Assembly: GCA_963765205.1 (NCBI GenBank) | Contig: CAVXVB010000008.1 | Coordinates: 443,049-507,048 of the forward strand | DNA length: 64,000 nt | Source: an uncultured Verrucomicrobiae bacterium | Lineage (GTDB): Bacteria > Verrucomicrobiota > Verrucomicrobiia > Opitutales > JABDGR01 | Reading direction: 5' to 3' | Shown here: in pieces, positions 1 to 64,000 of the stretch | Position numbering within the stretch: the first letter of the stretch is position 1 | How the letters are laid out: every line of letters starts with the position of its first letter | Translations under genes and position numbers: made by a program | Notes under the pieces: generated by a model | What the model saw: only the letters and a program-made list of their open reading frames with translations | Told to the model about the DNA's origin: nothing | Databases searched by the model: none

Positions 1-175
1 TGAAAATTAGGAACTCGGCGAATTCGCGGGGGTTTTGGAGGAGGCGCAAATTCGAACTGGGTTTGCCTTTGAAAACAAAATGGCAATGCGGCTCCAAAAA
101 CGCAGTGAGCCAAGCCACATCGCCAAGACGGGACTGGTTTTTTCTGAAGTGGTCGTAAAGCTCGAAATATTTCAC
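1..175 (-). CDS. Partial CDS running off the window edge, possibly a SAM-dependent methyltransferase
   Basis: Open frame from GTG at 175 to the edge (VKYFELYDHFRK...LLQNPREFAEFLIF), translated by hand; family assignment is only a guess. Confidence 0.3.
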   Translation of the reverse strand, partial: MKYFELYDHFRKNQSRLGDVAWLTAFLEPHCHFVFKGKPSSNLRLLQNPREFAEFLIF

Positions 176-445
176 GTGGGGGGGAAAAGATGGAAGACAG
201 GAGTCAGGTGATAGAAGCCGGACAGCGGGGCCGTGGGGGGTGTTGATAAAGTGGTTGGACTGGGTTGGATTTGGGCAAAAGGCGCTGAGGAGCCAAGGCA
301 CTTAGCCGCAGGTGATTTCCCCGACAATCAGAAGGCGTTTGCATTATTTTATTTAAATACAGCACATAATTTTTTCGGAATTATGCACTTCACAAAGGCC
401 ACGCTCTGACGGCCTAAGCTGGCCGATTCCCTGATTTTGGGGCGG

Positions 446-577
446 CTATTTCTTGCGGGCCTTGGCCTTCGCCGTCTTATACGGCGGGATGGCCTCTGGC
501 TTCACTTGCACGACCCGGCGCATCAGGTCTGCGAACCTGACGGGCGGATGGCGCAATTCTTGGGATTGCGGTTTCAT
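446..577 (-). CDS. Small basic protein (43 aa), IS passenger
   Basis: Hand translation MKPQSQELRHPPVRFADLMRRVVQVKPEAIPPYKTAKAKARKK*; below the ORF-track cutoff; divergent from the RHH gene. Confidence 0.5.
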   Translation of the reverse strand: MKPQSQELRHPPVRFADLMRRVVQVKPEAIPPYKTAKAKARKK

Positions 578-600
578 GGCTACGCTGTCAAATAGCACGG

Positions 601-831
601 ATGGGATATAAACGCAAGGGCGACAAAGGGGTATCCATTACCCTACCAGCAGAGCTTGTGGACTATATTGAAAAGCGAGCAAAGCGCATTAACGGGTCTA
701 AGTCATGGTATGTCGCGGAAATTATTCGCGCGTGGGTGGATGCTGGCGGGAAGCCAATCGGAAGGCTGGATGAGAAAATGCAAAATGACGAAGATGGGCT
801 TGGCAATCCACCGACTCAAAGTAAAAAGTGA
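601..831 (+). CDS. Ribbon-helix-helix (CopG/Arc-like) DNA-binding protein
   Basis: VSITLPAELVDYIEKRAKRINGSKSWYVAEIIRAW fits the RHH pattern. Confidence 0.75.
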   Translation: MGYKRKGDKGVSITLPAELVDYIEKRAKRINGSKSWYVAEIIRAWVDAGGKPIGRLDEKMQNDEDGLGNPPTQSKK

Positions 832-974
832 TATAAAGCTGGAGCTACCGGAGCTTATGAAGCTACTGAAGTAATTTAAGTTACCGGAGCTAGTTCGGGA
901 TAATCGTGAAACCGTCTTGTCATTCGGTAACGTTCCCGTATTTTCTCACTATGCCCGATGATAGACTATAAGTA

Positions 975-1595
975 ATGACGAAGCTCGACCTCGAAACGGC
1001 GGAGCAGCTTTTGGCATTGAGGTTGAGGCGGTATGATGAATTGAAAGTGGAAATTGCAAATGTGACTTCTCAAATTCAATCCTTAGTTGATGACATCGGT
1101 GCCGTTAAGTTAGAGCAGGCCAATCAACAAAATCTTGATGGCGGAACGCCTGCTAAAATTGAGCGTCCTGAAATCAAGACACCGGCCAATGATGCCGACA
1201 TTCGAGGGCGTGAAAAATACGGGGCGGCGCGCAAGGCAATAATTGTCCTTTTGCGCGAACAGGGGCCGCGTTTAATAACAACGGAAAAAATGCAGGCGGA
1301 ATTAAAAATTCCACCTTCTACATTATATCGAAACCTTACTGATTTGCAGGCGGATGGAGTTATTTCCAAAATTGGAAACGCATGGTGTTTTAGCGCAATG
1401 ATAAGTTCGTCCCCTTCCAGCTATCAGGCATACATAAATGAGCTTACAAATCAAGGCTTCATCGCAAACGTAGATTTAACTGCATCACCCCCGGCAACCA
1501 TTCCCTATACTTCCCCGAAACCCCCTAAGGCTCGGGGGCCTAACATTTCCAACAAATTTAATATGCCTCCACAAAACGGCGCGGCAACCGGGTGA
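975..1595 (+). CDS. Coiled-coil plus winged-helix protein
   Basis: N-terminal heptad helix; AELKIPPSTLYRNLTDLQADGVISK is wHTH-like; TTGTCA-16-TATTTT promoter candidate at 917-944. Confidence 0.65.
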   Translation: MTKLDLETAEQLLALRLRRYDELKVEIANVTSQIQSLVDDIGAVKLEQANQQNLDGGTPAKIERPEIKTPANDADIRGREKYGAARKAIIVLLREQGPRLITTEKMQAELKIPPSTLYRNLTDLQADGVISKIGNAWCFSAMISSSPSSYQAYINELTNQGFIANVDLTASPPATIPYTSPKPPKARGPNISNKFNMPPQNGAATG

Positions 1596-1627
1596 TCCCC
1601 ACTTAAGCGCGCCTCTGCAAAGAAATA

Positions 1628-1720
1628 ACCCCCTAACTCTGGCCCAACTTCGCGGGCGGAACCAGAAAGGGGGTCGGTAATCCCGAGGGGCCAGATTGCT
1701 CTGGCCGCTCGTTCTTTTCC
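1628..1720 (+). ncRNA. Structured leader upstream of the tRNA-like gene (two hairpins, second terminator-like)
   Basis: ACCCCCT(1628-34)/AGGGGGT(1668-74) with TCTGG/CCAGA inner stem; CGAG-G-GGCCAGA-ttgc-TCTGGCC-G-CTCG (1684-1711) followed by TTCTTTT. Confidence 0.45.
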
Positions 1721-1725
1721 AATTA

Positions 1726-1813
1726 GCCTATGTGGTGTAACTGGCAGCCACGTCCGCCTTGGGGGCGGTTGCCTGTGTGAGCAGGCGTGTGGGTTCGACC
1801 CCCACCATAGGCA
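1726..1813 (+). tRNA. Class II tRNA: Leu-type body with anticodon UGG (Pro); no encoded CCA
   Basis: Acceptor GCCTATG/CATAGGC; D arm GTG-TAACTGGCAGC-CAC; anticodon arm TCCGC-CTTGGGG-GCGGT; V arm GCCTGT-GTGA-GCAGGC; T arm GTGGG-TTCGACC-CCCAC; discriminator A. Confidence 0.85.
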
Positions 1814-1870
1814 TTTTTTATAGGATGACAAACAAAATTTTTAACCGAAAACTTGAACGAAAATAAATTT

Positions 1871-2317
1871 ATGAAACTGGAGATTTTTACCCTTTGCGAT
1901 GAAGCGCATGAAGCAAATGGAAAGCTCTATATCAATGGGGCATTCCAAAATCTTTTTTCGGCTGGCTTCCCATGTGTCCATCCAAGATTTTGTGTGGTCG
2001 CCCGCCTTAGATTTATTCCGATAGAGATTGGAGACCACGCCATCCAAGTTACATTCAAAAATGAAGACGGCAAAGATGTGCTATCTATCCCCGTAATTGA
2101 ACAGAAGTTTTCGGTTCAAATACCCGAAGATAAAACCTCCATTGCCCTTCACTGCATAATTCTTATTAACGCAACACAATTAGGGGCACCTGGAGAATAC
2201 ATGGTGGGTTTAGCCGTTGACCGTTTGGCCCAAGCAGAGCTTCCGTTGTATGTGTCTCAAATGCCCCCGCAAGCGCAATCGCCGGAGCCGCCTTCTGTTC
2301 ACGACGGGCCGCATTAG
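1871..2317 (+). CDS. DUF6941-like beta-sandwich protein
   Basis: MKLEIFTLCDEAHEANGKLYINGAF N-terminus and PGEY near the C-terminus resemble DUF6941; the ORF track starts at 1853. Confidence 0.6.
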   Translation: MKLEIFTLCDEAHEANGKLYINGAFQNLFSAGFPCVHPRFCVVARLRFIPIEIGDHAIQVTFKNEDGKDVLSIPVIEQKFSVQIPEDKTSIALHCIILINATQLGAPGEYMVGLAVDRLAQAELPLYVSQMPPQAQSPEPPSVHDGPH

Positions 2318-2384
2318 CCCTTTTTTGCTCTTCAAATTGGGAGGTTTGGCTCATGGCAAAAATTTATCATAACCCATATTTTTG

Positions 2385-3353
2385 TCAACCCCCTATCGTA
2401 ACTGAGGCGCAGGCTGGCTCCTTATACCGCAACCGCTTGCCTTCGATGTTTTGGAGTCCGGCAATCGTGCGCGCGCCGTCAGTCAACTTGCGGGTGTTAT
2501 AGCGATGATCGAACTCTGCGAGGTAGAGCGGCAAATGCTTGAGGGAAACATGATGGAAGGTGCCGACGATACCGCGCTTGAGCAGGCTGAAAAAGCCCTC
2601 CACAGTGTTTGTGTGAACGTCACCCCGGACATACTCCCCGGCAGAGTGATTGACCCGCGCGTGCTTAAAGCCCTTGGCCGCGCGTGGGTAGGGCCGGAAT
2701 TGGTCGGTATAGACCTTTGCGCCCTCCGCCACGTTGGCCTGAATAACCGCTTTGAGGTTGTTCCCGGTGACGCACGCCATGACGCGCGAGCGGGCCTTCC
2801 CGTCGCGCTGGACAAGCGAAACGACCGGAACCTTGTTGCCAGTGTAACGACGCCCCATGCCCTTTGTTTTGCCGCCAACGTAGGTTTCGTCAATTTCCAC
2901 GGTGCCGTCAAACTTCTGCCCGTCTAGCACTGGGTCTTTGAGCGCGTGGCGGATACGGTGAGCCATAAACAGGGCCGTGCGATAGCTGCCAAGGCCCAAC
3001 ACCCGTTGCAATTCCAACGCGGCAACGCCCTTCTTGGCCGACGCGAACAGATACCAGCCGATAAACCACTTGGACAGCGGGATATGGCTGTCCTCGAAAA
3101 CCGTGCCGACGGTGACGGTGAACTGCTTGTTGCACGCGCCGCACTGAATCAGGCCGGGGCGAACCTTCTTGGCCGGGTTCGCGGCAATGCGCCATAGGCT
3201 GTCCTGCTTGGCGTTGCGGCAATGGGGGCAAACCGGGCCGCTGGGCCACCGGATGGCCTCTAGGTAGGCGCGGGCCTTGTCCTCACTGTCGAAGTGCTGC
3301 ATGATTTCCGGCAGCGTGAGCGTCTCTGGGACTGGATTGAGTTGCTTATTCAT
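2385..3353 (-). CDS. IS1595-family (ISXO2-like) DDE transposase
   Basis: Zn ribbon CPHC..CGAC; VEIDETYVGG, YTD and HTNTVEGFFSLLKRG motifs. Confidence 0.95.
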   Translation of the reverse strand: MNKQLNPVPETLTLPEIMQHFDSEDKARAYLEAIRWPSGPVCPHCRNAKQDSLWRIAANPAKKVRPGLIQCGACNKQFTVTVGTVFEDSHIPLSKWFIGWYLFASAKKGVAALELQRVLGLGSYRTALFMAHRIRHALKDPVLDGQKFDGTVEIDETYVGGKTKGMGRRYTGNKVPVVSLVQRDGKARSRVMACVTGNNLKAVIQANVAEGAKVYTDQFRPYPRAAKGFKHARVNHSAGEYVRGDVHTNTVEGFFSLLKRGIVGTFHHVSLKHLPLYLAEFDHRYNTRKLTDGARTIAGLQNIEGKRLRYKEPACASVTIGG

Positions 3354-3359
3354 GCCCTC

Positions 3360-3387
3360 AATATAGCATAGTTCAAACCTTTGTCAA
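3360..3387 (-). promoter_or_regulatory. Sigma70 promoter for the transposase, -35 inside the IR, probably leaderless
   Basis: TTGACA-16 nt-TATATT with extended -10 TG, 6 nt before ATG 3353. Confidence 0.65.
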
Positions 3388-3655
3388 GTGCATAATTCCG
3401 AATTTTTTGGGCGGCAAGGAATGTTTTGATTTTATTCTCGAAGCGCATATACATAATATACCTCTTTGTGTTCAACTAGGGATCCATCATGAAGGTGAAC
3501 GGCTGAAGCAAAAAAATTTAATTTTTAAGAAATTTGATAAAAGGCTCCGCAAAACTGTTGGAGAACCGCATAAATATAAATCGATTATAGAAATGCAGTA
3601 CGTCAGACCAATAAAGTCAAAGGATTCGCCATAAGCACTTTTGCCCTAAAGTGAA

Positions 3656-5752
3656 TCACTGAGGTAGCTTTTTACCGTCACGTAGATTTCTATACCATGT
3701 AAGCGCCAAGAGGGGCCAAGCCCATTGGTAGGAAGTATATTTCAAATAAAAAATTCTCGGAAAGCCCGTTCCGGTAAACCATGGATAATGCCAGGAGCCG
3801 TCGGGGTGTTGGGTTTCTAACAGGTATTGGATGCCGCGTTCAATTGAAGGGCGGTCTAGTTTCGAGTTGGGGTCGGAGTCGGTAGTGGACGCGGCGCAAG
3901 CAAGTAAACCCAGCAAGGCCCAAGCCGTTTGGGAGGCGGTGGAGGGGTGGTGTAAGTTTTTAGTTTCTAGTTTTTGGTTTTTAGTTTCGGATTGGTCGGC
4001 AGCTTTTTCCATTTTCCATTTTCCATCTTCTATTATTTCCCCGTAACTCGGCAGTTCGCCGGTGGGGCCGGTGGGGGTTACTTGGAAAAACGGGGCGCCA
4101 GCGCCGCGGGTTTGGGGGTCGTGGTAGGTCCAGCAGGATTCGCCCCAGCCGCCGTCGGGGTTTTGCATTTTCTCCAGCCAGTCGCGGGCGCGCAGGACGC
4201 GGGGTTGGGTCATGTCTTCGCCGATGAGGGCGAGGCCGCGCAGGACGTGCGAGGTGCCGTAAATATAATTGACGCCCCAGCGGCCGAACCAGGAGCCGTC
4301 GGGTTCCTGGGTGCGCCAGACGAAGTCGAGGGCGCGCTGGACGAGGGGGTCGGCGCGGGAGTGGCCGGTTTTGGCGAGGGTTTCGAGGGCGCGGCCGGTG
4401 ATGTCGCTGCAGGGGGGGTCGAGGATGGCGTTGTGGTCGGCGAAGGGTACTTGTTCGAGCCAAGGGGTGGTGAGGTCGCGGTCGAAGGCGGCGAATCCGC
4501 CTTCCTTACATTGGAAGGCGCGGCACCAGGCCATGGCGCGCTGGAGGGCGGCGGCGCGGCGGGGTTCGTCGGTGGCGCGGAGGACGCGGAGGGCGAGGAC
4601 GACTTGGAAGGTGTCGTCCACGTCGGGGTAATACTCGTTGTTGAATTCGAAGGCCCAGCCGGCGGCGGTGGGGAAGGAGACGGTTTCGGCCCAGTCGCCT
4701 TTGATTTTGATTTCTCGGTCGAGGAGCCAGTCGGCGGTTTTTTGGAGGCGGGGGTCGGCGGCGGGGACGCCGGAGTCGGCGAGGCATTGGGCGATGATGG
4801 CGGTGTCCCAAACGGGGGAATAACAGGGGGCGACGCGGAGGTCGCCGGGGTCGCCGCGGACAAGGCCGTCGAAGTCGCGGGTTTCCTTGGCGAAGAGGGG
4901 GTGGTCTTTGAGGCCGAGGAGTTCGAGGGCGATGAGGGTGTTCAACATGCCGGGGAAGATGGCGCCCATGCCGTCGGAGCCGTCGCCGAGGCGGGCGAGC
5001 ATCCAGTCGCGCGCGGCGTCGAGGGCGCGCTGGCGGAGGAGGTCGGCGGGGAGGTGGTTGAGGACGCGGCCAAGCTGGTCGAGGGCGAGGAAGAGGTTGC
5101 GCCAGGAAAAGAATTCGTCGGAGCGGGGCAGTGACCAATCGCCGTGTTGGGTGCCACCGGGGTAAAGTTCGTCGAGCGAGGGGCAGGCGGGGAGGATGCG
5201 GACGGGTTTGTAATGGTTGATGACGGTGAGGGGGACGACGAGGTTGCGCGTCCAGGAACTCATTTTATAGATATGGAAGGGGGCCGAGGTGGGCAGGAGC
5301 ATCATTTCGGCGGGGATGAGCGGGCAGTATTGCCACGGGAAGAGGCCGCACATGGCGAGGTAGAGTTTGCCGAAGGTGTGGAGTTTGGGGATGCCGCCGA
5401 GGGCGAGGGCGCGTTCGCGGGCGCGGAGGAATTGGGGCGCGGTTGGCTCCATGCCGGTGAGGCGGAGGGCGTGGTAGCCTTTGATGGTGGCGGCGATTTC
5501 GGCGGGGCCGCCGGGGAACTGGGGCCAGCCGCCGTCGGGGAGCTGGCGGGCGAGGATGTGGGCGCGGCAGCGTTCGTTCTGGGCTTTCCCGGGCTGGCCG
5601 GCCCAGTGGTAATAGAGGACGAAGTCGGAGACGACGGTGCTGTCCACAATCAACTCGCACTCCCAAAAACCGCGGGGGTCGAAGCGGGAGAAGAGGTAGT
5701 CTTGGGCGCGGGCGATGGCGTCGCTGACGTTGATGCAGGCGGGAGCGGACAT
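3656..5752 (-). CDS. shc: Squalene-hopene cyclase
   Basis: YYPDVDDT (DXDD), QW repeats (QLPDGGW, QEPDGSWFGRWGVNY, QNPDGGWGE), TGTGFPR; carries an insertion of about 50 aa. Confidence 0.95.
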   Translation of the reverse strand: MSAPACINVSDAIARAQDYLFSRFDPRGFWECELIVDSTVVSDFVLYYHWAGQPGKAQNERCRAHILARQLPDGGWPQFPGGPAEIAATIKGYHALRLTGMEPTAPQFLRARERALALGGIPKLHTFGKLYLAMCGLFPWQYCPLIPAEMMLLPTSAPFHIYKMSSWTRNLVVPLTVINHYKPVRILPACPSLDELYPGGTQHGDWSLPRSDEFFSWRNLFLALDQLGRVLNHLPADLLRQRALDAARDWMLARLGDGSDGMGAIFPGMLNTLIALELLGLKDHPLFAKETRDFDGLVRGDPGDLRVAPCYSPVWDTAIIAQCLADSGVPAADPRLQKTADWLLDREIKIKGDWAETVSFPTAAGWAFEFNNEYYPDVDDTFQVVLALRVLRATDEPRRAAALQRAMAWCRAFQCKEGGFAAFDRDLTTPWLEQVPFADHNAILDPPCSDITGRALETLAKTGHSRADPLVQRALDFVWRTQEPDGSWFGRWGVNYIYGTSHVLRGLALIGEDMTQPRVLRARDWLEKMQNPDGGWGESCWTYHDPQTRGAGAPFFQVTPTGPTGELPSYGEIIEDGKWKMEKAADQSETKNQKLETKNLHHPSTASQTAWALLGLLACAASTTDSDPNSKLDRPSIERGIQYLLETQHPDGSWHYPWFTGTGFPRIFYLKYTSYQWAWPLLALTWYRNLRDGKKLPQ

Positions 5753-5789
5753 GGGCAAAGTGGGGAATTTGGCGGAATCGCGCGGTGCC

Positions 5790-5975
5790 TTCAACATCCA
5801 ATCCCGCAATCGCGGGAAACATCCAACATTCAACATCGAATGCCGGAAACCAAGCGCTTAACGTCCGAGATCAAACAGGCAACGCTCAACGTTTAACGCT
5901 TAACGCTCAAGTCAAAGCCGGTTATTTTGCCTTTCATTGGATGTTCGATGTTGGGAGTTCGATGTTGGATGTTCT
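5790..5975. repeat. Heptamer (TYCAACA/TCGAACA-type) palindromic repeat element
   Basis: catccaacattcaacatcgaa ... ttggatgttcgatgttgggagttcgatgttggatgtt between shc and hpnG. Confidence 0.7.
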
Positions 5976-6010
5976 TAAGATACGTGGTTCAATCTTCGGC
6001 AATTCTCGCC

Positions 6011-6898
6011 ATGATTCTGATCCTGATACCAAGCCATTTTGAGGCGGAGCCGTTTCTCAAGGGGATTGCCGGAGCGCGAAAGTCGCACCATGGCGGGGCG
6101 GATATCACGCGAGGAAAGATTGGCGAAATGGACGTGACAGTCGGGGTGATTGGGATGGGTTTGCCACACGCAAAGTTAAGAGCGAAGGCGGTGGTGGAGT
6201 ATTGCAGAATGGAAGATGGAAAATGGAAAAAGGAAAAAGAGGGCGAAGGGCGAAGGGCGAAGGGCGAAGGGGAACGGGGAAGAAGAATGGAAAATGGAAA
6301 ATGGAAAATGGAAGAAATCGGAGGCCAACCGGAAACCCTCCTTCGCCAAGGCTACGGAGGGCAGGCTCGAAACGCGAAACCCGAAACTGTTCGCGGGATT
6401 ATTCTGGCGGGATTTGCGGGGGCGCTTGAGCCGGGATTGAAGCGGGGCGATATTTTTATAACGGCGGGGACGGAGTATTTGCTGCCGCATTTGCCGGAGG
6501 GGGAGCGGCCGCGCGCGGCCAAGCTGGCGACGGTGAACGATATCGCGGGGCCGGCGGCAAAAAGGGAATTGTTCGAGCGCGATGGCGCGCGGTTGTGCGA
6601 CATGGAGCAGGCGCACATCGAGGCGGTGGCGCGTGACTTCGGCCTGCCGCTCATCGGCATCCGCATCGTGAGCGACGAGGTGGACGAGGACCTGCCGGTC
6701 GAGACGCTGAGTCGCTACTACGACCAGGCGACGGGGACTTACACGCCGTGGAAACTGGCCGGGCACCTGATCCGGCATCCTTCTAAGATCGGGCCGCTGG
6801 CTGCGTTTGTTCGGCCTTTGTCGCCGATTCGCAACCACATGAGTGACTGCCTCCACACATGGCTGCGCCAGGCGGGGCCGCAGTTGTTTCACTCTTAA
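6011..6898 (+). CDS. hpnG: Hopanoid-associated nucleoside phosphorylase (HpnG-like)
   Basis: IGMG, IILAGFAGAL, DME and IRIVSD motifs of the PNP/MTA family; lies between shc and hpnH; repeat-derived insertion of about 60 aa. Confidence 0.75.
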   Translation: MILILIPSHFEAEPFLKGIAGARKSHHGGADITRGKIGEMDVTVGVIGMGLPHAKLRAKAVVEYCRMEDGKWKKEKEGEGRRAKGEGERGRRMENGKWKMEEIGGQPETLLRQGYGGQARNAKPETVRGIILAGFAGALEPGLKRGDIFITAGTEYLLPHLPEGERPRAAKLATVNDIAGPAAKRELFERDGARLCDMEQAHIEAVARDFGLPLIGIRIVSDEVDEDLPVETLSRYYDQATGTYTPWKLAGHLIRHPSKIGPLAAFVRPLSPIRNHMSDCLHTWLRQAGPQLFHS

Positions 6899-7997
6899 CT
6901 GGGGACGTCGTGAGCGACGCCCCTACAGTAGCGCGGGCTTTGGGCGCGACGGCGCGGGCCATGGGGGGGATCGCGTCGCCCTCGGCGTCGGGGTTGAAAA
7001 AATACTTGGCGGTGCGGGCGAGGCCGCCGACGGAGCCGAACATGTCGTTGACGGCGCTGGCTTCGTAGCCGCAGTGGACCATGCAGTCCTTGCAGCGTTC
7101 GTCCCAGCCTTTTTGGCCATAGCGGGCCCAGTCGGTGGTTTCGATGAGTTCCTTGAAGGTGGTGGCGAAGCCGTCGCCAAGGAGGTAGCAGGGCTTTTGC
7201 CAGCCGAAGACGTTGTAGGTGGGGTTGCCCCAAGGGGTGCAATCGTAGTCAATTTTGCCCTGCAAAAAGGCGAGGAAGTTGGACGAGTGGTTGAAACGCC
7301 AGGTTTTTTTCGCGGAGCCGAGGATTTGCTTGAAGAGGGTCTTGGTGCGGCTGCGTTCGAGGAAGATTTCCTGCTCGGGGGCCTTGGCATAGGGGTAGCC
7401 GGGGGAGATCATCATGCTCTCGACGCCGAGGTCCATCATGTCGTCGAAGAAGCGGCGGACGCGGTCGGGGTTGGCGTTGTTGAAGACGGTGGTGTTGGTG
7501 GTGACGCGGAAACCGCGGGCGACAGCTTTGCGGATGGCGGCTTCGGCGATGTCGAAGGTGCCGTCGCGGCAGACGGATTTGTCGTGCTCTTCCTTCAGCC
7601 CGTCCATGTGGATGGAGAAAGTGAGTTGTTTGTGCGGCGTGAAGGAGTCGAGCTTGCGTTCGAGTAGAAGGGCGTTCGTGCAGAGGTAAATATAGCGACC
7701 TTGCTTGATGAGGCCGTCCACGATGGCGTTGATTTCGGGGTGGATGAGGGGTTCGCCACCGGCGATGCTGACGACGGGCGCGCCGCATTCCTCAGCGGCG
7801 GCGAGGGCTTGCTCGGCGGAGACGCGCTTTTTGAGGATGTGCTCGGGGTATTGAATTTTTCCGCAGCCTTCGCATTCGAGATTACAACGGAAGAGGGGCT
7901 CGAGCATGAGCACGAGCGGGTAGCGCTTGACGCCCCGGAGCTTTTGCCCGAGGACATACGACATCACTTTGAAGGCTTGGGAGACGGGAACGGCCAT
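6783..7997 (-). CDS. hpnH: Adenosyl-hopene transferase, radical SAM
   Basis: LEPLFRCNLECEGCGK (CxxxCxxC), CTPWGNPTYNVFGWQKPCYL, CKDCMVHCGYE; the 3' end overlaps hpnG and is uncertain. Confidence 0.95.
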   Translation of the reverse strand: MAVPVSQAFKVMSYVLGQKLRGVKRYPLVLMLEPLFRCNLECEGCGKIQYPEHILKKRVSAEQALAAAEECGAPVVSIAGGEPLIHPEINAIVDGLIKQGRYIYLCTNALLLERKLDSFTPHKQLTFSIHMDGLKEEHDKSVCRDGTFDIAEAAIRKAVARGFRVTTNTTVFNNANPDRVRRFFDDMMDLGVESMMISPGYPYAKAPEQEIFLERSRTKTLFKQILGSAKKTWRFNHSSNFLAFLQGKIDYDCTPWGNPTYNVFGWQKPCYLLGDGFATTFKELIETTDWARYGQKGWDERCKDCMVHCGYEASAVNDMFGSVGGLARTAKYFFNPDAEGDAIPPMARAVAPKARATVGASLTTSPVKSETTAAPPGAAMCGGSHSCGCESATKAEQTQPAARS

Positions 7998-8216
7998 AAT
8001 GGCGGGCACTATCACCCGGAATGTCCCGGGTGTCAATGCTTATGCTTTAAGTGGTTGGGTGGCGGAGACTTGAAGCCGGACTTAAGCAAACGCTGTGCCG
8101 CAGATGGAGGCGGCATGGAATCCAAGCTGCACCGCAAAGGCGCGAAGGGCAAGAAGGACGTTTTTAGCCAAGGCTAACTGAACCATCGCCCGCCATCTCT
8201 ATGTGGCTGAAAGGAA

Positions 8217-8901
8217 TTATTTCCTGGCGGTTTTACGGCGGCGGACGAAGGCAAGGCCCAAAGCGGATACGCCGCCAAACAGGCCAAACGTGGACGGCTC
8301 GGGTATGGCCCCGTTGGTCGTAAGGAATGAAGCATAACCCGTGCTGGCGGGAACATTTGCTACCGTTGCCGAAAACACCCGTGGTGGAAAAAAGGAGGGT
8401 GATCGAGGAGCCATCGGAAGGTGTAATCCAAGCAGCGCTGCCGTCAGAGGCACTCGAATCCGTATATTCCCCGTAGGCGACATTGAGGCCCACATTGGTG
8501 GCGCCGGCGTTCAGTGACGGAATCCAATAAATGGCCAAGGGGTCGCCGGCATCCCAATTGCCCGCCAGCGTGTAGGCGGCGGAACTTTTCAGCACGTTTT
8601 CGCCATGACTGGCGTTAAACGCCAAGGGCGCGGTGATTGCCAACTGAGCGAGAATCAAGTCATTGTCAGAAAGGCCAAATTCGGCGCCGGTGGAGATGTT
8701 GCCGGGGGCGAGGGACGCGAAGCCATTGCCGGTGGTGTCCGCCACCAAGAGCACCAATGAGCCGACCGGCACATTGGACGTGTTGGCGCCGCCGACCAAA
8801 AGGTCTTCCGCCTCAATGGAGAGAGTGACTGTGGCATGCGCGGGCAGCGCCAAGGCTGTTAAAACCGCAGACAGCGTCAGAAATTTGAAAATGGTTCTCA
8901 T
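8217..8901 (-). CDS. PEP-CTERM sorting domain protein (apparent frameshift near 8360)
   Basis: Signal peptide MRTIFKFL..AHA in one frame; IPEPSTFGLFGGVSALGLAFVRRRK in the other. Confidence 0.8.
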
Positions 8902-8923
8902 TGGGTGCAGGTCAAAAATGGGC

Positions 8924-10039
8924 TTACGGAGAAGAGAGCGGATAGGGGGGCGTGTAGGTCCAGACGACGCTGCCGGCAGTGGACTGGGCGGCGCGGCGCA
9001 CAACGTAGCCATAGCCCGGCTGGAAAATCACGTCGTTGTCATGAATATTATTGTCGCTGAGGCTCAGCCAGCCGTGGTTGGTGCCGTCATTGTAATAGTA
9101 ATAGATGGCGGTGGCTGATTTATTTTGGGCGACGACGGTGGGATCAAAAACCAACAACTCGTCCACAGGAGTGCCGGTGTTGGTGGCGGCAAGCACATTC
9201 TGGAGGCCGGAATTGACGAGGCTGACGGCGACGGGCACGGGGAGCGCGATGGCGTTGTCTTGCGGGGTGTGGGCGGCCAGGTTGTTGATGACAACGGATT
9301 GCGCGGACATGGGAACATTGCCGACAAGCACCAATTGGGTGTCCGTAGTGCTGGCGGGATGGCGCACAATAAACGAGGCGTCGGGCGGCAGGGGCACGTC
9401 GGGATGCAAATTGTTGTCGTTGAGGGAGAGCCAGCCCTGGTTGGTGCCATCGTTGTAATAATAATAAATCGCGGTGGCGGAGAGATTGATGCCTGGAGTC
9501 GTGGTGGGCGAAATGAGGATGGACGACCGCGGGGTGCCGTTGTTGGTTGAATAGAGGCTGGCGCCGTTAGGGAAGAGGGTGTTGAGGGTCCAGTAGGGGA
9601 TGACGCGGAAGGTGTCGCTGGTGCTGACATTGCCGACGAGGCCCGTGTCGCCGTTGTTATTGACCGTGATGGTGGTATTGCCGTTGGTGATGACGGTGTA
9701 ATACGATCCAGCACGGTTGCCGGAAGTGAACTGGAGGTAGTAAGTGTTGGACTGGGTGCCGGACACATAAACGAACTGGTTGCCGGTGAGGTTGGCGGAG
9801 GCGGAAACCGTGATGTCACTGTTGGTGCTGCCGTTGCTGGTGATGCTTTGCACCTGGGTTTCGAGCGCGACGGGGCGGTGGAAGGGCAGGGAAATGTCGG
9901 TGTCGGAGCCGCCCTTGAGGGTGAGGGTGACGGCGCCCACGGGGTCGGTGGTCACATTCTGCGCGCGGGCGGCGCCGGCGAAAGCACCGAGGGCGGCAAG
10001 GCAAGGGAGGATGGAAAAGCAGAGGCGGCGGACATTCAT
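8924..10039 (-). CDS. TIGR02597-family secreted protein
   Basis: Signal peptide then TTDPVGAVTLTLKGGSDT.ISLPFHRP; IPYWTLNTLFP. Confidence 0.8.
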   Translation of the reverse strand: MNVRRLCFSILPCLAALGAFAGAARAQNVTTDPVGAVTLTLKGGSDTDISLPFHRPVALETQVQSITSNGSTNSDITVSASANLTGNQFVYVSGTQSNTYYLQFTSGNRAGSYYTVITNGNTTITVNNNGDTGLVGNVSTSDTFRVIPYWTLNTLFPNGASLYSTNNGTPRSSILISPTTTPGINLSATAIYYYYNDGTNQGWLSLNDNNLHPDVPLPPDASFIVRHPASTTDTQLVLVGNVPMSAQSVVINNLAAHTPQDNAIALPVPVAVSLVNSGLQNVLAATNTGTPVDELLVFDPTVVAQNKSATAIYYYYNDGTNHGWLSLSDNNIHDNDVIFQPGYGYVVRRAAQSTAGSVVWTYTPPYPLSSP

Positions 10040-10405
10040 GGCGGGGCGATTATTAAAAGAGATGAGGGCGAAGGCGCCAGAGCGAATGGTGGTTAAAGTG
10101 ACGACCAACAAGCCGCCACCCCAGAAAGAGGCAGGCTGCGGCAAGAAGGCTGGCTCATGCTTATGGCCGTGATTTTCGTGGATTTTGACGACCAAGGCAA
10201 GCCCCATTTTGAGCCTGGAAACAGATAATTGTCTGCCGGCTCAATCACGGTTGACTTGCGGGGCGGAGGCTGGCATCGTTAGCCCTTTTCCCCACCTTCG
10301 GTTCGGCCAGCCGGGTTGCCCCAGGCGAAGCCGGGCCTCCTTCCACCCTTCCCCACCCGGGCGAATTTCTTCGTTTCTTAATTCTTCCTTCTTAATTTCT
10401 TTGCC

Positions 10406-12157
10406 ATGATCATCTGGTTCCAGCGGAATTTTGCCAAGCATAACAAGTGGATTTTGATGGCCTTTCTGGTCGTGCTGCTGCTGTCGTTCATCGTCGGCAT
10501 CGGGGCGGTGCCGCGCGGTTCGCTGACGGCGCAGCGCGAGACGAAGAAGATGTTCCTGGGCGTGGACCTGAGCAACGCGGAGGAAATGCAGGCCATGGCG
10601 CGCGCGGTGGAATTCACCTACGACCGGCTGTATGGGCAGCAGATTGAGGACCAGCGCCAACTCGGCCTGTTGCTGGACCAGCGCGTGGCGCTGAAATATC
10701 TGGCCGGGCAGTGGCAAATCCCCGACCCGACGCCCCAGCAAATCGAGGACTATGTCCGGACCCTGCCGGCGTTCCGCGGAGCGGATGGCAAATTCAGCAA
10801 CGACAGCTACGTCCTGTTCCGCGATGAGGTGCAGGCTTCGGGGAAGGACCAAAGCAACGAGGCCGCGAGCATCCTGGCGGAGGATTGCCGACTGGACCGG
10901 GTGCGGCAAATTCTGGGCGGGCCGGGCTACCGGCTGCCGGGGGATGTGCAAACCGTCCTGATGCAGATTCAAAATTCGCAGGACACTTTCAAATATGATT
11001 TGGAGGCGGCGACGCTGGACCTGGCCAAATTCGAGCCTAAAATTGAGACCGACCCGGCCAAGCTGCAGCCCGAGCTGCAAAAACTTTTTGACAGCGACCC
11101 GAGCAAGTTCCAGCAGCCCGCGCTGGCGCAGCTGAGCTACGTTAAATTCCCGGCAGCGACCGTGCCCGAGGCGACGGCGGAGCAACTGCACGACTACGCG
11201 ACGGCGCACAAGGACAAGTATCCCGGCATCGCCACCGGAACCATGAGCGACCAGGATTGGGCGAAGGTGGCCACGGACTGGCGGGCGGACCAAAAGGACG
11301 CCGCGGTAACGGCGGCCAAGACGGCGGCGATGACCTATGCGCAGGAATTACTCAAGCTCCAGACGTCGTTGGGCAAGCCGGATTTCGCCGCCCTTTTGAC
11401 AAAATATAATTTGACGATGCAGTCGCTGCCGCTGCTGACCCAGGGCCAGCCCGCGCCGGCGGATTCACCCATTGCCGACGATGTTTTGCAGCAAGTGGCC
11501 TTTAACCTGAACGCGCAGCAGTATTTCTACCCGGTGCCGATGACGGACGGGGCGGCGGCGGTGGTCTTTCTTGTTCAAAGCACGCCGGCGCGCCCTTCGA
11601 CGTTCGTCGAGGCAAAAGACGCGGTGCTCAAAGCCTATACGGCGCAGGAAAAGGCGAAGCAAGTCAGCGCCCGGGGCGACGAAATGAGCGCGGCCATCGC
11701 CAAAGACCTGGCGGCGGGCAAAACCTTCCGCGAGGCCGCGCAGGCCCAGAACCTGACGGTGAAGGATTATGCCGACGTTTCCGACGCGGGCTTGCGTGAC
11801 GCGGCGATGGAAGTCATGAGTTCCACGAGCAAGGACGCCACGCCGACGACCCCGACCAGCCCGCTGGCGGCGATGGGGCGCGATTTGCTGGGAGCCCTCG
11901 CCAATCCCGACGCCAACGGCGTACCCTTTTTACTGACCCTGCATCCGGGCGAAGTGAGCAAAATGGTGCTGGGCGCGGACACGGGCGTGATATTCCATGT
12001 CACCAAGCGTGAGCCGGCGCAAATCGAGGTGGATGCGCCCGAGGTCAAGCAATTGCAGGACTATCTGACGCAGCAGGAGGCCGCCTTTGACGCGGGCCTG
12101 AGCCTGACGCGGCTGCTGCAAGCGAATGCGCCGGCGACGAAGCCCGCAGGGAGCTAA
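10406..12157 (+). CDS. SurA N-terminal domain / PpiD-like membrane-anchored chaperone
   Basis: N-terminal TM, PAFRGADGKFS, TFVEAKDAV motifs. Confidence 0.7.
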   Translation: MIIWFQRNFAKHNKWILMAFLVVLLLSFIVGIGAVPRGSLTAQRETKKMFLGVDLSNAEEMQAMARAVEFTYDRLYGQQIEDQRQLGLLLDQRVALKYLAGQWQIPDPTPQQIEDYVRTLPAFRGADGKFSNDSYVLFRDEVQASGKDQSNEAASILAEDCRLDRVRQILGGPGYRLPGDVQTVLMQIQNSQDTFKYDLEAATLDLAKFEPKIETDPAKLQPELQKLFDSDPSKFQQPALAQLSYVKFPAATVPEATAEQLHDYATAHKDKYPGIATGTMSDQDWAKVATDWRADQKDAAVTAAKTAAMTYAQELLKLQTSLGKPDFAALLTKYNLTMQSLPLLTQGQPAPADSPIADDVLQQVAFNLNAQQYFYPVPMTDGAAAVVFLVQSTPARPSTFVEAKDAVLKAYTAQEKAKQVSARGDEMSAAIAKDLAAGKTFREAAQAQNLTVKDYADVSDAGLRDAAMEVMSSTSKDATPTTPTSPLAAMGRDLLGALANPDANGVPFLLTLHPGEVSKMVLGADTGVIFHVTKREPAQIEVDAPEVKQLQDYLTQQEAAFDAGLSLTRLLQANAPATKPAGS

Positions 12158-12295
12158 GAATTTCTGATTGCTGAGTGCAGAATTCTGAAGGCTGAGTCCC
12201 GAGTGCCGAAGACAAGTTCGGGTATTATGAGATTCTTTAGCCAGAGCGCGGGCTAAAGCACTGCGCTTCGGATCGAACCAATTTGAAGACAAAGT

Positions 12296-12709
12296 CTACC
12301 GGCTCACCGCCGGGTTGTCGAAAAACACCAGCTTTTCGCGGCCGGGTTCTCCAAGCAGGGCCACCGCCCGGTTCGGGAAGAGAGAGAGCAATTGCTCATC
12401 GGAAATCGTCGGCACCGGCGGCGCACTGGCGGCGAGCGGGGCGGGATAGATTTTCAGCGAAAGGTGCGCAACGGCGAAAGTTGAAATGTTTGCTTGCGGA
12501 GTGGCCGGCTCTTTGGTCTCTCGCCAAAGCAGCACCGTGGCCAGCGCCAGCACGGGCACAGACGCAAGCGCGGCGGAGCGCAGCGCGCGATGGCGGCGCC
12601 GGGCGCGCAAAGCGGCCAGGCTGGCGCCGAGGGAGTTTTGGCGGAGGGTTTCGAGGGTCTCGTCCGCAAAAACGTCCTTCAACAAATCATCGGGTTCGGG
12701 ACGGTTCAT
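12296..12709 (-). CDS. Single-TM protein, putative anti-sigma factor
   Basis: MNRPEPDDLL..RARRRHR + TM; ATGA overlap with the sigma gene stop. Confidence 0.6.
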   Translation of the reverse strand: MNRPEPDDLLKDVFADETLETLRQNSLGASLAALRARRRHRALRSAALASVPVLALATVLLWRETKEPATPQANISTFAVAHLSLKIYPAPLAASAPPVPTISDEQLLSLFPNRAVALLGEPGREKLVFFDNPAVSR

Positions 12710-13353
12710 GGTTGGCGGAGTTTGGCGAGGGCGCGTTCGCGTAATTCGCGGCGCAGGCGCAAGAGGCGCGATTCGACGGCTTTGACCGTCAAGCCGGTGC
12801 GGCTGGCGAGTTCGGCGACGGTCGCGCCGGAAAAGTATTTGCCCTGCACCAGCGCACGGTCGTCCGCGTCGAGTTCGGCGAGACATTCGTCGAGGATAGC
12901 GGTGAGACGCGCGTCGGCGGTGGCGGGCGCGGCAGGAAGTTCCCGGCGTTTGAAAAAGGCGAAACTTTGCAGGAGCGCGGCGTAGCGGGAGCGTTTGCGG
13001 CCGGCATCGCGCGCGGCATTGCGGGCGATGGCTTTGAGCCAGCACCAGAAGACCGTTTCGTTGTCGAACGGCCGGGCGGAGCGGGCGACGCGCAGGAGCG
13101 TTTCCTGGAGGGCCTCGCGCGCCTCGTCCTCCCGCCCGCGGGCGACGACGAGGAGGAATTGGTAGAGGCGGTCGAAATACTGCGCGTGAAATTCGCGGAA
13201 CGCGGCCTCGTCACCCGCCGCGAGCCGTTGCGTGAGCGCCGCGATGCCAAGGGGCGCGGCGCCATCCATCGGCATGGTTCGGCCAGCCATAGGTCGCGAA
13301 GGCGTCAAACCCAAGGAAGCAAGCGGGTGCGTGGCAGCGGAGGGGTGGGCCAT
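12706..13353 (-). CDS. ECF sigma-70 factor (start uncertain)
   Basis: GDEAAFREF..YFDRLY, EALQET, WLKAIARN and region 4 KAVESRLLRLR. Confidence 0.9.
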   Translation of the reverse strand: MAHPSAATHPLASLGLTPSRPMAGRTMPMDGAAPLGIAALTQRLAAGDEAAFREFHAQYFDRLYQFLLVVARGREDEAREALQETLLRVARSARPFDNETVFWCWLKAIARNAARDAGRKRSRYAALLQSFAFFKRRELPAAPATADARLTAILDECLAELDADDRALVQGKYFSGATVAELASRTGLTVKAVESRLLRLRRELRERALAKLRQP

Positions 13354-13377
13354 GGAGGTTGGCAAGGAAGAAGGCGG

Positions 13378-14628
13378 TCAGGGAGAAGCGGACGGTTTAT
13401 TGGCAAGAAGGCTCCAATCCACGTAAATATCGTCGCCATCCAGGAGAACCATGTCCTTGTCCTTTTGGTTTTTCAAGAGCACGGCATCCACATCCACCTT
13501 GTAGGTGTGTAATTGTTCCTTGCCGTCTGGTCCCTTTTCCCAACGTAGCAGGTTCACGATATGCTTGGAAAAATCCGTCCAGCCGGCCATGGTGACAGCT
13601 TGCGAGACGGTCAACGGTTCGTAGGAATGCAGCACAATCCGCAATGCGGGTTGGTGCTGGATTTCGCCAGTGACAAGGACGTAGCCGTTGGTGGCGGCCC
13701 AAGCTTTGGCGACATTAGCAGTATTTTGGAGGTCGGCTTGGCTATCCGGAGCGGCAAACGGGTTGTTGTTGGTATCGGGTGTCTGGGTCAGCGCGCCAAT
13801 CACTTTATTCGCCACATCGAGTTCTTGAGGCGTGCCCGTGACGACCAGCAGGTACGCGCCTTTGTGGAACTGATAATGAGGCTGGGTGGCATCCCCGAAG
13901 GTCGGGTCCAAATCTTTCAAGGTCTTGAAAATGATGTCGGACACTGCCGCCAATTTATCCTGGATGGTTTTATCGTCGGCCTTCCCGTCGGCGGTATTGA
14001 AGTAACTGTTCAGATTATACACCGCTATTCCGCGCTCGGGAGTGTCATGCAGCCGGAGGGCAAAAATGCCTGGGCGGATTTCCTCCGAAAGAACAGCGCT
14101 ATCGGAGCTGGCTTGGATGGCCGCGCAAACATCCCCGGCGGAAAACTCCGGCAAATGCAACACCAGGTCGCGCAGTTGATACTGGTCCACACCAGGGCCA
14201 AAGACGATGCTGGGGGCGAAACTGCGCTTGTTCATATAATCCAAGATATTGCCGATGGTGGCCAGGACGGTGTCTTTGCCGTTTTCCAGGATCGCTCCAT
14301 GGCGAATTTCGAGGTCAAAGGGCATGGTCTTCATGTCACCGGAGGTGCCATCGAGCATCGTCACATGACCGACCACCTGGCCGCGGGAAATAATATCCTG
14401 GACGATAGGCGGCGTGACGGCCGGATGCTCGGCCGATGATGTTGACGGCGGCGGGGCCGGTGTTGCTGGCGCGGGGATGACTTCGCCCGGAAACGGGTCT
14501 CTCACGTGCATTCCATTTTGGTCCACCAACGGAGGCCCGGAGGTGGGTTGGTCAGCTGCCGCTACCGGCAGCGCTAGGAGCAGGCCGGCAAGGACAAGGC
14601 TGGAACGAAGTGCAGAAATAAATTTCAT
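13378..14628 (-). CDS. Secreted protein with secretin-N-like and SLBB-like segments
   Basis: Signal peptide; LLVVTGTPQEL; VTGEI..LTVSQAVTMAG..LLDGDDIYV. Confidence 0.55.
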   Translation of the reverse strand: MKFISALRSSLVLAGLLLALPVAAADQPTSGPPLVDQNGMHVRDPFPGEVIPAPATPAPPPSTSSAEHPAVTPPIVQDIISRGQVVGHVTMLDGTSGDMKTMPFDLEIRHGAILENGKDTVLATIGNILDYMNKRSFAPSIVFGPGVDQYQLRDLVLHLPEFSAGDVCAAIQASSDSAVLSEEIRPGIFALRLHDTPERGIAVYNLNSYFNTADGKADDKTIQDKLAAVSDIIFKTLKDLDPTFGDATQPHYQFHKGAYLLVVTGTPQELDVANKVIGALTQTPDTNNNPFAAPDSQADLQNTANVAKAWAATNGYVLVTGEIQHQPALRIVLHSYEPLTVSQAVTMAGWTDFSKHIVNLLRWEKGPDGKEQLHTYKVDVDAVLLKNQKDKDMVLLDGDDIYVDWSLLANKPSASP

Positions 14629-14717
14629 GGCGGGGGATGATTGATTTCGGATTCAGTGGTTTCATCCCACTACACGCCCGCCAGGGCGCAAATCACGTAA
14701 GTAATTCATTCAAGTCG

Positions 14718-15014
14718 TCAACCCCGGCCATAAATCGAATGGGTACCGATATCAAGGGTGTAAATAACCTCGCCATGCACGCAGAAAACCACCCGCAAAT
14801 CCTTGGCAATTTCAACGGCAAAAATCGTTTCGCCCGCACGGGCCGAAAGCGCGTGGATTTTGTGCGGGCGCAGGGCGGGATCGAATGGGTTGACTTTGAA
14901 CTTGGCCCAGGCGGCACGGCTCTGTTCCTTTTGCTCGGACGGCAACGCATGGAAGTGTTTCCAGAACGTCTCCGAAGCCTTGAATTGATAAGGCTTAACC
15001 GGGGTAGGGTGCAT
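14718..15014 (-). CDS. RelE/ParE-superfamily toxin
   Basis: ASETFWKHF..NPFDPALRPHKI..DLRVVF..LDIGTHSIY. Confidence 0.75.
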   Translation of the reverse strand: MHPTPVKPYQFKASETFWKHFHALPSEQKEQSRAAWAKFKVNPFDPALRPHKIHALSARAGETIFAVEIAKDLRVVFCVHGEVIYTLDIGTHSIYGRG

Positions 15015-15195
15015 GGAGAGCCTTTTCCATGTCTACGACGCGGCCTTCGGCAATGTCCTTCAGACCTTGCAAAAACGAGGCAGGAATCGCGTCGCTCTCC
15101 GCAGCGCGGCCTGCGCGGGCAGCTTTGCGACGGGGCGGCGACGCGTGGCGAACCTTGCGTTGCGGCGGTGCCTTGATGGCGGTCACAGGGGGCAT
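14995..15195 (-). CDS. Putative type II antitoxin
   Basis: Small ORF overlapping the toxin start; FLQGLKDIAEGRVV motif. Confidence 0.65.
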   Translation of the reverse strand: MPPVTAIKAPPQRKVRHASPPRRKAARAGRAAESDAIPASFLQGLKDIAEGRVVDMEKALHAPYPG

Positions 15196-15239
15196 AATCG
15201 TAAGGATAATACAGATTTAGGGTATCCGCCAAGTCTATT

Positions 15240-15941
15240 TCAATTTCCCTTCTGTCCATAGTATGCGGTTGCACCGTGCTTACGGCGGAAATGTTTTTCG
15301 TGCAGGGCCTTGGGAATCGGAGGCATCGCGGGCTGCAATTGCAGGGTCCAGAGGGCCATTTGCGCGATGGCTTCGAGCGCGAGCGCGGTGTCCATGGCTT
15401 TCGCTGCGGAGACGCCCCAGACGAACACGCCGTGGTGGCGCACGAGGGCCGCGGGCACGTCGAGGGGGTTCAAGTCGCGGAAGCGTTCGACGATGACGTT
15501 GCCCGTTTCCCATTCGTAGTCGCGGGCGATTTCGGCGGGGGTGAGCGCGCGGGTGAGCGGCACGGGGCCGTCAAAATAATCGGCGTGGGTGGTGCCGAGG
15601 TTGGGGATTTCGCGCGCGGCCTGGGCGAAGGCGACGGCGTGGCGCGAGTGGGTGTGGACAATCGAGCGCACGCCGGTGAAAGCGCGAAACAGGCAGCGGT
15701 GCGTCGGCGTGTCGGACGAGGGGCGCAGTTTCCCGGCGACGATTTGGCCGTCCAAGTCCACCAGCACAATGTCCGCGGGTTTCAATTTCTCATACGGCAC
15801 GCCGCTGGGCTTGATGGCGAAGACGCCGGCGGCGGGGTCGAGCACGCTGACGTTGCCGAAAGTAAGATCCACCAGCCCGGCCTGGGGCAGGACGCGGTTG
15901 GCGGCGCAGCATTCTTCGCGGATCGTGTAAAATTTTTTCAT
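15240..15941 (-). CDS. araD: L-ribulose-5-phosphate 4-epimerase
   Basis: TFGNVS, IKPSG, PSSDTPTH, HTHS, GTTHADYF, YYGQ. Confidence 0.95.
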   Translation of the reverse strand: MKKFYTIREECCAANRVLPQAGLVDLTFGNVSVLDPAAGVFAIKPSGVPYEKLKPADIVLVDLDGQIVAGKLRPSSDTPTHRCLFRAFTGVRSIVHTHSRHAVAFAQAAREIPNLGTTHADYFDGPVPLTRALTPAEIARDYEWETGNVIVERFRDLNPLDVPAALVRHHGVFVWGVSAAKAMDTALALEAIAQMALWTLQLQPAMPPIPKALHEKHFRRKHGATAYYGQKGN

Positions 15942-15954
15942 GGAAGAGGAAGTA

Positions 15955-16022
15955 ACCACGGAGGACACGGAGAGCACGGAGGGCGGATTTATAAAAATTT
16001 CTCTGTGTCCTCCGTGGTTAGT
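15955..16022. repeat. Nonamer (CACGGAGRR) palindromic element
   Basis: accacggaggacacggagagcacggag ... ctctgtgtcctccgtggtt; a related copy lies at 17583-17667. Confidence 0.75.
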
Positions 16023-16030
16023 TTCTGGTT

Positions 16031-17545
16031 TTATACCGAACCCAGCCCCGGGGCGAGGTGGTAATACAGTTCGTTCCAGCGCAGTTCGCGCTTGGCGTTG
16101 CACATCGTGGTGTGCTCGGCGATGAGGAAAAATTCGACGCCGGCCATATCGGCGAAGTTCTCGACGTGCTCCTTCGTGAGCGCGGGGCTGAAGGCGGTGT
16201 GGTGCGCGCCGCCGGCGAGGATCCACGCCGCCGCCGCCGTCGCGAAATCGGGTTGCGGCTCCCAGACCGTGCGTGCGACCGGCAATTTCGGCAGCGTGGG
16301 GTGCGCGACGGCGGTGACTTGGTTGACAAGGAGGCGGAAGCGGTTGCCCAAATCAACCAGCGAGGCGTTGACGGCGGGGCCGGGCGCGGCGTCGAACACG
16401 AGGCGCACGGGGTCGGCCTTGCCGCCGATGCCGAGGGGGTGGATTTCGAGGCGGGGCTGGGCGTCGGCGATGGTCGGGCAGATTTCGAGCATGTGCGCGC
16501 CGAGCACTTTGCGGTTTCCTTCCTCAAGATGATACGTGTAGTCCTCCATGAACGACACGCCGCCAGGCAGGCCGTCGGCCATGACCTTGAACGCGCGGAC
16601 GAGCGCGGCAGTTTTCCAGTCGCCTTCGGCGGAAAAGCCGTAGCCGTCGGCCATCAGGCGCTGCACGGCGAGGCCGGGCAGTTGCGCGAGGCCGTGCAAG
16701 TCCTCGAAAGTGGTGGTGAAGCCCTTGAAGCCGCCCTCCTCCAAAAACGCGCGCAGACCCAGCTCGATTTTCGCGCCGTCGCGCAGGGCCGCGTGCCGTG
16801 CGCCGCCCTTGCGCAGTTCGGGCGCGAGCGCATATTCCTCCGCGTATTTCGCGCAGAGCCGGTCGGCGGCAGCGTCCTTGACGGCGTGGACTTTCGCGGC
16901 GAGGTCGCCGACGCCGTAGCCGTTGACGGAAAAACCGAAGGCGATTTCCGCGGAAACCTTGTCGCCCTCGGTGACAGCGACCTGGCGCATGTTGTCGCCA
17001 AAGCGCGCGAACTTGGCGCCCTGCCAGTCGTGCCACGCGCGGGCCGCGCGCATCCACGCGCCCAGCGCGGCGAGGACATCTTTATCCGCCCAATGGCCGA
17101 CGATGATTTTGCGGTCGAGGCGCAGGCGCGCGCCGATGAAGCCGAACTCGCGGTCGCCGTGGGCGGCCTGGTTGAGGTTCATGAAATCCATGTCAATCGC
17201 GTCCCACGGCAGGTCGCGGTTGAACTGGGTGTGCAGGTGCGCGAGGGGCTTGCGCAAATTTTTCAGGCCGTTGATCCACATTTTCGCGGGCGAAAACGTG
17301 TGCATCCACGCGACCAGGCCGACGCAATTCGGCGCGACATTGGCCTCGTCCATGATCTGCGTGATTTCATCCGGGCGGGTCAGGACGGGCTTGAGGACGA
17401 CCTTGAGCGGCAGTTCCTCCGCCTGGTTGAACGCGCGGGCGATGACCTGCGCGTTGGCGGCGACTTTTTTCAGCGCGGCCTCGCCGTAGAGATGCTGGCT
17501 GCCAACGAGGAACCAGCCTTCGAGGTTTTTGGGGAGGTGGATCAT
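16031..17545 (-). CDS. araA: L-arabinose isomerase
   Basis: [48 protein letters not shown]. Confidence 0.97.
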
Positions 17546-17582
17546 GGGGAATGAAAAATGGAAAATGGAGGCAAAAGAGATT

Positions 17583-17667
17583 TAACCACGGAGAACACGG
17601 AGGGCACGGAGAAAGATAGCGTCGGCTTAAATTCCCTCCGTGTCCTCTGTGTTCTCAGTGGTTTAAT
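17583..17667. repeat. Nonamer (CACGGAGRR) palindromic element
   Basis: taaccacggagaacacggagggcacggag ... ctccgtgtcctctgtgttctcagtggtttaa. Confidence 0.75.
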
Positions 17668-17669
17668 TT

Positions 17670-19328
17670 TCACGCGGACTCCTTGATGGCGAGCAAGTCC
17701 TTCATGACTTTACCGAGGTTGACATTGCGGACGCCGCCGAGGTTGTCGTGGAGCTTCATGTAGAGTTTGTAGAGTTTGTTGTAGGTGGCTTTTTCGGCGC
17801 GGCGCGGTTTGTAAACGACGTCCTTCCAGCCGGTCATGGCTTTTTGCGCACTCGCGAAATCGGCGTGGACGCCGGCCATGACGGACGCGGCGACGGCGGA
17901 GCCGAGCGCGCAGGCCTGGGCCGAGCGCGCGACGCGCATCTCGCGCCCGGTGGCGTCGGCGTAGATTTGCATGAGCAGGGGATTTTTCTCCGCGATGCCG
18001 CCGGCGCAGACGACCGTGCGCACCGGCACGCCGTAAGCCTCGATGCGTTCGAGGATGGCGCGCGCGCCGAAGGCGGTCGCCTCGAGGAGGGCGCGGTAGA
18101 TTTCGGCGCGGGTGGTGTGGAGGGTCTGGCCGAGGAGGAGGCCGGTGAGGCGCTGGTCCACGAGAATGGTCCGGTTGCCGTTGTTCCAGTCGAGGGCGAG
18201 CAGGCCGCTCGCGCCCGGGCGCAGATGCGCGGCCTCGGCGGTGAGTTGCTCGTGCAGCGCGGCGCTGCCCTGGCACACGACCTCGACCCACCATTTGAAA
18301 ATATCACCGACGGCGGACTGCCCGGCCTCGATGCCGTAATAACCCGGCAGAATCGCGCCTTTGACGATGCCGCAGATGCCGGGAATGTCCGCCACGGTTT
18401 TTTGCGCGGAGACGACGGCGCAGTCGCACGTCGAAGTGCCAATGACTTTGACGAGCACGCCTTCCTCGACGGCGCACCCGATGGCGCCGTAGTGCACGTC
18501 AAATTCGCCGATGGCGATGGCGAGGCCTTCCCGCAGACCAAAGCGCCGCGCCCACTCCGCGCAGAGCCGGCCGGCGGGCGTCGCAGCGTCGTAGGCCGTA
18601 TCATAGAGCCGGTCGCGCAAAGCGGCGAGCCTGGGGTCGAGCGCGGCGAGAAATTCCTTATCGGGTAACCCACCCCAGTCCTCGGCATACATGGCCTTGT
18701 GGCCGGCGGCGCAGACCCCGCGCTTAATGGCCTTCGGGTCGCGGACGCCCGCGAGCACGGACGGCACCCAATCGCAGAGTTCGACCCACGAATACGCGGC
18801 GTCGAACACGGCGGGCGCGGTGTTCAGGCAGTGCCAGATTTTGCTCCACCACCATTCGGAGGAATAAGTGTTGCCGCATTTAGCGACATATTGCGGGCGC
18901 AGCGCGCGGGCGACGGCGGTGATTTTCGCAGCTTCGGCGTGGCCCGTGTGGTCTTTCCAGAGCCAGCATTGCGCGGCGAGATTGTCTTTGAAACGCGGGT
19001 CCAGCGCCAGCGGCAGGTTGTGTTGATCCACAGGCAACGGACTGGATCCGGTCGAGTCCACGCCAAGGCCGACGACCTGGTCGGGATGGAAGCTGTCATC
19101 CGCCTGCGCGGCCTGGGCGAGCGCGCCGCGCACGGCCTGCTCCATGCCGACGAGGTAGTCGCCCGGATGCTGGCGGGCGAGATTGTGGTCGCGTTCGTCG
19201 AGCAACACACCCTGGCGGCCGCTCGGGTAATCCACGACGCAGGTGCCGAGTTCGCGGCCATCGCGGCAGCGCACGACGAGCGCGCGCACGGAGTTGGTGC
19301 CAAAGTCCAAGCCGAGGGTAACTGCCAT
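17670..19328 (-). CDS. araB: Ribulokinase
   Basis: GLDFGTNSVR, LWKDHT, YSSEWWWSK, EAGQSAVGD, LDWNNGNR. Confidence 0.95.
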   Translation of the reverse strand: MAVTLGLDFGTNSVRALVVRCRDGRELGTCVVDYPSGRQGVLLDERDHNLARQHPGDYLVGMEQAVRGALAQAAQADDSFHPDQVVGLGVDSTGSSPLPVDQHNLPLALDPRFKDNLAAQCWLWKDHTGHAEAAKITAVARALRPQYVAKCGNTYSSEWWWSKIWHCLNTAPAVFDAAYSWVELCDWVPSVLAGVRDPKAIKRGVCAAGHKAMYAEDWGGLPDKEFLAALDPRLAALRDRLYDTAYDAATPAGRLCAEWARRFGLREGLAIAIGEFDVHYGAIGCAVEEGVLVKVIGTSTCDCAVVSAQKTVADIPGICGIVKGAILPGYYGIEAGQSAVGDIFKWWVEVVCQGSAALHEQLTAEAAHLRPGASGLLALDWNNGNRTILVDQRLTGLLLGQTLHTTRAEIYRALLEATAFGARAILERIEAYGVPVRTVVCAGGIAEKNPLLMQIYADATGREMRVARSAQACALGSAVAASVMAGVHADFASAQKAMTGWKDVVYKPRRAEKATYNKLYKLYMKLHDNLGGVRNVNLGKVMKDLLAIKESA

Positions 19329-19450
19329 GGCTGACGATAAAGACTCTGCAACGAAGACGGCAAGTCCGGGTTTCATCTTTTAAGCAGGCGCAGAAAGAAT
19401 GAGGACGGTTTGGGAACAGAACATACCACCTTCTACCCCGGAGTTCAGCC

Positions 19451-19645
19451 ATGAGTGAAAACAAATTACCCCAGCCTCCCGAGTTGAACCAATCCATTCC
19501 CCCGGTGGTTGAATCAAACGTCCGGAGCGTCACCGAACATCCGCGCCGGAATCAATTTTCGGTGGCGTTTTGGGTTATCTTGGTCGTGATTGTGATCATA
19601 TTTTTTGGGCTGGTCGTAAACCTGAATAGCTTTGGCGGGTATTAA
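19451..19645 (+). CDS. Small membrane protein
   Basis: 64 aa with a C-terminal TM, immediately upstream of the desaturase. Confidence 0.45.
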   Translation: MSENKLPQPPELNQSIPPVVESNVRSVTEHPRRNQFSVAFWVILVVIVIIFFGLVVNLNSFGGY

Positions 19646-19663
19646 TCCAACCTCGCAACCACC

Positions 19664-20548
19664 ATGGCCCTGCTTGAACAAGTCACGCTATCGAGCCTGG
19701 CGTTTCTGGGCCTGTTGCTGGCGCTGTTTGCGCCGGTGGAATGGCTGGTGCCCGCGCGGAAAAACCGGGCGCAGGCTCCGCTGGCCGACTGGATCCATTT
19801 CTGGGCCAACCCGGCCATTGGCGCTGCGGTCGCGTTGACTTTGTTTGCCCTGCTCGGCGCGACGATTCGCAATTTGTTGCCAGCGTCGGTGCTCGCGTGG
19901 ACGGGCGGGCAGCCGCTGGCGGTGCAGTTGATCCTCGCCGTGATGCTGGCGGAACTGTGGGGTTATCGGGCGCACCGCCTGGCCCACGCCAGCCCGTGGC
20001 TGTGGCGCTTTCACCGGGTGCATCACAGCATCGAGGAGATGCACTGGGTTTCGGCGCACCGGCAGCATCCGCTCGACGTGGTCTGGACCATCGCCGGCGC
20101 GAATCTGCCGGCGTTCGCGCTCGGCATCGGGCTGCAGCCGCTCGCGGCCTTCATCCTGTTCGAGCGTTGTTATACCGTATTTTTGCACGCCAACCTCGAC
20201 TGCACCTATGGGCCTGCGAGCCGGTTGCTTGCTTCTCCGCGCTTTCATCATTGGCACCACGACGCCGGAGGCACCGGCGCCCATCGCAATTTCGCCGGGA
20301 TGTTTTCCTGCCTCGACTGGATTTTCGGCACCTACCGTGCCCCGGCCCGACCCCCGGAAAAATTTGGCCCGAAGGAAATCGCCCCCGAGGGCTATTGGAA
20401 CCAAATTCTTGTCGGGAATCCTTCGCCTAAAAATATCATGCGGCCAAGAACGCAAAACGGGTTCCCGCTCCCTGCACAGTGCTTCCCACCCATCACTTCA
20501 AGGGGCGACCGTGATATTCACGCGCATAAAGCGCAGGGGATTGGATGA
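19664..20548 (+). CDS. Sterol desaturase / fatty acid hydroxylase family protein
   Basis: His boxes HRLAH, HRVHH, HAN, HHWHH. Confidence 0.9.
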   Translation: MALLEQVTLSSLAFLGLLLALFAPVEWLVPARKNRAQAPLADWIHFWANPAIGAAVALTLFALLGATIRNLLPASVLAWTGGQPLAVQLILAVMLAELWGYRAHRLAHASPWLWRFHRVHHSIEEMHWVSAHRQHPLDVVWTIAGANLPAFALGIGLQPLAAFILFERCYTVFLHANLDCTYGPASRLLASPRFHHWHHDAGGTGAHRNFAGMFSCLDWIFGTYRAPARPPEKFGPKEIAPEGYWNQILVGNPSPKNIMRPRTQNGFPLPAQCFPPITSRGDRDIHAHKAQGIG

Positions 20549-23500
20549 GTTGAACGGTTGGCTGTCGCGGTAAGTCACGGTTTCGGTGCCGTCGCCATTG
20601 TTCACCGGGGTGCCGACCAGCACGGCGTTCGCCGTCCAGGGGCCGGTGGCCGCATTGCTGGTTTGCGGCGTGTAGGTCAAATCACCCGGCGGGGTGCGTT
20701 CGCGGAAGGTGATGGTGAGGTAATTGACACCCCCGATGTTTTGAATGGTCACCTGCGACAGGCCGGCCGGGCCGGTGGTGCCGCGCACGAGGGGATTAAG
20801 TCCGAAGGCATAGTCGAGGACATTGGAAAGGCTGTCGCCGTTGGGATCGGCGGTGCTGCCGCTAACCAGAGGATTGGCGAGTTGGGAGGACGTGAAAGTT
20901 TCCGCCTGCCAGGTGGCGAAGGTCAACTGGGCGACATTAACCAAGGTCTGCTGGGTAACGTCGAGCAAGGCCCCGCCCAAGAGCGGCGCGCCGAGGTTGA
21001 CCGCCAGGGTTCCATTCGCGGACGAAGCGAGGGGGATGGACGCGGTTTTCGACGCACTGTCGCCATTCGCCCAAGTGAGCGTGCCGAGGACCGGGTGACG
21101 CCGGTGAGCGCCGCGCTAGCCGCGTCCGTGGCGTAGTTGACCGAAAGCGCGCCGGAGCTGCCATCCGTGCGCGTCGCCGTCAGCACGAGCGAGTCGCCCG
21201 GAGTACCGTCGGCTGAAGCGACGCTCCATTGCACCGTGCCGGGCAAACCGGCCAGCCCGGAAAAGAAGCGCCACATCGGGGTGTCGGAGACGGTCTGAAA
21301 GTTTCCAAAGTAGCCGCCGTAGAGCAGTTCCCCGTCGGGCTGGAGCGCAAAATCACTGACGGCGGCATTCGGTCCGGTGCTGGAAGGGAAGAGCGGGTCC
21401 GTCGCGCCGGTACTGGTTAGGCGCGCAAGGTTACTGGCGGCCGCGCCGTTGACATGAGCGAAGCTGCCACCGACCAGGATTTTGCCATCGGGTTGCACCA
21501 GCAAGGCGTCGCAGGTGCCGTCGGTGGTTGGCGCAAAGGTCGTGTCAAGCGCGCCAGTGGAGGTGACGCGCGCCAGGCCGCCGCGGGCGACGTTGTTATA
21601 GGCGGTGAAATTTCCCGCAATCACAATGTTGCCGTCCAATTGCACGGCAATGGAATTGATGGGGAGCAGGCTGCTCGTGTTGCCGCTGGCGGTCGCACCC
21701 TGCACAATGCCATTGAAGGTCGCATCCAGAGTCCCGTTGGCATTGAGGCGGCACAAACCTGATTTGAAGTTGACGTTACCGGGGATATAGAACTCGCCGC
21801 CGACCAGGAGTTTCCCATCGGGCTGCAGCGCCAGCGACTGCACATACCAACCAGCCGTACCATTGCCGAGAGAGGGAGACGGGCCGGTGAAGCTCGTATC
21901 GAGCGAGCCGTTCGCGTTCAAGCGCGCCAAAAAGGGGCAAGTTGTGCCATTATAATGCAGGAAGGCACCGCCGATGACGATTTTTCCATCGGGTTGAGCG
22001 AGGGTGGCATACACGACATTGTCCGGGCCGGTCCCGGATTGAAAGGACGTGTCGAGGGAGCCGTTGGTGTTGAGCCGCGCAAGATTGTTGACGGGCGTGC
22101 CATTGACGGTGGTGAAATCTCCCCCGATGATGATTTTTCCATCAGGCTGGCGCGCGGCGTCGTAAACCACGCCCAAGTCCAGGTTCCCCTCCAAGTTTCC
22201 GGTCACACCGCCGGTGGTGTCGAAGAGAACATCCACGGTGCCGTCAGCGTTGAATCGCGCGATGCCGCCCTGGTTGTAGATGGTGGAATTCACGTCCTCC
22301 AGTTTTGAAAACCAGCCGGCGGCGACAATTTTTCCATCCGGCTGCACGATAACGCGGTTGACGGCACTGTTGACGAAGAAAAGCGCGAAGCCCGGATCGG
22401 GTGCGCCGGGCGCGCCTAGGTCCACCGTGGCAGTGGCGTTGCCGCCAATCACAGCGCCGGTGGGGCTGCTTAATGTCACCGTGAAGGCTTTGATGCCTCC
22501 GGCAATCGCTCCGGGAGTGATGGGGATGGTGATGGTCTTGGGGCTCGAATCGCCCGCGGCCCAGTCCACGACGCCGGATTGCGCGGTGTAATCGGCGGGC
22601 GCGGTCGCGTTGGTCACATTGGCGGTGGGAGTGGACGTGCCGTCGGAGGTGGTGTAGTTGACACTCAAAGCGGCCGCGCCGTTATCAATGCGAACCACGG
22701 TCAGGGTGGCCTGGCCGATTTGTTCATCCGCATAAAACGTGGCTTGCGACCATTCGATGCGGGGCTGGAAAGTCACCACGAGGTCGAGGTAGGCGCCCGC
22801 GCCACTCCCGCCCTGATCCAAGGTTTTCATAGTGATGCCCGCGGCGGTGTCGTTAAAGGTGCTGCCGACTTCGAGCGCTGGATTGGTGGCGGTGGTGCCG
22901 GGGTTGGTGAGGTTGAGCAAGTTGCCCTGCTGGTTATCATTGTAACCCCAGAGGACATACGCGCCGCCGCTCAGGTTTGCGTTGCCGGAGTTGGTGCGGT
23001 AGCCAATCCAGTAATCGTGCGTGTCGTCGCGAACGATTTTCAAGGCGAGCGGGTTGGTGATGTTGGCCGCCGGATTGTCGAAGGTGTAAACCCGGTAGGT
23101 GCCGGAGGTGGAGATGGTCGTGACCGCGGTGTCGGGGATCCATTCGAGAATGCTGCGGTTCCACTGGGTGTATTGGTTGACCTCCGTCAGACCGCCGCCC
23201 ATGACGTTGAAGGGGTCGCCGTATTCCACCGATGTGCCATTGGGCGAGACGGGATTGCCGTCCGTCACGGACCAGAGATTCGCGTGATTGAGGCCGAAGG
23301 TGTGGCCCATTTCGTGGGCGACCTGGCTCAAATTAAACTCCCCGTTGATCCAAAAATCCGGGCCAATGACCTCGCCGAGGCCGCCGTAGGTGATTTGCGA
23401 GTTGGGGATGTTGCCCAAGTTGGAAAACACCACGCCGATGCGGTCGTAGGAGGCCACGTCATACCCGGCATTGGTCGCCAACGTTTCGGCGTCGCTATGC

Positions 23501-24768
23501 AGAAGGGTGTTGGCGCCGGCGGTCGCATAGCTGGCCGCCGTGCCGGGCATACGCAAGACGGGGGTGACATCGGGGGAAATGCCGTTGACGACCGCGCCGA
23601 TCTGCAAGGTCGCCTGGCCGTAACTGGCCTGACTAAAAAAATCGCCCACGCCGCCCGCTTGATTGTAACGGTTGACGATGTAGTCCGTGGTGATAGGAGT
23701 GTTGGTCGTGTTGGCGACCGGGTCATAGGGGTTTACCGGCGTGCCCGGCAGGTCGGAGAAATCCACGACGATAATCAGCACTTTTTTAGTGCCATGCGTC
23801 CAGGCGGAGGTGGGGCGGCCGGTGACATCGCTGCTACCCGGCGCGCCATCGGCTTCGACTGCCGCATAGTTGGACTGCTCGGCCTTGATCAAGTTTTGCT
23901 CATACAGATTCAAGTGCGTCTGGCAGCAGAGGATGTAAATTTGCCCATTGGCCTCGACGGCGGTGGGGACGGCGAGGTTCAACCCCGCGCTGGCGTTGAC
24001 GGGCGTGACGTTGCCCGAGATGACGCACACGTTGTTCACGGCCCGCGACCCGGGGAGTTCGCCCGCTTCGAGGACGCGCACGGGCGAATCGCTCACGGCC
24101 AGGGCCTGGTCCACGGCGATGCCGATGATGGATGTTTTCGGCAAGGTCGCCAGGGTGGCGCGCCGGCCATAGGCATAGACGCGGTATTCGCGGCCGTTGA
24201 TGAGGGTGGAGCGGTAGTCCGCCACCGCCGCAGTGGACCCGAACGATGACGAACCGGCGAGCAATTCCAAATCACCCTGGGCGGAGACGCGTTCCTCGAG
24301 GAACGCGAGAATTTCCGGCGGAAGCTGCTGGCGCACGACCATCGGCACCGCGTCGGCCAGGGCCTGTTCCGGATCGGTGGGGATGAGCGCGGCGAGGGCT
24401 GCGCGCCGCTGCCGCGCCAGGTTCTGCCCCTCGGCGAGCAAGCCGGCCCGTTGCGCGATGGTGGCGTTGAGGTAGCGCGCCGTCCAGTCGGCAAAGGCCG
24501 CCATGGCGGGTCGCGTTTCGGACAACCAGGCGGAAGCGATGACGGAATCAGGCGGCGGATTTTTTTCCGCCCGCACGGCCGGGGTCGGCGCGAGCCTGGT
24601 AAGCACGGGCGCGGGCGCCGCCGGCACAGGCACGGGAGTCGGGCTTGACGCCGCCAGCCGCCGCGAACGCGAGGTCGGCAACGCCGCCGACTGCGGCCGG
24701 AAAAAATAAAAACCCAGCCCCACGACTCCCACACCAAGCAGCAGCAAGACAAGCGCGCGTTTCCTCAT
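20498..24768 (-). CDS. Large secreted protein: M11/M6-like metalloprotease + Calx-beta + delta-60 repeats (apparent frameshift near 21095)
   Basis: HEMGHTFGLNH zincin motif, EYGDPF, Calx-beta segment, repeated QPDGKI motifs; C-terminus in ORF 20498-20980. Confidence 0.8.
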
Positions 24769-24834
24769 ATTTTTCCAGTATGCCCGAAAACCGGGCCAGG
24801 CTCAAGCCTAGGTTCCGTTTTGAAACTTTTTTTC

Positions 24835-24912
24835 ACCGCCAAGACGCCAAGACCGCGAAGGGTGCTCATATGCAAAAACCCTCTTTGCATTCTTCGCGAC
24901 TTGGCGGTGAAT
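24835..24912. repeat. Palindromic element with CGCCAAGA units
   Basis: tcaccgccaagacgccaagaccgcgaag ... cttcgcgacttggcggtga. Confidence 0.65.
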
Positions 24913-25319
24913 CAGCCCTTGCCGCAATTGATCATCCACGGCGTGCCGAACTGGTCCACCACCATGCCGAAGCGATGCGCCCAAAAGGTTTCCTGCAGGG
25001 GGCATTGCACCACGCCGCCCTCCTCCAGACTCGCAAAGATGCGCTCCGCCTTCGATGCATCTTCGAGGTGGAGCGTCACGGAAAAGCCCCGTGGCTTCTG
25101 AAAACTGGCCGGAGGCGAGTCGGAGCCTTGCAACACCTGGTCGCCGAGCGCCAGCGTGGCGTGCAGGATTTTCTGCTGCCAATCCGGCGCAGTTTGCCCG
25201 GCCATGGGCGAACTCGCGTAGGTCATCATCATCATGATCTTGCCGCCGAGGCACTGCTCATAGAATTTAAAGGCCGCCTCGCATTGGCCGTTGAATGTCA
25301 GGTAGGGACTGATTCGCAT
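24912..25319 (-). CDS. VOC-family (PhnB-like) protein
   Basis: PYLTFNGQCEAAFKFY, HATL, ETFW..RFGMVVDQFGTPW. Confidence 0.9.
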   Translation of the reverse strand: MRISPYLTFNGQCEAAFKFYEQCLGGKIMMMMTYASSPMAGQTAPDWQQKILHATLALGDQVLQGSDSPPASFQKPRGFSVTLHLEDASKAERIFASLEEGGVVQCPLQETFWAHRFGMVVDQFGTPWMINCGKG

Positions 25320-25525
25320 CGTTCCCTCGATTTAATCCCCACCCCCGACACCGGCAACCCCAAAAAGGCAATTTACCATCAGTGCGTTTAGCCGGCGATC
25401 GGGATTCAGAATGAATATGCAGTTCTTCAAAAAAATCAGGAGCTTGTTTGGTAATTTAATGTCAGAGTATAAAAGCAGTTCGAGAAGTAACTTTACTGTG
25501 TTGGCATATCTTACAGGTAAATAAC

Positions 25526-25732
25526 ATGTCCCAAAGTATGGTTAATAACGAGCCTAAAACAAAAGGGTCTCTTATCGATATTGACACCTTGGTTTTGCAA
25601 GTTCCGGACGATTTTGATAAAAGCGATGGCAGCATGGATCGGTTGTTTGATGACATGCACCGCTCAAGCAAGGAGCTTTTCTTTAAGATGCTTTCTCCTG
25701 AGTTTTTACTAACATTGAACCCCGAATATTAG
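25526..25732 (+). pseudogene. Low-GC gene remnant resembling the TIGR04255-family C-terminus
   Basis: IDID...DMH..KELFF..LS..LNPEY; AT-rich tract 25.4-25.9 kb with upstream stops. Confidence 0.4.
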
Positions 25733-26157
25733 TAAATCATGAATCACTCGAATACAAATGCCGGTACGGTTTTTACTGAAATCAAAGAAATTCCCCATGG
25801 CTCGTGGCCGTCTTTGATGATCAAAAAATTATGGGTGGGCATAGAGCGAATCCTAGGAAATGTATTTCTATGGAAGCGCGGTTCATAGAATGGAGATAGG
25901 GTTTTTAGCGAACATTCTGCCGATACCTGTTCAAGGAATTGGCGGTAAATGGTAAACTCAACATGGCGGTAGCAGGGGCCCGCCCCTGCTACCGAGATTC
26001 CCTAGGGGCGATAACGTCCCGAGAGTTCAAAATCGCGGCCCTGGCGTGCGCTGTGTTGCTGGAGGCTTCATTTGTGGTAGTGCCGTTTTATGAACTGGTG
26101 CTGGCCAAAAAGCAAAGCAGTTGATTGAGACGGCGCCAAGGCTCTGACGGAACCAAG

Positions 26158-27606
26158 TTAATTTCCCCCGTTGCCGGGCGCGGCGGGATTCGCGCCGCGG
26201 CCGAAGCCGCCGCCCGGGCCAAAGCCGCCGCCGTTAATGATGGCGTTTTGCATCAAGCTTTGCATGGCGTTGCCGCCGCCCATCAGGTTGTTGAATTGCG
26301 ACATGCGTTGGAGCATTTGCGGCGTGATGTTCGTGAGCGCCTGTTTTTGCAGGTCGGTGAACGTGGTGGAATTGGCGAGGTATTGATTAAAACCCGTTTG
26401 ATCCTGCTGCATCCATTGCAGGGCGACGCCGAACGTCGCGCCCTGGCGCATATTGTCATCGGTGATGGTGCCGACCCATTGCATCGCGGTGCCCGGGTCC
26501 TCCGAACTGGAACTGAGCGCGAAAATGGCGACCGAGCTGTCCTTGGTTGGCGAGGGCGGCAGTTGGTTGAGGAACTGGCCGGCGGCATCGAGGTCGTAAT
26601 TGGTCCAGGACTGCATCGCCGTGGCCAGAAGCTGGCCGCCGGGCTTGCCAGGGGGATTGTTGGGGTCGGCGTTGGCATTGGCGGCTTCTTGCTGATCCAT
26701 TTGTGAAGCCCAAGTGGCGGCGGCGGCGGGGTCGTTGGCGGCCCAGGCTTTGGCGACCTGGACGCCCATGGCGGTCTGTTGTTGCGGGTCGGTCAGGCTG
26801 GCGACCCAGGCCGAGGCGTCCTGGGGCGAGGCGGCGGCCCAGCTCGCGGCCAATTGCGCATTGGCGTCATCCCGCGTCTGGCCGGCGGGCATCTGGCTGA
26901 AGAGCGCGGCGGCTTGCGAAAACTCGCCCTGGTCGGTCAGGGTGTCCGACAAGGCCTTGACGGCGGCGCTTTTCATTTGGAGGTCTTGCGCGGTGTCGCC
27001 GCTCAAGGCATTGACGGCGGCGAGCGCGCCGGCGGGATCGGAGGAGGCGTAACCGGCGATGGCGGCGGCAAAGCGCTGCTGGTTTGTCGTGGTGGAGCCG
27101 GCACCCGGATTGTCTTTCATCCATTGGAGGGCGGCTTTGGGGTCTTGCGCAGCCCAGGCTTTGAGCGCGTCGTCCACGCCGCCTTCGCGCAGGCGCGGGA
27201 CGGTGATGCTGCCGGTGGCGGCGAGAAAGCCCTGCGGGTCGCGTTGGGCCCAAGCGTCGTAAAGGGCGCCCATGAGGTCGTTGCGCCGCGAGTTGGCGGG
27301 CTGGTCTTTGAGGTCTTTCAAAGCGGCCAAGGCTTCTTCGGGGCTGAGGCCCTGTGCCCAAGCGGCGAGCATGTCCGCATCCAGTTTACCCTTGGCTTTG
27401 AGCAGGTTTTGCCAGGAGGCCGTGGAGCCGGTTTGGTCCAGCTCCAGGACGGTGTTGAGTTTGTTCGTCACCGGACGGGGTTTGGCCGCCGCAGTGCTTT
27501 TGGCCGCGGGCGCGGGGTTGTTATGATGGCCAAACCAGTAGCCGCCGAAGGCGCTGACCGCACAGGCGAGGACAAAAGTCGTGATCTTGATTAGCGGAGA
27601 TTTCAT
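26158..27606 (-). CDS. Membrane-anchored helical repeat protein (WAxxDPxAA repeats), paralog A
   Basis: N-terminal TM; repeated WAQRDP/WAAQDPKAA/WAANDPAAA. Confidence 0.8.
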   Translation of the reverse strand: MKSPLIKITTFVLACAVSAFGGYWFGHHNNPAPAAKSTAAAKPRPVTNKLNTVLELDQTGSTASWQNLLKAKGKLDADMLAAWAQGLSPEEALAALKDLKDQPANSRRNDLMGALYDAWAQRDPQGFLAATGSITVPRLREGGVDDALKAWAAQDPKAALQWMKDNPGAGSTTTNQQRFAAAIAGYASSDPAGALAAVNALSGDTAQDLQMKSAAVKALSDTLTDQGEFSQAAALFSQMPAGQTRDDANAQLAASWAAASPQDASAWVASLTDPQQQTAMGVQVAKAWAANDPAAAATWASQMDQQEAANANADPNNPPGKPGGQLLATAMQSWTNYDLDAAGQFLNQLPPSPTKDSSVAIFALSSSSEDPGTAMQWVGTITDDNMRQGATFGVALQWMQQDQTGFNQYLANSTTFTDLQKQALTNITPQMLQRMSQFNNLMGGGNAMQSLMQNAIINGGGFGPGGGFGRGANPAAPGNGGN

Positions 27607-27629
27607 GATGTTTTTTTTCTAAAAATTAA

Positions 27630-27680
27630 GTCGGATAGAGTCGGAGTAAGTCGGAGATGGTCGGAGATGGTCGGAGAAGA
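27630..27680. repeat. 10-nt tandem repeat (GTCGGAGATG-like) x5
   Basis: gtcggataga gtcggagtaa gtcggagatg gtcggagatg gtcggagaag. Confidence 0.7.
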
Positions 27681-27745
27681 AAATTTCGCGTTGAGATAAT
27701 TCAAGGTGGACGTTGCCAATGTTGGCGGACAGGGGCTGGAGGCGT

Positions 27746-29242
27746 TCAGTTCCCACCCGGCGCGCCGGGTGCAGGCTCGGCGCTGTCGGGCGCGGGGGCG
27801 TAGTCGGCGGGGTTGAAGTTGGCGCCACCGGGCGCGGTGGTGGGGATGGGGGCGGGGGCGTCGGCACGCTGGCCCACCAGACCTTTGCCATTAATAATAG
27901 CGTTCTCCATCATGGTCTGGACGGCGTCGCCGCCACCGAGGGCGGTGTTGAACTGGGTCAGGCTTTGCAGCGTGCCGGGGGGGATGCCGGCCAGCGCCGC
28001 CTTTTGGCTGTCGCTCAAGACCGGGGTGGTGCTGAGGAACTGGTTGTAGCCGGCGGGGTCCTGCTGCATCCATTCCAGCCCGACGCCGACGGTCATACCG
28101 AGGCGCATTTGCTCATCCGAAATGGAGTTGACCCATTGGAAGGCGCTGGCCGGGTCCTCCTGGCTGGCGCGCAGGGCATAGATGGCGACGGCGGGGTCTT
28201 TCGCGGGTGAAGTGGGCAGCAAATTCAGAAAGGAGCCGACGTTGTCGAGGTCGTAAGTCGTCCACGAGCGGATGGCGGTGGCGAGCAATTGGCCGGGTGG
28301 GGTGGGATTATCGGGGCCGGGGGGTTCGGCTTGGCCGTCCATTTTGGCGGCCCAGGTGGCGGCGGCGGCGGGGTCGTTCTCGGCCCAGGCTTGGGCGACT
28401 TGCGCACCAATGGTGGATTTGAGTTGCGGGTCACCGCTCAAGCCCTCGACCCAGGTGGCGGCGTCCTGCGGGGCGATTTGCGTCCAGCGCGTGGCGAGTT
28501 GGGTGAAAGCGTCGTCGCGAGTCGAGCCGGCGGGCAACTGGCTGAAGAAAGCGGAGGCTTGGGCGAAGCCGCCCTGGTCGGCGAGGGCATCCGCGAGGGC
28601 CTTGGTGGCGGCGCTTTTCATCATGCGGTCATGGACATTATCGTCATTGAGGGCGTTGACGGTGGCAAGGGCGCCGGCGGGGTCGGCGACGGCGTAGCCG
28701 GCGATGGCGGCGGCGTAGCGCTGGTCCGTGGCGGCGGTCGAGGCGGTGCCGGGATTGTCCTTGAACCATTGGAGGGCGGCCTTGGGGTCTTGGGCGGCCC
28801 AGGATTTCAAGGCCTCGTCCACGCCGCTTTCGCGCAGGCGGGGCACGGCTATGTCGCCGGCGCCGGTGAGGAAGCCCTTGGGGTCGCGGTCGGCCCAGGC
28901 ATTGTAGAGGGCGCCCAGGAGGTCGTTGCGCCGGGAATTCGCGGGTTCGCCCTTGAGCGATTTGAGGGCGTCGGCAATTTGCGCCGGGCTGAGGCTGCGC
29001 GCCCAGGCATCCAGCAAATCGGAATTTAGCGTGCCCGTCGAGGTGAGCAGGGCGCGCCAATCCACCGCCCGGTCGGAGGGGCCGCTGACCAGGATTGCGC
29101 GCAGAGAACTGGCCGGGGTGGGCCGCGCGCCAACGCCGGCACTGGCGGTGACCGCGGAGCGCTGGCCGAGCCAATACCCGGTGACAACGCCCAGACCGGC
29201 AATGCCGGCCACGAAAACTATTTTGAGTCCGGTGGATTTCAT
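27746..29242 (-). CDS. Membrane-anchored helical repeat protein, paralog B
   Basis: Shares long blocks with 26158-27606 (PANSRRNDL, VPRLRE.GVD.ALK.WAAQDPKAALQW). Confidence 0.8.
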   Translation of the reverse strand: MKSTGLKIVFVAGIAGLGVVTGYWLGQRSAVTASAGVGARPTPASSLRAILVSGPSDRAVDWRALLTSTGTLNSDLLDAWARSLSPAQIADALKSLKGEPANSRRNDLLGALYNAWADRDPKGFLTGAGDIAVPRLRESGVDEALKSWAAQDPKAALQWFKDNPGTASTAATDQRYAAAIAGYAVADPAGALATVNALNDDNVHDRMMKSAATKALADALADQGGFAQASAFFSQLPAGSTRDDAFTQLATRWTQIAPQDAATWVEGLSGDPQLKSTIGAQVAQAWAENDPAAAATWAAKMDGQAEPPGPDNPTPPGQLLATAIRSWTTYDLDNVGSFLNLLPTSPAKDPAVAIYALRASQEDPASAFQWVNSISDEQMRLGMTVGVGLEWMQQDPAGYNQFLSTTPVLSDSQKAALAGIPPGTLQSLTQFNTALGGGDAVQTMMENAIINGKGLVGQRADAPAPIPTTAPGGANFNPADYAPAPDSAEPAPGAPGGN

Positions 29243-29578
29243 GAAGGAAATAACCCCGCCGCCGCGATGAGGGATCGAGGTAATTATACAAGAAAATCGC
29301 CGCCATGCGAGCGCTTGTTTTTTGGCGGAGGCAAAGGCTTTGCAACCGGCAACCGAATCGCCGGCTTATTCTGGACAAATGAGGGTAGAACCAGGCAAAT
29401 CGGGCAACCTCAGTGTGCCCCTTTTCAGCCATCCTTTTCTACCCTTTTACATAACAATCAACGCAGCGCTTCGGGGTTGTGATCGGGCTTGGCTGATCTT
29501 TATGCAGTTGGCACCGGGAGCATATGAACAGGAAAAGCCATCCCCTCATTACATTTGGGGGATGGAGGCGGTGAGGGA

Positions 29579-30328
29579 TTATTTCCCGAAAAGATTAACT
29601 TTACTCAGGTGGTAGGAAAAGGCCCCCAAGGCATCGCCTACTTGGTAGCCGCTGTGGCATTGGATGCAGGCCTGTTGGGCGCGCACAGCCCCGACGATGA
29701 GGCATGTTCCGTCGGCTTCCGGCTGGGTGACCACGTCCTGCCCCGTCTTGATTTCCGCAAGCGCGCTGGTCTCGAAATCCGTCAATGGGCGGATTCCCGT
29801 GGGTGTGGCGGGTTCGTTCGGGTATGAATTGGAGCTGCGGCCGAAAGACTGAAAGGCCGAGTGGCGGTTGATGACAAAAGCGACCGGGGGGTCGTGTTTG
29901 GCGAGGCCGATTAATTCCAATTTATCCACCCGGTAGGCCTCAACCGCGGTGATATCCGCGCCGTTCAGTTTCAGGTCCTGCGCGAGCACGAGCCGCAAGG
30001 AGGGGTCCAGTGTCATTCTCGGCGGACCCGAGAGCTGCGACCCCGCAGCGCCATAGTCGCCAGTCCCAGCGGATCGAATATAAGTGTCGACGTAATAATT
30101 GTGCATTTGCACTTCGGAAGTCCAAATGTTGAGCAATGTGTTCTTATTCAGATACACCTCAGACGCGGACGGCGAGGCTCCCAAGGTGATGGGCCTCGGC
30201 GGTGGCTTATAGGGTGCTGCTTCCGAGGTCGTAACCGGCGTGGTGGAATTCTGGGCCACCGTCAAAGGAATCACCCATGACCATAAAACGGCAGTCGTCA
30301 CCGCGACCAACACTCGTAGAGTTTTCAT
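29579..30328 (-). CDS. Exported monoheme c-type protein (DUF3365-like C-terminus), paralog A
   Basis: Signal peptide; GAVRAQQACIQCH..GDALGAFSY. Confidence 0.7.
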   Translation of the reverse strand: MKTLRVLVAVTTAVLWSWVIPLTVAQNSTTPVTTSEAAPYKPPPRPITLGASPSASEVYLNKNTLLNIWTSEVQMHNYYVDTYIRSAGTGDYGAAGSQLSGPPRMTLDPSLRLVLAQDLKLNGADITAVEAYRVDKLELIGLAKHDPPVAFVINRHSAFQSFGRSSNSYPNEPATPTGIRPLTDFETSALAEIKTGQDVVTQPEADGTCLIVGAVRAQQACIQCHSGYQVGDALGAFSYHLSKVNLFGK

Positions 30329-30355
30329 AGGACAGCGAAAAGGTTGCCCCAAATA

Positions 30356-31198
30356 TTATTGCGGCTTCAGTGGCGCGTTCGGAATCGGCGCGGGCAGATT
30401 GCGTGCTGCGGGCAGAGGCGGAGTTTGATCGAACAGACTGGCTGGGCTGAGGCGGTAGGAAAAGGCCCCCAGAGCATCGCCGACTTGGTAGGTGTCGTGG
30501 CATTGGATGCACGCCGCTTGCGCCCGCACGGCCCCGACGACGAGGCGCGAGCCGTCGGCTTGCGGCTGGTCGGCCACGTTTTGGCCCGCCTTGATTTCCA
30601 CCAGCGCGGATTTTTCAAAATCAGTCAATGCTCGGGTGCCGGAGATGGTCAACGGGGCGCTGAAGCGCGTGGCCGAAGTCTGATTCGGCCGGTTAACCAA
30701 AAATCCCGAGTGGCGGTTGACGACAAAGGCGACCGGGGGGTCGTGTTTGGCGAGGCCGATTAATTCCAGCTGGTCAACTTGGTAGGTCTCGACGGCGGTA
30801 AGAACCGGGCCATCCAATTTTATTTCGTGCCCGAGCATCAGCCGCACGGAGGGATCCACCGTCATGGTGGGCACCGTCATGCGCACCCCGCCAAACCCGG
30901 CGGATTGAATGAATTTGTTGACATAAAAATTGTTCATTTGCTCCTCGGAAGTCCAAATCCTATGCAAGGCAACCTGATTCAAATGCACGAGCACTTGTGT
31001 AGTCAAACTTGACGATGCTGGATGCGGAACCGGGGGCGGCGGGGGGGATGGAAGTAACGGCGCCTTGGACAAAGCTGGCTGGGATTGTACCGCTGGAGAC
31101 AACGCCTGCGAGTTTGCCTCCTGCGCGAAGGCCGCAGAGCCGGAAAGGGACCACCAGAGGGTGGTCGCAACAAGGAGGGGTAAGCGCGGGGTATTCAT
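30356..31198 (-). CDS. Exported monoheme c-type protein, paralog B
   Basis: Signal peptide; LELIGLAKHDPPVAFV shared with paralog A; CIQCH. Confidence 0.7.
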   Translation of the reverse strand: MNTPRLPLLVATTLWWSLSGSAAFAQEANSQALSPAVQSQPALSKAPLLPSPPPPPVPHPASSSLTTQVLVHLNQVALHRIWTSEEQMNNFYVNKFIQSAGFGGVRMTVPTMTVDPSVRLMLGHEIKLDGPVLTAVETYQVDQLELIGLAKHDPPVAFVVNRHSGFLVNRPNQTSATRFSAPLTISGTRALTDFEKSALVEIKAGQNVADQPQADGSRLVVGAVRAQAACIQCHDTYQVGDALGAFSYRLSPASLFDQTPPLPAARNLPAPIPNAPLKPQ

Positions 31199-31345
31199 GG
31201 GGCGCGGATTAGGGCAGCCGACCAATAGCCTATAAACGTCAGGGGAGACGATTAGTTTTGTCAATCTGCTGTCGCTTTCCTTGGTTTGTGCTCAGGAACT
31301 GTCAGGAAAAGACTCACCTAGATCAAATCGCAAAGGACTCCTGAT

Positions 31346-32960
31346 TTACGGAATCGTAGTGTCGGGCGCGGCCCGGCTCATGCGCACGCGCACGTCGGTG
31401 GAATTGTTGATCGAGAAGGCGGGCGGGTCGCTGGGGGCGGTGACGGCGATGAAGTCGGCGCGGTGGACGTCGTCGAGGTAGAACGATGGCCGCGGGTCGG
31501 GCGCCACGGGCTGAATCTCGACGTTGCTCAGTTCGAGGTTCTTGATATGGCGGAGGAAAAAGCCCTGCGAAGGCGTGGGGCCGAACATGGAGGGGTTCGG
31601 ATACATCTTTTCGACCTCGGGCACCTGAATCGTGGACGAATCCGGGGCCGCGCCGCCGACGTGCTGCACATAGATGTCCGAGAGCTTGACGTCTTCAATG
31701 GCGTAGCCCGGAATGCCGCTGAGGATGGAACTGTAGGACGAGGGGGTGTTGTAGCTGGTGATGTTAGAGATCAGGACGCGGCGCAGGGTGCCGACCTTGG
31801 TGGTGTCCGCCGGCCCGCGCAGGCGCGCGCCCAGGCGCAGGAAGATGGGGCAGGTGTTGAGGTCGCGCATGGTGATGTTGGTGATGGCGATGTCCTCGAG
31901 CAGGCCGCCGTCCACGGTCTCGAGCGCCAGGCCCCCGCAGCCCTCGAAGACGCAGTTCGAGATGGTGATATTGATGAATCCGCCGTTGGACTCGGTGCCT
32001 AACTTGATGCGCCCGGTCCCGCCGGCGGTGCCGCTTCTTGAAGGTGCCGTCGAGCACGGTGCCCAGTTCATAGCAGCCGGTGACGTAACAGTTGGTGATA
32101 TTGACGTTCTCCGTGGCCTTGGCATAGCCGAGCGCGAAGCTGGACTTGGGGCAGATGCCGTCGTCCCACGGGGAGTTCACCGTTGTATTCGAGACGCGGA
32201 CGTTTTTGCAGCAGTCAATGTCCATGCCGTCGCGGTCGGTGTCAATTTTGAGGTTGTCAATGGTGAGGTTGTCCACGCCGGTGAGCAGCAGGCCGAAGTG
32301 GCCGCCCTTGAGCAGGGAGAAATCGCGGAGGATGACGTTGCGGCAGTTCTTCAGGCCGATGGTCTTGTTGCCAACGCCAGCCTGCTCGGCGGTGTAGGTG
32401 GGATACCCGCCGCGGGCCGTGCGGCCGGCCCCGAAGCTAAGGCCCCGGCCCCACAGCAGACCGGGCCCGGTGATCGAAAAGTCGCTGATGTTCTCGCCCC
32501 AAAGCAGCGAATTGTGCCAATGGTTGTGGCCGTAGTCCTGGTAGGCGTCCCAGGCCGTCTTGGGTTCGGCGGCATCGTAGGTTCCCCCCAGGTAGCCCGT
32601 AGTCTGCCCGGGGAGGGGAGAATCCGCGGCAATGATCGTGGCGCCGTGCGAGAGGTAGAGGTCCACGCGGCTCTTCAGCCGGATGGAGAAGGAGACATAA
32701 TTGCCGCTGGGGAAGACCACGGTGCCGCCACCGGCCGCCGCCGCCGCCTCGATGGCCTGGTTGATGGCGGGCGAGTCCACCGTCGTGCCGTCGCCGGTGG
32801 CCCCGTAGGCGCGAACGTCGAAGACCGAAGGCACCGCGGGGGCAACGCCGGCCGGGGGCTGGGCGGCGGCCAAGGCAGGGAGCGTTCCAGCCGCGGAGGC
32901 GGCCAAGCCCATGCAGCTAAGTTTCAAAAGATCGCGGCGGGTGGGGTTATAGCTTTTCAT
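31346..32960 (-). CDS. GH28 polygalacturonase-like protein, Tat-exported (apparent frameshift near 32030)
   Basis: TRRDLLK Tat signal; YGATGDG, RDGMD, WDD, GTGRIKLGTES. Confidence 0.85.
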
Positions 32961-33400
32961 GACTGAGGGGTATTCAAGAATTGTCGTTTGGGGGGTTGGG
33001 CGGATGCTTATTATTCAAAAGCCATCCTCCATGTCCATAGCCTATTGTCTAACGGTGGCGGGCGGGGTGTATCCTGTCTATCCGTTTGCAACGGGTCTTC
33101 GAGGACAGCGCCAAAATTGACGACGGAGCCTAGCTTCCCACCCGGGGCTGCGTGCGGAAAACTCTGGGAAGTCGAAGGCGACCGGCAGATGGAGCTTGAT
33201 GACTTCAACAAGCAGGCGGCGTGGGCCGGCCACGGGGATTATTTTGAGTCCCGCGCAAGCACTTGTTTTTTTGGCAAAAAAAAACCACCCCACCCTTGCA
33301 AGGAATTCTTGCACAAGGCGAGGCGAGGCCTACAATGCGACTTCCCCAGGCTGGGCGATGACCCTTATCGCCGGGCTCCCCCACCCCGTTAGCACCCCTA

Positions 33401-35212
33401 ATGAAGACTTCGTCCATTTTCCACGCGGCCGGACTTTCCGCGCTCTTGGCCCTGACCGCCTTCGTGTCACTGCAGGCCGCCGATGCGCCCGCGCCGGGAG
33501 CCAGCCCGGCCGCCCTGACGCCAGCCGCCACGCCCGCGCAAAAAGTCGCACCCGAGCTGAATCCGCAGTTGCCGGCGGGCACGACAGTTTACAATATCCG
33601 CCAATTCGGCGCGACGGGCGACGGGGTGACGATTGACTCGGACGCGGTGAACCGGGCGATTGACGCGGCGGAAGCAAACGGCGGCGGCACGGTCTATTTC
33701 CCCGCCGGCTACTATCTTTGCTATTCGATCCACCTGAAGACGAATATCACGCTGTATCTGGACCAGGGTTCGTGGGTGATCGCCGCGGAAACGCCCGCGG
33801 TGGTGGCGGCGCTGCAACCGCGCGGGGGGCGCGGCGGCGGCGGGGGTGCTGGAGCGGGCGCGGGGGGCGGCCAACCCACGTCAGTGCAGGACCTCCTGGC
33901 CCGCATCCCGCCGGGCACCAAGATGTATGATCCGATTGAACAAAACATGTGGACCGGCCTGCCGATGTGGAACCGGCCCACGGCGACCCCCAGCGCCTAC
34001 CAGGACTTCGGCCACTGCTTCTGGCACAACAGCTTGATCTGGGGTGACAGCATCACGAATGTTTCCATCATTGGCCCGGGCACCATCTATGGGCGCGGGT
34101 TGTCGCGCGGCGACGGGCCCACGAACCTGGGCGGCGGCAATAAATCCATTTCCTTGGTCAACTGCCGTAATGTCACCCTGCGGGACTTTACCGTGTGGCA
34201 GGGCGGCTGGTTCTGTCTGCTGGCGACGGGGGTGGACAATTTCACCATCAGCAACATCAAGGTGGACACCAACCGCGACGGCTTCGACATTGACTGCTGC
34301 CAGAACGTCCACATCTCCGACTGCACGGTGAATTCGCCGCAGGATGACGGGATCGTGTTGAAAAGTTCCTACGCGCTGGGCTACGCGCGCCCGACGCAGA
34401 ATGTGACGATTACGAATTGCCAGGTGAGCGGCTTCCAAACCGGCACGCTGCTCGACGGCACTTACAAGCCCTTTGGCGGCAATGTGGATGGGGGCGGCTC
34501 CGGCACCGGGCGGATCAAGTTTGGCACCGAGTCCAACGGCGGCTTCAAGAACATCACCATTTCCAACTGCGTGTTCACGCATTGCCGCGGGCTCGCCCTC
34601 GAGTCGGTGGACGGCGGCAACATCGAGGATGTGAACATCAACAATATCACGATGCAGGACATCGTGAATTCGCCGATTTACATCCGCCTGGGCCGCCGGT
34701 TGCGCGGGCCGCAGGACACCACGACGGTCGGCGTCATCCGCCGGGTCAACATCAGCAACGTCACGGTCTCGAACGCGGTCAACACTTCCTCGATCATCAT
34801 CGCGGGCACGGTGGACCACCCGATTGAAGACGTAAACCTGAGCGATATTCGCATCCTCTATCAGGGTAGTGGCCCCAGCGCCTGGGCGCAACTCAACCCG
34901 CCGGAGGATGAAGCGCAAAATTATCCCGAGCCGAGCCGGCTGGGCAACATGCCCGCGTATGGCCTGTTTGCGCGGCACGTCAACGGCCTGACGCTACGCA
35001 ACGTGAACGTCAGCTACGCCGCGCCGGACCTGCGCCCGGCGGTGGTGTTGGACGACGTGCAGGGGATCGAGTTTGACCAATTCAAGAGCCAGCTCGAAGC
35101 CGGCGTGCCGGAGTTCATGCTCTGGAACACGCGGGACTTCTCAGTGAGTCATTCGCCCGGCATCGCCGACCAGCATATAGACAAGATGGACCAAGGCGTC
35201 GTGGCGAAGTGA
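33401..35212 (+). CDS. GH28 polygalacturonase-like protein
   Basis: Sec signal; FGATGDG, NRDGFD, QDD, GTGRIKFGTES; paralog of the divergent gene. Confidence 0.9.
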   Translation: MKTSSIFHAAGLSALLALTAFVSLQAADAPAPGASPAALTPAATPAQKVAPELNPQLPAGTTVYNIRQFGATGDGVTIDSDAVNRAIDAAEANGGGTVYFPAGYYLCYSIHLKTNITLYLDQGSWVIAAETPAVVAALQPRGGRGGGGGAGAGAGGGQPTSVQDLLARIPPGTKMYDPIEQNMWTGLPMWNRPTATPSAYQDFGHCFWHNSLIWGDSITNVSIIGPGTIYGRGLSRGDGPTNLGGGNKSISLVNCRNVTLRDFTVWQGGWFCLLATGVDNFTISNIKVDTNRDGFDIDCCQNVHISDCTVNSPQDDGIVLKSSYALGYARPTQNVTITNCQVSGFQTGTLLDGTYKPFGGNVDGGGSGTGRIKFGTESNGGFKNITISNCVFTHCRGLALESVDGGNIEDVNINNITMQDIVNSPIYIRLGRRLRGPQDTTTVGVIRRVNISNVTVSNAVNTSSIIIAGTVDHPIEDVNLSDIRILYQGSGPSAWAQLNPPEDEAQNYPEPSRLGNMPAYGLFARHVNGLTLRNVNVSYAAPDLRPAVVLDDVQGIEFDQFKSQLEAGVPEFMLWNTRDFSVSHSPGIADQHIDKMDQGVVAK

Positions 35213-35241
35213 TTTATTAACCCCAACCTGCCCCCGTCACC

Positions 35242-36684
35242 ATGAAGATTAAAAGCCCCCTCATCCTCGCCGCGGCCCTCACCAGCGGCGCTCTCGCCAC
35301 ACTCGTGGCGCAAACCGCGCCCGCCCCGGCCGTGGCCACTCCGACACCCGCGGCCAGCGCCGACTCCGCGGCGGCACCCGCCGCTAATTCCGCTCCGGCG
35401 ACGGGCCGCCCGGCGCGCGGCGCGCCCGCCCCCCAGCCCATTGGCGGCATCCAGGCGGTTTCGACAACCAGTTCCTACAAATTCTTCTTCGGCACCGGCG
35501 ACGCGCCCGCGGGCTATACCAAAATCACGGGCGACATGGCCTACAACGACACCCGCGGCTACGGCTTCGATGGCGGCACAAAGGCGGAGGTCCTCTCCAA
35601 GAAGATTGACGGCCAGCCGGACGTGAACCTCGCCACGGCGGACAAGGCGTTCTTTTTCTCGACCGCGCTGCCCGAGGGGAATTACAAGGTCACGGTGACA
35701 ATGGGCCACCCGGATGTGGCGACGGATGTCAGCGTCAAAGCGGAGTCGCGCCGCCTGATGCTGGAAAACGTGCAGACCAAACCCGGCGAATACGTCACCA
35801 AAACGTTCATAGTGAATATCCGCACGCCGAAATACCCCGGCGGCGTGGTCAACCTCAAGGCGACGCGCGAGACGCAACAGGAAGCCTGGGACTGGGACAA
35901 TGGCTTGACGCTGGAATTCAACGGCGATCATCCGAGCATCGCGAACCTGCAAATTGAAAAGGTGGACGTGCCGACGGTGTTTGTCATCGGGGACTCGACC
36001 TCGTGCGACCAATCGTCCGAGCCGTTCAACAGCTGGGGCCAGAGCATCACGCGCTTTTTCAAGCCCGAGGTGGCCGTCGCCAACCATGGGGAATCCGGCG
36101 AAACGATCGGAGACTGTTTAAGCCGCCACCGTTTCGACAAAATCTGGAGCGTGATGAAACCCGGCGACTACCTTTTGGTCACATCCGGCCATAACGAACC
36201 CAATGGCAAAAACGGGAACATGACCTTTGACCAGCGCTTTTATGACGACTTTAAACGCGTGGTGGACCAGACCCGCACCCTGGGTGGCATCCCCGTGCTG
36301 GTGACGCCCATCAGCCGCGCCCCCGGTTCGCAATCACTCGGGCCTTACCCCGACGAGCTGCGCCAACTGGCCAAGGATGACAATGTCGCCCTTATTGACC
36401 TCAACAGCGCGACGGCCACGTTTTACAAGGCGGTGCCGGATTATCATGTGGTCTTTGCCAGCCGCACCGAGGCCACCCACACGGGGGATTATGGCAGTTA
36501 TGAGGTTTCCAAAATGATCATGGCGGGCATCAAGCAAAACAATTTGCCGCTGGCCAAGTCCATCGTGGATGACTTCACGGGCTATGATCCGGCGCATCCG
36601 GATGCGTTTGAGAGCTACAAGGTTGCGCCCACGCCGAAGAAGAGCGCCGCCAACGCAGCCGCCGCGGTGCCCGATGGCAATTAA
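35242..36684 (+). CDS. Rhamnogalacturonan acetylesterase (CE12, SGNH)
   Basis: IGDST, SWGQ, GHN, EATH motifs with an N-terminal beta-sandwich domain. Confidence 0.85.
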   Translation: MKIKSPLILAAALTSGALATLVAQTAPAPAVATPTPAASADSAAAPAANSAPATGRPARGAPAPQPIGGIQAVSTTSSYKFFFGTGDAPAGYTKITGDMAYNDTRGYGFDGGTKAEVLSKKIDGQPDVNLATADKAFFFSTALPEGNYKVTVTMGHPDVATDVSVKAESRRLMLENVQTKPGEYVTKTFIVNIRTPKYPGGVVNLKATRETQQEAWDWDNGLTLEFNGDHPSIANLQIEKVDVPTVFVIGDSTSCDQSSEPFNSWGQSITRFFKPEVAVANHGESGETIGDCLSRHRFDKIWSVMKPGDYLLVTSGHNEPNGKNGNMTFDQRFYDDFKRVVDQTRTLGGIPVLVTPISRAPGSQSLGPYPDELRQLAKDDNVALIDLNSATATFYKAVPDYHVVFASRTEATHTGDYGSYEVSKMIMAGIKQNNLPLAKSIVDDFTGYDPAHPDAFESYKVAPTPKKSAANAAAAVPDGN

Positions 36685-36699
36685 AGGCGCCGCTCCGCC

Positions 36700-36830
36700 A
36701 ACTCCCAACATTCAACATCGAACATCCCATGCCGGACATCGAACTTTGAAAATTGAATGAAGCGCGGAATAAAGCCGTTGCTGCTCTTCATTGGATGTTG
36801 AAAGTTGGATGTTCGATGTTGGATGCTCAA
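36700..36830. repeat. Heptamer palindromic repeat element
   Basis: ccaacattcaacatcgaacatc ... ttcattggatgttgaaagttggatgttcgatgttggatg. Confidence 0.75.
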
Positions 36831-36840
36831 TAATCTTCCC

Positions 36841-37956
36841 ATGCGCACCTCGCTGCTCTATGTCATGGCGTTCGCCATGGCCGCCCTATCCATCATCCCC
36901 GCCCGCGGCGCGGACCGCCCGCCGTTTTACAAGGTCTTTCAATTCCCGCCGGACCAAATCCCGCGCATTGACGGCGATCCGTCCGACTGGGACATCGTGC
37001 CCGACGACTACGCCATCGGCATGGACCAGATGACGAACGATTCGAGTCCCACCGCCCAGCCCGACCCGAAAAAGCTGGACGTGAAGGTGAAGGTGGGCTG
37101 GGTCAAGGGGCTGAACCGGCTGTATTTTCTCTACGAAGCCTACAAGGATTACTGGGATTTTTCGCAGCCGAACCTGCACAACGACATTTTTGAGGTGGTG
37201 GTGGATGGCAGCCACGCCGCGGGCAAGTTCATTGCGAGCTTCCGCCCGGATATGACCGTCCCGACGTTCGACGCCTTCTTTGCGATGCAGGGCGTGAAGG
37301 CGCAGAACTACCACATTTTCACGCCGGCCAAGGACAAGGACTGGTGCATGGCGTGGGGGCCGCAGCAGTGGCTCAAGGAACTGCCCTATGCCAACCACGC
37401 GTGCCAGTATAATTTCCAGCCCGGCGAAGGCGGCAAGCTGGTGCTCGAATTCTATATTACCCCGTTTGATTTGGCCTCGCCCGACGGCCCGGAGCACTCG
37501 GTCGAGTCGCAACTCACGGAAAATAAAATCATCGGGCTAAGCTGGGCCGTGATGGACTATCGCGGCCCCACCACCGAGAGCCATGCCTTTTGGAACCTGT
37601 CTTCGGACCCCACCAAACTCAACGGCCGGACACCCGTCGGGCACACGATGTATGGCGATGCCTCGCTGCTGATGCCGTTCAAGCTGATGCCGCTGGAGGC
37701 GAAATTCGTCAAGCCCTTCGAGGCAAAATGGACATTCAAGGTTACGGACATGAGCAAGCGGCTGGTTTCGTTTCAGGACGAATCCACCGGCCAGGTGACC
37801 TCGTGGCATTGGGACTTCGGCGACCAAACCAGCTCGACCGAGCAAAACCCGCAGCACACCTACGCGAAGGCGGGCAACTACGTCGTCATCCTCGATATTG
37901 AAGGGCCGGCGGGGAAGTCGCGGTTTGCGCGGGTGTGGGATGTGACACTCAAGTAA
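36841..37956 (+). CDS. Secreted CBM9-like + PKD domain protein
   Basis: PRIDGDPSDW; C-terminal FQDES..WHWDFGD..EQNPQHTY (PKD). Confidence 0.75.
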   Translation: MRTSLLYVMAFAMAALSIIPARGADRPPFYKVFQFPPDQIPRIDGDPSDWDIVPDDYAIGMDQMTNDSSPTAQPDPKKLDVKVKVGWVKGLNRLYFLYEAYKDYWDFSQPNLHNDIFEVVVDGSHAAGKFIASFRPDMTVPTFDAFFAMQGVKAQNYHIFTPAKDKDWCMAWGPQQWLKELPYANHACQYNFQPGEGGKLVLEFYITPFDLASPDGPEHSVESQLTENKIIGLSWAVMDYRGPTTESHAFWNLSSDPTKLNGRTPVGHTMYGDASLLMPFKLMPLEAKFVKPFEAKWTFKVTDMSKRLVSFQDESTGQVTSWHWDFGDQTSSTEQNPQHTYAKAGNYVVILDIEGPAGKSRFARVWDVTLK

Positions 37957-37990
37957 CATCCAACATCAAACCTTCAACTTCCAACATCGA

Positions 37991-40184
37991 ATGAAGAAAT
38001 CCTTTCAGGTTTTTCGGTTCTTCATTGGATGTTCGATGTTGAGTGTTGGATGTTGGATGTTGCCGGCGGCGCGCGCCGCCGACGCGCCGCCGATTGACCG
38101 GCAGGCGCTGGTGACGCGGCACAATCCGGTGCTGCACGAGTTCGATGTGCGCTCGCCGCTGTCCGTCGGCAATGGCGAGTTTTGCTTCACCGCGGATGCG
38201 ACGGGGCTGCAAACTTTTCCCGACGCCTACGACAAGACCTTTCCGCTTTGCACGATGGCGGACTGGGGCTGGCACAGTTTTCCGAATCCGCAGGGCTTTT
38301 CGATGGACACGTTCGCCTATAAAAACTACGACGCCCACGGCCGCCCGGTGGGCTACGCCGACCAGATCTCGCGCGACGCCTCGAGCGACTACCTCCGCGA
38401 AAATCCGCAAAAGTTCAACCTTGGGCAAATCGGCTTTGTGCTGACGAAGGCCGACGGGACGCCGACGCAAATCACGGACCTTTCCGGCGTCGAGCAGACC
38501 CTCGATCTGTGGAACGGCGTGCTGCACAGCCGTTTTATATTTGATGGGCAGCCGGTGGACGTGCAGACGGTGTGCGACCCTGATCACGACTTGATTGCGG
38601 TGAGCGTGAAATCGCCGCTGCTGAACACGGGTCAACTGGCCATTCAAGTGCGTTTTCCCTACGCCAGCGCCAACGAAAGCGGCTCCGATTCGGACCAAGC
38701 CCGACGCGCACGAAACCACCTTTACGCCTGGCGCCAAGCCGGGCACCGAGTTGCTGGAGCGCAAGCTCGACGGATTTTCCTACCGGGTTCTGGCCGCCTG
38801 GTCATTGGGTGCGGATCCGGGGTTTAAGCAAACCGGCCCACATCAATTCCAGGTGACTCCGTCAAAGCGAGATACTGTTTTTGAATTTGCCTGCAATTTT
38901 ACCTGGCCGCCGGGCAAAAACCCCATGCCGGACAACCCCATGCCGGATTTCCCGCACTTCAAGACTGCCGCACAGGATCACTGGAACCAATTCTGGAGCA
39001 CGGGCGGGGCGATTGACTTGTCGCAGAGCAAGGATCCGCGCTGGCAGGAGCTGGAGCGGCGCATTGTGCTGTCGGAGTATTTGACCGCGATTCAGTCCAC
39101 CGGGAAAAACCCGCCGGCGGAAACGGGGCTGACGCTTAACAGCTGGTATGGCAAGTTCCACATGGAGATGTATTGGTGGCACGACGCGCATTTTGCGCTG
39201 TGGGGGCGCGCGCCGCTGCTCGAGAACAGCCTCGGTTATTACCAGCGGATTTTGCCGGAGGCGACGGCCAACGCGAAGCGCCAGGGCTACGACGGCGCGC
39301 GGTGGCCGAAGATGACCGACCCAAGCGGGATGGACACGCCGTCGTCCGTCGGCGCGTTTCTGATCTGGCAGGAGCCGGCGCCGATTTACCTCGCGGAACT
39401 GGATTACCGCGCGCACCCGGGCCGGGCCACGCTCGAAAAGTTCAAGGATGTGATTTTTGCCACGGCGAATTTCATGGTCTCGTATGCATGGTGGGACGAA
39501 GCGCAGCAACGCTACGAACTCGGGCCGCCGCTGAACGAGGCGCAGGAGCAGTTGGCCCCGAAGACCAAATTATTCAACCCCACCTACGAACTGACCTACT
39601 GGCGCTGGGGCTTGGAAACCGCGCAGCAATGGCGCGTGCGCCTCGGCCTGCCGCGCGATGAAAATTGGGACAAGGTGCTGCAACACTTATCGAAGCCCAC
39701 GGTGGCCGACGGCAAATACCTCTTTGCGGAGAGTCTGCCTGACTCCTATACGAACCCGCAATGGGTCAAGGACCACCCGGCGGTGCTCAACGCCTACGGC
39801 GTGCTGCCCGGCCCGGGCATTGACCGCGACACGATGCAGCACACGTTCGACTGGATTTGGCAAAATTGGGACTGGTCTTCGACGTGGGGGTGGGACTATC
39901 CCGCGCTCGCGATGTGCGCGGCGCGCCTGGGCGACCCCGAGCGCGCGATCCAGGCGCTGCTGCTCGACACGCCGAAAAACCACTACGTCATCAGCGGCCA
40001 CAACTTTCAGCGCGACGCGAACAGCAACGCGCTGCCGCTCTATCTGCCGGGCAACGGCGGGCTGCTCACGGCGGTGGCAATGATGGCGGCGGGGTGGGAC
40101 GGCGCACCGGCGCGCAACGCGCCCGGCTTCCCCAACAACGGCCAATGGGTCGTGCGGTGGGAGGGCTTGCGGCCACTGCCGTGA
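37991..40184 (+). CDS. GH65-like glycoside hydrolase (apparent frameshift near 38700)
   Basis: IDRQALVTRHNP, SPLSVGNG, NSWYGKFHMEM, WGWDYP, YLPGNGGLL split over two ORFs. Confidence 0.75.
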
Positions 40185-40194
40185 GTTTTTTTAC

Positions 40195-40268
40195 CGCAAA
40201 AAACACAAAAGACGCAAAAAAGCCGCCAGTGGTTTGTTCTGTGTTTTTTGCGTTTTTTGCGGCAAATT
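40195..40268. repeat. Nonamer palindromic element
   Basis: ccgcaaaaaacacaaaagacgcaaaaaa ... tgtgttttttgcgttttttgcgg. Confidence 0.65.
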
Positions 40269-40277
40269 TTCTTCGTT

Positions 40278-41333
40278 GTGGAATCACGCTATCTACCAGC
40301 CGAGTTGAGGAAATTTGCCCGCGCGCTGTTGCGCGAGGCGGGGCTGGCGGCGGCCCCGGCGCGGGTGGTCGCCGAGGTGCTGGTCGAAGGCGATTTGCTG
40401 GGCAAGACAACGCACGGGCTGAATTTGCTGCCGGCGTATTTGCGGGAAATTGAGGCCGGGAAGATGACGCTCTCCGGCGAGCCGAAAGTTTTGCGCCAGA
40501 CGGCGGCGACGCTGCTGCTCGACGCGAACTACCAGGCCGGGCCGTTCGTGCTGAAGCGCGCGATTGAGTGGGCTGCGCCACGCGCGAAAAAGCACGGCGT
40601 CGCGACGGTCTCGATCCGCCGGTGCCACCATATCGCAAGCCTCATCGCCTATTTGCCGCCCGTGGCCGGGCGCAACCTGCTCATCATGCTCATGTGCTCG
40701 GACCCGGCGAACCGGACGGTCGCCGCGCCGGGCGGCGTGGAAGGCGTTTGCTCGCCCAACCCGGTCGGGGTCGGCATCCCCACCCAGGGTGACCCCATTC
40801 TCATTGACACCACCACGGCCAACACTAGCAACGGAGGGGCGGCGCGCCTGCGCAACGAGGGGCGCAAATTTTCCTCGCCCATCCTGCAAACCGCCCGCGG
40901 CCAGCCGACGAACGATCCGCGGGTGCTGCTGGCCAACCCGCCCGGCCTGATTTTTCCGCTCGGGGGGCCGGCGCTGGCGCACAAAGGCTTTGGCTTCTCC
41001 CTGCTTGTCGAAGCGCTGGCCAACGCGCTCACCGGCCAGGGTCGCGCCGGGCAACCGGAGCGCTGGGGCGCGACGGTGTTCCTGCAAATCATTGACCCAA
41101 AATTTTTTGGCGGGCGGGCCGCCTTCGCGCGCGAAACCCAGTTTTTCGCACAGGCCTGCCGCCAATCAAAAAGCAGGCCGGGCGAGCCGCCGGTGCGGCT
41201 GCCCGGTGACCAAGCGCAAGCGGTGAAGCGGGAGCAACTGGCCCGCGGCATCACGCTGCATCCAGGAATCTTGCCGGCTTTGCAGCCGTGGGCGGAGAAA
41301 TTCGGGGTGCGTCCTCCCAATGCAGGCCAATAA
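40278..41333 (+). CDS. Ldh_2 (malate/L-lactate dehydrogenase-like) oxidoreductase
   Basis: DLLGKTTHG, HHI, SPNP, HKGFG, RLPG. Confidence 0.85.
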   Translation: MESRYLPAELRKFARALLREAGLAAAPARVVAEVLVEGDLLGKTTHGLNLLPAYLREIEAGKMTLSGEPKVLRQTAATLLLDANYQAGPFVLKRAIEWAAPRAKKHGVATVSIRRCHHIASLIAYLPPVAGRNLLIMLMCSDPANRTVAAPGGVEGVCSPNPVGVGIPTQGDPILIDTTTANTSNGGAARLRNEGRKFSSPILQTARGQPTNDPRVLLANPPGLIFPLGGPALAHKGFGFSLLVEALANALTGQGRAGQPERWGATVFLQIIDPKFFGGRAAFARETQFFAQACRQSKSRPGEPPVRLPGDQAQAVKREQLARGITLHPGILPALQPWAEKFGVRPPNAGQ

Positions 41334-41370
41334 ACTGTTTCTCGCTTGCCATGAAATAGTGACGCACCTT

Positions 41371-41445
41371 CGTAGCGCTGAGCTTCAGCCAGCGCTCCTG
41401 GTTGCGCGAATATCAAGGAAGCACTGGCTAAAGCTCAGCGCTACG
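41371..41445. repeat. REP-like (GTAG) inverted pair
   Basis: CGTAGCGCTGAGCTTCAGCCAG ... CTGGCTAAAGCTCAGCGCTACG. Confidence 0.7.
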
Positions 41446-41561
41446 AAACAGCTCATTGGCGCAAAATGCGTCACTGCCCTATCAGGAAGCGGCATTGACC
41501 TATGGCCGTGGACGGCGTTGAATTTACAACCCGGCTTCCACCCCACCCCCCCCGCCACACG

Positions 41562-41930
41562 ATGAGGCTTTACCCGAGATTGACGGCCACGCTGTTGGCC
41601 GTCGCGATTTTTCACCCTGATTTCGTGCGCGCGGCGGATGCGCCCGCGATGGCTGCGCCTGCGACCAGTGTGAATTTGCCGGTGACTGCTGCCACGCCAG
41701 CGCCCGCCGCGGCGTCCGCGTCTGCGTCCGGCCAACCGGCGGCACCAACCAACGAGGATGATTCCGGCCTCAAAGATAGACATGGCCAAGATTCCCCGAT
41801 CAGGTTTCCCATCCCGGTTTACCTTTGGATCACCGCTGTGGTCTTCACCATTATATTGCTGCCGGAGTATTTCCGCCGCCGGAAAATCAAACAAGCGGCC
41901 CGCCAAAAAGAGCCTTCGCCCTGGGATTGA
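41562..41930 (+). CDS. Small exported protein with a C-terminal TM anchor
   Basis: Signal peptide, Ala/Pro linker, TM followed by RRRK. Confidence 0.55.
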   Translation: MRLYPRLTATLLAVAIFHPDFVRAADAPAMAAPATSVNLPVTAATPAPAAASASASGQPAAPTNEDDSGLKDRHGQDSPIRFPIPVYLWITAVVFTIILLPEYFRRRKIKQAARQKEPSPWD

Positions 41931-42089
41931 CCTTTGGAGATTCGCGGCGTTGAATCTCTACCCCGGCCCCACCCCACCCCCCCCCGCCCCTGCCATGAGG
42001 CTCCTATTTTTCTGGTCAAGAGCGCCGGCTGCCAGCGCAGTTTATTCCAAATGGCTATTATTAATCCCTTCTCGTTTTTCTCCCACCCC

Positions 42090-43731
42090 ATGAAAATAAA
42101 ATTTGCCTGCCCCTCCTTTCGTCCATTGATGCTGGTGGCCGCTTTATTGGCCGCCTCCAGCGCGCCGGCGGCGGACGTTACTTTGCATTTCCTGGATGGC
42201 ACGTCGCCGGTCGCGCCCACCGGCGTCAGTTGGGGCGTGCCGTGGCCGCAAGGCACGGTGAAAAAGGACCAGGCGTTTTCGCTAACTGCGCCCGACGGCA
42301 CGGCGATGCCGCTGCAATCGTGGACGCTCGCCTACTGGCCCGATGGCTCGATCAAGTGGACGGGTTTTGCCACGACTTCGACGCCGGGCATGTCGGGCAA
42401 TTTGAAACTTTCCACCAGTGCCGCGCCGGCCGCCACCGGGCAACTTAAGGTCACCGACGCAGTGACCTACATCCAGATCAACACGGGGCCGCTGACCTGC
42501 GTGATTGATAAAACGGGCGACACGATTGTGGACTGGATGGCGGTCAACGGCACCACGGTTGCGCAAAAGGGGCAGTTGGTGTGCATTCTGCAAAATGGCC
42601 CGGAAACCAACCCGGAGGATTCGCCACCCGCGCGCGAAAAATACCTGAGCACGATCAAGAAGGTGACGCTGGAACAGTCCGGCCCGGTGCGAGCGACGGT
42701 GAAAATCGAGGGGATGCACAAGGGCGTGACGAGCGGGCGCGAGTGGCTGCCGTTCACCGTGCGCCTGTATTTTTACAGCGGCGAGACGTCGGTGCGCCTC
42801 GTGCACACGATTGTGTTCGACGGCGACCAGGAGAAGGATTTCGTGCGCGGGTTGGGCATGACGTTCGCCGTGCCGATGCGCGAGGAAGTGCAAAACCGCC
42901 ATGTGCGTTTCTCCGGCGAGGATGGCGGCTTGTGGGCCGAGCCGATCCAGCCCGGTGCGGGCAACGCGCAACAGGACGCGGGCCAGCCCATTGGCGGCGG
43001 GGGGAACTACGGCCTCAATGGCGCATATGCCATTTGGGATGACTTCAAGCTCGTGCAGCCCACGCCGGACGGCTTCACCATCACCAAGCGCACGAACCCG
43101 CAAAGCACCTGGCTGTATTCCAACGCGGGCAAACGTTCCTCCGGTTTCGCGTTTGTCGGGGACACCAGCGGCGGCCTGGGCCTGAGCGTGAAAAATTTCT
43201 GGCAGTCCTTCCCTGATTCGCTCGAAGTGCGGCACGCCAGCGCCGACGTGGCGCAACTGACCGCCTGGTTCTGGAGCCCCGACGGCCCGGAGATGGATAT
43301 GCGGCATTATGACATCAAAGCCCACGGCCTCGGCCCCACCTATGAAGACGTGCGCCTCGACTTGGGCCGCAGCACGGCCTACGGCGTCGGCCGCACCAGC
43401 GAGTTGACGCTCTACCCGGAGACGGCCGTGCCCGCGAAGGAGGACACGGTGGCCCTGGCGCAGGCCGGCACGGAACTGCCCATGATTGCCGCAACGCCGG
43501 ATTATATCCATTCGACCGGGGTGTTTGGCTTCTGGAGCGTGCAGGATCGCTCGACGCCGTATAAGACCGCGATTGAAGACGGCCTCGATTCGCTGCTCGC
43601 TTTTTATGAAAAGGAAGTGGACGAGCGCAACTGGTATGGTTTCTGGCAATTCGGCGACTTCATCCACAGCTATAATAACGCGGAGCATGAATGGTATTAC
43701 GACTTCGGCGGCCATGCGTGGGACAACACGA
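42090..43731 (+). pseudogene. YetA/PcRGLX-like (PL26) exo-rhamnogalacturonan lyase, 3'-truncated at the junction
   Basis: VSWGVPWPQG, LAYWPDGSIKW, WYGFWQFGD, DFGGHAWDN then an immediate stop. Confidence 0.8.
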
Positions 43732-45688
43732 AAGCGTAGGTCTCCTCGCGAATGTACCAATCCGATGTCCAGGCAAGCTCGCCGAGGCTGGCGATGCTGC
43801 ACGCCTCGGCCATGCGTGTCAGGCCAAGATTGAGCCCTTCAGACAGCAAGGCCGCCATGATGATGCGATTGTCGGCCACGGTTTCGCCAGTGCGCAAGTG
43901 GGTGAAGCAGTCGGGGAAAAGGGTCCAGCGCGCCACTTCAGTCAGCAGGTCGGTGATGCGGATGCGCGGCAGCATGGCGTAGAGGCGTTCGGTCATGGCC
44001 TTGGCTTCCGGCGGTGTGGATTTTTCAAGCGGCGAGATTTTCAGCACGCCGTTCTCGATCGTCACGTCGGGCAGCAGCCCTCCTTTGGCACGGGTGTCTA
44101 CCTCCTTCAGCCGTTCATCCAGCAGGGTGCGTCGACCCTCGATGAAGCGGTCGAAGTCCGCCTCGACCGCGATCGGAAGCGTGTCGGACTTTTGCAGATT
44201 CTGCATGGTCTTCCTGGAAAGAAGCCGTTCCTCGAAGGAGCGGTATTGGCGGCTGCCGACGACCCAGACATCGCCGGCGCGCAATCGGTCGCGCAATTCC
44301 GACAGGACGCAGAACTCGTAGTAGCGTCGGTCGATGACGCCGCCGGGCAGCACGTACGGCACCCAGCGTTGCCGGACGAAGCTTGTTGGAGCATCTTTCG
44401 GCAGGGTGGACCCCTCGGTCCGATTTGCCTCGCGCAGCACCTCGATGGCGCGAAGAAGCGAGGCCGACGCCGGCACACTCTCGAATTTGAGCGCATCCAG
44501 GAACGCGGGCGACCAGCGCCGGATGTCGCCGTAGTGCCTGGTCAGGCCCGGATAGGCGTCGAACGCCTCTGGCCGTGCCAGTGCTTTGGCTTCAGCGATG
44601 GTGGTGCAGAACTGCTTCCAGGGAATCACCGTTTCGATGGCGGCGAAAGCATTCCGCTTCTTGTCGTGAGCAGCGATCAGCGCATCACCGACGCGGGCAA
44701 AGAGACGGACCTTGTTGTTGATGGATCGGGCATCGGCCTGGAAGGCGCGGACCTGCCGTCCTTCGGCCTTGCGAAAGAGGGCGCCGATCAGGCGGTCGAA
44801 CACATCGACGGCCTGGTCGGTCAGGTTGGCGCCGAGGTCCAGGCAAATTGCGACCAGCGTCGCGTGCCGGCGCTGCCGTTCGTGGTCGGCAACATGCTGG
44901 ACCGTGCTGCGGCCAGCCTCACGAACAAGCTGAGCAAGGCGCGCCTGATGGACCTGGTGGCCGCAACTGGGTTGGATGCCGATCGCGCGCACATGATAGA
45001 GGCGTTCGATCAGACCGAGCATGGCATCCGGCTTGGCGGCTTCTGGCATTTGCCGCAACCAGGTCAGCCAGTTCTGACCGGTCTTTTCCCGCCGCTGTGT
45101 CAGCGCATCGAGCCGGCGTCGCTGTTCGGCGGACAGATCCCCGGCCAGGCGGCGATACACTTCCTGATGGGCCTGGTCGCGGAGTGCACCACACAACCGT
45201 TCAAGTGCATCTTTGGTCGGAACGATAATCCGGCGCTGGCGGCATGTCTGCATCACCAGCTCGGCCAGATGGACGAAGCGGTCGTCTTCGATCGCCTGCG
45301 GCAAGAGGACCTCAGCCAATTCTGCCGCCGTTCGCCTGCCGAACGGACGCAGTCCGAGCTGGCGCTGGCATTCGACGGAATGGTGCTGGCGATTCCGCTC
45401 CGCCGCGAGGTATGCGTCAATCGCCTCCGGGAAAACCCCGAGCTGCTCGGCAACAAATGCAAGCAGCGCAGCCGGCGGCCGTTCGCCGGGGCGCAGGGCA
45501 CGACCGGGATAGCGCAGGTAGCAGAGCATAAGGGCGTGGCCGAGGCGATTGTGATCGCCGTGGGAGCGACCGATTGCGGCAAGATCCGCTTCCGACAGCG
45601 TGAAGTGGCGCACCAATTCCCGTTCCTCGGCCGGAGGGTCAAATAGCTCTGCAATCTGGGCTGTGGTCAATCTCTGCCGTCGCGCCAC
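43732..45688 (-). pseudogene. tnpA: Tn3-family transposase TnpA, C-terminal catalytic region missing
   Basis: NRLG.A..LCYLRYPG, LRAGDVWV.GSRQY, LPRIRITDLL, GLNLGL.RMAE, YIREETY then a break; RBS GGAGG before GTG 45688. Confidence 0.9.
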
Positions 45689-45866
45689 TTCCGCCTCCAG
45701 GACCTTGATCCTCCGCAGATCAGACAAACCGCCCAGAGAGTCGATTAGTGTATTGCGCGGATCTCGAATGTGTCAGAGCTTGGAGGCACTGCTTTCGAAT
45801 GCCGTTACGCTGTCTCAGACCTCATGGCATGGTGCCGCGGCCAGATGTCTGCCGAACGTCGCCGGG

Positions 45867-46838
45867 TCATCGGGCGGCTGGTCCATGAGGCTCGGCACCA
45901 GGACCGAGCAAGCCGCGCCGCTGCGCCTGTCGCAGCAGGTTCCTGACCGACGATGGATGCCAGCGCGTGCCGCCCCGCGGCGTGCGTTCATGCATGGCCT
46001 CGAGTTGGCTGGCGACCTGCTGCAGCGTCATCGCCGGCGCGGCCAGGACAATGCCGGCCACCAGCGCCACCAGCCGGTCGTCGGCTGGCCTGCGCCTGGC
46101 ACTCCCGAGCAAGCCGGGTTCGACGATGCCTTCGCTCGCCAGCCGGTGCACCGCCCGGCGCAGGCGCTGCGCGGTCCAGGCATGGCCACCGCCGCGGCGG
46201 TTGAGCACCTGCACCACATCGCCCCAGGGTTGGTCGGGGCGCATCCGCCGCACTGTCGGCAGCCAGGCATCGAGACCGGCAAGCATAGCGTCGAGGTGGA
46301 CGGCATCGCGCGCCGACCGGAGCTTGCGGATGGTGCCTGGATCACGGGCGCGCAGTCCCGGGTTGCCGCCCACCCGTCCACGGGCCTTGGCCGACCGCAA
46401 CCCGGCCTTGGTGCGCTCGGCGATCAGCGCCCGTTCCAGCTGCGCGACGGCCCCCAGCACCTGCAGCGAGAACATGCCCTGCGGTGTCGTGGTGTCGATC
46501 GGATCGCGCAGGGAGCGGAAATGCGCCCCTTTGGCCTCCAATTGCTCGATGACGCTGAGCAGATGCGCGACGGAGCGGGCCAGGCGGTCGAGGCGCACCA
46601 CCACCAGGGTCTCGCCGGGCCGGATGTCGCGCAGCACCTGCGCCAGCACCGGACGGCCATGGTCGGCGCCGGAAGCATGCTCCGCATGCACCAGCGCGCA
46701 GCCGGCGGCGCGCAGTTCATCTGCCTGCGGATCAGTCTGCTGTTCTTCGGTTGATACCCTGGCGTAGCCGACCAGGCGCGTTTTTGAGGCCGCCGTTGCT
46801 TTCCGCATCCGCATGCCCGCGTCCTTCCCGGCCGCCAT
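45867..46838 (-). CDS. tnpR: Serine resolvase with extended C-terminus
   Basis: GYARVST..Q, RLDRLARS, AQLER..IAERT..GL..A..RGR.GG. Confidence 0.9.
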   Translation of the reverse strand: MAAGKDAGMRMRKATAASKTRLVGYARVSTEEQQTDPQADELRAAGCALVHAEHASGADHGRPVLAQVLRDIRPGETLVVVRLDRLARSVAHLLSVIEQLEAKGAHFRSLRDPIDTTTPQGMFSLQVLGAVAQLERALIAERTKAGLRSAKARGRVGGNPGLRARDPGTIRKLRSARDAVHLDAMLAGLDAWLPTVRRMRPDQPWGDVVQVLNRRGGGHAWTAQRLRRAVHRLASEGIVEPGLLGSARRRPADDRLVALVAGIVLAAPAMTLQQVASQLEAMHERTPRGGTRWHPSSVRNLLRQAQRRGLLGPGAEPHGPAAR

Positions 46839-46968
46839 GGCGGGCACCGCCGATTTACAATTACGGAAGTGATCCGCAAACCACCGTTTGCAGGCGCGCC
46901 CACGCCGAGCGCCTCTCCGTTCACGACCGCCAAAGCCAGCGAAAGACTGGCCTCCGCGGCGCGTCGCC

Positions 46969-47447
46969 TGTCAGCCGGCAGTCATTGATGAGACTGCAAC
47001 GACATGCCATCTTGTTGGAATCACTGCATTCATGCCAGGCAGTTAATCGTGAGAAATCAGGCAGGCAAAGCTGAGAAAGGCAGCCATTGGTGAGACAACG
47101 TGGCTCGCAACGTGCGACTTGCCGGGGTCGCCGGCGACGCGGGCCTTGCCGAGGCTGCGGCGCCTGGGCGGTTCGAACAGGTCGAAGTGGCCCCTGCACC
47201 GAGCGCCAGCAACAGCACCCAACCGGACGGGCTGGCTCGGCGCGGCATGACGGATATCGAGGCAATTTCAAGCGGATCGCTGGCACTCCCGAGTTGGTTA
47301 CTACTGATAATATCCGCTTATCGGTCCTAATCCGCGTGTCGCACGGTTAACTGCCGATTTCTCAGCTTTAAATGCCTGCGTCTCACCCTTGGCTGCCGCA
47401 AACCGGGCCGGAAAAGCCCCTGTCTCATCAATGACTGCCGGCTGACA
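46969..47447. mobile_element. 479-bp non-autonomous TG..CA element (Tn5053/Tn402- or Tn7/Mu-like MITE)
   Basis: Perfect 26-bp IR TGTCAGCCGGCAGTCATTGATGAGAC (46969-94 / 47422-47); 5-bp TSD TCGCC (46964-68 / 47448-52); internal sub-repeats near 47080 and 47380. Confidence 0.85.
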
Positions 47448-47681
47448 TCGCCCGAAACGATTATGACGGGCAGACCGGGTGGCGGCGGTGCCAGGTACGA
47501 TTACCGCGCCTGTCGAGTGGCTGCCACAATTCGTCGATCGATAACGAATTCAGATTGTTATCCGCGATGGTTGCGCTGGGCCGCCGCCAGGCGCCAAGGC
47601 GGCGCTGCAGTTGCCTTCGAAAACCGATGTTCCCGTTTCGTCGCAAAACTCGTACCGGAGGGGCGGTTCGTTCGTTGGAGC

Positions 47682-48118
47682 GTGTGCCTTGCCAAGGCGC
47701 ACCGTTCTCCCCGGTGGAAATCCGGGCCGGCAAACTCTCGCTCCAGCCGGAAGCACTCGGGGCGGGTCAGGAGGCGACGAATGGCCTGAAGCACTTCGAG
47801 AAAAGGCCCCGTAGGGGGTCAGCGGGCCGTGCGGGCCGCAACGTGAGTGAACATCGGAAAGGCCTCGAAAGACGCAATGTGGGAGCCGACCCGCCGCTCC
47901 AACGGGGAAGGCCGCCGCCGTCGGTGAAGTGAGCGAGACATGCAGCCGACGATCCCACCGGGGTAGTGATGGCAGCACGCACGGGACATGAATGGTGCGC
48001 AACAAGGGAAGTCTGCGACCGTGGCGGGGAGGCGGCACCTCCGCGCCAACGGCGAACCCGTGAGGGCCAGCGCCGGCGGACGCAGATGGCGGATGGGCTC
48101 GTACTACCGGTGAGGCCG
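47682..48118 (+). ncRNA. Group II intron 5' fragment (DI to DIII), truncated
   Basis: GTGTG start; EBS1 GCTCCAAC (47896-903) complementary to exon end GTTGGAGC (47674-81); GATGGCGGATGGGCTCGTACTACCGGTGAGGCCG DII/DIII-type sequence; no RT or DV. Confidence 0.8.
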
Positions 48119-48484
48119 TTCTGGGGTGGGCTCTGGGGCCTGTTCATTGGCGGAATGTTCATAGCCGTTCCCGTCGTCGGCCCCGTCATCGTGCTCGGCT
48201 ACGTGGCAGCCGTAGCCGCCTCGGCGTTGGAAGGCGCCCTGCTGGTCGGCGGACTGAGCGCTTTTGGCGCCGCACTTGCCAGCATCGGCATACCGAGGGA
48301 TAGCGTCATCGAGTACCAGACGGCCGTCAGGGCAGATAACTTCCTCGTCATGGCCCATGGTGCCGCCGACAACGTGGCGCGCGCCAAGGCCATCCTGGCG
48401 ACGGCCGAGCCCTCGCATCTGGATGTCCACGCCGGCATCGCGGAGTTCCCGTCACCGGACCGGCTCGTCCCTGCCGGCGCCTGA
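48119..48484 (+). pseudogene. C-terminal half of a general-stress / DUF1269-like membrane protein
   Basis: FWGGLWGL..PVVGPV..GAALASIGIPRDSVIEY..FLVMAHG; N-terminus replaced by the intron fragment. Confidence 0.65.
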
Positions 48485-48712
48485 GCGACGGCTTCGCCGA
48501 AACCAAAACCGGCGGCGGCCGCCACCTGCCGCCGGGGTTGCTAATTCTTCCGCCACGCAAGCGGCCACGGCTCAGCTTCGTCGCTGTGACGCGTCCCGCT
48601 GTGCCGTCTGCCGCGGACGTGGGAACAACCGGCGCGTGAGTAGATTCCGAAACTGCCACCAGCGTGCCGGAGGCGCCTACGGAGCGTGTGAGAGCCATCG
48701 CGGGGAGACCGT

Positions 48713-49246
48713 ATGGACGGCGAAGTGACAATTTTCGGCGAAACGCCACGCAGTTCGTTGGCACGGGAACCGCGGGAAATTCTCGTCCTTGGCCTGGGCA
48801 ACACATTGCTGGGCGACGACGGCGTGGGCGTGCATGTCGTACAGTGCCTCGCCCGTGCCCCCTATGCGCGTGCCGGTCTTCGCCCGCTCGACGGAGGCAC
48901 GATGGGCTTTCGGCTCATGGCCGCCGTCATGCAGACCGGCTCGGTCCTCTTTGTCGACGCGGCTCAGCTTGGCGAAACGGCGGGAACGGTCCGCCTGCTG
49001 GACGGGACTGCGCTTGCGGAGACTGTCCGGCACAGCGGAAGCACGAGCGCGCATGCGGCGGGCTTGGCGAGCCTGCTGACGCTGGCTGGCCTGTCCGGTT
49101 GGCAGCCGATCCATCTCGCGCTCCTCGCCATTCAGCCGCAGCGGATCGGCTGGGGCGACGAACTTAGCGACACCGTAAGGCAGGCGCTTCCCGCCGCCTG
49201 CAGGATGGCGATCCAAACCGTGCGGGACTGGCAGGCTTTCGCATGA
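48713..49246 (+). CDS. Hydrogenase maturation protease (HyaD/HupD-like)
   Basis: LVLGLGNTLLGDDGVG, DGGT, VDA, SAH. Confidence 0.9.
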   Translation: MDGEVTIFGETPRSSLAREPREILVLGLGNTLLGDDGVGVHVVQCLARAPYARAGLRPLDGGTMGFRLMAAVMQTGSVLFVDAAQLGETAGTVRLLDGTALAETVRHSGSTSAHAAGLASLLTLAGLSGWQPIHLALLAIQPQRIGWGDELSDTVRQALPAACRMAIQTVRDWQAFA

Positions 49247-49649
49247 ACGATCCGGCATCGCACACCAATGACGGGTTGGTGGACACGTTGGCGACGGAAA
49301 TCGCGTCCTTGCTCGCGCGGCTGCTGGAACACGGCGAGGGTGGGAGCATCGATCTCCGCAGCCTTCCCTTGTCACCCGCCTGCATCGCAGCTCTGAGCAG
49401 TGCCTCGGCCAGGGCGAGATCACCGCCCGGCTCGACGCCGCCGGAAAGAGCGACATCCGCGAAACCGGCTTCCCGGCAGTCTGGTGGACGCGGCATTACG
49501 ACGAAACGGGCCATCTCATCGCAGCGCTGATCGAGGTTGCCTACGTGCCGGGCATCCTCAAGGCCGACATCGACGACATCCGGTACGGTGCGCGACGCCT
49601 GGCCGCTCGCACGAACCTTGCCCAGCATTGGCGCAGGATTGCGGAGTGA
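49243..49649 (+). CDS. Hydrogenase expression/formation protein (HyaF/HupH-like; apparent frameshift near 49400)
   Basis: IDLRSLPLS, then LGQGEI..IRETGFPAVW..IEVAYVP in the next frame. Confidence 0.7.
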
Positions 49650-50710
49650 TGGACGACAACGAGACCATGGGTGCCATGCTCGCCCGCCGCGGCTTTGGGC
49701 GGCGTGGCCTGCTCAAGTTTGCCATCGCCATGACATCCAGCCTGGCCCTGCCGCCTTCCGTCGCGCCTGTCATGGCGGCGAACCTGGCCCGCGCCAGGCG
49801 GCAGTCGGTGATCTGGCTGTCGTTCCAGGAGTGCACGGGATGCCTGGAGACGCTGCTGCGCTCGCCAAGCCCAACCATCAGCTCGTTGATCTTCGACTTC
49901 ATATCCCTGGACTATCAGGAAACGCTGATGGCAGCGGCCGGCTCCGCGGCGGAACAGACGCTGAGGGAGGCCGTTGCCGCCGGCAAGGGCGAGTATCTTT
50001 TGGCCATCGACGGGTCGATCCCCGTTCGGGACGGCGGCGTCTATTCCATGACCGGTGGACGCAGCAACGTCAGCATGCTGGAGACGATCGCAGCCGACGC
50101 GAAAGCGGTGCTGGCGATCGGGACCTGTGCAGCCTTTGGTGGAATCCCGAAGGCCTATCCCAATCCCACCGGGGCCGTCGCGGTGGAGGATCTGGTGGCC
50201 GGCAAGCCGGTCGTAAACATCCCGGGCTGCCCGCCGGTGCCGGAAGTGCTGAGCGGCGTGCTGGCCTATTTCATCAGTTTCGGCGCTCTGCCCGCGCTCG
50301 ATGACCGCAGGCGCCCGCTCGCCTATTTCGGCACCACAATTCACGATCAATGTTACCGGCGCCCGTTTTATGACCAGGGCAAGTTCGCCAAAAGCTTCGA
50401 CGACGATGGTGCCCGGCAGGGCTGGTGTCTCTTCGAGCTCGGATGCAAGGGCCCGACCACACACAATGCCTGTGCCAGCCTGAAGTGGAACGGCGGCACC
50501 AGCTTTCCGGTCGAGTCCGGCCATGGCTGCATCGGCTGCTCCGAGCCGGATTTCTGGGATGCGGGCAGCTTTTACACGCCACTCGCCGGCGCAACCCTGC
50601 CCGGGTGGCGAAATGCCGCCATCGCCGCATCCGTGGGCCTGGTCGGCGGTGCCGCTGCGGCGCTGAGCGGCCGACGCAAGACGGCACCCAAGCCGGAGAA
50701 GACGCCGTGA
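49649..50710 (+). CDS. hynS: [NiFe]-hydrogenase small subunit, Tat-exported
   Basis: GRRGLLK, ECTGC, GTCA.FGG, PGCPP, HDQCYR, GCKGP, HGCIGC. Confidence 0.95.
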   Translation: MDDNETMGAMLARRGFGRRGLLKFAIAMTSSLALPPSVAPVMAANLARARRQSVIWLSFQECTGCLETLLRSPSPTISSLIFDFISLDYQETLMAAAGSAAEQTLREAVAAGKGEYLLAIDGSIPVRDGGVYSMTGGRSNVSMLETIAADAKAVLAIGTCAAFGGIPKAYPNPTGAVAVEDLVAGKPVVNIPGCPPVPEVLSGVLAYFISFGALPALDDRRRPLAYFGTTIHDQCYRRPFYDQGKFAKSFDDDGARQGWCLFELGCKGPTTHNACASLKWNGGTSFPVESGHGCIGCSEPDFWDAGSFYTPLAGATLPGWRNAAIAASVGLVGGAAAALSGRRKTAPKPEKTP

Positions 50711-51366
50711 CGATGCTGGAGATCGCCCGTGGGCCTGCCATGCAGGTTTCCATCCTGATCATGGTTGGCGGGATCGGCTGGCGCCTCGCCGGGATCCTGC
50801 TGCTGCGTCGCCGTCCGCAGCGTGCTGCACCACGCCATGGTTTTGTCCGCCGGATTTGCGGAGGGCTGTCGGCTATCCTGTCGCGTTTCATCCCGCGCCG
50901 CACGTTCCGCCGCGGAACAGCGGTCAGCGTCGTGCTGAGTGCGGTCTTTCATCTCGGCCTCGCGGTGGTCCTTTTTGGAGGGGCGCCGCACATTCTGCTG
51001 ATCCGGCAGATCACCGGCCTGACATGGCCCGGCCTCCCCAAGGGCATCGTTGTCATGGCCAGCGGTCTCACGTTGGCGAGCATGATCGCCCTGCTGGTCC
51101 GCCGCATGACCCATCCGGTGCTGCGTCTGCTTTCGACCGTGGACGACTATCTGAGCTGGCTGGTCGTGTTCCTGCCCGTCTTTACCGGCATATTGCTGTC
51201 GGGCGAAACCATCGGCGGGTATGCCACTCTGCTGAGCCTGCACATCCTGAGCGTGGAACTGCTGTTGGTCTGGCTGCCTTTCGGCAAGCTGATGCACGGG
51301 CTCTTGGTGTTCGCCGGGCGCGGCGCCATGGGCGTGACATTCGCCCGCAAAGGCGCAGCGACATGA
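50707..51366 (+). CDS. isp1: Isp1, NarI-like di-heme b membrane subunit
   Basis: Five TMs, FH..H, LHIL..E..PFGKLMH; located between the small and large subunits. Confidence 0.85.
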   Translation: MTMLEIARGPAMQVSILIMVGGIGWRLAGILLLRRRPQRAAPRHGFVRRICGGLSAILSRFIPRRTFRRGTAVSVVLSAVFHLGLAVVLFGGAPHILLIRQITGLTWPGLPKGIVVMASGLTLASMIALLVRRMTHPVLRLLSTVDDYLSWLVVFLPVFTGILLSGETIGGYATLLSLHILSVELLLVWLPFGKLMHGLLVFAGRGAMGVTFARKGAAT

Positions 51367-52665
51367 ACAGCCCGGTCGTGGCTCCCTCCCGCGCCGCGAC
51401 CGTGGACGATGCCGGGCGGGTCGACCAGGCGATGCGCGGCTTTCTCGCCGAGATTGGTTCGGGTGCGGCGCTCGCCATGGAGGCCTGCGTGCATTGTGGG
51501 CGCTGCGCGGAAGCCTGCCATTTCTACGTGCAGACAGGCGACCCGCGCTACACCCCGATCCACAAGATCGCACCGCTCAGGCAGGCCTATCAGCGCGAGG
51601 TTGGTCCCTTCGCGTTCGCCTACCGCCTGTTCGGCCTGACGCCGCGGGTGACGGCTGGCCAACTGGCAACCTGGCAGGATCTGATCTACGATTCCTGCAA
51701 TATGTGCGGACGGTGCTCGCTGATCTGTCCGATGGGAATTGACATAGCGGGTCTGGTCGAGCAGGCCCGGCATGGCATGTTCGACGCGGGGCTCGCGCCG
51801 GCCGACTATCTCGGCGTCCTCGCGGAAAAGGAACACGCGACCGGCAGTCCGTTCGGACTGACCAGGGCCCAGTTTCGCGACATGCTGCACCAGGTTGGCC
51901 GCACGCATGACGTGGTCATGCACGTGGATGAACCGCGGGCTGACATCGTGCCTACGGTGTCATCGGTCGACCTCAAGACATACCCGGCCTCGATGGCGGC
52001 GATCGCGAAGATACTGAACCACATGGGAGCCGCGTGGACGTTCCGTACGGACGGGTTCGACGCCGACAACGCCTCGTTGACCGCCGGCGACCGGGCCGGC
52101 CAGCGTGCGATCACCCTCTCCATTGTTCGCGCCGCCATGGAATGCGGCGCGGGCACCGTGGTGATGCCGGAATGCGGACACTCCTTCACTGAAATGCGGT
52201 GGGAGGCGGCAAACACCTTCGGCCGGTCCCTGCCGTTCAGGGTCCTGCAAATCACCGAACTTCTGGCCGAAGGACTAGCGGACGGGCGCATCCGCGTGAA
52301 CCGGGTCGCGCAGACCGCGACCTACCACGATGCCTGCCAGCTTTCGCGGCGCGGCGGCGCCACCGCCGCGCCGCGTGTCGTTTTGCATGCCCTCGGCATT
52401 GATGTGCGTGAGATGGCAGACTCGGGGAGATACAGGCTGGTGTTGCGGCGGCGGCGGCGGCGTTGCCCTCATCAAGCGCGCCCAGGCCCTGCGCGCGCAT
52501 GCCTTCGAGATCAAGCGCCGTCAGGTCGAGGCGACCGGAGCGGACACCATGTACACCAGCTGCTCCGGCTGTCGGCAGACCCTCGATCATGGCGGCAAGT
52601 CGGTGAACTGGACCACGACGGTCGCCAGCCTGCTCGAACTCGTCGCTGCCAATCTCAAGGACTGA
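51363..52665 (+). CDS. isp2: Isp2, HdrD/DsrK-like Fe-S protein (apparent frameshift near 52430)
   Basis: CVHCGRCAEAC, CNMCGRCSLICP, ECGH, YHDAC, then WCCGGGGG and SCSGC in the next frame. Confidence 0.85.
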
Positions 52666-52668
52666 GCC

Positions 52669-54408
52669 ATGACGAACCGGCGCGTCGTCGTCGATCCGCT
52701 GACCCGAATCGAAGGACATCTGCGCATCGAGGTGGAGATCGATGCCGGCGGAAACATCGTTCAGGCCCTTAGCGCCGGAACGCAGGTGCGTGGCATCGAG
52801 ATCATTCTGCGTGGACGCGACCCGCGCGACGCCTGGGCCTTTGCGCAACGCATTTGTGGCGTCTGCACGTTGGTCCATGGACTGGCCTCGGTGCGGGCGG
52901 TTGAAAATGCACTTGGCGTCGAGGTGCCGCCGAACGGCGAGCTGATCCGCGACCTGATGGCAGCGGCCCAGATGCTGCAGGACCATGTGATCCATTTCTA
53001 CCATTTGCAGGCGCTGGACTGGGTCAACCCGCTCCATGCACTGACGGCGGACCCGCGCGATTCGGCAGGGGCGGCCCAACGGCTCGGCTGCCGCGAAACC
53101 TCGGTCGATTTCTTCGCCGCGGCGCAGTCCCGGCTCAGATCGCTGGTGACATCCGGGCAACTCGGAATTTTCGCCAACGGCTGGTGGGACCATCCGGGTT
53201 ACCGGCTGCCGCCCGACATCGACCTTGTATCACTCTCGCACTACATCGAGGCACTGGCATGGCAGCGCCAAATCGGCGATGTGCTGACGATCTTTGGGGG
53301 AAAGAACCCGCATCCCAACGTAGCCGTCGGCGGGGCGCCGTGCGCGATCGCGGCCGACGGCAAACTTCCGGGCGGCGGCGATGCCACTGCAGTGACACTG
53401 TCCGCGCTGCTGCGGGTGCGCGAGCTGATCGAGGTGATGCGGGACTTTGTCGAGGGTGTCTATCTCCCCGACCTCATCGCGATCGGCAGCGCCTACAAGG
53501 ACTGGTTCACCCGCGGCGAGAACGTTCGCAATTTTATGACCTATGGCGAGTTCGGCCGCTCGGCAGGAGGCGGCGGCTTCGGCGTGCCGCGCGGCGCCGT
53601 CCTGGACCGCGACCTGTCGCGCATTCATCCCGTCGACCTGCAGGATCCTGACCAGATCCAGGAATGCGTGACGCATTCCTGGTATAAATACGGCAAAGGT
53701 CCGGATGCCGCGTTGCATCCCTATCAGGGCGAAACCACGCTGGACTATACGGGTCCGCCGCCGCCCTTCGAGCAGCTCGATTTCAGCGGCACCTATTCCT
53801 GGGTGAAGGCGCCGCGATGGCGCGGCAAGCCGATGGAGGTTGGGCCACTGGCTCGGCTGGTGTTGCTGCACGCCGCGGGGAATGCCCCTGCAATGGCGCT
53901 GACCACTGAGGTACTGCAACGGCTGCACTTGCCCTTCGAGGCAATCTTCTCGACCTTCGGACGCATCCTCGCTCGGGGTATCGAAAGCAAGCTGCTGGTC
54001 GACCGCATGGCGGGCTGGCACGCCATGCTGATGGCGAACATCGCCGCTGGCGACTGTCGAACTTTCAACAATGCGAAATGGGAGCCCGGCACCTGGCCTC
54101 AGCACAGCCGCGGCATCGGCACGGTGGAAGGCCCGCGCGGAGCGCTGGCGCACTGGATCATCATTGATGACGGTCTGATCACAAACTATCAGGCCGTCGT
54201 GCCGACAACCTGGAATGCCGGGCCCCTGGACGATCGCGGACAGCATGGCCCCTACGAAGCTGCGCTGATGGACCGCCACCGCCTGGTGCGCCCGGAGCAG
54301 CCCCTGGAGGTGCTGCGCACCATCCACAGTTTCGATCCGTGCATGGCCTGCGCCGCGCATGTCTTCGTGCCACACCGCGGTGAGGTAGCGCGGGTGAAAA
54401 TCTGCTGA
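52669..54408 (+). CDS. hynL: [NiFe]-hydrogenase large subunit (group 1, Isp-type)
   Basis: DPLTRIEGH, L1 RICGVC, L2 SFDPCMACAAH with a cleavable tail. Confidence 0.95.
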   Translation: MTNRRVVVDPLTRIEGHLRIEVEIDAGGNIVQALSAGTQVRGIEIILRGRDPRDAWAFAQRICGVCTLVHGLASVRAVENALGVEVPPNGELIRDLMAAAQMLQDHVIHFYHLQALDWVNPLHALTADPRDSAGAAQRLGCRETSVDFFAAAQSRLRSLVTSGQLGIFANGWWDHPGYRLPPDIDLVSLSHYIEALAWQRQIGDVLTIFGGKNPHPNVAVGGAPCAIAADGKLPGGGDATAVTLSALLRVRELIEVMRDFVEGVYLPDLIAIGSAYKDWFTRGENVRNFMTYGEFGRSAGGGGFGVPRGAVLDRDLSRIHPVDLQDPDQIQECVTHSWYKYGKGPDAALHPYQGETTLDYTGPPPPFEQLDFSGTYSWVKAPRWRGKPMEVGPLARLVLLHAAGNAPAMALTTEVLQRLHLPFEAIFSTFGRILARGIESKLLVDRMAGWHAMLMANIAAGDCRTFNNAKWEPGTWPQHSRGIGTVEGPRGALAHWIIIDDGLITNYQAVVPTTWNAGPLDDRGQHGPYEAALMDRHRLVRPEQPLEVLRTIHSFDPCMACAAHVFVPHRGEVARVKIC

Positions 54409-54578
54409 AGCGAGCACGCCGGACGAGGTGACGCTGAGTAGATTCCGAGTTTCCCGAAACGAGAGGTTCCACACCATTCTGGCACCTTGTTGCGAAATCG
54501 GACCGTGCTGACGCCCCAGCAGCCGAAGCGCGGGGACGGTCCGACGCGCGACCTTATCCAATCGATGGAGCGAAGCAG

Positions 54579-57231
54579 ATGGATACGAACGCGCCCGGCC
54601 CCGTAATGCCCTTCAATGCGACCGGGCAGAACCGCAGCCCGCCGAACAGCTACCCCATCCTGCGTCTGACCACGCAATATATCATCCCCGGCGTGATCCT
54701 CCTGCTGATCGCGATCAGCATGGTCACCGGTTACCTCGAGAAATGGCTGTGGATGGGCCAGCTCCATTACACTGGTATCTTCTGGACGATGTTCTCCGTC
54801 CAATGGACGATGTACGCCGCCTCGTTCGCCATCGTGTTCGCCTTCGTCTGGTTGAACCTGCGGCAGGCGCTGCTCAATGGGGGGGTTCCGGCCGGTCGCG
54901 GCCTGATGCCGCCCGCGCTGCGTCCGGCCAAGGCGGATGCCGAAGAGCTGGAACTCGACTCCGCACCTGCTGCACTCCGCCATTGTCATTGCCAGCCTTG
55001 CGCTCGCGTGGGTCGCTGCCAGCGCGTTCTTCGGTCAGTGGGACACCTGGCTGCGCTTCCGCTACGGCGGCGCGTTCGGCATATCCGATCCGCTGCATGG
55101 GATCGACGTCGGATTCTATGTGTTTCAATTACCCTTCTATCAGATGCTGCAGACCAGCGTGATGCTCCTCACCGTTCTGACCATCGGCGGCGTCGGCCTC
55201 GTCTACACGTACTTTCAGGCTGTCAGCCTCAGCCGGGGGAACCCAGGCGGTTTGAACGGACGCGCGACGTTGCATCTGTCGGTGCTGCTGTTGATCCTCG
55301 CCGCCACCTGGGGCGTCGGCCTGCTACTCGCCCACTACGAGCTCGTGTATTCGACCATGGGCGTCGTCTACGGCGCCGGCTACACTGCCGCTAATCTTAC
55401 CAACATCGCATTGTGGGGCATGGTCATCCTCTCGGTGATCGCCTGCGCACTGCTCGCGGTGAACGCGTTCCGGCCGCGCCTCAAGCCGATGCTGGTGGGC
55501 TGCGGAGGATTTATCGCAATCTACGCGGTCGCCGTCATGCTGGTCCCGACCCTGTTTCAGAAGTTCCTCGTCCAGCCCAGCGAGCTCGCCTACGAAACCC
55601 CGTACCTGAAGTCCTACATCGACTACACGAGACGCGCCTACGATCTCGCGAACGTGCAGGAAACGTCCTATCCGGCGCTCGCCGACCTTACGCCGGCGGT
55701 GATCGCGCGCAACCAGGACACGATCGAGAACATCCGACTGTGGGATGCCCGCCCGCTGCTGCAGATGTACCAGCAGACCCAGGCGATCCGGCTCTACTAC
55801 GAGTTCTACGATGTCGGCGTCGATCGCTACCGTCTCGCCGACGGCTACCATCAGGTGATGCTGGCGACGCGGGAACTCTCGCGCGAACTGCCCGCCGCGG
55901 CGCGGACCTGGGTGAACGAGTATCTGCAGTTCACACACGGTTACGGTCTCGTTATGAATCTGACATCCAAGACCGTCGGTGGCGGGTTCCCGCAATACCT
56001 CCTCGAAAACGTCCCCGCCACGTCAACCGCCGGCCTCAGCATCGCGCAGCCGGCGATTTATTACGGCAGGACGATGCCCGGCTACCGGATCGTCAGCACG
56101 GGGACCAAGGAGTTCGACTATCCGAAGGGCGACGACAACGTCTACACCAGCTACGCCGGATCCGGCGGCATTCCGCTCGACAGTTTCTGGCGCCGGGTGC
56201 TGTTCGCCTGGACGCAAGGGGACATCAACATCCTGCTGACCTCTTACATCGAGCCGCAGAGCAAGATCCAGATCTGGCGCAACATCCAGCAGCGCGTCAC
56301 CAAGATCGCACCGTTCCTGCAACTCGACGCGGAGCCTTATCCGGTGCTCAGCAACGGCCGGTTGTTCTGGATCCAGGACGCGTACACCACGTCCGACCAG
56401 TTTCCTTACGCCAACCCGCATCCCGCCGGCCTCGCTACCAACATCAACTACATCCGCAACTCGGTGAAGATCGTCGCCGACATGTATGACGGGTCGGTGC
56501 AGTTCTACACCATGGACCCACAGGACCCGATCCTCGCCGCATACAAACGCGCCTTTCCCGGTGTCTTCAACGATCTCGCCTCGCTTTCGCCAGACCTCAA
56601 GGCGCACCTGCGCTATCCTCAGGACCTGTTTGCGATCCAGGCGGACGAGTACAAGACGTTCCACATGACCGATCCCCAGGTATTCTACAACCGCGAGGAT
56701 CTTTGGGTCGCGCCGAACGAGACCTATGCCGGTCAGCAGGCGCCGATGGAGCCCTACTACATGTTGATGAAGCTACCGGGGAGCGACACGCTGGAATACC
56801 TGCTGATGACGCCGTTCACCCCGCAGGGCCGCAATAACATGATCTCGTGGATGGCCGCGCGGTCGGACTTCCCGGGTTACGGCTCGAAGCTGTTCTACCA
56901 GTTGCCGAAGGAAAAGCTGATCTACGGGCCGAACCAGATCGAGGCGATGATCGACCAGGACCCGACCATCTCGCAGCAGTTCACACTGTGGGACCAGTCG
57001 GGCTCCCACGTGATCCGCGGCAAGCTGATCGTGACACCGATCGAGAATGCGTTTCTCTACATCGTGCCGATCTACCTGCAATCGGCCGGCGAGAACTTCC
57101 CGCAGCTCAGGCGGGTGATCGCCGTCACCGGCGACAAGGTGGTGATGGAGCCGACGCTGGACGAGGCGATGGCCAACCTGTTCATCGCCCAGAAGCCGCT
57201 GGCAGTGTTCGGCAAGACGCCGGGCGGGTGA
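54579..57231 (+). CDS. UPF0182-family membrane protein (apparent frameshift near 54935)
   Basis: DPLHGIDVGFYVFQLP, NIRLWD, THGYG, NYIRNSVK, HLRYP, FYNRED.W. Confidence 0.9.
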
Positions 57232-57419
57232 AACGTCGGCCGGGCGGAAGCCCGGCCGCGTGAGCAGGTTCCGGAGATTCCTGCTCGGAGTGGGCAATGG
57301 GTAGCGGACATGTTCCGGACGGGCGATACATGGCAGTCGATCAGCATAGCCCGGCGGCGGGAAAGGGCCCGAGCCATGCAAGGCCATGTCGGGGCTTCAG
57401 TCCCGCCTCGTTCGGGTGT

Positions 57420-57815
57420 GGGGTTCTGGGCTCAAACCCTCGGAATTTTTGAAACCATTAAGATTCAACTGGTTAGGCTGATCCGGTTCAGGCTCGCCGC
57501 CACGATTGTGGGCTACTGAGCAGGCCATCCCGACCAACTTTCCCGAAAACGATGCTTGGCCAACGTCCGGCAGCGGCCTGCCTGCCGCGGTTTTCCGTGA
57601 TGGCGGCCCGGTGACTTTCCCGAAATCGGGCCTTTTAGGGAGAGTTTCTCCAGCTTTCTCCTCATCAAGGCGCTTTCGGCCCTATCAATCTCAACCGATG
57701 TGGGCGGCCGCTGGCGCTAGATCGCCCGTGATGGTCCCCGCGGCAGGCCCATTTTCGGCTACGCAATTGATTTCAAACACTTTCAAAAATTCCGAGGGTT
57801 TGAGCCCAGAACCCC
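57420..57815. mobile_element. Tn3-derived miniature element (TIME-like), 396 bp
   Basis: Perfect 35-bp IR GGGGTTCTGGGCTCAAACCCTCGGAATTTTTGAAA (57420-54 / 57781-815); left copy extends to TAAG; flanks GGTGT and ATTCT do not match. Confidence 0.85.
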
Positions 57816-57843
57816 ATTCTCTACAACAAAAGCTCCCAGCTCG

Positions 57844-58086
57844 GTGCTGAACGTCAAGGCGACATCGTTAGCGATGATGACGCTGCTGGCGCTCGGCACG
57901 TTCACCGCCGGGCTACAGGCGCGGGTCTGGCGAATTTGCGCGGTCGGCGGCATTCTGTTTCTTGCCGTGGTCGCCATGGGCTGGATCGAGCAGTCAATAC
58001 TGCTTCTGGTTGCCGCCGTCGTGGTTATCGTTGCAGTTGGCGGTCTCACCTGGTGGGTAGATCAGCGTCGCCACGGCGCCGTCTAG
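57844..58086 (+). pseudogene. Probable 5'-truncated membrane protein
   Basis: Three-TM hydrophobic ORF starting just after the Tn3-type IR, with no clear RBS. Confidence 0.45.
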
Positions 58087-58411
58087 CCCTTACCTTTACC
58101 CGCATCGTGGCAAAGCCCTGCGCTACTATAGAACGACATCATGTCGATCCGCAGCCGAGCGCCGAAAATGGCAGATTTTCCAAATGCCCGTTGCGAAAGC
58201 GGGCGTATGCTGCACCTGCGTTCCAAGGGGCTTCCCTCAGCTACGGCGCACAGATGGCTAGGCTAACATAATGATAAAATTGCATCTTTCTAGATATGGG
58301 TAAAGGTAAGCCGTCTAGCCTGCGGAAGCTGTCCCTGCACTGTCGGGCGTGGCGCTGAAGACGCTTCGGGCGCCAGTCCGACCCTCCACTCTCAAGCCAA
58401 GGACCATCACG

Positions 58412-58564
58412 ATGTTCAGGACCCTTTCGATCATCCTCGTCCTTCTCGCCCTGATTGCCATCGCGCCGTTGCTTGCTGCGTGCCACACGACCGCTGGCGC
58501 GGGCGAAGACATCTCCGCGACGGGCAAAGCCGTGACCCACGGTGCCGACCAGCTCACGCCGTAG
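58412..58564 (+). CDS. Entericidin A/B family lipoprotein
   Basis: Lipobox LAAC then HTTAGAGEDI..G.A. Confidence 0.85.
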   Translation: MFRTLSIILVLLALIAIAPLLAACHTTAGAGEDISATGKAVTHGADQLTP

Positions 58565-59018
58565 AAACACGGTGCATGGGTTGCTCCCGGCGCTGCCACG
58601 ACACCTCCGGCCTTCTTCCCACGCTTGCACTACGGCTACACTGCGCCTGCACAGCTCCGTGAGCGTCGTGTGGGCCAGTGCTCGGCCATCTGTGTTCATA
58701 GAGAGATCGATACCGCATGGCGGCAGTAGTGGCGACAGCTGTAGAAAATTTAAGTCGTTATGACTTGCGAATGTGAGATTAATTATTCAGCTCGAAAATT
58801 TTCCGCAGCACGGGAGGTAATCTGAGTAGTTTCCGACGCTGTTGAGCGGGCAAAGTCGGCCTTACGACTACATCCTGCAAAGTCTGGATACCACCGGAAC
58901 TGCCGTCAAGAAGTTATTTTGCCGTAATAAACTATGTCCCTTCGTTCCGCCACACCTAAGGGATTGAGGAAAGGCGGCGTTGTGCCGGTGGTCTCTTCCC
59001 ATCCGAAGGAACACGCGA

Positions 59019-60596
59019 ATGGCCAAGGTAATCTCGGCAAGCAACGCTGCGGCGATGATCAAGGATGGCGCAACCCTCGGCGCCAGCGCGCTCGGCCTGT
59101 CGGGCTGGCCCGAGGAAGTCGCGATTGCCATTGAGAAGCGCTTCTTGGCATCCGGTCACCCTGCCGGGCTCACTTTTGTCCACGCCTCCGGGATCGGCGA
59201 CTGGAAGACCAAAGGCCCCCAGCACTTCGCGCATCCTGGCCTGATCTCGCGCTGGATTGCAGCCCATGCCGGGCTGTCGCCGGACATGGCCAGGATGATC
59301 GCCGATGGCGGATTCGAGGCCTGGTGCCTGCCGCAAGGCGTGATCTCACAGTTGTGGCGCGAAATCGCTGCCCACCGACCCGGCCTGATCACCAAGACGG
59401 GCCTGACAACCTTCATCGATCCTCGCGTGGAGGGCGGCAAGCTGAACAAGGTCACCACCAAGGACCTCGTCAAGGTGATCGACTTTGAAGGTCAGGAATG
59501 GCTGTTCTTTGCAAGCTTCAGGGTCGATGTCGCCATCATCCGCGGCACCACCGCCGATGAGAAAGGCAACATGACCGTTGCCGACGAAGGCGCACTGCTG
59601 GAATGCCTGCCGCTGGCACAGGCGGCCAGGAACTGCGGCGGTATCGTTATCGCCGAGGTCGAATATCTGGCCAGGAACGGCAGTCTGCATCCCAAGTCGG
59701 TTCGCGTGCCTGGCGTTCTAATCGACCATGTCGTCCTCTCCGGTCCGGACAATCATTGGCAGTCGGCTGGCACACGGTTCAATCCCGCCTTCGCCGGCGC
59801 GATCCAGGTTCCCCTGGACGAGGTTCCGGCGATGGCCCTGAACGAACGGCTCATCATTGCCCGGCGGGCCGCGATGGAACTGGTGGAGGGATGCACCGTT
59901 AATCTCGGCATCGGTGTGCCGGAGGGCGTTGCCGCGGTTGCCGCCGAGGAAGGTGTCGGCGACAAGATTACGCTGACGACAGAGGTCGGCACGATTGGCG
60001 GCATCCCGGCGGGCGGCCATGATTTCGGCATGTCGCTCAACGCCGAGGCATTCGTCGAACAGCAGGTCCAGTTCGATTGGTATAACGGTGGCGGGCTGGA
60101 TCAGGCCTATCTGGGTGCGGCCCAGGTTGACCGCGACGGCAATGTCAACGTCAGTAAATTCAATGGGCAGTTTGTCGGCTGCGGCGGCTTCATCGACATC
60201 ACGCAACATGCGAAGAGGGTCATCTTCTGCGGTGCATTCACCGCGGGCGGCCTGAAGGTTTCCGTCGCGGACGGCAGGATTGCCATCCTGCGGGAAGGAA
60301 AAGCCAAGAAATACGTCAATACGGTCGAGCAGATCACCTTCAGCGGGGCTTACGCAACAAAAACTCGCCAGCCGGTGCTTTTCATAACCGAGCGTGCGGT
60401 GTTTGAGCTGCACGACGGTCAGTTAATCCTGACAGAGGTCGCGCCCGGCATCGATGTGGACAAGGATATTTTTGCCCAAATGGAATTCAAGCCGCGCACG
60501 TCGCCGGCGCTTCGCCCGATGCTCGCCGGGATTTTCCAACCCAGGTGGGGCGGCCTGAAGGCGGCCTTCGCGGCGAAGAATTCATCACCCGGCTAG
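59019..60596 (+). CDS. Acyl-CoA:acetate CoA-transferase (Pct/YdiF family)
   Basis: LPQG, TFIDPR, VNLGIG.P, TTEVG, GNVNVS, GGFIDI, VEQITF, TER. Confidence 0.9.
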   Translation: MAKVISASNAAAMIKDGATLGASALGLSGWPEEVAIAIEKRFLASGHPAGLTFVHASGIGDWKTKGPQHFAHPGLISRWIAAHAGLSPDMARMIADGGFEAWCLPQGVISQLWREIAAHRPGLITKTGLTTFIDPRVEGGKLNKVTTKDLVKVIDFEGQEWLFFASFRVDVAIIRGTTADEKGNMTVADEGALLECLPLAQAARNCGGIVIAEVEYLARNGSLHPKSVRVPGVLIDHVVLSGPDNHWQSAGTRFNPAFAGAIQVPLDEVPAMALNERLIIARRAAMELVEGCTVNLGIGVPEGVAAVAAEEGVGDKITLTTEVGTIGGIPAGGHDFGMSLNAEAFVEQQVQFDWYNGGGLDQAYLGAAQVDRDGNVNVSKFNGQFVGCGGFIDITQHAKRVIFCGAFTAGGLKVSVADGRIAILREGKAKKYVNTVEQITFSGAYATKTRQPVLFITERAVFELHDGQLILTEVAPGIDVDKDIFAQMEFKPRTSPALRPMLAGIFQPRWGGLKAAFAAKNSSPG

Positions 60597-60612
60597 GGAA
60601 AGGCAGGCAGTC

Positions 60613-61764
60613 ATGACCCCCGAGCAACAGGCGATACGGCAGGCGGCGAAGGAGTTCGTCGCCAAAAAAATTATTCCGCATGCGGCCGAATACGACAAAT
60701 CAGGAGAATTCCACGCCTACCTCCTGGAAGCCGCGAAGCCAAGCGGGATTTTCGCGATGGCGGTGCCGCAGGAATATGGCGGCCTTGGCTATGGCCCGCT
60801 AACCCAGGCACTGGTGCTGGAGGAATGGGGATACGGGTGTGCGGCAATGGGAACGACACTTTCGGCCAGTATACTGAGCATGGAAGCAGTCCTGACCGCC
60901 GGCAACGATGACCAGAAGCGCCGCTTTTGCAAGCCGATGCTCAGCGCCGGAATTGGTGCCTTCGCCTTGACGGAACCGGCGGCGGGCTCCGATGCCGGCG
61001 CGGGCGTGGCGACCGCGGTCAAGAGCGGGGGCGAATATATCCTGAACGGCCCGAAATGCTGGATCACCAATGGCGGGGAGGCCGCCGTCTACGTCGTCTT
61101 CGCCGCGACCGATCCGGCGCAAGGTGCGAAAGGCCTCAGCGCCTTCATCGTCGAGCGTGGGCTGCCCGGATTTATCATGGGCGATCGGGAAGAAAAGCTT
61201 GGTCTGCGCAGTTCCAACACGGTGTTTTTCTTTCTTAAGGATGTCCGCGTCCCCGTCGCCAATCTTCTCGGAAAGGAGGGGGAGGGCATGAAGATTGCCA
61301 TGGAAACACTCGATCTTGCCAGGCCTTCCATTGGCGCACTGGCGGTTGGCCTGGCCCAACGTTGTCTCGACGAGTGCGTGAAGCATCTGCGAAAGCGCTA
61401 CCCCGCCAAGTCTTACCCTGGCGAAACGCTTCAGTTTGACCTCGCGGACATGCAGATCGCGATCGAAGGTGCGCGGCAGGCCCAGCATCACACCATGTCG
61501 CTGCGGGAGGCGGGGAAGCCTTTCTCCATGGAATCGGCGATCGCCAAGACGCTGGGCACGGCGGTCGCGATGAGCGTCACATCGCAGGCAATGCGCCTGA
61601 TGGGATCGCACGCCTACACCTCGGAATTCGGCAAATTCATGCGCGATGCCAAGGTCATGCAGATATATGAGGGAACAAATCAAATCCAGCGCCTGGTGAT
61701 CGCGCGTTCGGTCCTCGCGCCGCCCAAGGCGCCGGCTCCAACAATGAAGGCGGCAGCGGAATGA
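60613..61764 (+). CDS. Acyl-CoA dehydrogenase, catalytic-type subunit
   Basis: FALTEP.AGSD, KCWITNG, RDAKVMQIYEGTNQIQR. Confidence 0.9.
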   Translation: MTPEQQAIRQAAKEFVAKKIIPHAAEYDKSGEFHAYLLEAAKPSGIFAMAVPQEYGGLGYGPLTQALVLEEWGYGCAAMGTTLSASILSMEAVLTAGNDDQKRRFCKPMLSAGIGAFALTEPAAGSDAGAGVATAVKSGGEYILNGPKCWITNGGEAAVYVVFAATDPAQGAKGLSAFIVERGLPGFIMGDREEKLGLRSSNTVFFFLKDVRVPVANLLGKEGEGMKIAMETLDLARPSIGALAVGLAQRCLDECVKHLRKRYPAKSYPGETLQFDLADMQIAIEGARQAQHHTMSLREAGKPFSMESAIAKTLGTAVAMSVTSQAMRLMGSHAYTSEFGKFMRDAKVMQIYEGTNQIQRLVIARSVLAPPKAPAPTMKAAAE

Positions 61765-62918
61765 CGGCCCAATTGACGGAAGCCCAGCAAATCCTGGTGC
61801 AACGCGCACATGAGTTTGCCGAGGAATTTCTCAAGCCGATCGCAGCGGAACTGGATCGCGGTCAGGTCTTCCCCAAAGCGCTGATCGGACAACTCGCGGC
61901 ACAGGATTTCCTCGGCCTTGTGGTGCCGGAACCGTCCGGTGTGGCGGGCGCTGGCTTCGTCAGTCATGTGGAGGTCGTTCAGGCATTGTCGCGATCCTGT
62001 CCGGCCATCGCTTCCATCATCAACAATCACGCGCTGTGTGTCTACGCCATTGCACATTGGGGCAGCGCGGCACAGAAAGAGCGGTATCTGCCAGCGCTGA
62101 TCAAAGGCGAAAAGCTTGGTACGGTTGCCATCCAGGAGGCGGGTCCAAGCCTCGGAAATGGTCCTGACGCGCTTTTGGCCACGCGTCAGGGAGGTGGATT
62201 TAACCTCAATGGACGCAAGGCTTTTGTGCGCAACGCCGGTGCGGCCGATGTCTATCTCACATTCGCCACGATCCAGCCGGATGCCGAAAGCAACGGAGTG
62301 ACTGGATTTATCGTGGATGCCGGGACGGATGGATTGACCGTGGGCCCCAGGCTGGAAACCATGGGGCTCAGGGCCTGTCCGGTCGCCGATCTGAGCTTTA
62401 AGAACGTTCTGGTGACCGAAGGCAGCGTCATGGGCACGGAAAACTGCGGATCGGTCGTCGCCACCCAGGTGCTTTCCGTCAGCGCCGTGGCTGAGGCAGC
62501 GCAGACCGTGGGTATTGCCGGGGCGGCGGTTTCACATGCTGCCGACTATGCCCGGCATCGGGTGCAGTTCCGCCACCCGATCGCGAGACTACAGGCGATC
62601 CAGACACTGCTGGCAGAGATCGTTGCTGACAGCCACATGGCCTGGCTCGGTGTACAACATGCCGCGCGCCTGATCGACGACGACGCGCCATTTGAACCTG
62701 AAGCGGCGATGGTGAAGATGTTCGTCGGCCGTCTCGGCTCGAAGATGCTGGTCGACGCGATCCAGATCGAAGGTGGCATGGGGATATGTGAAGTCGTCCC
62801 CAAGCATATCGGCGGGACTCTGCCGCTGGCACGGATGTTCCGCGACATCGCCGGAACCACCCTGCTGGATGCGCCCGATGACTTCCCGGACAGGCTTATC
62901 GCCGCGCGTATCGCCTGA
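61761..62918 (+). CDS. Acyl-CoA dehydrogenase-like subunit lacking the YEG motif
   Basis: ACAD-fold motifs RVQF..PI..LQ and QIEGGMG; LLDAP in place of IYEGT; ATGA overlap. Confidence 0.85.
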   Translation: MTAQLTEAQQILVQRAHEFAEEFLKPIAAELDRGQVFPKALIGQLAAQDFLGLVVPEPSGVAGAGFVSHVEVVQALSRSCPAIASIINNHALCVYAIAHWGSAAQKERYLPALIKGEKLGTVAIQEAGPSLGNGPDALLATRQGGGFNLNGRKAFVRNAGAADVYLTFATIQPDAESNGVTGFIVDAGTDGLTVGPRLETMGLRACPVADLSFKNVLVTEGSVMGTENCGSVVATQVLSVSAVAEAAQTVGIAGAAVSHAADYARHRVQFRHPIARLQAIQTLLAEIVADSHMAWLGVQHAARLIDDDAPFEPEAAMVKMFVGRLGSKMLVDAIQIEGGMGICEVVPKHIGGTLPLARMFRDIAGTTLLDAPDDFPDRLIAARIA

Positions 62919-62991
62919 TCCTCGGAGACCTGCCGGTGACGGGAAGGCCAGGCGGCGCCGGTCGCGGAAATGAAGCAACAAGAACAGGAAA

Positions 62992-63435
62992 ATGAATATG
63001 TCTGCCGCTGTCAAAACAACCTCGGCCGCCGATTTTGTTGTCGGTCAAACCTGCACCTACGAGCAGCTTGTCGATGACAAACTGGTTCGCGGCTACGCGG
63101 ATCTGACCGGCGATCACAACAAAATCCATGTCGACGACGCCTTCGCTAAAGGACGAAATTTGGCCAGCGGATCGCGCATGGCGGAATCATGTTCGGCATG
63201 ATCTCCAAGAACTCGGCGGCCAGATGCCTGGTCTGGGAACGGTCTTTCTCAATCAGTTGGTAAATTTCCACGCGCCTGTGTTCATCAACGACACCGTCAC
63301 CCTTGAACTGACGATTACCGCCTTGCTTCCAAAGCATGTCGCCAGGATCGGTTGTGTCATGAAGAAGCAGACCGGCGAGGTGGTCGTGGACGGAATCCCA
63401 CGGTCAAGCTGCCCGGCCGGCTGATGAAGACCTGA
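62992..63435 (+). CDS. MaoC/PhaJ-family (R)-enoyl-CoA hydratase (apparent frameshifts)
   Basis: LTGDHNKIHVD; RIAHGG in a shifted frame; MPGLGTVFLNQ..F.APVFINDT. Confidence 0.8.
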
Positions 63436-64000
63436 TACCAGTGGCCGTGGAGGTCGACTCCTGGTGGGGGCTTCCCTTCCCGGGCGATCTCCAATCGATG
63501 CGCGCTGGTGTCGATTTGTGGAGTTGGCGATGGGAGCGGTGGCGATCACCCGGACGGATTTGTCGGCGGCGGAACTGCGCGCCAGCGCGGCGCAGATGAA
63601 GGATGCGCAGCCCGGCGCGCCGCGCATTGGCGATCGCGGCGGTGCTTGAAGGAGCGTCGCGCGAAGACGCAGCGCGGTCGATGGGAATGGACCGTCAGAC
63701 GCTGCGGGACTGGGTGCACCGCTGTAACGACAACGGCCTTGACGGGCTGTGCGATCTTCAGGCGCCGGGCCGGGACCCGGCGTTGACGCAGGCCCAGGAA
63801 CAAGAGCTGATCCGATGGGTTGAGGCTGGCTCCGATCTGGAGCGGGACGGGGTGGTCCGCTGGCGGCGTGTGGACTTGCGGGATCGCATTCTGCGCGAGT
63901 TCGGCGTTGGCATACACGAGCGGACCGTCGGCAAGCTGCTGGATAGAATGACTACTGCCGCCTCACCGTGCGCCCACAGCATCCCAAATCTGACCCTGTG
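63436..64000 (+). mobile_element. IS630-family element, partial, transposase frameshifted (ORF from 63529)
   Basis: TA-initiated end; MGAVAITRTDLSAAELR, MDRQTLRDWVHR, DGVVRWRRVDL, RPQHPK. Confidence 0.8.

Follow-up and report, generated by a model that had tools for sequence, protein, structure and literature searches.

The stretch of DNA analysed here (the window, 64,000 nucleotides from an uncultured Verrucomicrobiae bacterium) carries an insertion sequence of about 3 kb at positions 376-3400, which belongs to the IS1595 family and is present in a single copy. Members of this family that carry passenger genes are called transporter IS, and the initial annotation had recognised such an element by its 23-bp inverted repeats with one mismatch, its perfect 8-bp target site duplication (TSD) and its intact transposase, all of which are confirmed (Table 1). 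The duplication reads AATTTTTT on both sides, while the single transposase combines an N-terminal zinc ribbon with a DDE_Tnp_IS1595 domain, both above their Pfam cut-offs, and scores 196 bits against the NCBIfam IS1595 model, whose cut-off is 75. One zinc-ribbon/DDE transposase, short inverted repeats and an 8-bp duplication are also what passages of PMC8101967 give for passenger-carrying IS1595 members. Cargo is usual in the group: 40 of 42 bounded control elements measure 1.6-4.3 kb.

Table 1. Features of the IS1595 element and its borders (positions in the window).
Feature	Position	Strand	Remarks
Left target-duplication copy, 8 bp	368..375	+	same letters as 3401-3408
Distal inverted repeat	376..398	+	22/23 match to opposite end
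43-aa basic ORF	446..577	-	shared across this IS1595 group, with and without the tRNA
RHH-like protein, probably a repressor; variable passenger	601..831	+	PF01402, E 7e-4
13-bp direct repeat pair and sigma70-like site, putative operator/promoter	843..944	+	precede the coil-wHTH gene
Coiled-coil and winged-helix (coil-wHTH) protein	975..1595	+	architecture that recurs beside the tRNA
Two hairpins, the second terminator-like	1620..1718	+	between coil-wHTH and tRNA; folding, terminator scan
Type II tRNA, leucine-type body, UGG (Pro) anticodon at 1760-1762	1726..1813	+	ARAGORN; Rfam 41 bits
Possible antisense promoter pointing into the tRNA, borderline	1817..1844	-	sigma70 score 7.6
DUF6941 protein, variable passenger	1871..2317	+	PF22091, 110 bits
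IS1595 transposase, zinc ribbon + HTH + DDE, 322 aa	2385..3353	-	NCBIfam, Pfam
Matched CCA codon, site 1 (P313)	2415..2417	-	after C-terminal GKRLxYxx motif
Matched CCA codon, site 2 (P141)	2931..2933	-	linker between HTH and DDE domain
Transposase-side inverted repeat	3378..3400	-	overlaps strong sigma70-like site (11/12) for the transposase
Right target-duplication copy, 8 bp	3401..3408	+	same letters as 368-375

As had been suggested, the insertion is probably young, being single-copy, flanked by a perfect duplication and not found in 20 relatives; nor did four public sequencing runs contain a joint across the element, as expected of an empty site, and no RNA run was listed as containing it. 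Chance or assembly error was rejected, since the family recurs and a contig from one public run, which may be that of the source sample itself, covers positions 1198-2091 with zero differences. The lower GC content claimed for the cargo holds against the right-hand host gene (0.47 versus 0.63, with 0.60 in the transposase) but not against the left flank at positions 1-375 (0.49).

Why should a transposon carry a tRNA whose body and anticodon disagree? Apart from its anticodon, this molecule is built as a leucine tRNA: A73, the A15-U48 pair, G18G19 and A20a are in place, together with C2-G71, G1-C72 and a 19-nt variable region, and it has every E. coli leucine determinant given in PMC9976931. 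When the anticodon was masked, the five host leucine tRNAs took the top ranks among 54, and 120 of 121 viral tRNAs sharing its D-arm motif have a leucine anticodon. U33 and U34 are present, the CCA end is not encoded, positions 27 and 43 form a U-U mismatch, and the element contains no synthetase. Of the features of bacterial tRNA-Pro it has G35, G36 and A73 and lacks C1-G72, G15-C48 and the short variable loop, a comparison weakened by the host ProRS being of family I, the archaeal/eukaryal type. Published identity rules predict charging with leucine by the host LeuRS.

The tRNA is one of a family. There are 47 distinct intact genes with a leucine body and a UGG anticodon, from many phyla and often inside IS1595 elements; A73 is found in 46 of them and U48 in all 47, with many pair types per stem. 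An IS1595 transposase lies in the locus of 13/19 intact but only 1/60 broken tRNA matches, and of none of 120 ordinary viral leucine tRNAs. In 15 other elements, inverted repeats and an 8-bp duplication enclose both tRNA and transposase, and when Pro-anticodon tRNAs were first located through the transposase, all eight proved to be leucine-bodied. A viral scan with the transposase as single protein gave no matches. The view that the cargo was built around the odd tRNA is upheld, and the translation-modulating role then envisaged for it gains support as a predicted function; the five co-oriented parts, however, do not form one conserved unit. Among the 89 of 170 neighbour ORFs scanned at 30 tRNA loci, the RHH protein had no match and DUF6941 only one (locus L167, with the same layout). 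What recurs is the tRNA with the transposase codons described below, often with a coil-wHTH gene and a hairpin upstream of the tRNA.

The transposase itself contains codons that this anticodon would read. Across 22 transposases from tRNA-carrying elements, prolines at two fixed sites, P141 and P313 in the window element, are encoded by CCA in 15/15 and 17/20 cases, as against 2/20 and 5/35 among 97 non-carriers, the P values for these counts ignoring kinship among transposases. The bias is confined to these sites, other transposase prolines being CCA in 44/273 (carriers) and 130/924 (non-carriers). Carriers are spread over at least six clades, interspersed with non-carriers, and the pair L435/L515, sister to the UGG carriers and counting as one evolutionary event, has an AGG anticodon together with CCT at both sites. 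When 22 further transposases were scored blind, the tRNA was found in 4 of the 5 with CCA there and in none of the 17 without. The match is not universal: CCA is lacking at one or both sites in 9/22 carriers, no tRNA was seen with L506 (CCA at both sites) or L669 (CCA at one), and the AGG carrier L561 and six carriers of other anticodons show no codon match. Neither the 43-aa ORF nor the coil-wHTH gene contains a matched codon. An ochre stop at site 1 in the UUA carrier L429 was considered and set aside, as L510 and L544 also stop there. Because the flanks of the CCA sites are not conserved, a slippery sequence or longer tRNA-mRNA pairing there was rejected as well.

The retention of exactly CCA at both sites makes it likely that the element adjusts its transposase by misreading. 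The explanation that we favour, tentatively and short of conviction, is that the leucine-charged UGG tRNA puts leucine for proline at both sites, which would likely make the transposase more active. The host LeuRS would leucylate the tRNA, leucine inserted at codons 141 and 313 would act as the switch, and the leucine form would be the active one. With two sites involved, its share should climb steeply upon derepression of the tRNA or a shortage of host Pro-tRNA. As leucine at proline codons would, we propose, damage the host proteome, the tRNA would normally be kept scarce by the coil-wHTH gene upstream of it, by the hairpins and perhaps by antisense transcription. Which way the effect runs is a guess: close non-carriers have proline at site 2 through other codons, and several also at site 1, so that inserting leucine would not simply be a restoration.

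Several features around the tRNA could serve such restraint. The coil-wHTH protein is modelled with a pLDDT of 84 (helix 3-54, wHTH 84-139); its HTH family matches fall below cut-off, and its Foldseek and PDB profile matches are generic wHTH folds, Z-alpha included; its Atlas scores are below 0.9. One search for close homologues returned the protein itself alone; another, of 1.84 billion representatives, gave five matches, one of them full-length at 27%. ORFs resembling it adjoin other family tRNAs, although its own sequence link to these partners is weak (leave-one-out E 0.48). Ahead of the gene, the sigma70-like site at 917-944 matches the promoter at 9/12 positions, with 5 such sites found versus 4.0 in shuffles. 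The segment 1620-1712, once considered a structured RNA family, is better read as hairpins: it is unusually stable (z -3.7; 0/200 shuffles equally stable), has no Rfam match, and has no homologue in 160 loci or in 400 genomes of the phylum. Structure with z <= -2 lies upstream of 16/23 IS-borne UGG genes and downstream of 4/23. Antisense promoters reaching a threshold of 8 on a sigma70 matrix accompany 9/28 IS-borne UGG genes versus 5/70 ordinary leucine genes.

The same parts could be read as an antidote. The tRNA might mainly be a toxin mistranslating the host proteome, restrained by the coil-wHTH protein, the hairpins or an antisense RNA in an addiction or abortive-infection system, with the CCA sites as a mere feedback link; we consider this unlikely for the present element, even though its relatives speak for it. 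Those outside IS1595 carry a predicted small RNA that could pair with the anticodon arm of the neighbouring tRNA: a complement of the tRNA's own arm occurs within 200 nt in 27/105 leucine-type non-cognate tRNAs versus 284/9434 for foreign arms, follows the anticodon (CGC 7/8, GCC 5/6, GTC 4/6), and has its own promoter in front and a terminator after it. Complement and coil-wHTH are nearly exclusive (11 loci with the former, 21 with the latter, one with both, of 63). The natural anticodons (n=60: Pro 20, Ala 14, Gly 5, Asp 5) include those which PMC11028032 reports as most toxic on a yeast leucine tRNA, some elements carry ParE, Fic or PIN genes, and allo-tRNAs are described as lethal in E. 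coli in parts of PMC5389517. The window element, however, lacks an anti-anticodon sequence, its best score of 8.0 lying below the null mean of 9.8; only 5/46 UGG genes have the complement, and 12 of 26 IS carriers without it have no detectable coil-wHTH either; in the host phylum, none of 29 coil-wHTH profile matches lies near a mismatched tRNA. No known protein toxin stands beside the RHH gene, the cargo ORFs matching no toxin family in Pfam or NCBIfam, and the RHH match itself (PF01402, 19.9 bits) is just below its cut-off of 20.5. A toxin leaves the retention of CCA at fixed sites unexplained.

Charging with proline, or with both amino acids, would leave the protein unchanged: the tRNA would supply a rare codon, and the CCA sites would make the rate of transposase synthesis depend on the tRNA that the element brings along. 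This is conceivable since a family I ProRS such as that of the host does not require G72 (in one archaeon G1-C72 even counts among the determinants), and G35, G36, G37 and A73 are all present. CCA accounts for 8% of host proline codons, the residue before both sites is mostly Glu, Asp or Gln, and proline is native at site 2. We nevertheless judge it distinctly improbable, for the host already has a tRNA-Pro(UGG), no ordinary tRNA-Pro was found inside IS1595 elements in about 130 transposase-picked loci, where the Pro-anticodon tRNAs were the leucine-bodied ones mentioned above, and the same body bears 20 other anticodons, many with anti-anticodon RNAs that a harmless tRNA would not need. More doubtful still is that leucine weakens the transposase, the diffusible tRNA damping transposition as a copy-number feedback. 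Such damping would fit the codon match equally well, as well as the proline retained at site 2 by non-carriers and the single copy of the element, but leucine seems tolerated at site 1, where 27/97 controls, deep clades included, have it, and mutants freed from such a brake should spread. Finally, that the tRNA of this copy is decaying or silent, carried along in cargo assembled by chance, is hardly credible: despite the U27-U43 mismatch (1/47 family genes), the unencoded CCA end, the missing anti-anticodon RNA and the scarce recurrence of RHH and DUF6941, no other stem or identity base is damaged, both CCA codons are retained, and in 34/47 family genes the CCA end is likewise not encoded.

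The recoding of the transposase may be part of something wider. It is possible, and we say so with more reserve, that mobile elements run private genetic codes, in which widespread leucine-bodied tRNAs with swapped anticodons would be toxic decoding switches: the IS1595 tRNA would recode two CCA codons to turn on its transposase, for instance at host Pro-tRNA shortage, and its relatives elsewhere, paired with an anticodon-arm small RNA, would form toxin-antitoxin systems with a tRNA as toxin. Neither the IS family nor mistranslating tRNAs are new in themselves; their coupling, a tRNA passenger with matched transposase codons, was not found for published IS1595 members in the literature searched. 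The nearest relatives in kind are the allo-tRNAs and irregular tRNA polycistrons of Mukai et al. (PMC5389517), which, in the passages concerned, are long-arm tRNAs of soil bacteria with many non-cognate anticodons, lie near toxin-antitoxin and transposon genes, and give missense suppression and toxicity in E. coli. Their acceptor branches are 8/4 or 9/3, mostly with G73 or U73 and Ser or Ala identity, in contrast to the 7/5 branch, A73 and leucine determinants found here, and the main-text passages of that paper describe no codon match or anti-anticodon RNA. Streptomyces tRNAProX likewise occur naturally in bacteria, combine a body with an anticodon that does not belong to it and are toxic when expressed, but, according to parts of PMC10404621 and the review PMC11415595, they run in the opposite direction, with a proline body, A33/A34, Ala, Asn or Thr anticodons and a dedicated ProRSx; the window tRNA has a leucine body, U33, U34 and no linked ProRSx. 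Words beginning with transpos-, and the words mobile and leucine, are absent from PMC10404621. RNA-only toxin-antitoxin pairs such as CreTA (PMC8501985) also have a small decoding-directed RNA restrained by an RNA, but CreT sequesters a host tRNA and CreA acts via Cascade, whereas in the present element it is the tRNA that is non-cognate and mobile.

If the favoured reading holds, a transposon would regulate its own transposase by giving a sense codon another meaning, and a large amount of programmed mistranslation in nature would be hidden under the label 'tRNA-Pro' of standard annotation; the anti-anticodon RNAs of the relatives would be a new way of silencing a tRNA. With two codons and one tRNA, the system offers a direct test of what a natural mistranslating tRNA is for. 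In the bldA/TTA switch of Streptomyces a tRNA also gates chosen genes through one codon, but bldA is a cognate chromosomal tRNA, unlike the non-cognate, mobile one of this element.

The initial annotation included neither the 43-aa basic ORF nor the two CCA sites, and its text did not name the leucine-type body of the tRNA. Profile matches to this ORF occur in 21/36 carriers and 30/97 non-carriers.

Two codons of the transposase gene stand out in IS1595 elements that carry a leucine-bodied tRNA with a UGG (Pro) anticodon. When the transposases of 22 such UGG carriers were compared codon by codon with those of 97 non-carriers, two positions differed: site 1 (P313 in the window, after the C-terminal GKRLxYxx motif), where CCA encodes 15/15 carrier versus 2/20 non-carrier prolines, and site 2 (P141, in the linker after RIRxAM), with 17/20 versus 5/35. 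At all remaining transposase prolines CCA was used in 44/273 cases in carriers versus 130/924 in non-carriers. CCA occupies the two sites together in 13/22 carriers versus 1/97 controls, and at loci L154, L167, L405, and L547 the transposase gene holds no other CCA. A quick tree of 128 transposases places carriers in at least six clades, intermixed with non-carriers; in the AGG pair L435/L515 both sites are CCT, and the adjacent UGG sisters use CCA. In a blind test on 22 new transposases, five had CCA at one site at least, four of them with a Leu-bodied UGG tRNA, which accompanied 0/17 of those without CCA at either site. Matching at both of these synonymous positions implies a benefit to the element from reading them with its own tRNA. 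Against a simple lock, the site 2 proline is often kept by non-carriers and that of site 1 by some, one or both sites are missing in nine carriers, and the codon-anticodon match is absent in seven carriers of other anticodons (the AGG carrier L561 and six with non-Pro anticodons). How might the element gain? Leucine inserted at the matched CCA codons could act as an activating switch on the transposase, a reading to which we give slightly less than an even chance.

The tRNA family was sought with a Leu D-arm plus UGG pattern over 185,579 genomes, yielding 110 loci. Among the 79 with long flanks, an IS1595 transposase lies in the locus for 13/19 intact cloverleaves versus 1/60 non-intact matches, the latter judged by eye to be intron-split genes and attachment-site remnants; the 31 short-flank loci gave 5/10 versus 0/21, viral contigs 4/6 (two being the same gene) versus 0/13, and ordinary viral Leu tRNAs 0/120. 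Family members occur in Acidobacteria, Planctomycetes, Verrucomicrobia, Gemmatimonadales, Chloroflexota, and Proteobacteria, and at L150, L154, L167, L180, L190, L230, L235, L164, L236, L285, L429, L435, L510, L674, and L692 both the tRNA and the transposase lie between inverted repeats bordered by an 8-bp duplication. A wider scan of metagenome loci for any anticodon without A35 gave at least 60 distinct intact Leu-type genes among the 120 loci listed, with Pro (at least 20), Ala (at least 14), Gly and Asp (at least five each), ochre and Ser (at least four each), and other anticodons; a transposase adjoins at least nine among the matches listed. Mismatched type II tRNAs were found in 6/80 viral IS1595 loci chosen by protein alone (L561 included), 0/19 host-phylum IS1595 loci, and 0/11 other host copies, so that carriers are a minority of IS1595. 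In the main-text literature covered, mostly from outside subscription journals, we found neither a family of non-cognate tRNAs with Leu identity residing in insertion sequences, nor a transposase whose codons match a tRNA carried with it, nor a small RNA of the anti-anticodon kind; related sequences may be present in the supplements of PMC5389517, which deals with irregular tRNA polycistrons. Leu-bodied ochre (UUA) suppressor tRNAs were seen at L315, L398, L432, L429, and L300, three of them with a coil-wHTH gene (coiled coil plus winged helix) directly downstream, and a second irregular tRNA-like sequence lies 110 nt upstream of the Leu-bodied tRNA at L217, L235, L386, L405, and L259.

PMC11028032 reports that leucine tRNAs bearing Pro, Arg, Ala, or Gly anticodons were among the most harmful in yeast. 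Of 108 family genes, 23 are followed within 130 nt by a perfect 7-14-nt complement of their own anticodon arm, and seven have one upstream. This complement co-varies with the anticodon; at about 20 loci a sigma70-like promoter precedes it and a terminator follows, a layout which predicts a separate small RNA. With G-U pairs allowed, a score of 10 was passed by 27/105 own arms versus 284/9434 foreign ones. The complement is missing in the window and in nearly all IS-borne UGG genes; these have a hairpin upstream in 16/23 versus downstream in 4/23, and, by a sigma70 matrix, a promoter-like site directed back into the tRNA in 9/28 (5/70 ordinary Leu genes, 4/54 host tRNAs). This site recurs in 3/8 transposase-found carriers, and the window is borderline (score 7.6). 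Complements, hairpins, and back-directed sites may all be signs of tRNAs held in check. That the tRNA belongs to a toxin-antitoxin system is unlikely, if the best placed of the alternatives, and it can hold together with the leucine switch. Predicted small RNA genes (promoter, 13-17-nt anticodon-arm complement, hairpin, and terminator, co-varying with the anticodon) lie 40-80 nt beyond the tRNA 3′ end at L372, L378, L385, L390, L397, L406, L408, L428, L457, L364, L396, L454, L380, L413, L451, L388, L371, L389, L404, L410, and L417, each a candidate tRNA-toxin/anti-tRNA pair. At L161, L221, L228 (and L381), two UGG anticodon-arm complements, upstream of the tRNA at distances of about 60 and 740-800 nt, flank a divergent ORF, NYN-like by eye; mimicking the anticodon arm on that gene's strand, they might serve a self-limiting anticodon nuclease as sites.

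ARAGORN assigns the window gene as tRNA-Pro(UGG). It is 88 nt long, with a variable region of 19 nt, and has G1-C72, C2-G71, A15-U48, G18G19, A20a, and A73, which PMC9976931 gives as E. coli leucine determinants, the anticodon not being among them. Its D-arm motif matched 121 viral tRNAs, 120 with a Leu anticodon, and in an anticodon-masked comparison the five host Leu tRNAs outrank the other 49. Besides a full Leu set, the host encodes a normal tRNA-Pro(UGG); its ProRS is of family I, a caution for the leucine identity, and G72 is described as not needed by family I ProRS. A proline-charged tRNA supplying a rare codon is rather improbable. Damping of transposition is more improbable again; the site 1 residue is leucine in 27/97 controls. 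Decay is the least credible. The 47 distinct intact UGG genes vary in every stem and have A73 in 46 and U48 in 47, although their pairing (chosen for) and D-arm (pattern-fixed) are not independent evidence.

The element itself was largely as first described. The inverted repeats of 23 bp with one mismatch, the perfect duplication (AATTTTTT directly flanks both ends), and the intact IS1595 transposase of the initial annotation are borne out. The element is single-copy in the 4.0-Mb host genome, where 11 further IS1595-type loci have different cargo. It was not found in 20 relatives examined, nor were its proteins and tRNA in five stretches adjoining the squalene-hopene cyclase gene, three of which have both neighbouring host genes visible; the proposed young insertion is therefore likely, although no base-exact empty site was seen.

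The suggestion that the co-oriented cargo may form one functional unit found only partial support. Among 89 Pfam-scanned ORFs (of 170 neighbours at 30 tRNA loci) there was no RHH and one DUF6941 (L167, gene order as in the window), with HTH_3, Fic, PIN, ParE, HindIII, AlbA_2, and IrrE genes scattered, whereas a co-oriented coil-wHTH ORF recurs beside the tRNA. Run against 5387 ORFs (E below 0.05), a profile built from 16 such ORFs found matches at seven additional tRNA loci. It also matched at two controls, and in each of these an odd tRNA turned out to follow the matched ORF directly; in a second set, of 981 ORFs from another 27 loci, the four top matches include three that adjoin UGG tRNAs. 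As limits, identity is 11-20%, leave-one-out recovered only 8/16 (E 0.48 for the window ORF), and none of 29 profile matches in the host phylum has a mismatched tRNA nearby. The window protein is predicted to consist of a single long helix and a wHTH of generic type. The 43-aa basic ORF is a general feature of this IS group, its family being present in about a third of examined IS1595 loci.

Coordinates in the window, on host contigs (G000), and at gathered loci (L)
Location	Strand	Feature	Remark
Window 376-3400		IS1595 element
Window 446-577	-	43-aa basic ORF
Window 975-1595		coil-wHTH ORF
Window 1726-1813	+	tRNA
Window 2361-2388	-	strong sigma70-like site (10/12)	at transposase stop; points through DUF6941 to tRNA, antisense strand
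Window 3950-4040		low-complexity insert within squalene-hopene cyclase gene	matches many short repeats genome- and genus-wide
G000 C5:5416-8849		IR/TSD-bounded IS1595 element, other cargo	stop within transposase; second transposase gene inside
G000 C9:261449-264939		IR/TSD-bounded IS1595 element, other cargo
G000 C9:960161-962500		IR/TSD-bounded IS1595 element, other cargo
G000 C9:607108-610166		IR/TSD-bounded IS1595 element, other cargo
G000 C2:159719-161444		IR/TSD-bounded IS1595 element, other cargo
G000 C9:1287772-1288740		seven-gene tRNA array	includes atypical tRNA-Pro(CGG)
L552:8740-8813		type I tRNA, arginine-like body (by eye), GCU (Ser) anticodon	directly behind coil-wHTH gene and hairpin
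L577:6189-6278		tRNA, Ser-like body, CGC (Ala) anticodon	within IS1595
L521:5175-5360		allo-like UAU tRNA in tandem with Leu-bodied GGA tRNA	within another IS1595

Follow-up and report, generated by a model that had tools for sequence, protein, structure and literature searches.

The window, that is, the whole 64,000-nucleotide stretch of DNA analysed here, holds a complete insertion sequence of the IS1595 family whose cargo includes a tRNA gene with a leucine-type body and a proline (UGG) anticodon. Comparison with related elements makes a strong case, although not one that is proof against the relatedness of the genes compared, that this tRNA is real, conserved and coupled to the transposase of its own element; we did not find such coupling in the literature searched, mostly non-subscription papers. 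The tRNA itself appears to belong to an already known irregular kind, and its role with the transposase would be the new part.

The element and its tRNA

IS1595 elements encode a transposase with a zinc ribbon and a DDE domain, end in inverted repeats of ~25 bp, duplicate 8 bp of their target and carry variable passenger genes. The element in the window belongs to this family, having a transposase with zinc-ribbon (PF12760) and ISXO2-like DDE (PF12762) domains that both score over cut-off, terminal inverted repeats and an 8-bp target duplication. The inverted repeats are 25 nt long (374-398 and 3378-3402, 96% identical) and the 8-mer AATTTTTT borders both ends, so that the element spans 376-3400 (3,025 bp). 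A preliminary description of this DNA had placed the tRNA inside an IS1595 element, and this was borne out. The element is inserted ~250 bp downstream of a squalene-hopene cyclase gene (3656-5836, minus strand). Its features are:

368..375, no strand: left copy of the 8-bp target-site duplication, AATTTTTT
376..398, plus: terminal inverted repeat at the end distal to the transposase start (21/22 match to the other end)
601..831, plus: cargo gene for a ribbon-helix-helix protein of 76 aa (PF01402, E 7e-4, just under cut-off)
975..1595, plus: gene for a 206-aa protein with a winged-helix domain (weak HTH_24 and other matches), directly upstream of the tRNA
1661..1725, plus: strong hairpin(s) immediately 5' of the tRNA (z -3.2)
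1726..1813, plus: class II tRNA, 7/5, with Leu identity elements and anticodon UGG (ARAGORN, Rfam, read from the sequence)
1726-1732/1806-1812, plus: acceptor stem, 7 bp (read from the sequence)
1735-1751, plus: D arm with A14, A15, G18, G19 and A20a (read from the sequence)
1753-1757/1765-1769, plus: anticodon stem, U27.U43 unpaired (read from the sequence)
1758-1764, plus: anticodon loop CU-UGG-GG (read from the sequence)
1760..1762, plus: anticodon UGG, pairing with CCA (ARAGORN, read contig)
1770-1788, plus: variable region of 19 nt with a 6-bp stem and GUGA loop; U48 at 1788
within 1726-1813, plus: T arm with a 5-bp stem and TTCGA loop; A73 at 1813 (read from the sequence)
1853..2317, plus: cargo gene for a DUF6941 protein of 154 aa (PF22091, E 1e-31)
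2385..3353, minus: IS1595 transposase, 322 aa, zinc ribbon, HTH and DDE (PF12760 51.3 bits, PF12762 123.6 bits)
2415..2417, minus: CCA codon 313, at the C-terminal RLxYxx site
2931..2933, minus: CCA codon 141, in the linker between the HTH and DDE domains
3378..3400, minus: terminal inverted repeat on the transposase upstream side
3401..3408, no strand: right copy of the target-site duplication

ARAGORN called a single tRNA in the 64-kb window, at 1726-1813 on the plus strand with anticodon tgg, and the same interval matched Rfam RF00005 at 41.1 bits (gathering 29, E 2.7e-6). The tRNA-Sec model gave only 26 bits against 47, and a preQ1-II match (26.3 bits against 47) was set aside as chance. 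E. coli LeuRS needs A73, A15-U48, G18G19 and A20a and does not need the anticodon (PMC9976931); the element tRNA has all of these as well as the long variable arm of the published Leu set, and the nearest loci in the phylum are all tRNA-Leu, in agreement with the leucine-type body proposed earlier. What is missing is the Leu anticodon (A35), and the tRNA is therefore not a canonical tRNA-Leu isoacceptor. Among tRNA-Pro features, G35, G36 and A73 are present, whereas C1-G72, which E. coli Pro identity requires (PMC9976931), G15-C48 and the short variable loop are replaced by G1-C72, A15-U48 and the 19-nt variable region.

The free-energy fold of the 88-mer alone has a z-score of only -1.85 (11/200 shuffles were equally good), so the case for a tRNA rests on the covariance model and the family rather than on folding energy. 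Read support at the anticodon comes from one of the four runs X1-X4, namely X1, possibly the assembly's own source, in which one contig spans the anticodon with 0 differences; the family evidence described below makes sequencing error a very unlikely origin of the UGG reading.

The remaining cargo offers few clues. CCA accounts for 3 of the 4 Pro codons of the ribbon-helix-helix gene, and the DUF6941 cargo recurs in another element (L458). For the 206-aa winged-helix protein no homologue was found except itself, with Atlas matches below 0.9; open reading frames of comparable size and place recur in related elements, and no fixed CCA sites were seen in the two small families (6 and 4 rows) of such upstream frames. 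Its product is possibly a regulator, and the gene is probably co-transcribed with the tRNA; no conserved promoter was seen just upstream of the tRNA across related loci. The 5' hairpin region contains a terminator-like sequence (1689-1706) and has counterparts throughout the family (z < -2 in 56/94 loci vs 13/94 in a control window), and may serve processing or attenuation. A promoter-like site (11/12) at 3387-3360 overlaps the transposase-side terminal inverted repeat. No synthetase gene is present among the element's reading frames.

The host is a soil bacterium with complete sets of its own tRNA-Pro (UGG, CGG and GGG) and tRNA-Leu (five) genes; the element tRNA is single-copy. In the three main host tRNA-Pro genes the first base is C and the loops are short. 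The host makes little use of CCA (8.5% of Pro codons, 5.1 per 1,000). Its LeuRS is of the bacterial type, and leucylation of the element tRNA by this enzyme, followed by Pro-to-Leu reading of CCA, is likely from the identity elements. A caveat that had gone unnoticed earlier is that the host ProRS is E-type (eukaryote/archaeon-like), and proline charging of the UGG tRNA may hence be possible. Elsewhere in the host genome (G000), at C9:1287772-1288740, roughly a dozen short tRNA genes of irregular type form an array.

A family of Leu-body tRNAs with mismatched anticodons

Direct searches returned little. A DNA search of 401 genomes of the phylum gave no close homologue and only ordinary tRNA-Leu (19/19 loci checked), plasmids gave none and phages 2 short matches; a transposase search of the same 401 genomes matched 2 genomes with no additional tRNA, and viral contigs gave no match when searched for loci by single proteins. 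Named homologues of the window transposase are from Verrucomicrobiota. D-arm matches in viruses carry Leu anticodons in 86 of 87 distinct cases.

Scans for a pattern in which a non-Leu anticodon accompanies a D arm of Leu type (A15, G18G19 and A20a being part of the pattern, U48 not) uncovered a large family. The viral scan returned 113 loci; among the 148 genome-collection matches listed, 41 were full UGG cloverleaves and the other 107, not being full cloverleaves (many resemble tRNA-Leu genes with introns or repeats of half a tRNA), were dropped; and metagenomes yielded at least 104 distinct A73 Leu-body cloverleaves with non-Leu anticodons (42 UGG, 15 CGC, 7 GUC and 7 UUA among the 104 listed). 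There are at least 92 distinct Leu-body tRNAs with UGG, from several phyla and with covarying stems; record titles among the matches listed name Acidobacteriota, Alphaproteobacteria, Planctomycetota, Verrucomicrobiota and Gemmatimonadota. Among the 92 listed, A15:U48 is kept in 91, G1:C72 is found in 76 and C1:G72 in 8, and the variable region ranges from 14 to 37 nt; A73 is kept in 54/54 in scans that did not demand it. The closest listed member is only 74% identical to the window tRNA.

The family also puts in proportion three irregularities to which the preliminary description had drawn attention. The C32-G38 combination is present and minor, occurring in 6 of the 92 members listed; the CCA end is indeed not encoded, which is minor too, as it is unencoded in 60 of the 92 and in 27 of 55 host tRNAs; and the U27.U43 mismatch is real and peculiar to this copy (1/92 listed), and we rate it minor.

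The link to insertion sequences is consistent. Of the 23 listed genome loci with long flanks, 16 have an IS1595 transposase no more than 4 kb away, and, among 40 loci examined, the tRNA lay inside the element in all 22 (window included) for which both ends and a target duplication were found. In 80 viral IS1595 loci chosen by transposase alone, i.e., an unselected sample, 6 carry a clear-fold Leu-body tRNA (4 UGG, 1 AGG, 1 GGA), and none of the 80 has a tRNA with a Leu anticodon inside the element. On the transposase tree the UGG label needs 15 changes, at least 9 of them forced by well-supported branches. Hence, the concern that homologues would all have Leu anticodons or be decayed is answered, as they keep UGG, covarying stems and linkage to insertion sequences. 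Similar Leu-body tRNAs occur in IS1-like (L262, L385, L400, L412, L421, L462) and IS4/IS5-like (L407, L408, L419) elements, the anticodons across the three groups being UGG, AGG, UUA, UGC, UCC, GUC, GGA and UGA. The cargo is variable, no gene being constant (48/71 cargo reading frames scanned), and toxin-antitoxin-type genes are frequent (ParE, Phd/YefM, PemK, Fic, Schlafen-like).

Several other observations were made in these scans. One 1,128-bp element (L158/L425) has IS1-like ends and a UGG tRNA and is too short for an IS1-like transposase plus cargo. The CGC Leu-body group (15 distinct listed; L392, L396, L399, L403, L411, L428, L455, L460 and others) had no transposase found nearby, and the GUC and UUA groups (7 listed each) recur in metagenomes. 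A second irregular tRNA stands in tandem with the Leu-body tRNA in L558 (UAU), L355, L360, L375, L413 and L502. Multi-copy repeats in Oscillospiraceae, Ruminococcus and Lachnospiraceae (L285, L304, L317, L332, L364, L377) join a tRNA-Leu 5' half to conserved non-tRNA sequence, and L265, L268, L272, L283 and others are presumably tRNA-Leu genes with group I introns in the anticodon loop.

Among described systems, the allo-tRNAs come closest. These are 8/4 or 9/3 tRNAs with Ser or Ala identity found near transposon-related genes (PMC5389517), and they share with the window tRNA a long arm, a mismatched anticodon and recognition by synthetases blind to the anticodon (PMC5389517; PMC7609411; charging is predicted here), as well as occurrence in soil bacteria and a loose link to transposon-related genes and toxin-antitoxin systems (PMC5389517). 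The window tRNA differs in being 7/5 with Leu identity, and has A73 and C3-G70 in place of the Ser/Ala marks (G73/U73, G3:U70). The supplement of Mukai et al. (2017) contains 16 rows labelled 'tRNA2, tRNALeu (7/5)' from soil metatranscriptomes, all UUA (PMC5389517), which likewise combine a 7/5 Leu body with a non-Leu anticodon; these belong to polycistrons of irregular tRNAs, as do, in tandem form, some relatives of the window tRNA, whereas the window tRNA is single and reads UGG. The text of that supplement has no UGG anticodon, 'transposase' or 'IS1595', the accessible part of the paper describes no link of irregular tRNAs to transposase codons (PMC5389517), and the portion of the review PMC7609411 consulted adds nothing on the 7/5 Leu-body type. 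The tRNAProX/ProRSx pair of Streptomyces and Kitasatospora is a natural bacterial dual-identity tRNA that mistranslates a sense codon (PMC10404621), as is predicted here. However, tRNAProX has a Pro body, an Ala, Asn or Thr anticodon and an adjacent dedicated synthetase (PMC10404621), as opposed to a Leu body and a Pro anticodon on an insertion sequence, matched to its transposase and without synthetase. Among 'transporter IS' (a term used in PMC5009743) with passenger genes, the IS1595 members share the family features of our element, the tRNA passenger being the difference. Neither a miscoding tRNA borne by an insertion sequence nor tRNA cargo in IS1595 was found in the literature searched (mostly non-subscription papers), and the available text of a 2024 mistranslation review does not contain 'transpos' (PMC11415595).

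CCA codons in the transposase

The likely target of the tRNA, a point absent from the preliminary description, is the transposase of its own element. In the transposases of 33 UGG elements, CCA makes up 126 of 411 Pro codons (31%), vs 56/450 in 44 complete and 97/748 in 72 partial tRNA-less transposases (12-13%). GC3 is 0.70 in both main sets, NNA codons in the other four-fold boxes are at 0.124 in UGG genes vs 0.106-0.112 in tRNA-less ones, and no other synonymous codon deviates as strongly as CCA (odds 3.0; p-values at the codon level take related genes to be independent and overstate the significance). The codons concentrate at particular places: the linker site has CCA in 35/38 UGG genes vs 13/114 tRNA-less, the C-terminal site in 29/38 vs 11/114, and both in 28/38 vs 2/114, with no excess in the zinc-ribbon/HTH core (6/119 vs 36/510) and a median of 4 (up to 8) CCA codons per gene. 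The window transposase has CCA at residues 7, 9, 141, 223 and 313, and so at both family sites, which its closest tRNA-less sister (L023, 79% identical) lacks. Five new UGG elements picked by transposase only had CCA at the N-terminal site in 5/5, the linker in 4/5 and the C-terminus in 4/5.

The preferred codon also follows the anticodon. The only two CCT codons of an element with an AGG tRNA (L550) sit at the linker and C-terminal sites, and in an element with a UGC tRNA (L699) GCA makes up 10/22 Ala codons vs 389/2,945. In these comparisons 21 duplicate transposase loci were skipped; a profile search revealed tRNAs in L508, whose codons had already raised suspicion, and in L550, and both were taken out of the controls; and L540 and L635 were excluded from the controls in the column-conservation analysis only. 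Exceptions do occur: L674/L675 is complete and tRNA-less yet has CCA at two sites, L635 has both CCA sites with no tRNA within 9 kb, L680 (AGG) has its 3 CCT codons away from the usual sites, and no clear codon-site match was seen in GGA, GUC and UGU elements.

Relatedness among the genes limits how these numbers should be read. Only 9 tree-independent pairs are available, which point in the same direction (linker 3.9 vs 0, C-terminus 4.9 vs 0.2) and are not significant (median p 0.125 and 0.0625, respectively). Within the same genome, CCA use was higher in 7 of 10 comparisons, lower in 2 and tied in 1; in the host, tRNA-less IS1595 relatives serving as such controls lie at C9:261449-264939 and near C5 5416 and C9 960854. 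We therefore regard the codon-anticodon coupling as statistically strong but not tree-proof, and consider an action of some kind by the tRNA on the codons of its transposase highly probable. Roles as decoy, antitoxin or structural RNA, which had been entertained at first, found no support, as the cargo is variable and the codon tracks the anticodon.

What CCA stands for differs between sites. It is enriched at tolerant columns (116/284 vs 88/510) and not at the most conserved prolines (4/67 vs 18/283 in controls), and when all CCA sites are taken together, the closest relatives without a tRNA have Pro in 29% and Leu in 4%. At the linker and N-terminal sites the tRNA-less sisters L023, L026, L697 and L698 keep Pro through CCG, CCC or CCT, so leucine is not needed there. 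We accordingly rejected the idea that all CCA codons fall on conserved-Leu columns, since residues 7, 9 and 141 are Pro in 97, 106 and 107 of 119 homologues; it holds at the C-terminal site only.

At the C-terminal RLxYxx site, 12 of 87 tRNA-less genes have Leu in frame, followed by Ile, Thr or Val in 9 of the 12. Another 55 have an NCT or NTT codon (ACT in 17/17 Thr codons, CCT in 18/22 Pro codons), and in 50 of these 55 it is the +1 frame that gives Leu and then Ile, Thr or Val, vs 0/55 in frame 0; the Leu of the +1 frame is encoded by five different codons and is in no case replaced by Phe, irrespective of which base is skipped. The +1-frame tail is conserved and basic, starts Leu-(Thr/Val/Ile)-Lys-Pro, often after CGG CGG, and is found in genes of which 20/55 belong to complete elements (median identity 52%; e.g., L553, L557, L559, L560, L567, L573 and L595). 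It is a candidate for a programmed +1 shift or slippage, and, according to a 2016 review (PMC5009743), no insertion sequence with ribosomal frameshifting of the +1 type had yet been identified. Neither pattern is seen in 18/87 tRNA-less genes.

Where UGG genes have CCA at this position (22 genes), Ile, Thr or Val comes next in frame in 12, vs a background of 17.6% (p 1e-4), and in the +1 frame in none. Among the 119 nearest homologues of the window transposase, Pro-(Ile/Thr/Val) (32/61) alternates with Leu-(Ile/Thr/Val) (15/20). The complete tRNA-less sisters L697, L674 and L026 have Met, Cys or Val there rather than Pro. Relatives thus encode Leu either in the reading frame itself or in the +1 frame, and CCA stands where leucine belongs; we infer three possible routes to the C-terminal leucine, namely a Leu codon, an apparent +1 shift and the tRNA. 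Against a simple picture, CCA is absent from the exact site in 11/33 UGG genes, and the window transposase has Ala after it. Slippage at CCA itself was rejected, there being no shared flanking bases and no conserved +1 tail after CCA. A case for ochre (UUA) tRNAs is weak: L417 has TAA at the site, but the UGG element L544 stops there too (0/85 tRNA-less controls do), and the IS1-like UUA elements L400 and L412 end in TGA. In structure models of the transposase the tail is low-confidence whether Pro or Leu is placed there, and a fold search with the model matched only distant DDE enzymes.

How the tRNA may act, and what it would mean

The reading we favour, because leucine belongs at the C-terminal site and because of the precedent of IS1 and IS3, is that the element tRNA inserts leucine at CCA codons of its own transposase and thereby enables its activity; in our judgement the balance for and against it is even. 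Host LeuRS would charge the tRNA with leucine, and at CCA, which the host seldom uses, the tRNA would compete with the tRNA-Pro(UGG) of the host. Leucine at residue 313 would restore the Leu-(Ile/Thr/Val) ending of relatives, and only the recoded fraction of the transposase would be fully active. That is, the tRNA would keep transposase activity low and tied to its own expression, similar to frameshifting in IS1 and IS3, in which low-level recoding yields active transposase and sets the transposition rate (PMC5009743). The linker and N-terminal CCA sites would probably tune the response, by a pause or by damping, and host proteins would bear a small Pro-to-Leu cost. As in the frameshift-gated IS1, IS3, IS5 and IS630, a rare recoding event is proposed to set the level of active transposase (PMC5009743), although here an element-encoded tRNA would change the residue, not the frame.

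The opposite effect, i.e., that leucine at CCA spoils or poisons the transposase, so that a trans-acting tRNA rising with copy number damps transposition, we consider unlikely, even though the several CCA codons per gene would suit it better than they suit the enabling role. It would also fit the normal Pro at linker and N-terminal sites in tRNA-less sisters, the many anticodons found on Leu bodies in several IS families (diverse substitutions being easier to understand as damage), and the IS1-like L262, whose CCA codons coincide with conserved prolines. Control of transposase translation by a small RNA of the element has a precedent in IS10 RNA-OUT (PMC1994261), which pairs with the 5' end of the mRNA, whereas the tRNA would act through codon reading. 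Nevertheless, damage is hard to reconcile with CCA enrichment at tolerant columns rather than at the most conserved prolines, and with leucine being the natural residue of relatives at the C-terminal site.

Slightly less probable again is that the amino acid is irrelevant, or proline, and that a rare codon at domain boundaries sets pauses that tune yield or cis-preference. The rarity of CCA in the host and the tolerant, domain-edge position that the structure model suggests for its sites would agree with this, and pausing does affect the cis-preference of the IS911 transposase (PMC5009743). In addition, archaeal tRNA-Pro shares G1-C72, A73, G35 and G36 with the element tRNA, and the host ProRS is E-type; yet a bacterial E-type ProRS still reads G72/A73 (PMC11229370), and among five other family hosts ProRS is P-type only in 2, E-type only in 2, or of both types. 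A plain tRNA-Pro would suffice for pausing, whereas all 6 clear-fold tRNAs in the 80 unselected loci are Leu bodies with non-Leu anticodons, and the Leu-(Ile/Thr/Val) equivalence would be left unexplained.

Mistranslation directed at the host or at phages (stress tolerance, a toxin, or defence against CCA-rich genes), with the transposase codons as a by-product, seems quite improbable. Toxin-antitoxin-type cargo is frequent, allo-tRNAs, which show toxicity in E. coli, lie near toxin-antitoxin systems (PMC5389517), and tRNAProX can aid stress tolerance (PMC10404621); but no cargo gene is constant, and a general toxin should purge CCA from the transposase, where the codon instead shows a three-fold enrichment, occupies fixed sites and changes when the anticodon does. 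Finally, we hold it very improbable that the window copy is a captured tRNA-Leu(UAG) of phage type, altered by chance and now silent or in decay, since, despite its private U27.U43, uncommon G38, phage-type D arm and distance from its closest listed relative, the remaining stems are intact, the element ends are perfect and, unlike in the tRNA-less sister L023, the transposase has CCA at both family sites.

Taken more broadly, the enabling role would mean that private, anticodon-switched Leu tRNAs in insertion sequences of many phyla recode their own transposases, an element-local code acting as a transposition switch, with CCA read as leucine and the +1 shift being alternative gates to an essential C-terminal leucine in IS1595; sequence comparisons leave us equally inclined to accept and to doubt this general form. 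Such genes are hidden in annotations because ARAGORN calls the Leu-body tRNAs with UGG ordinary tRNA-Pro. If the model is true, the orphan mismatched tRNAs, for which Mukai and colleagues could draw only a loose link to transposons, would have a function, missense recoding directed by a tRNA would join the known means of limiting a transposase, and many soil bacteria would constantly mistranslate Pro as Leu at a low level.
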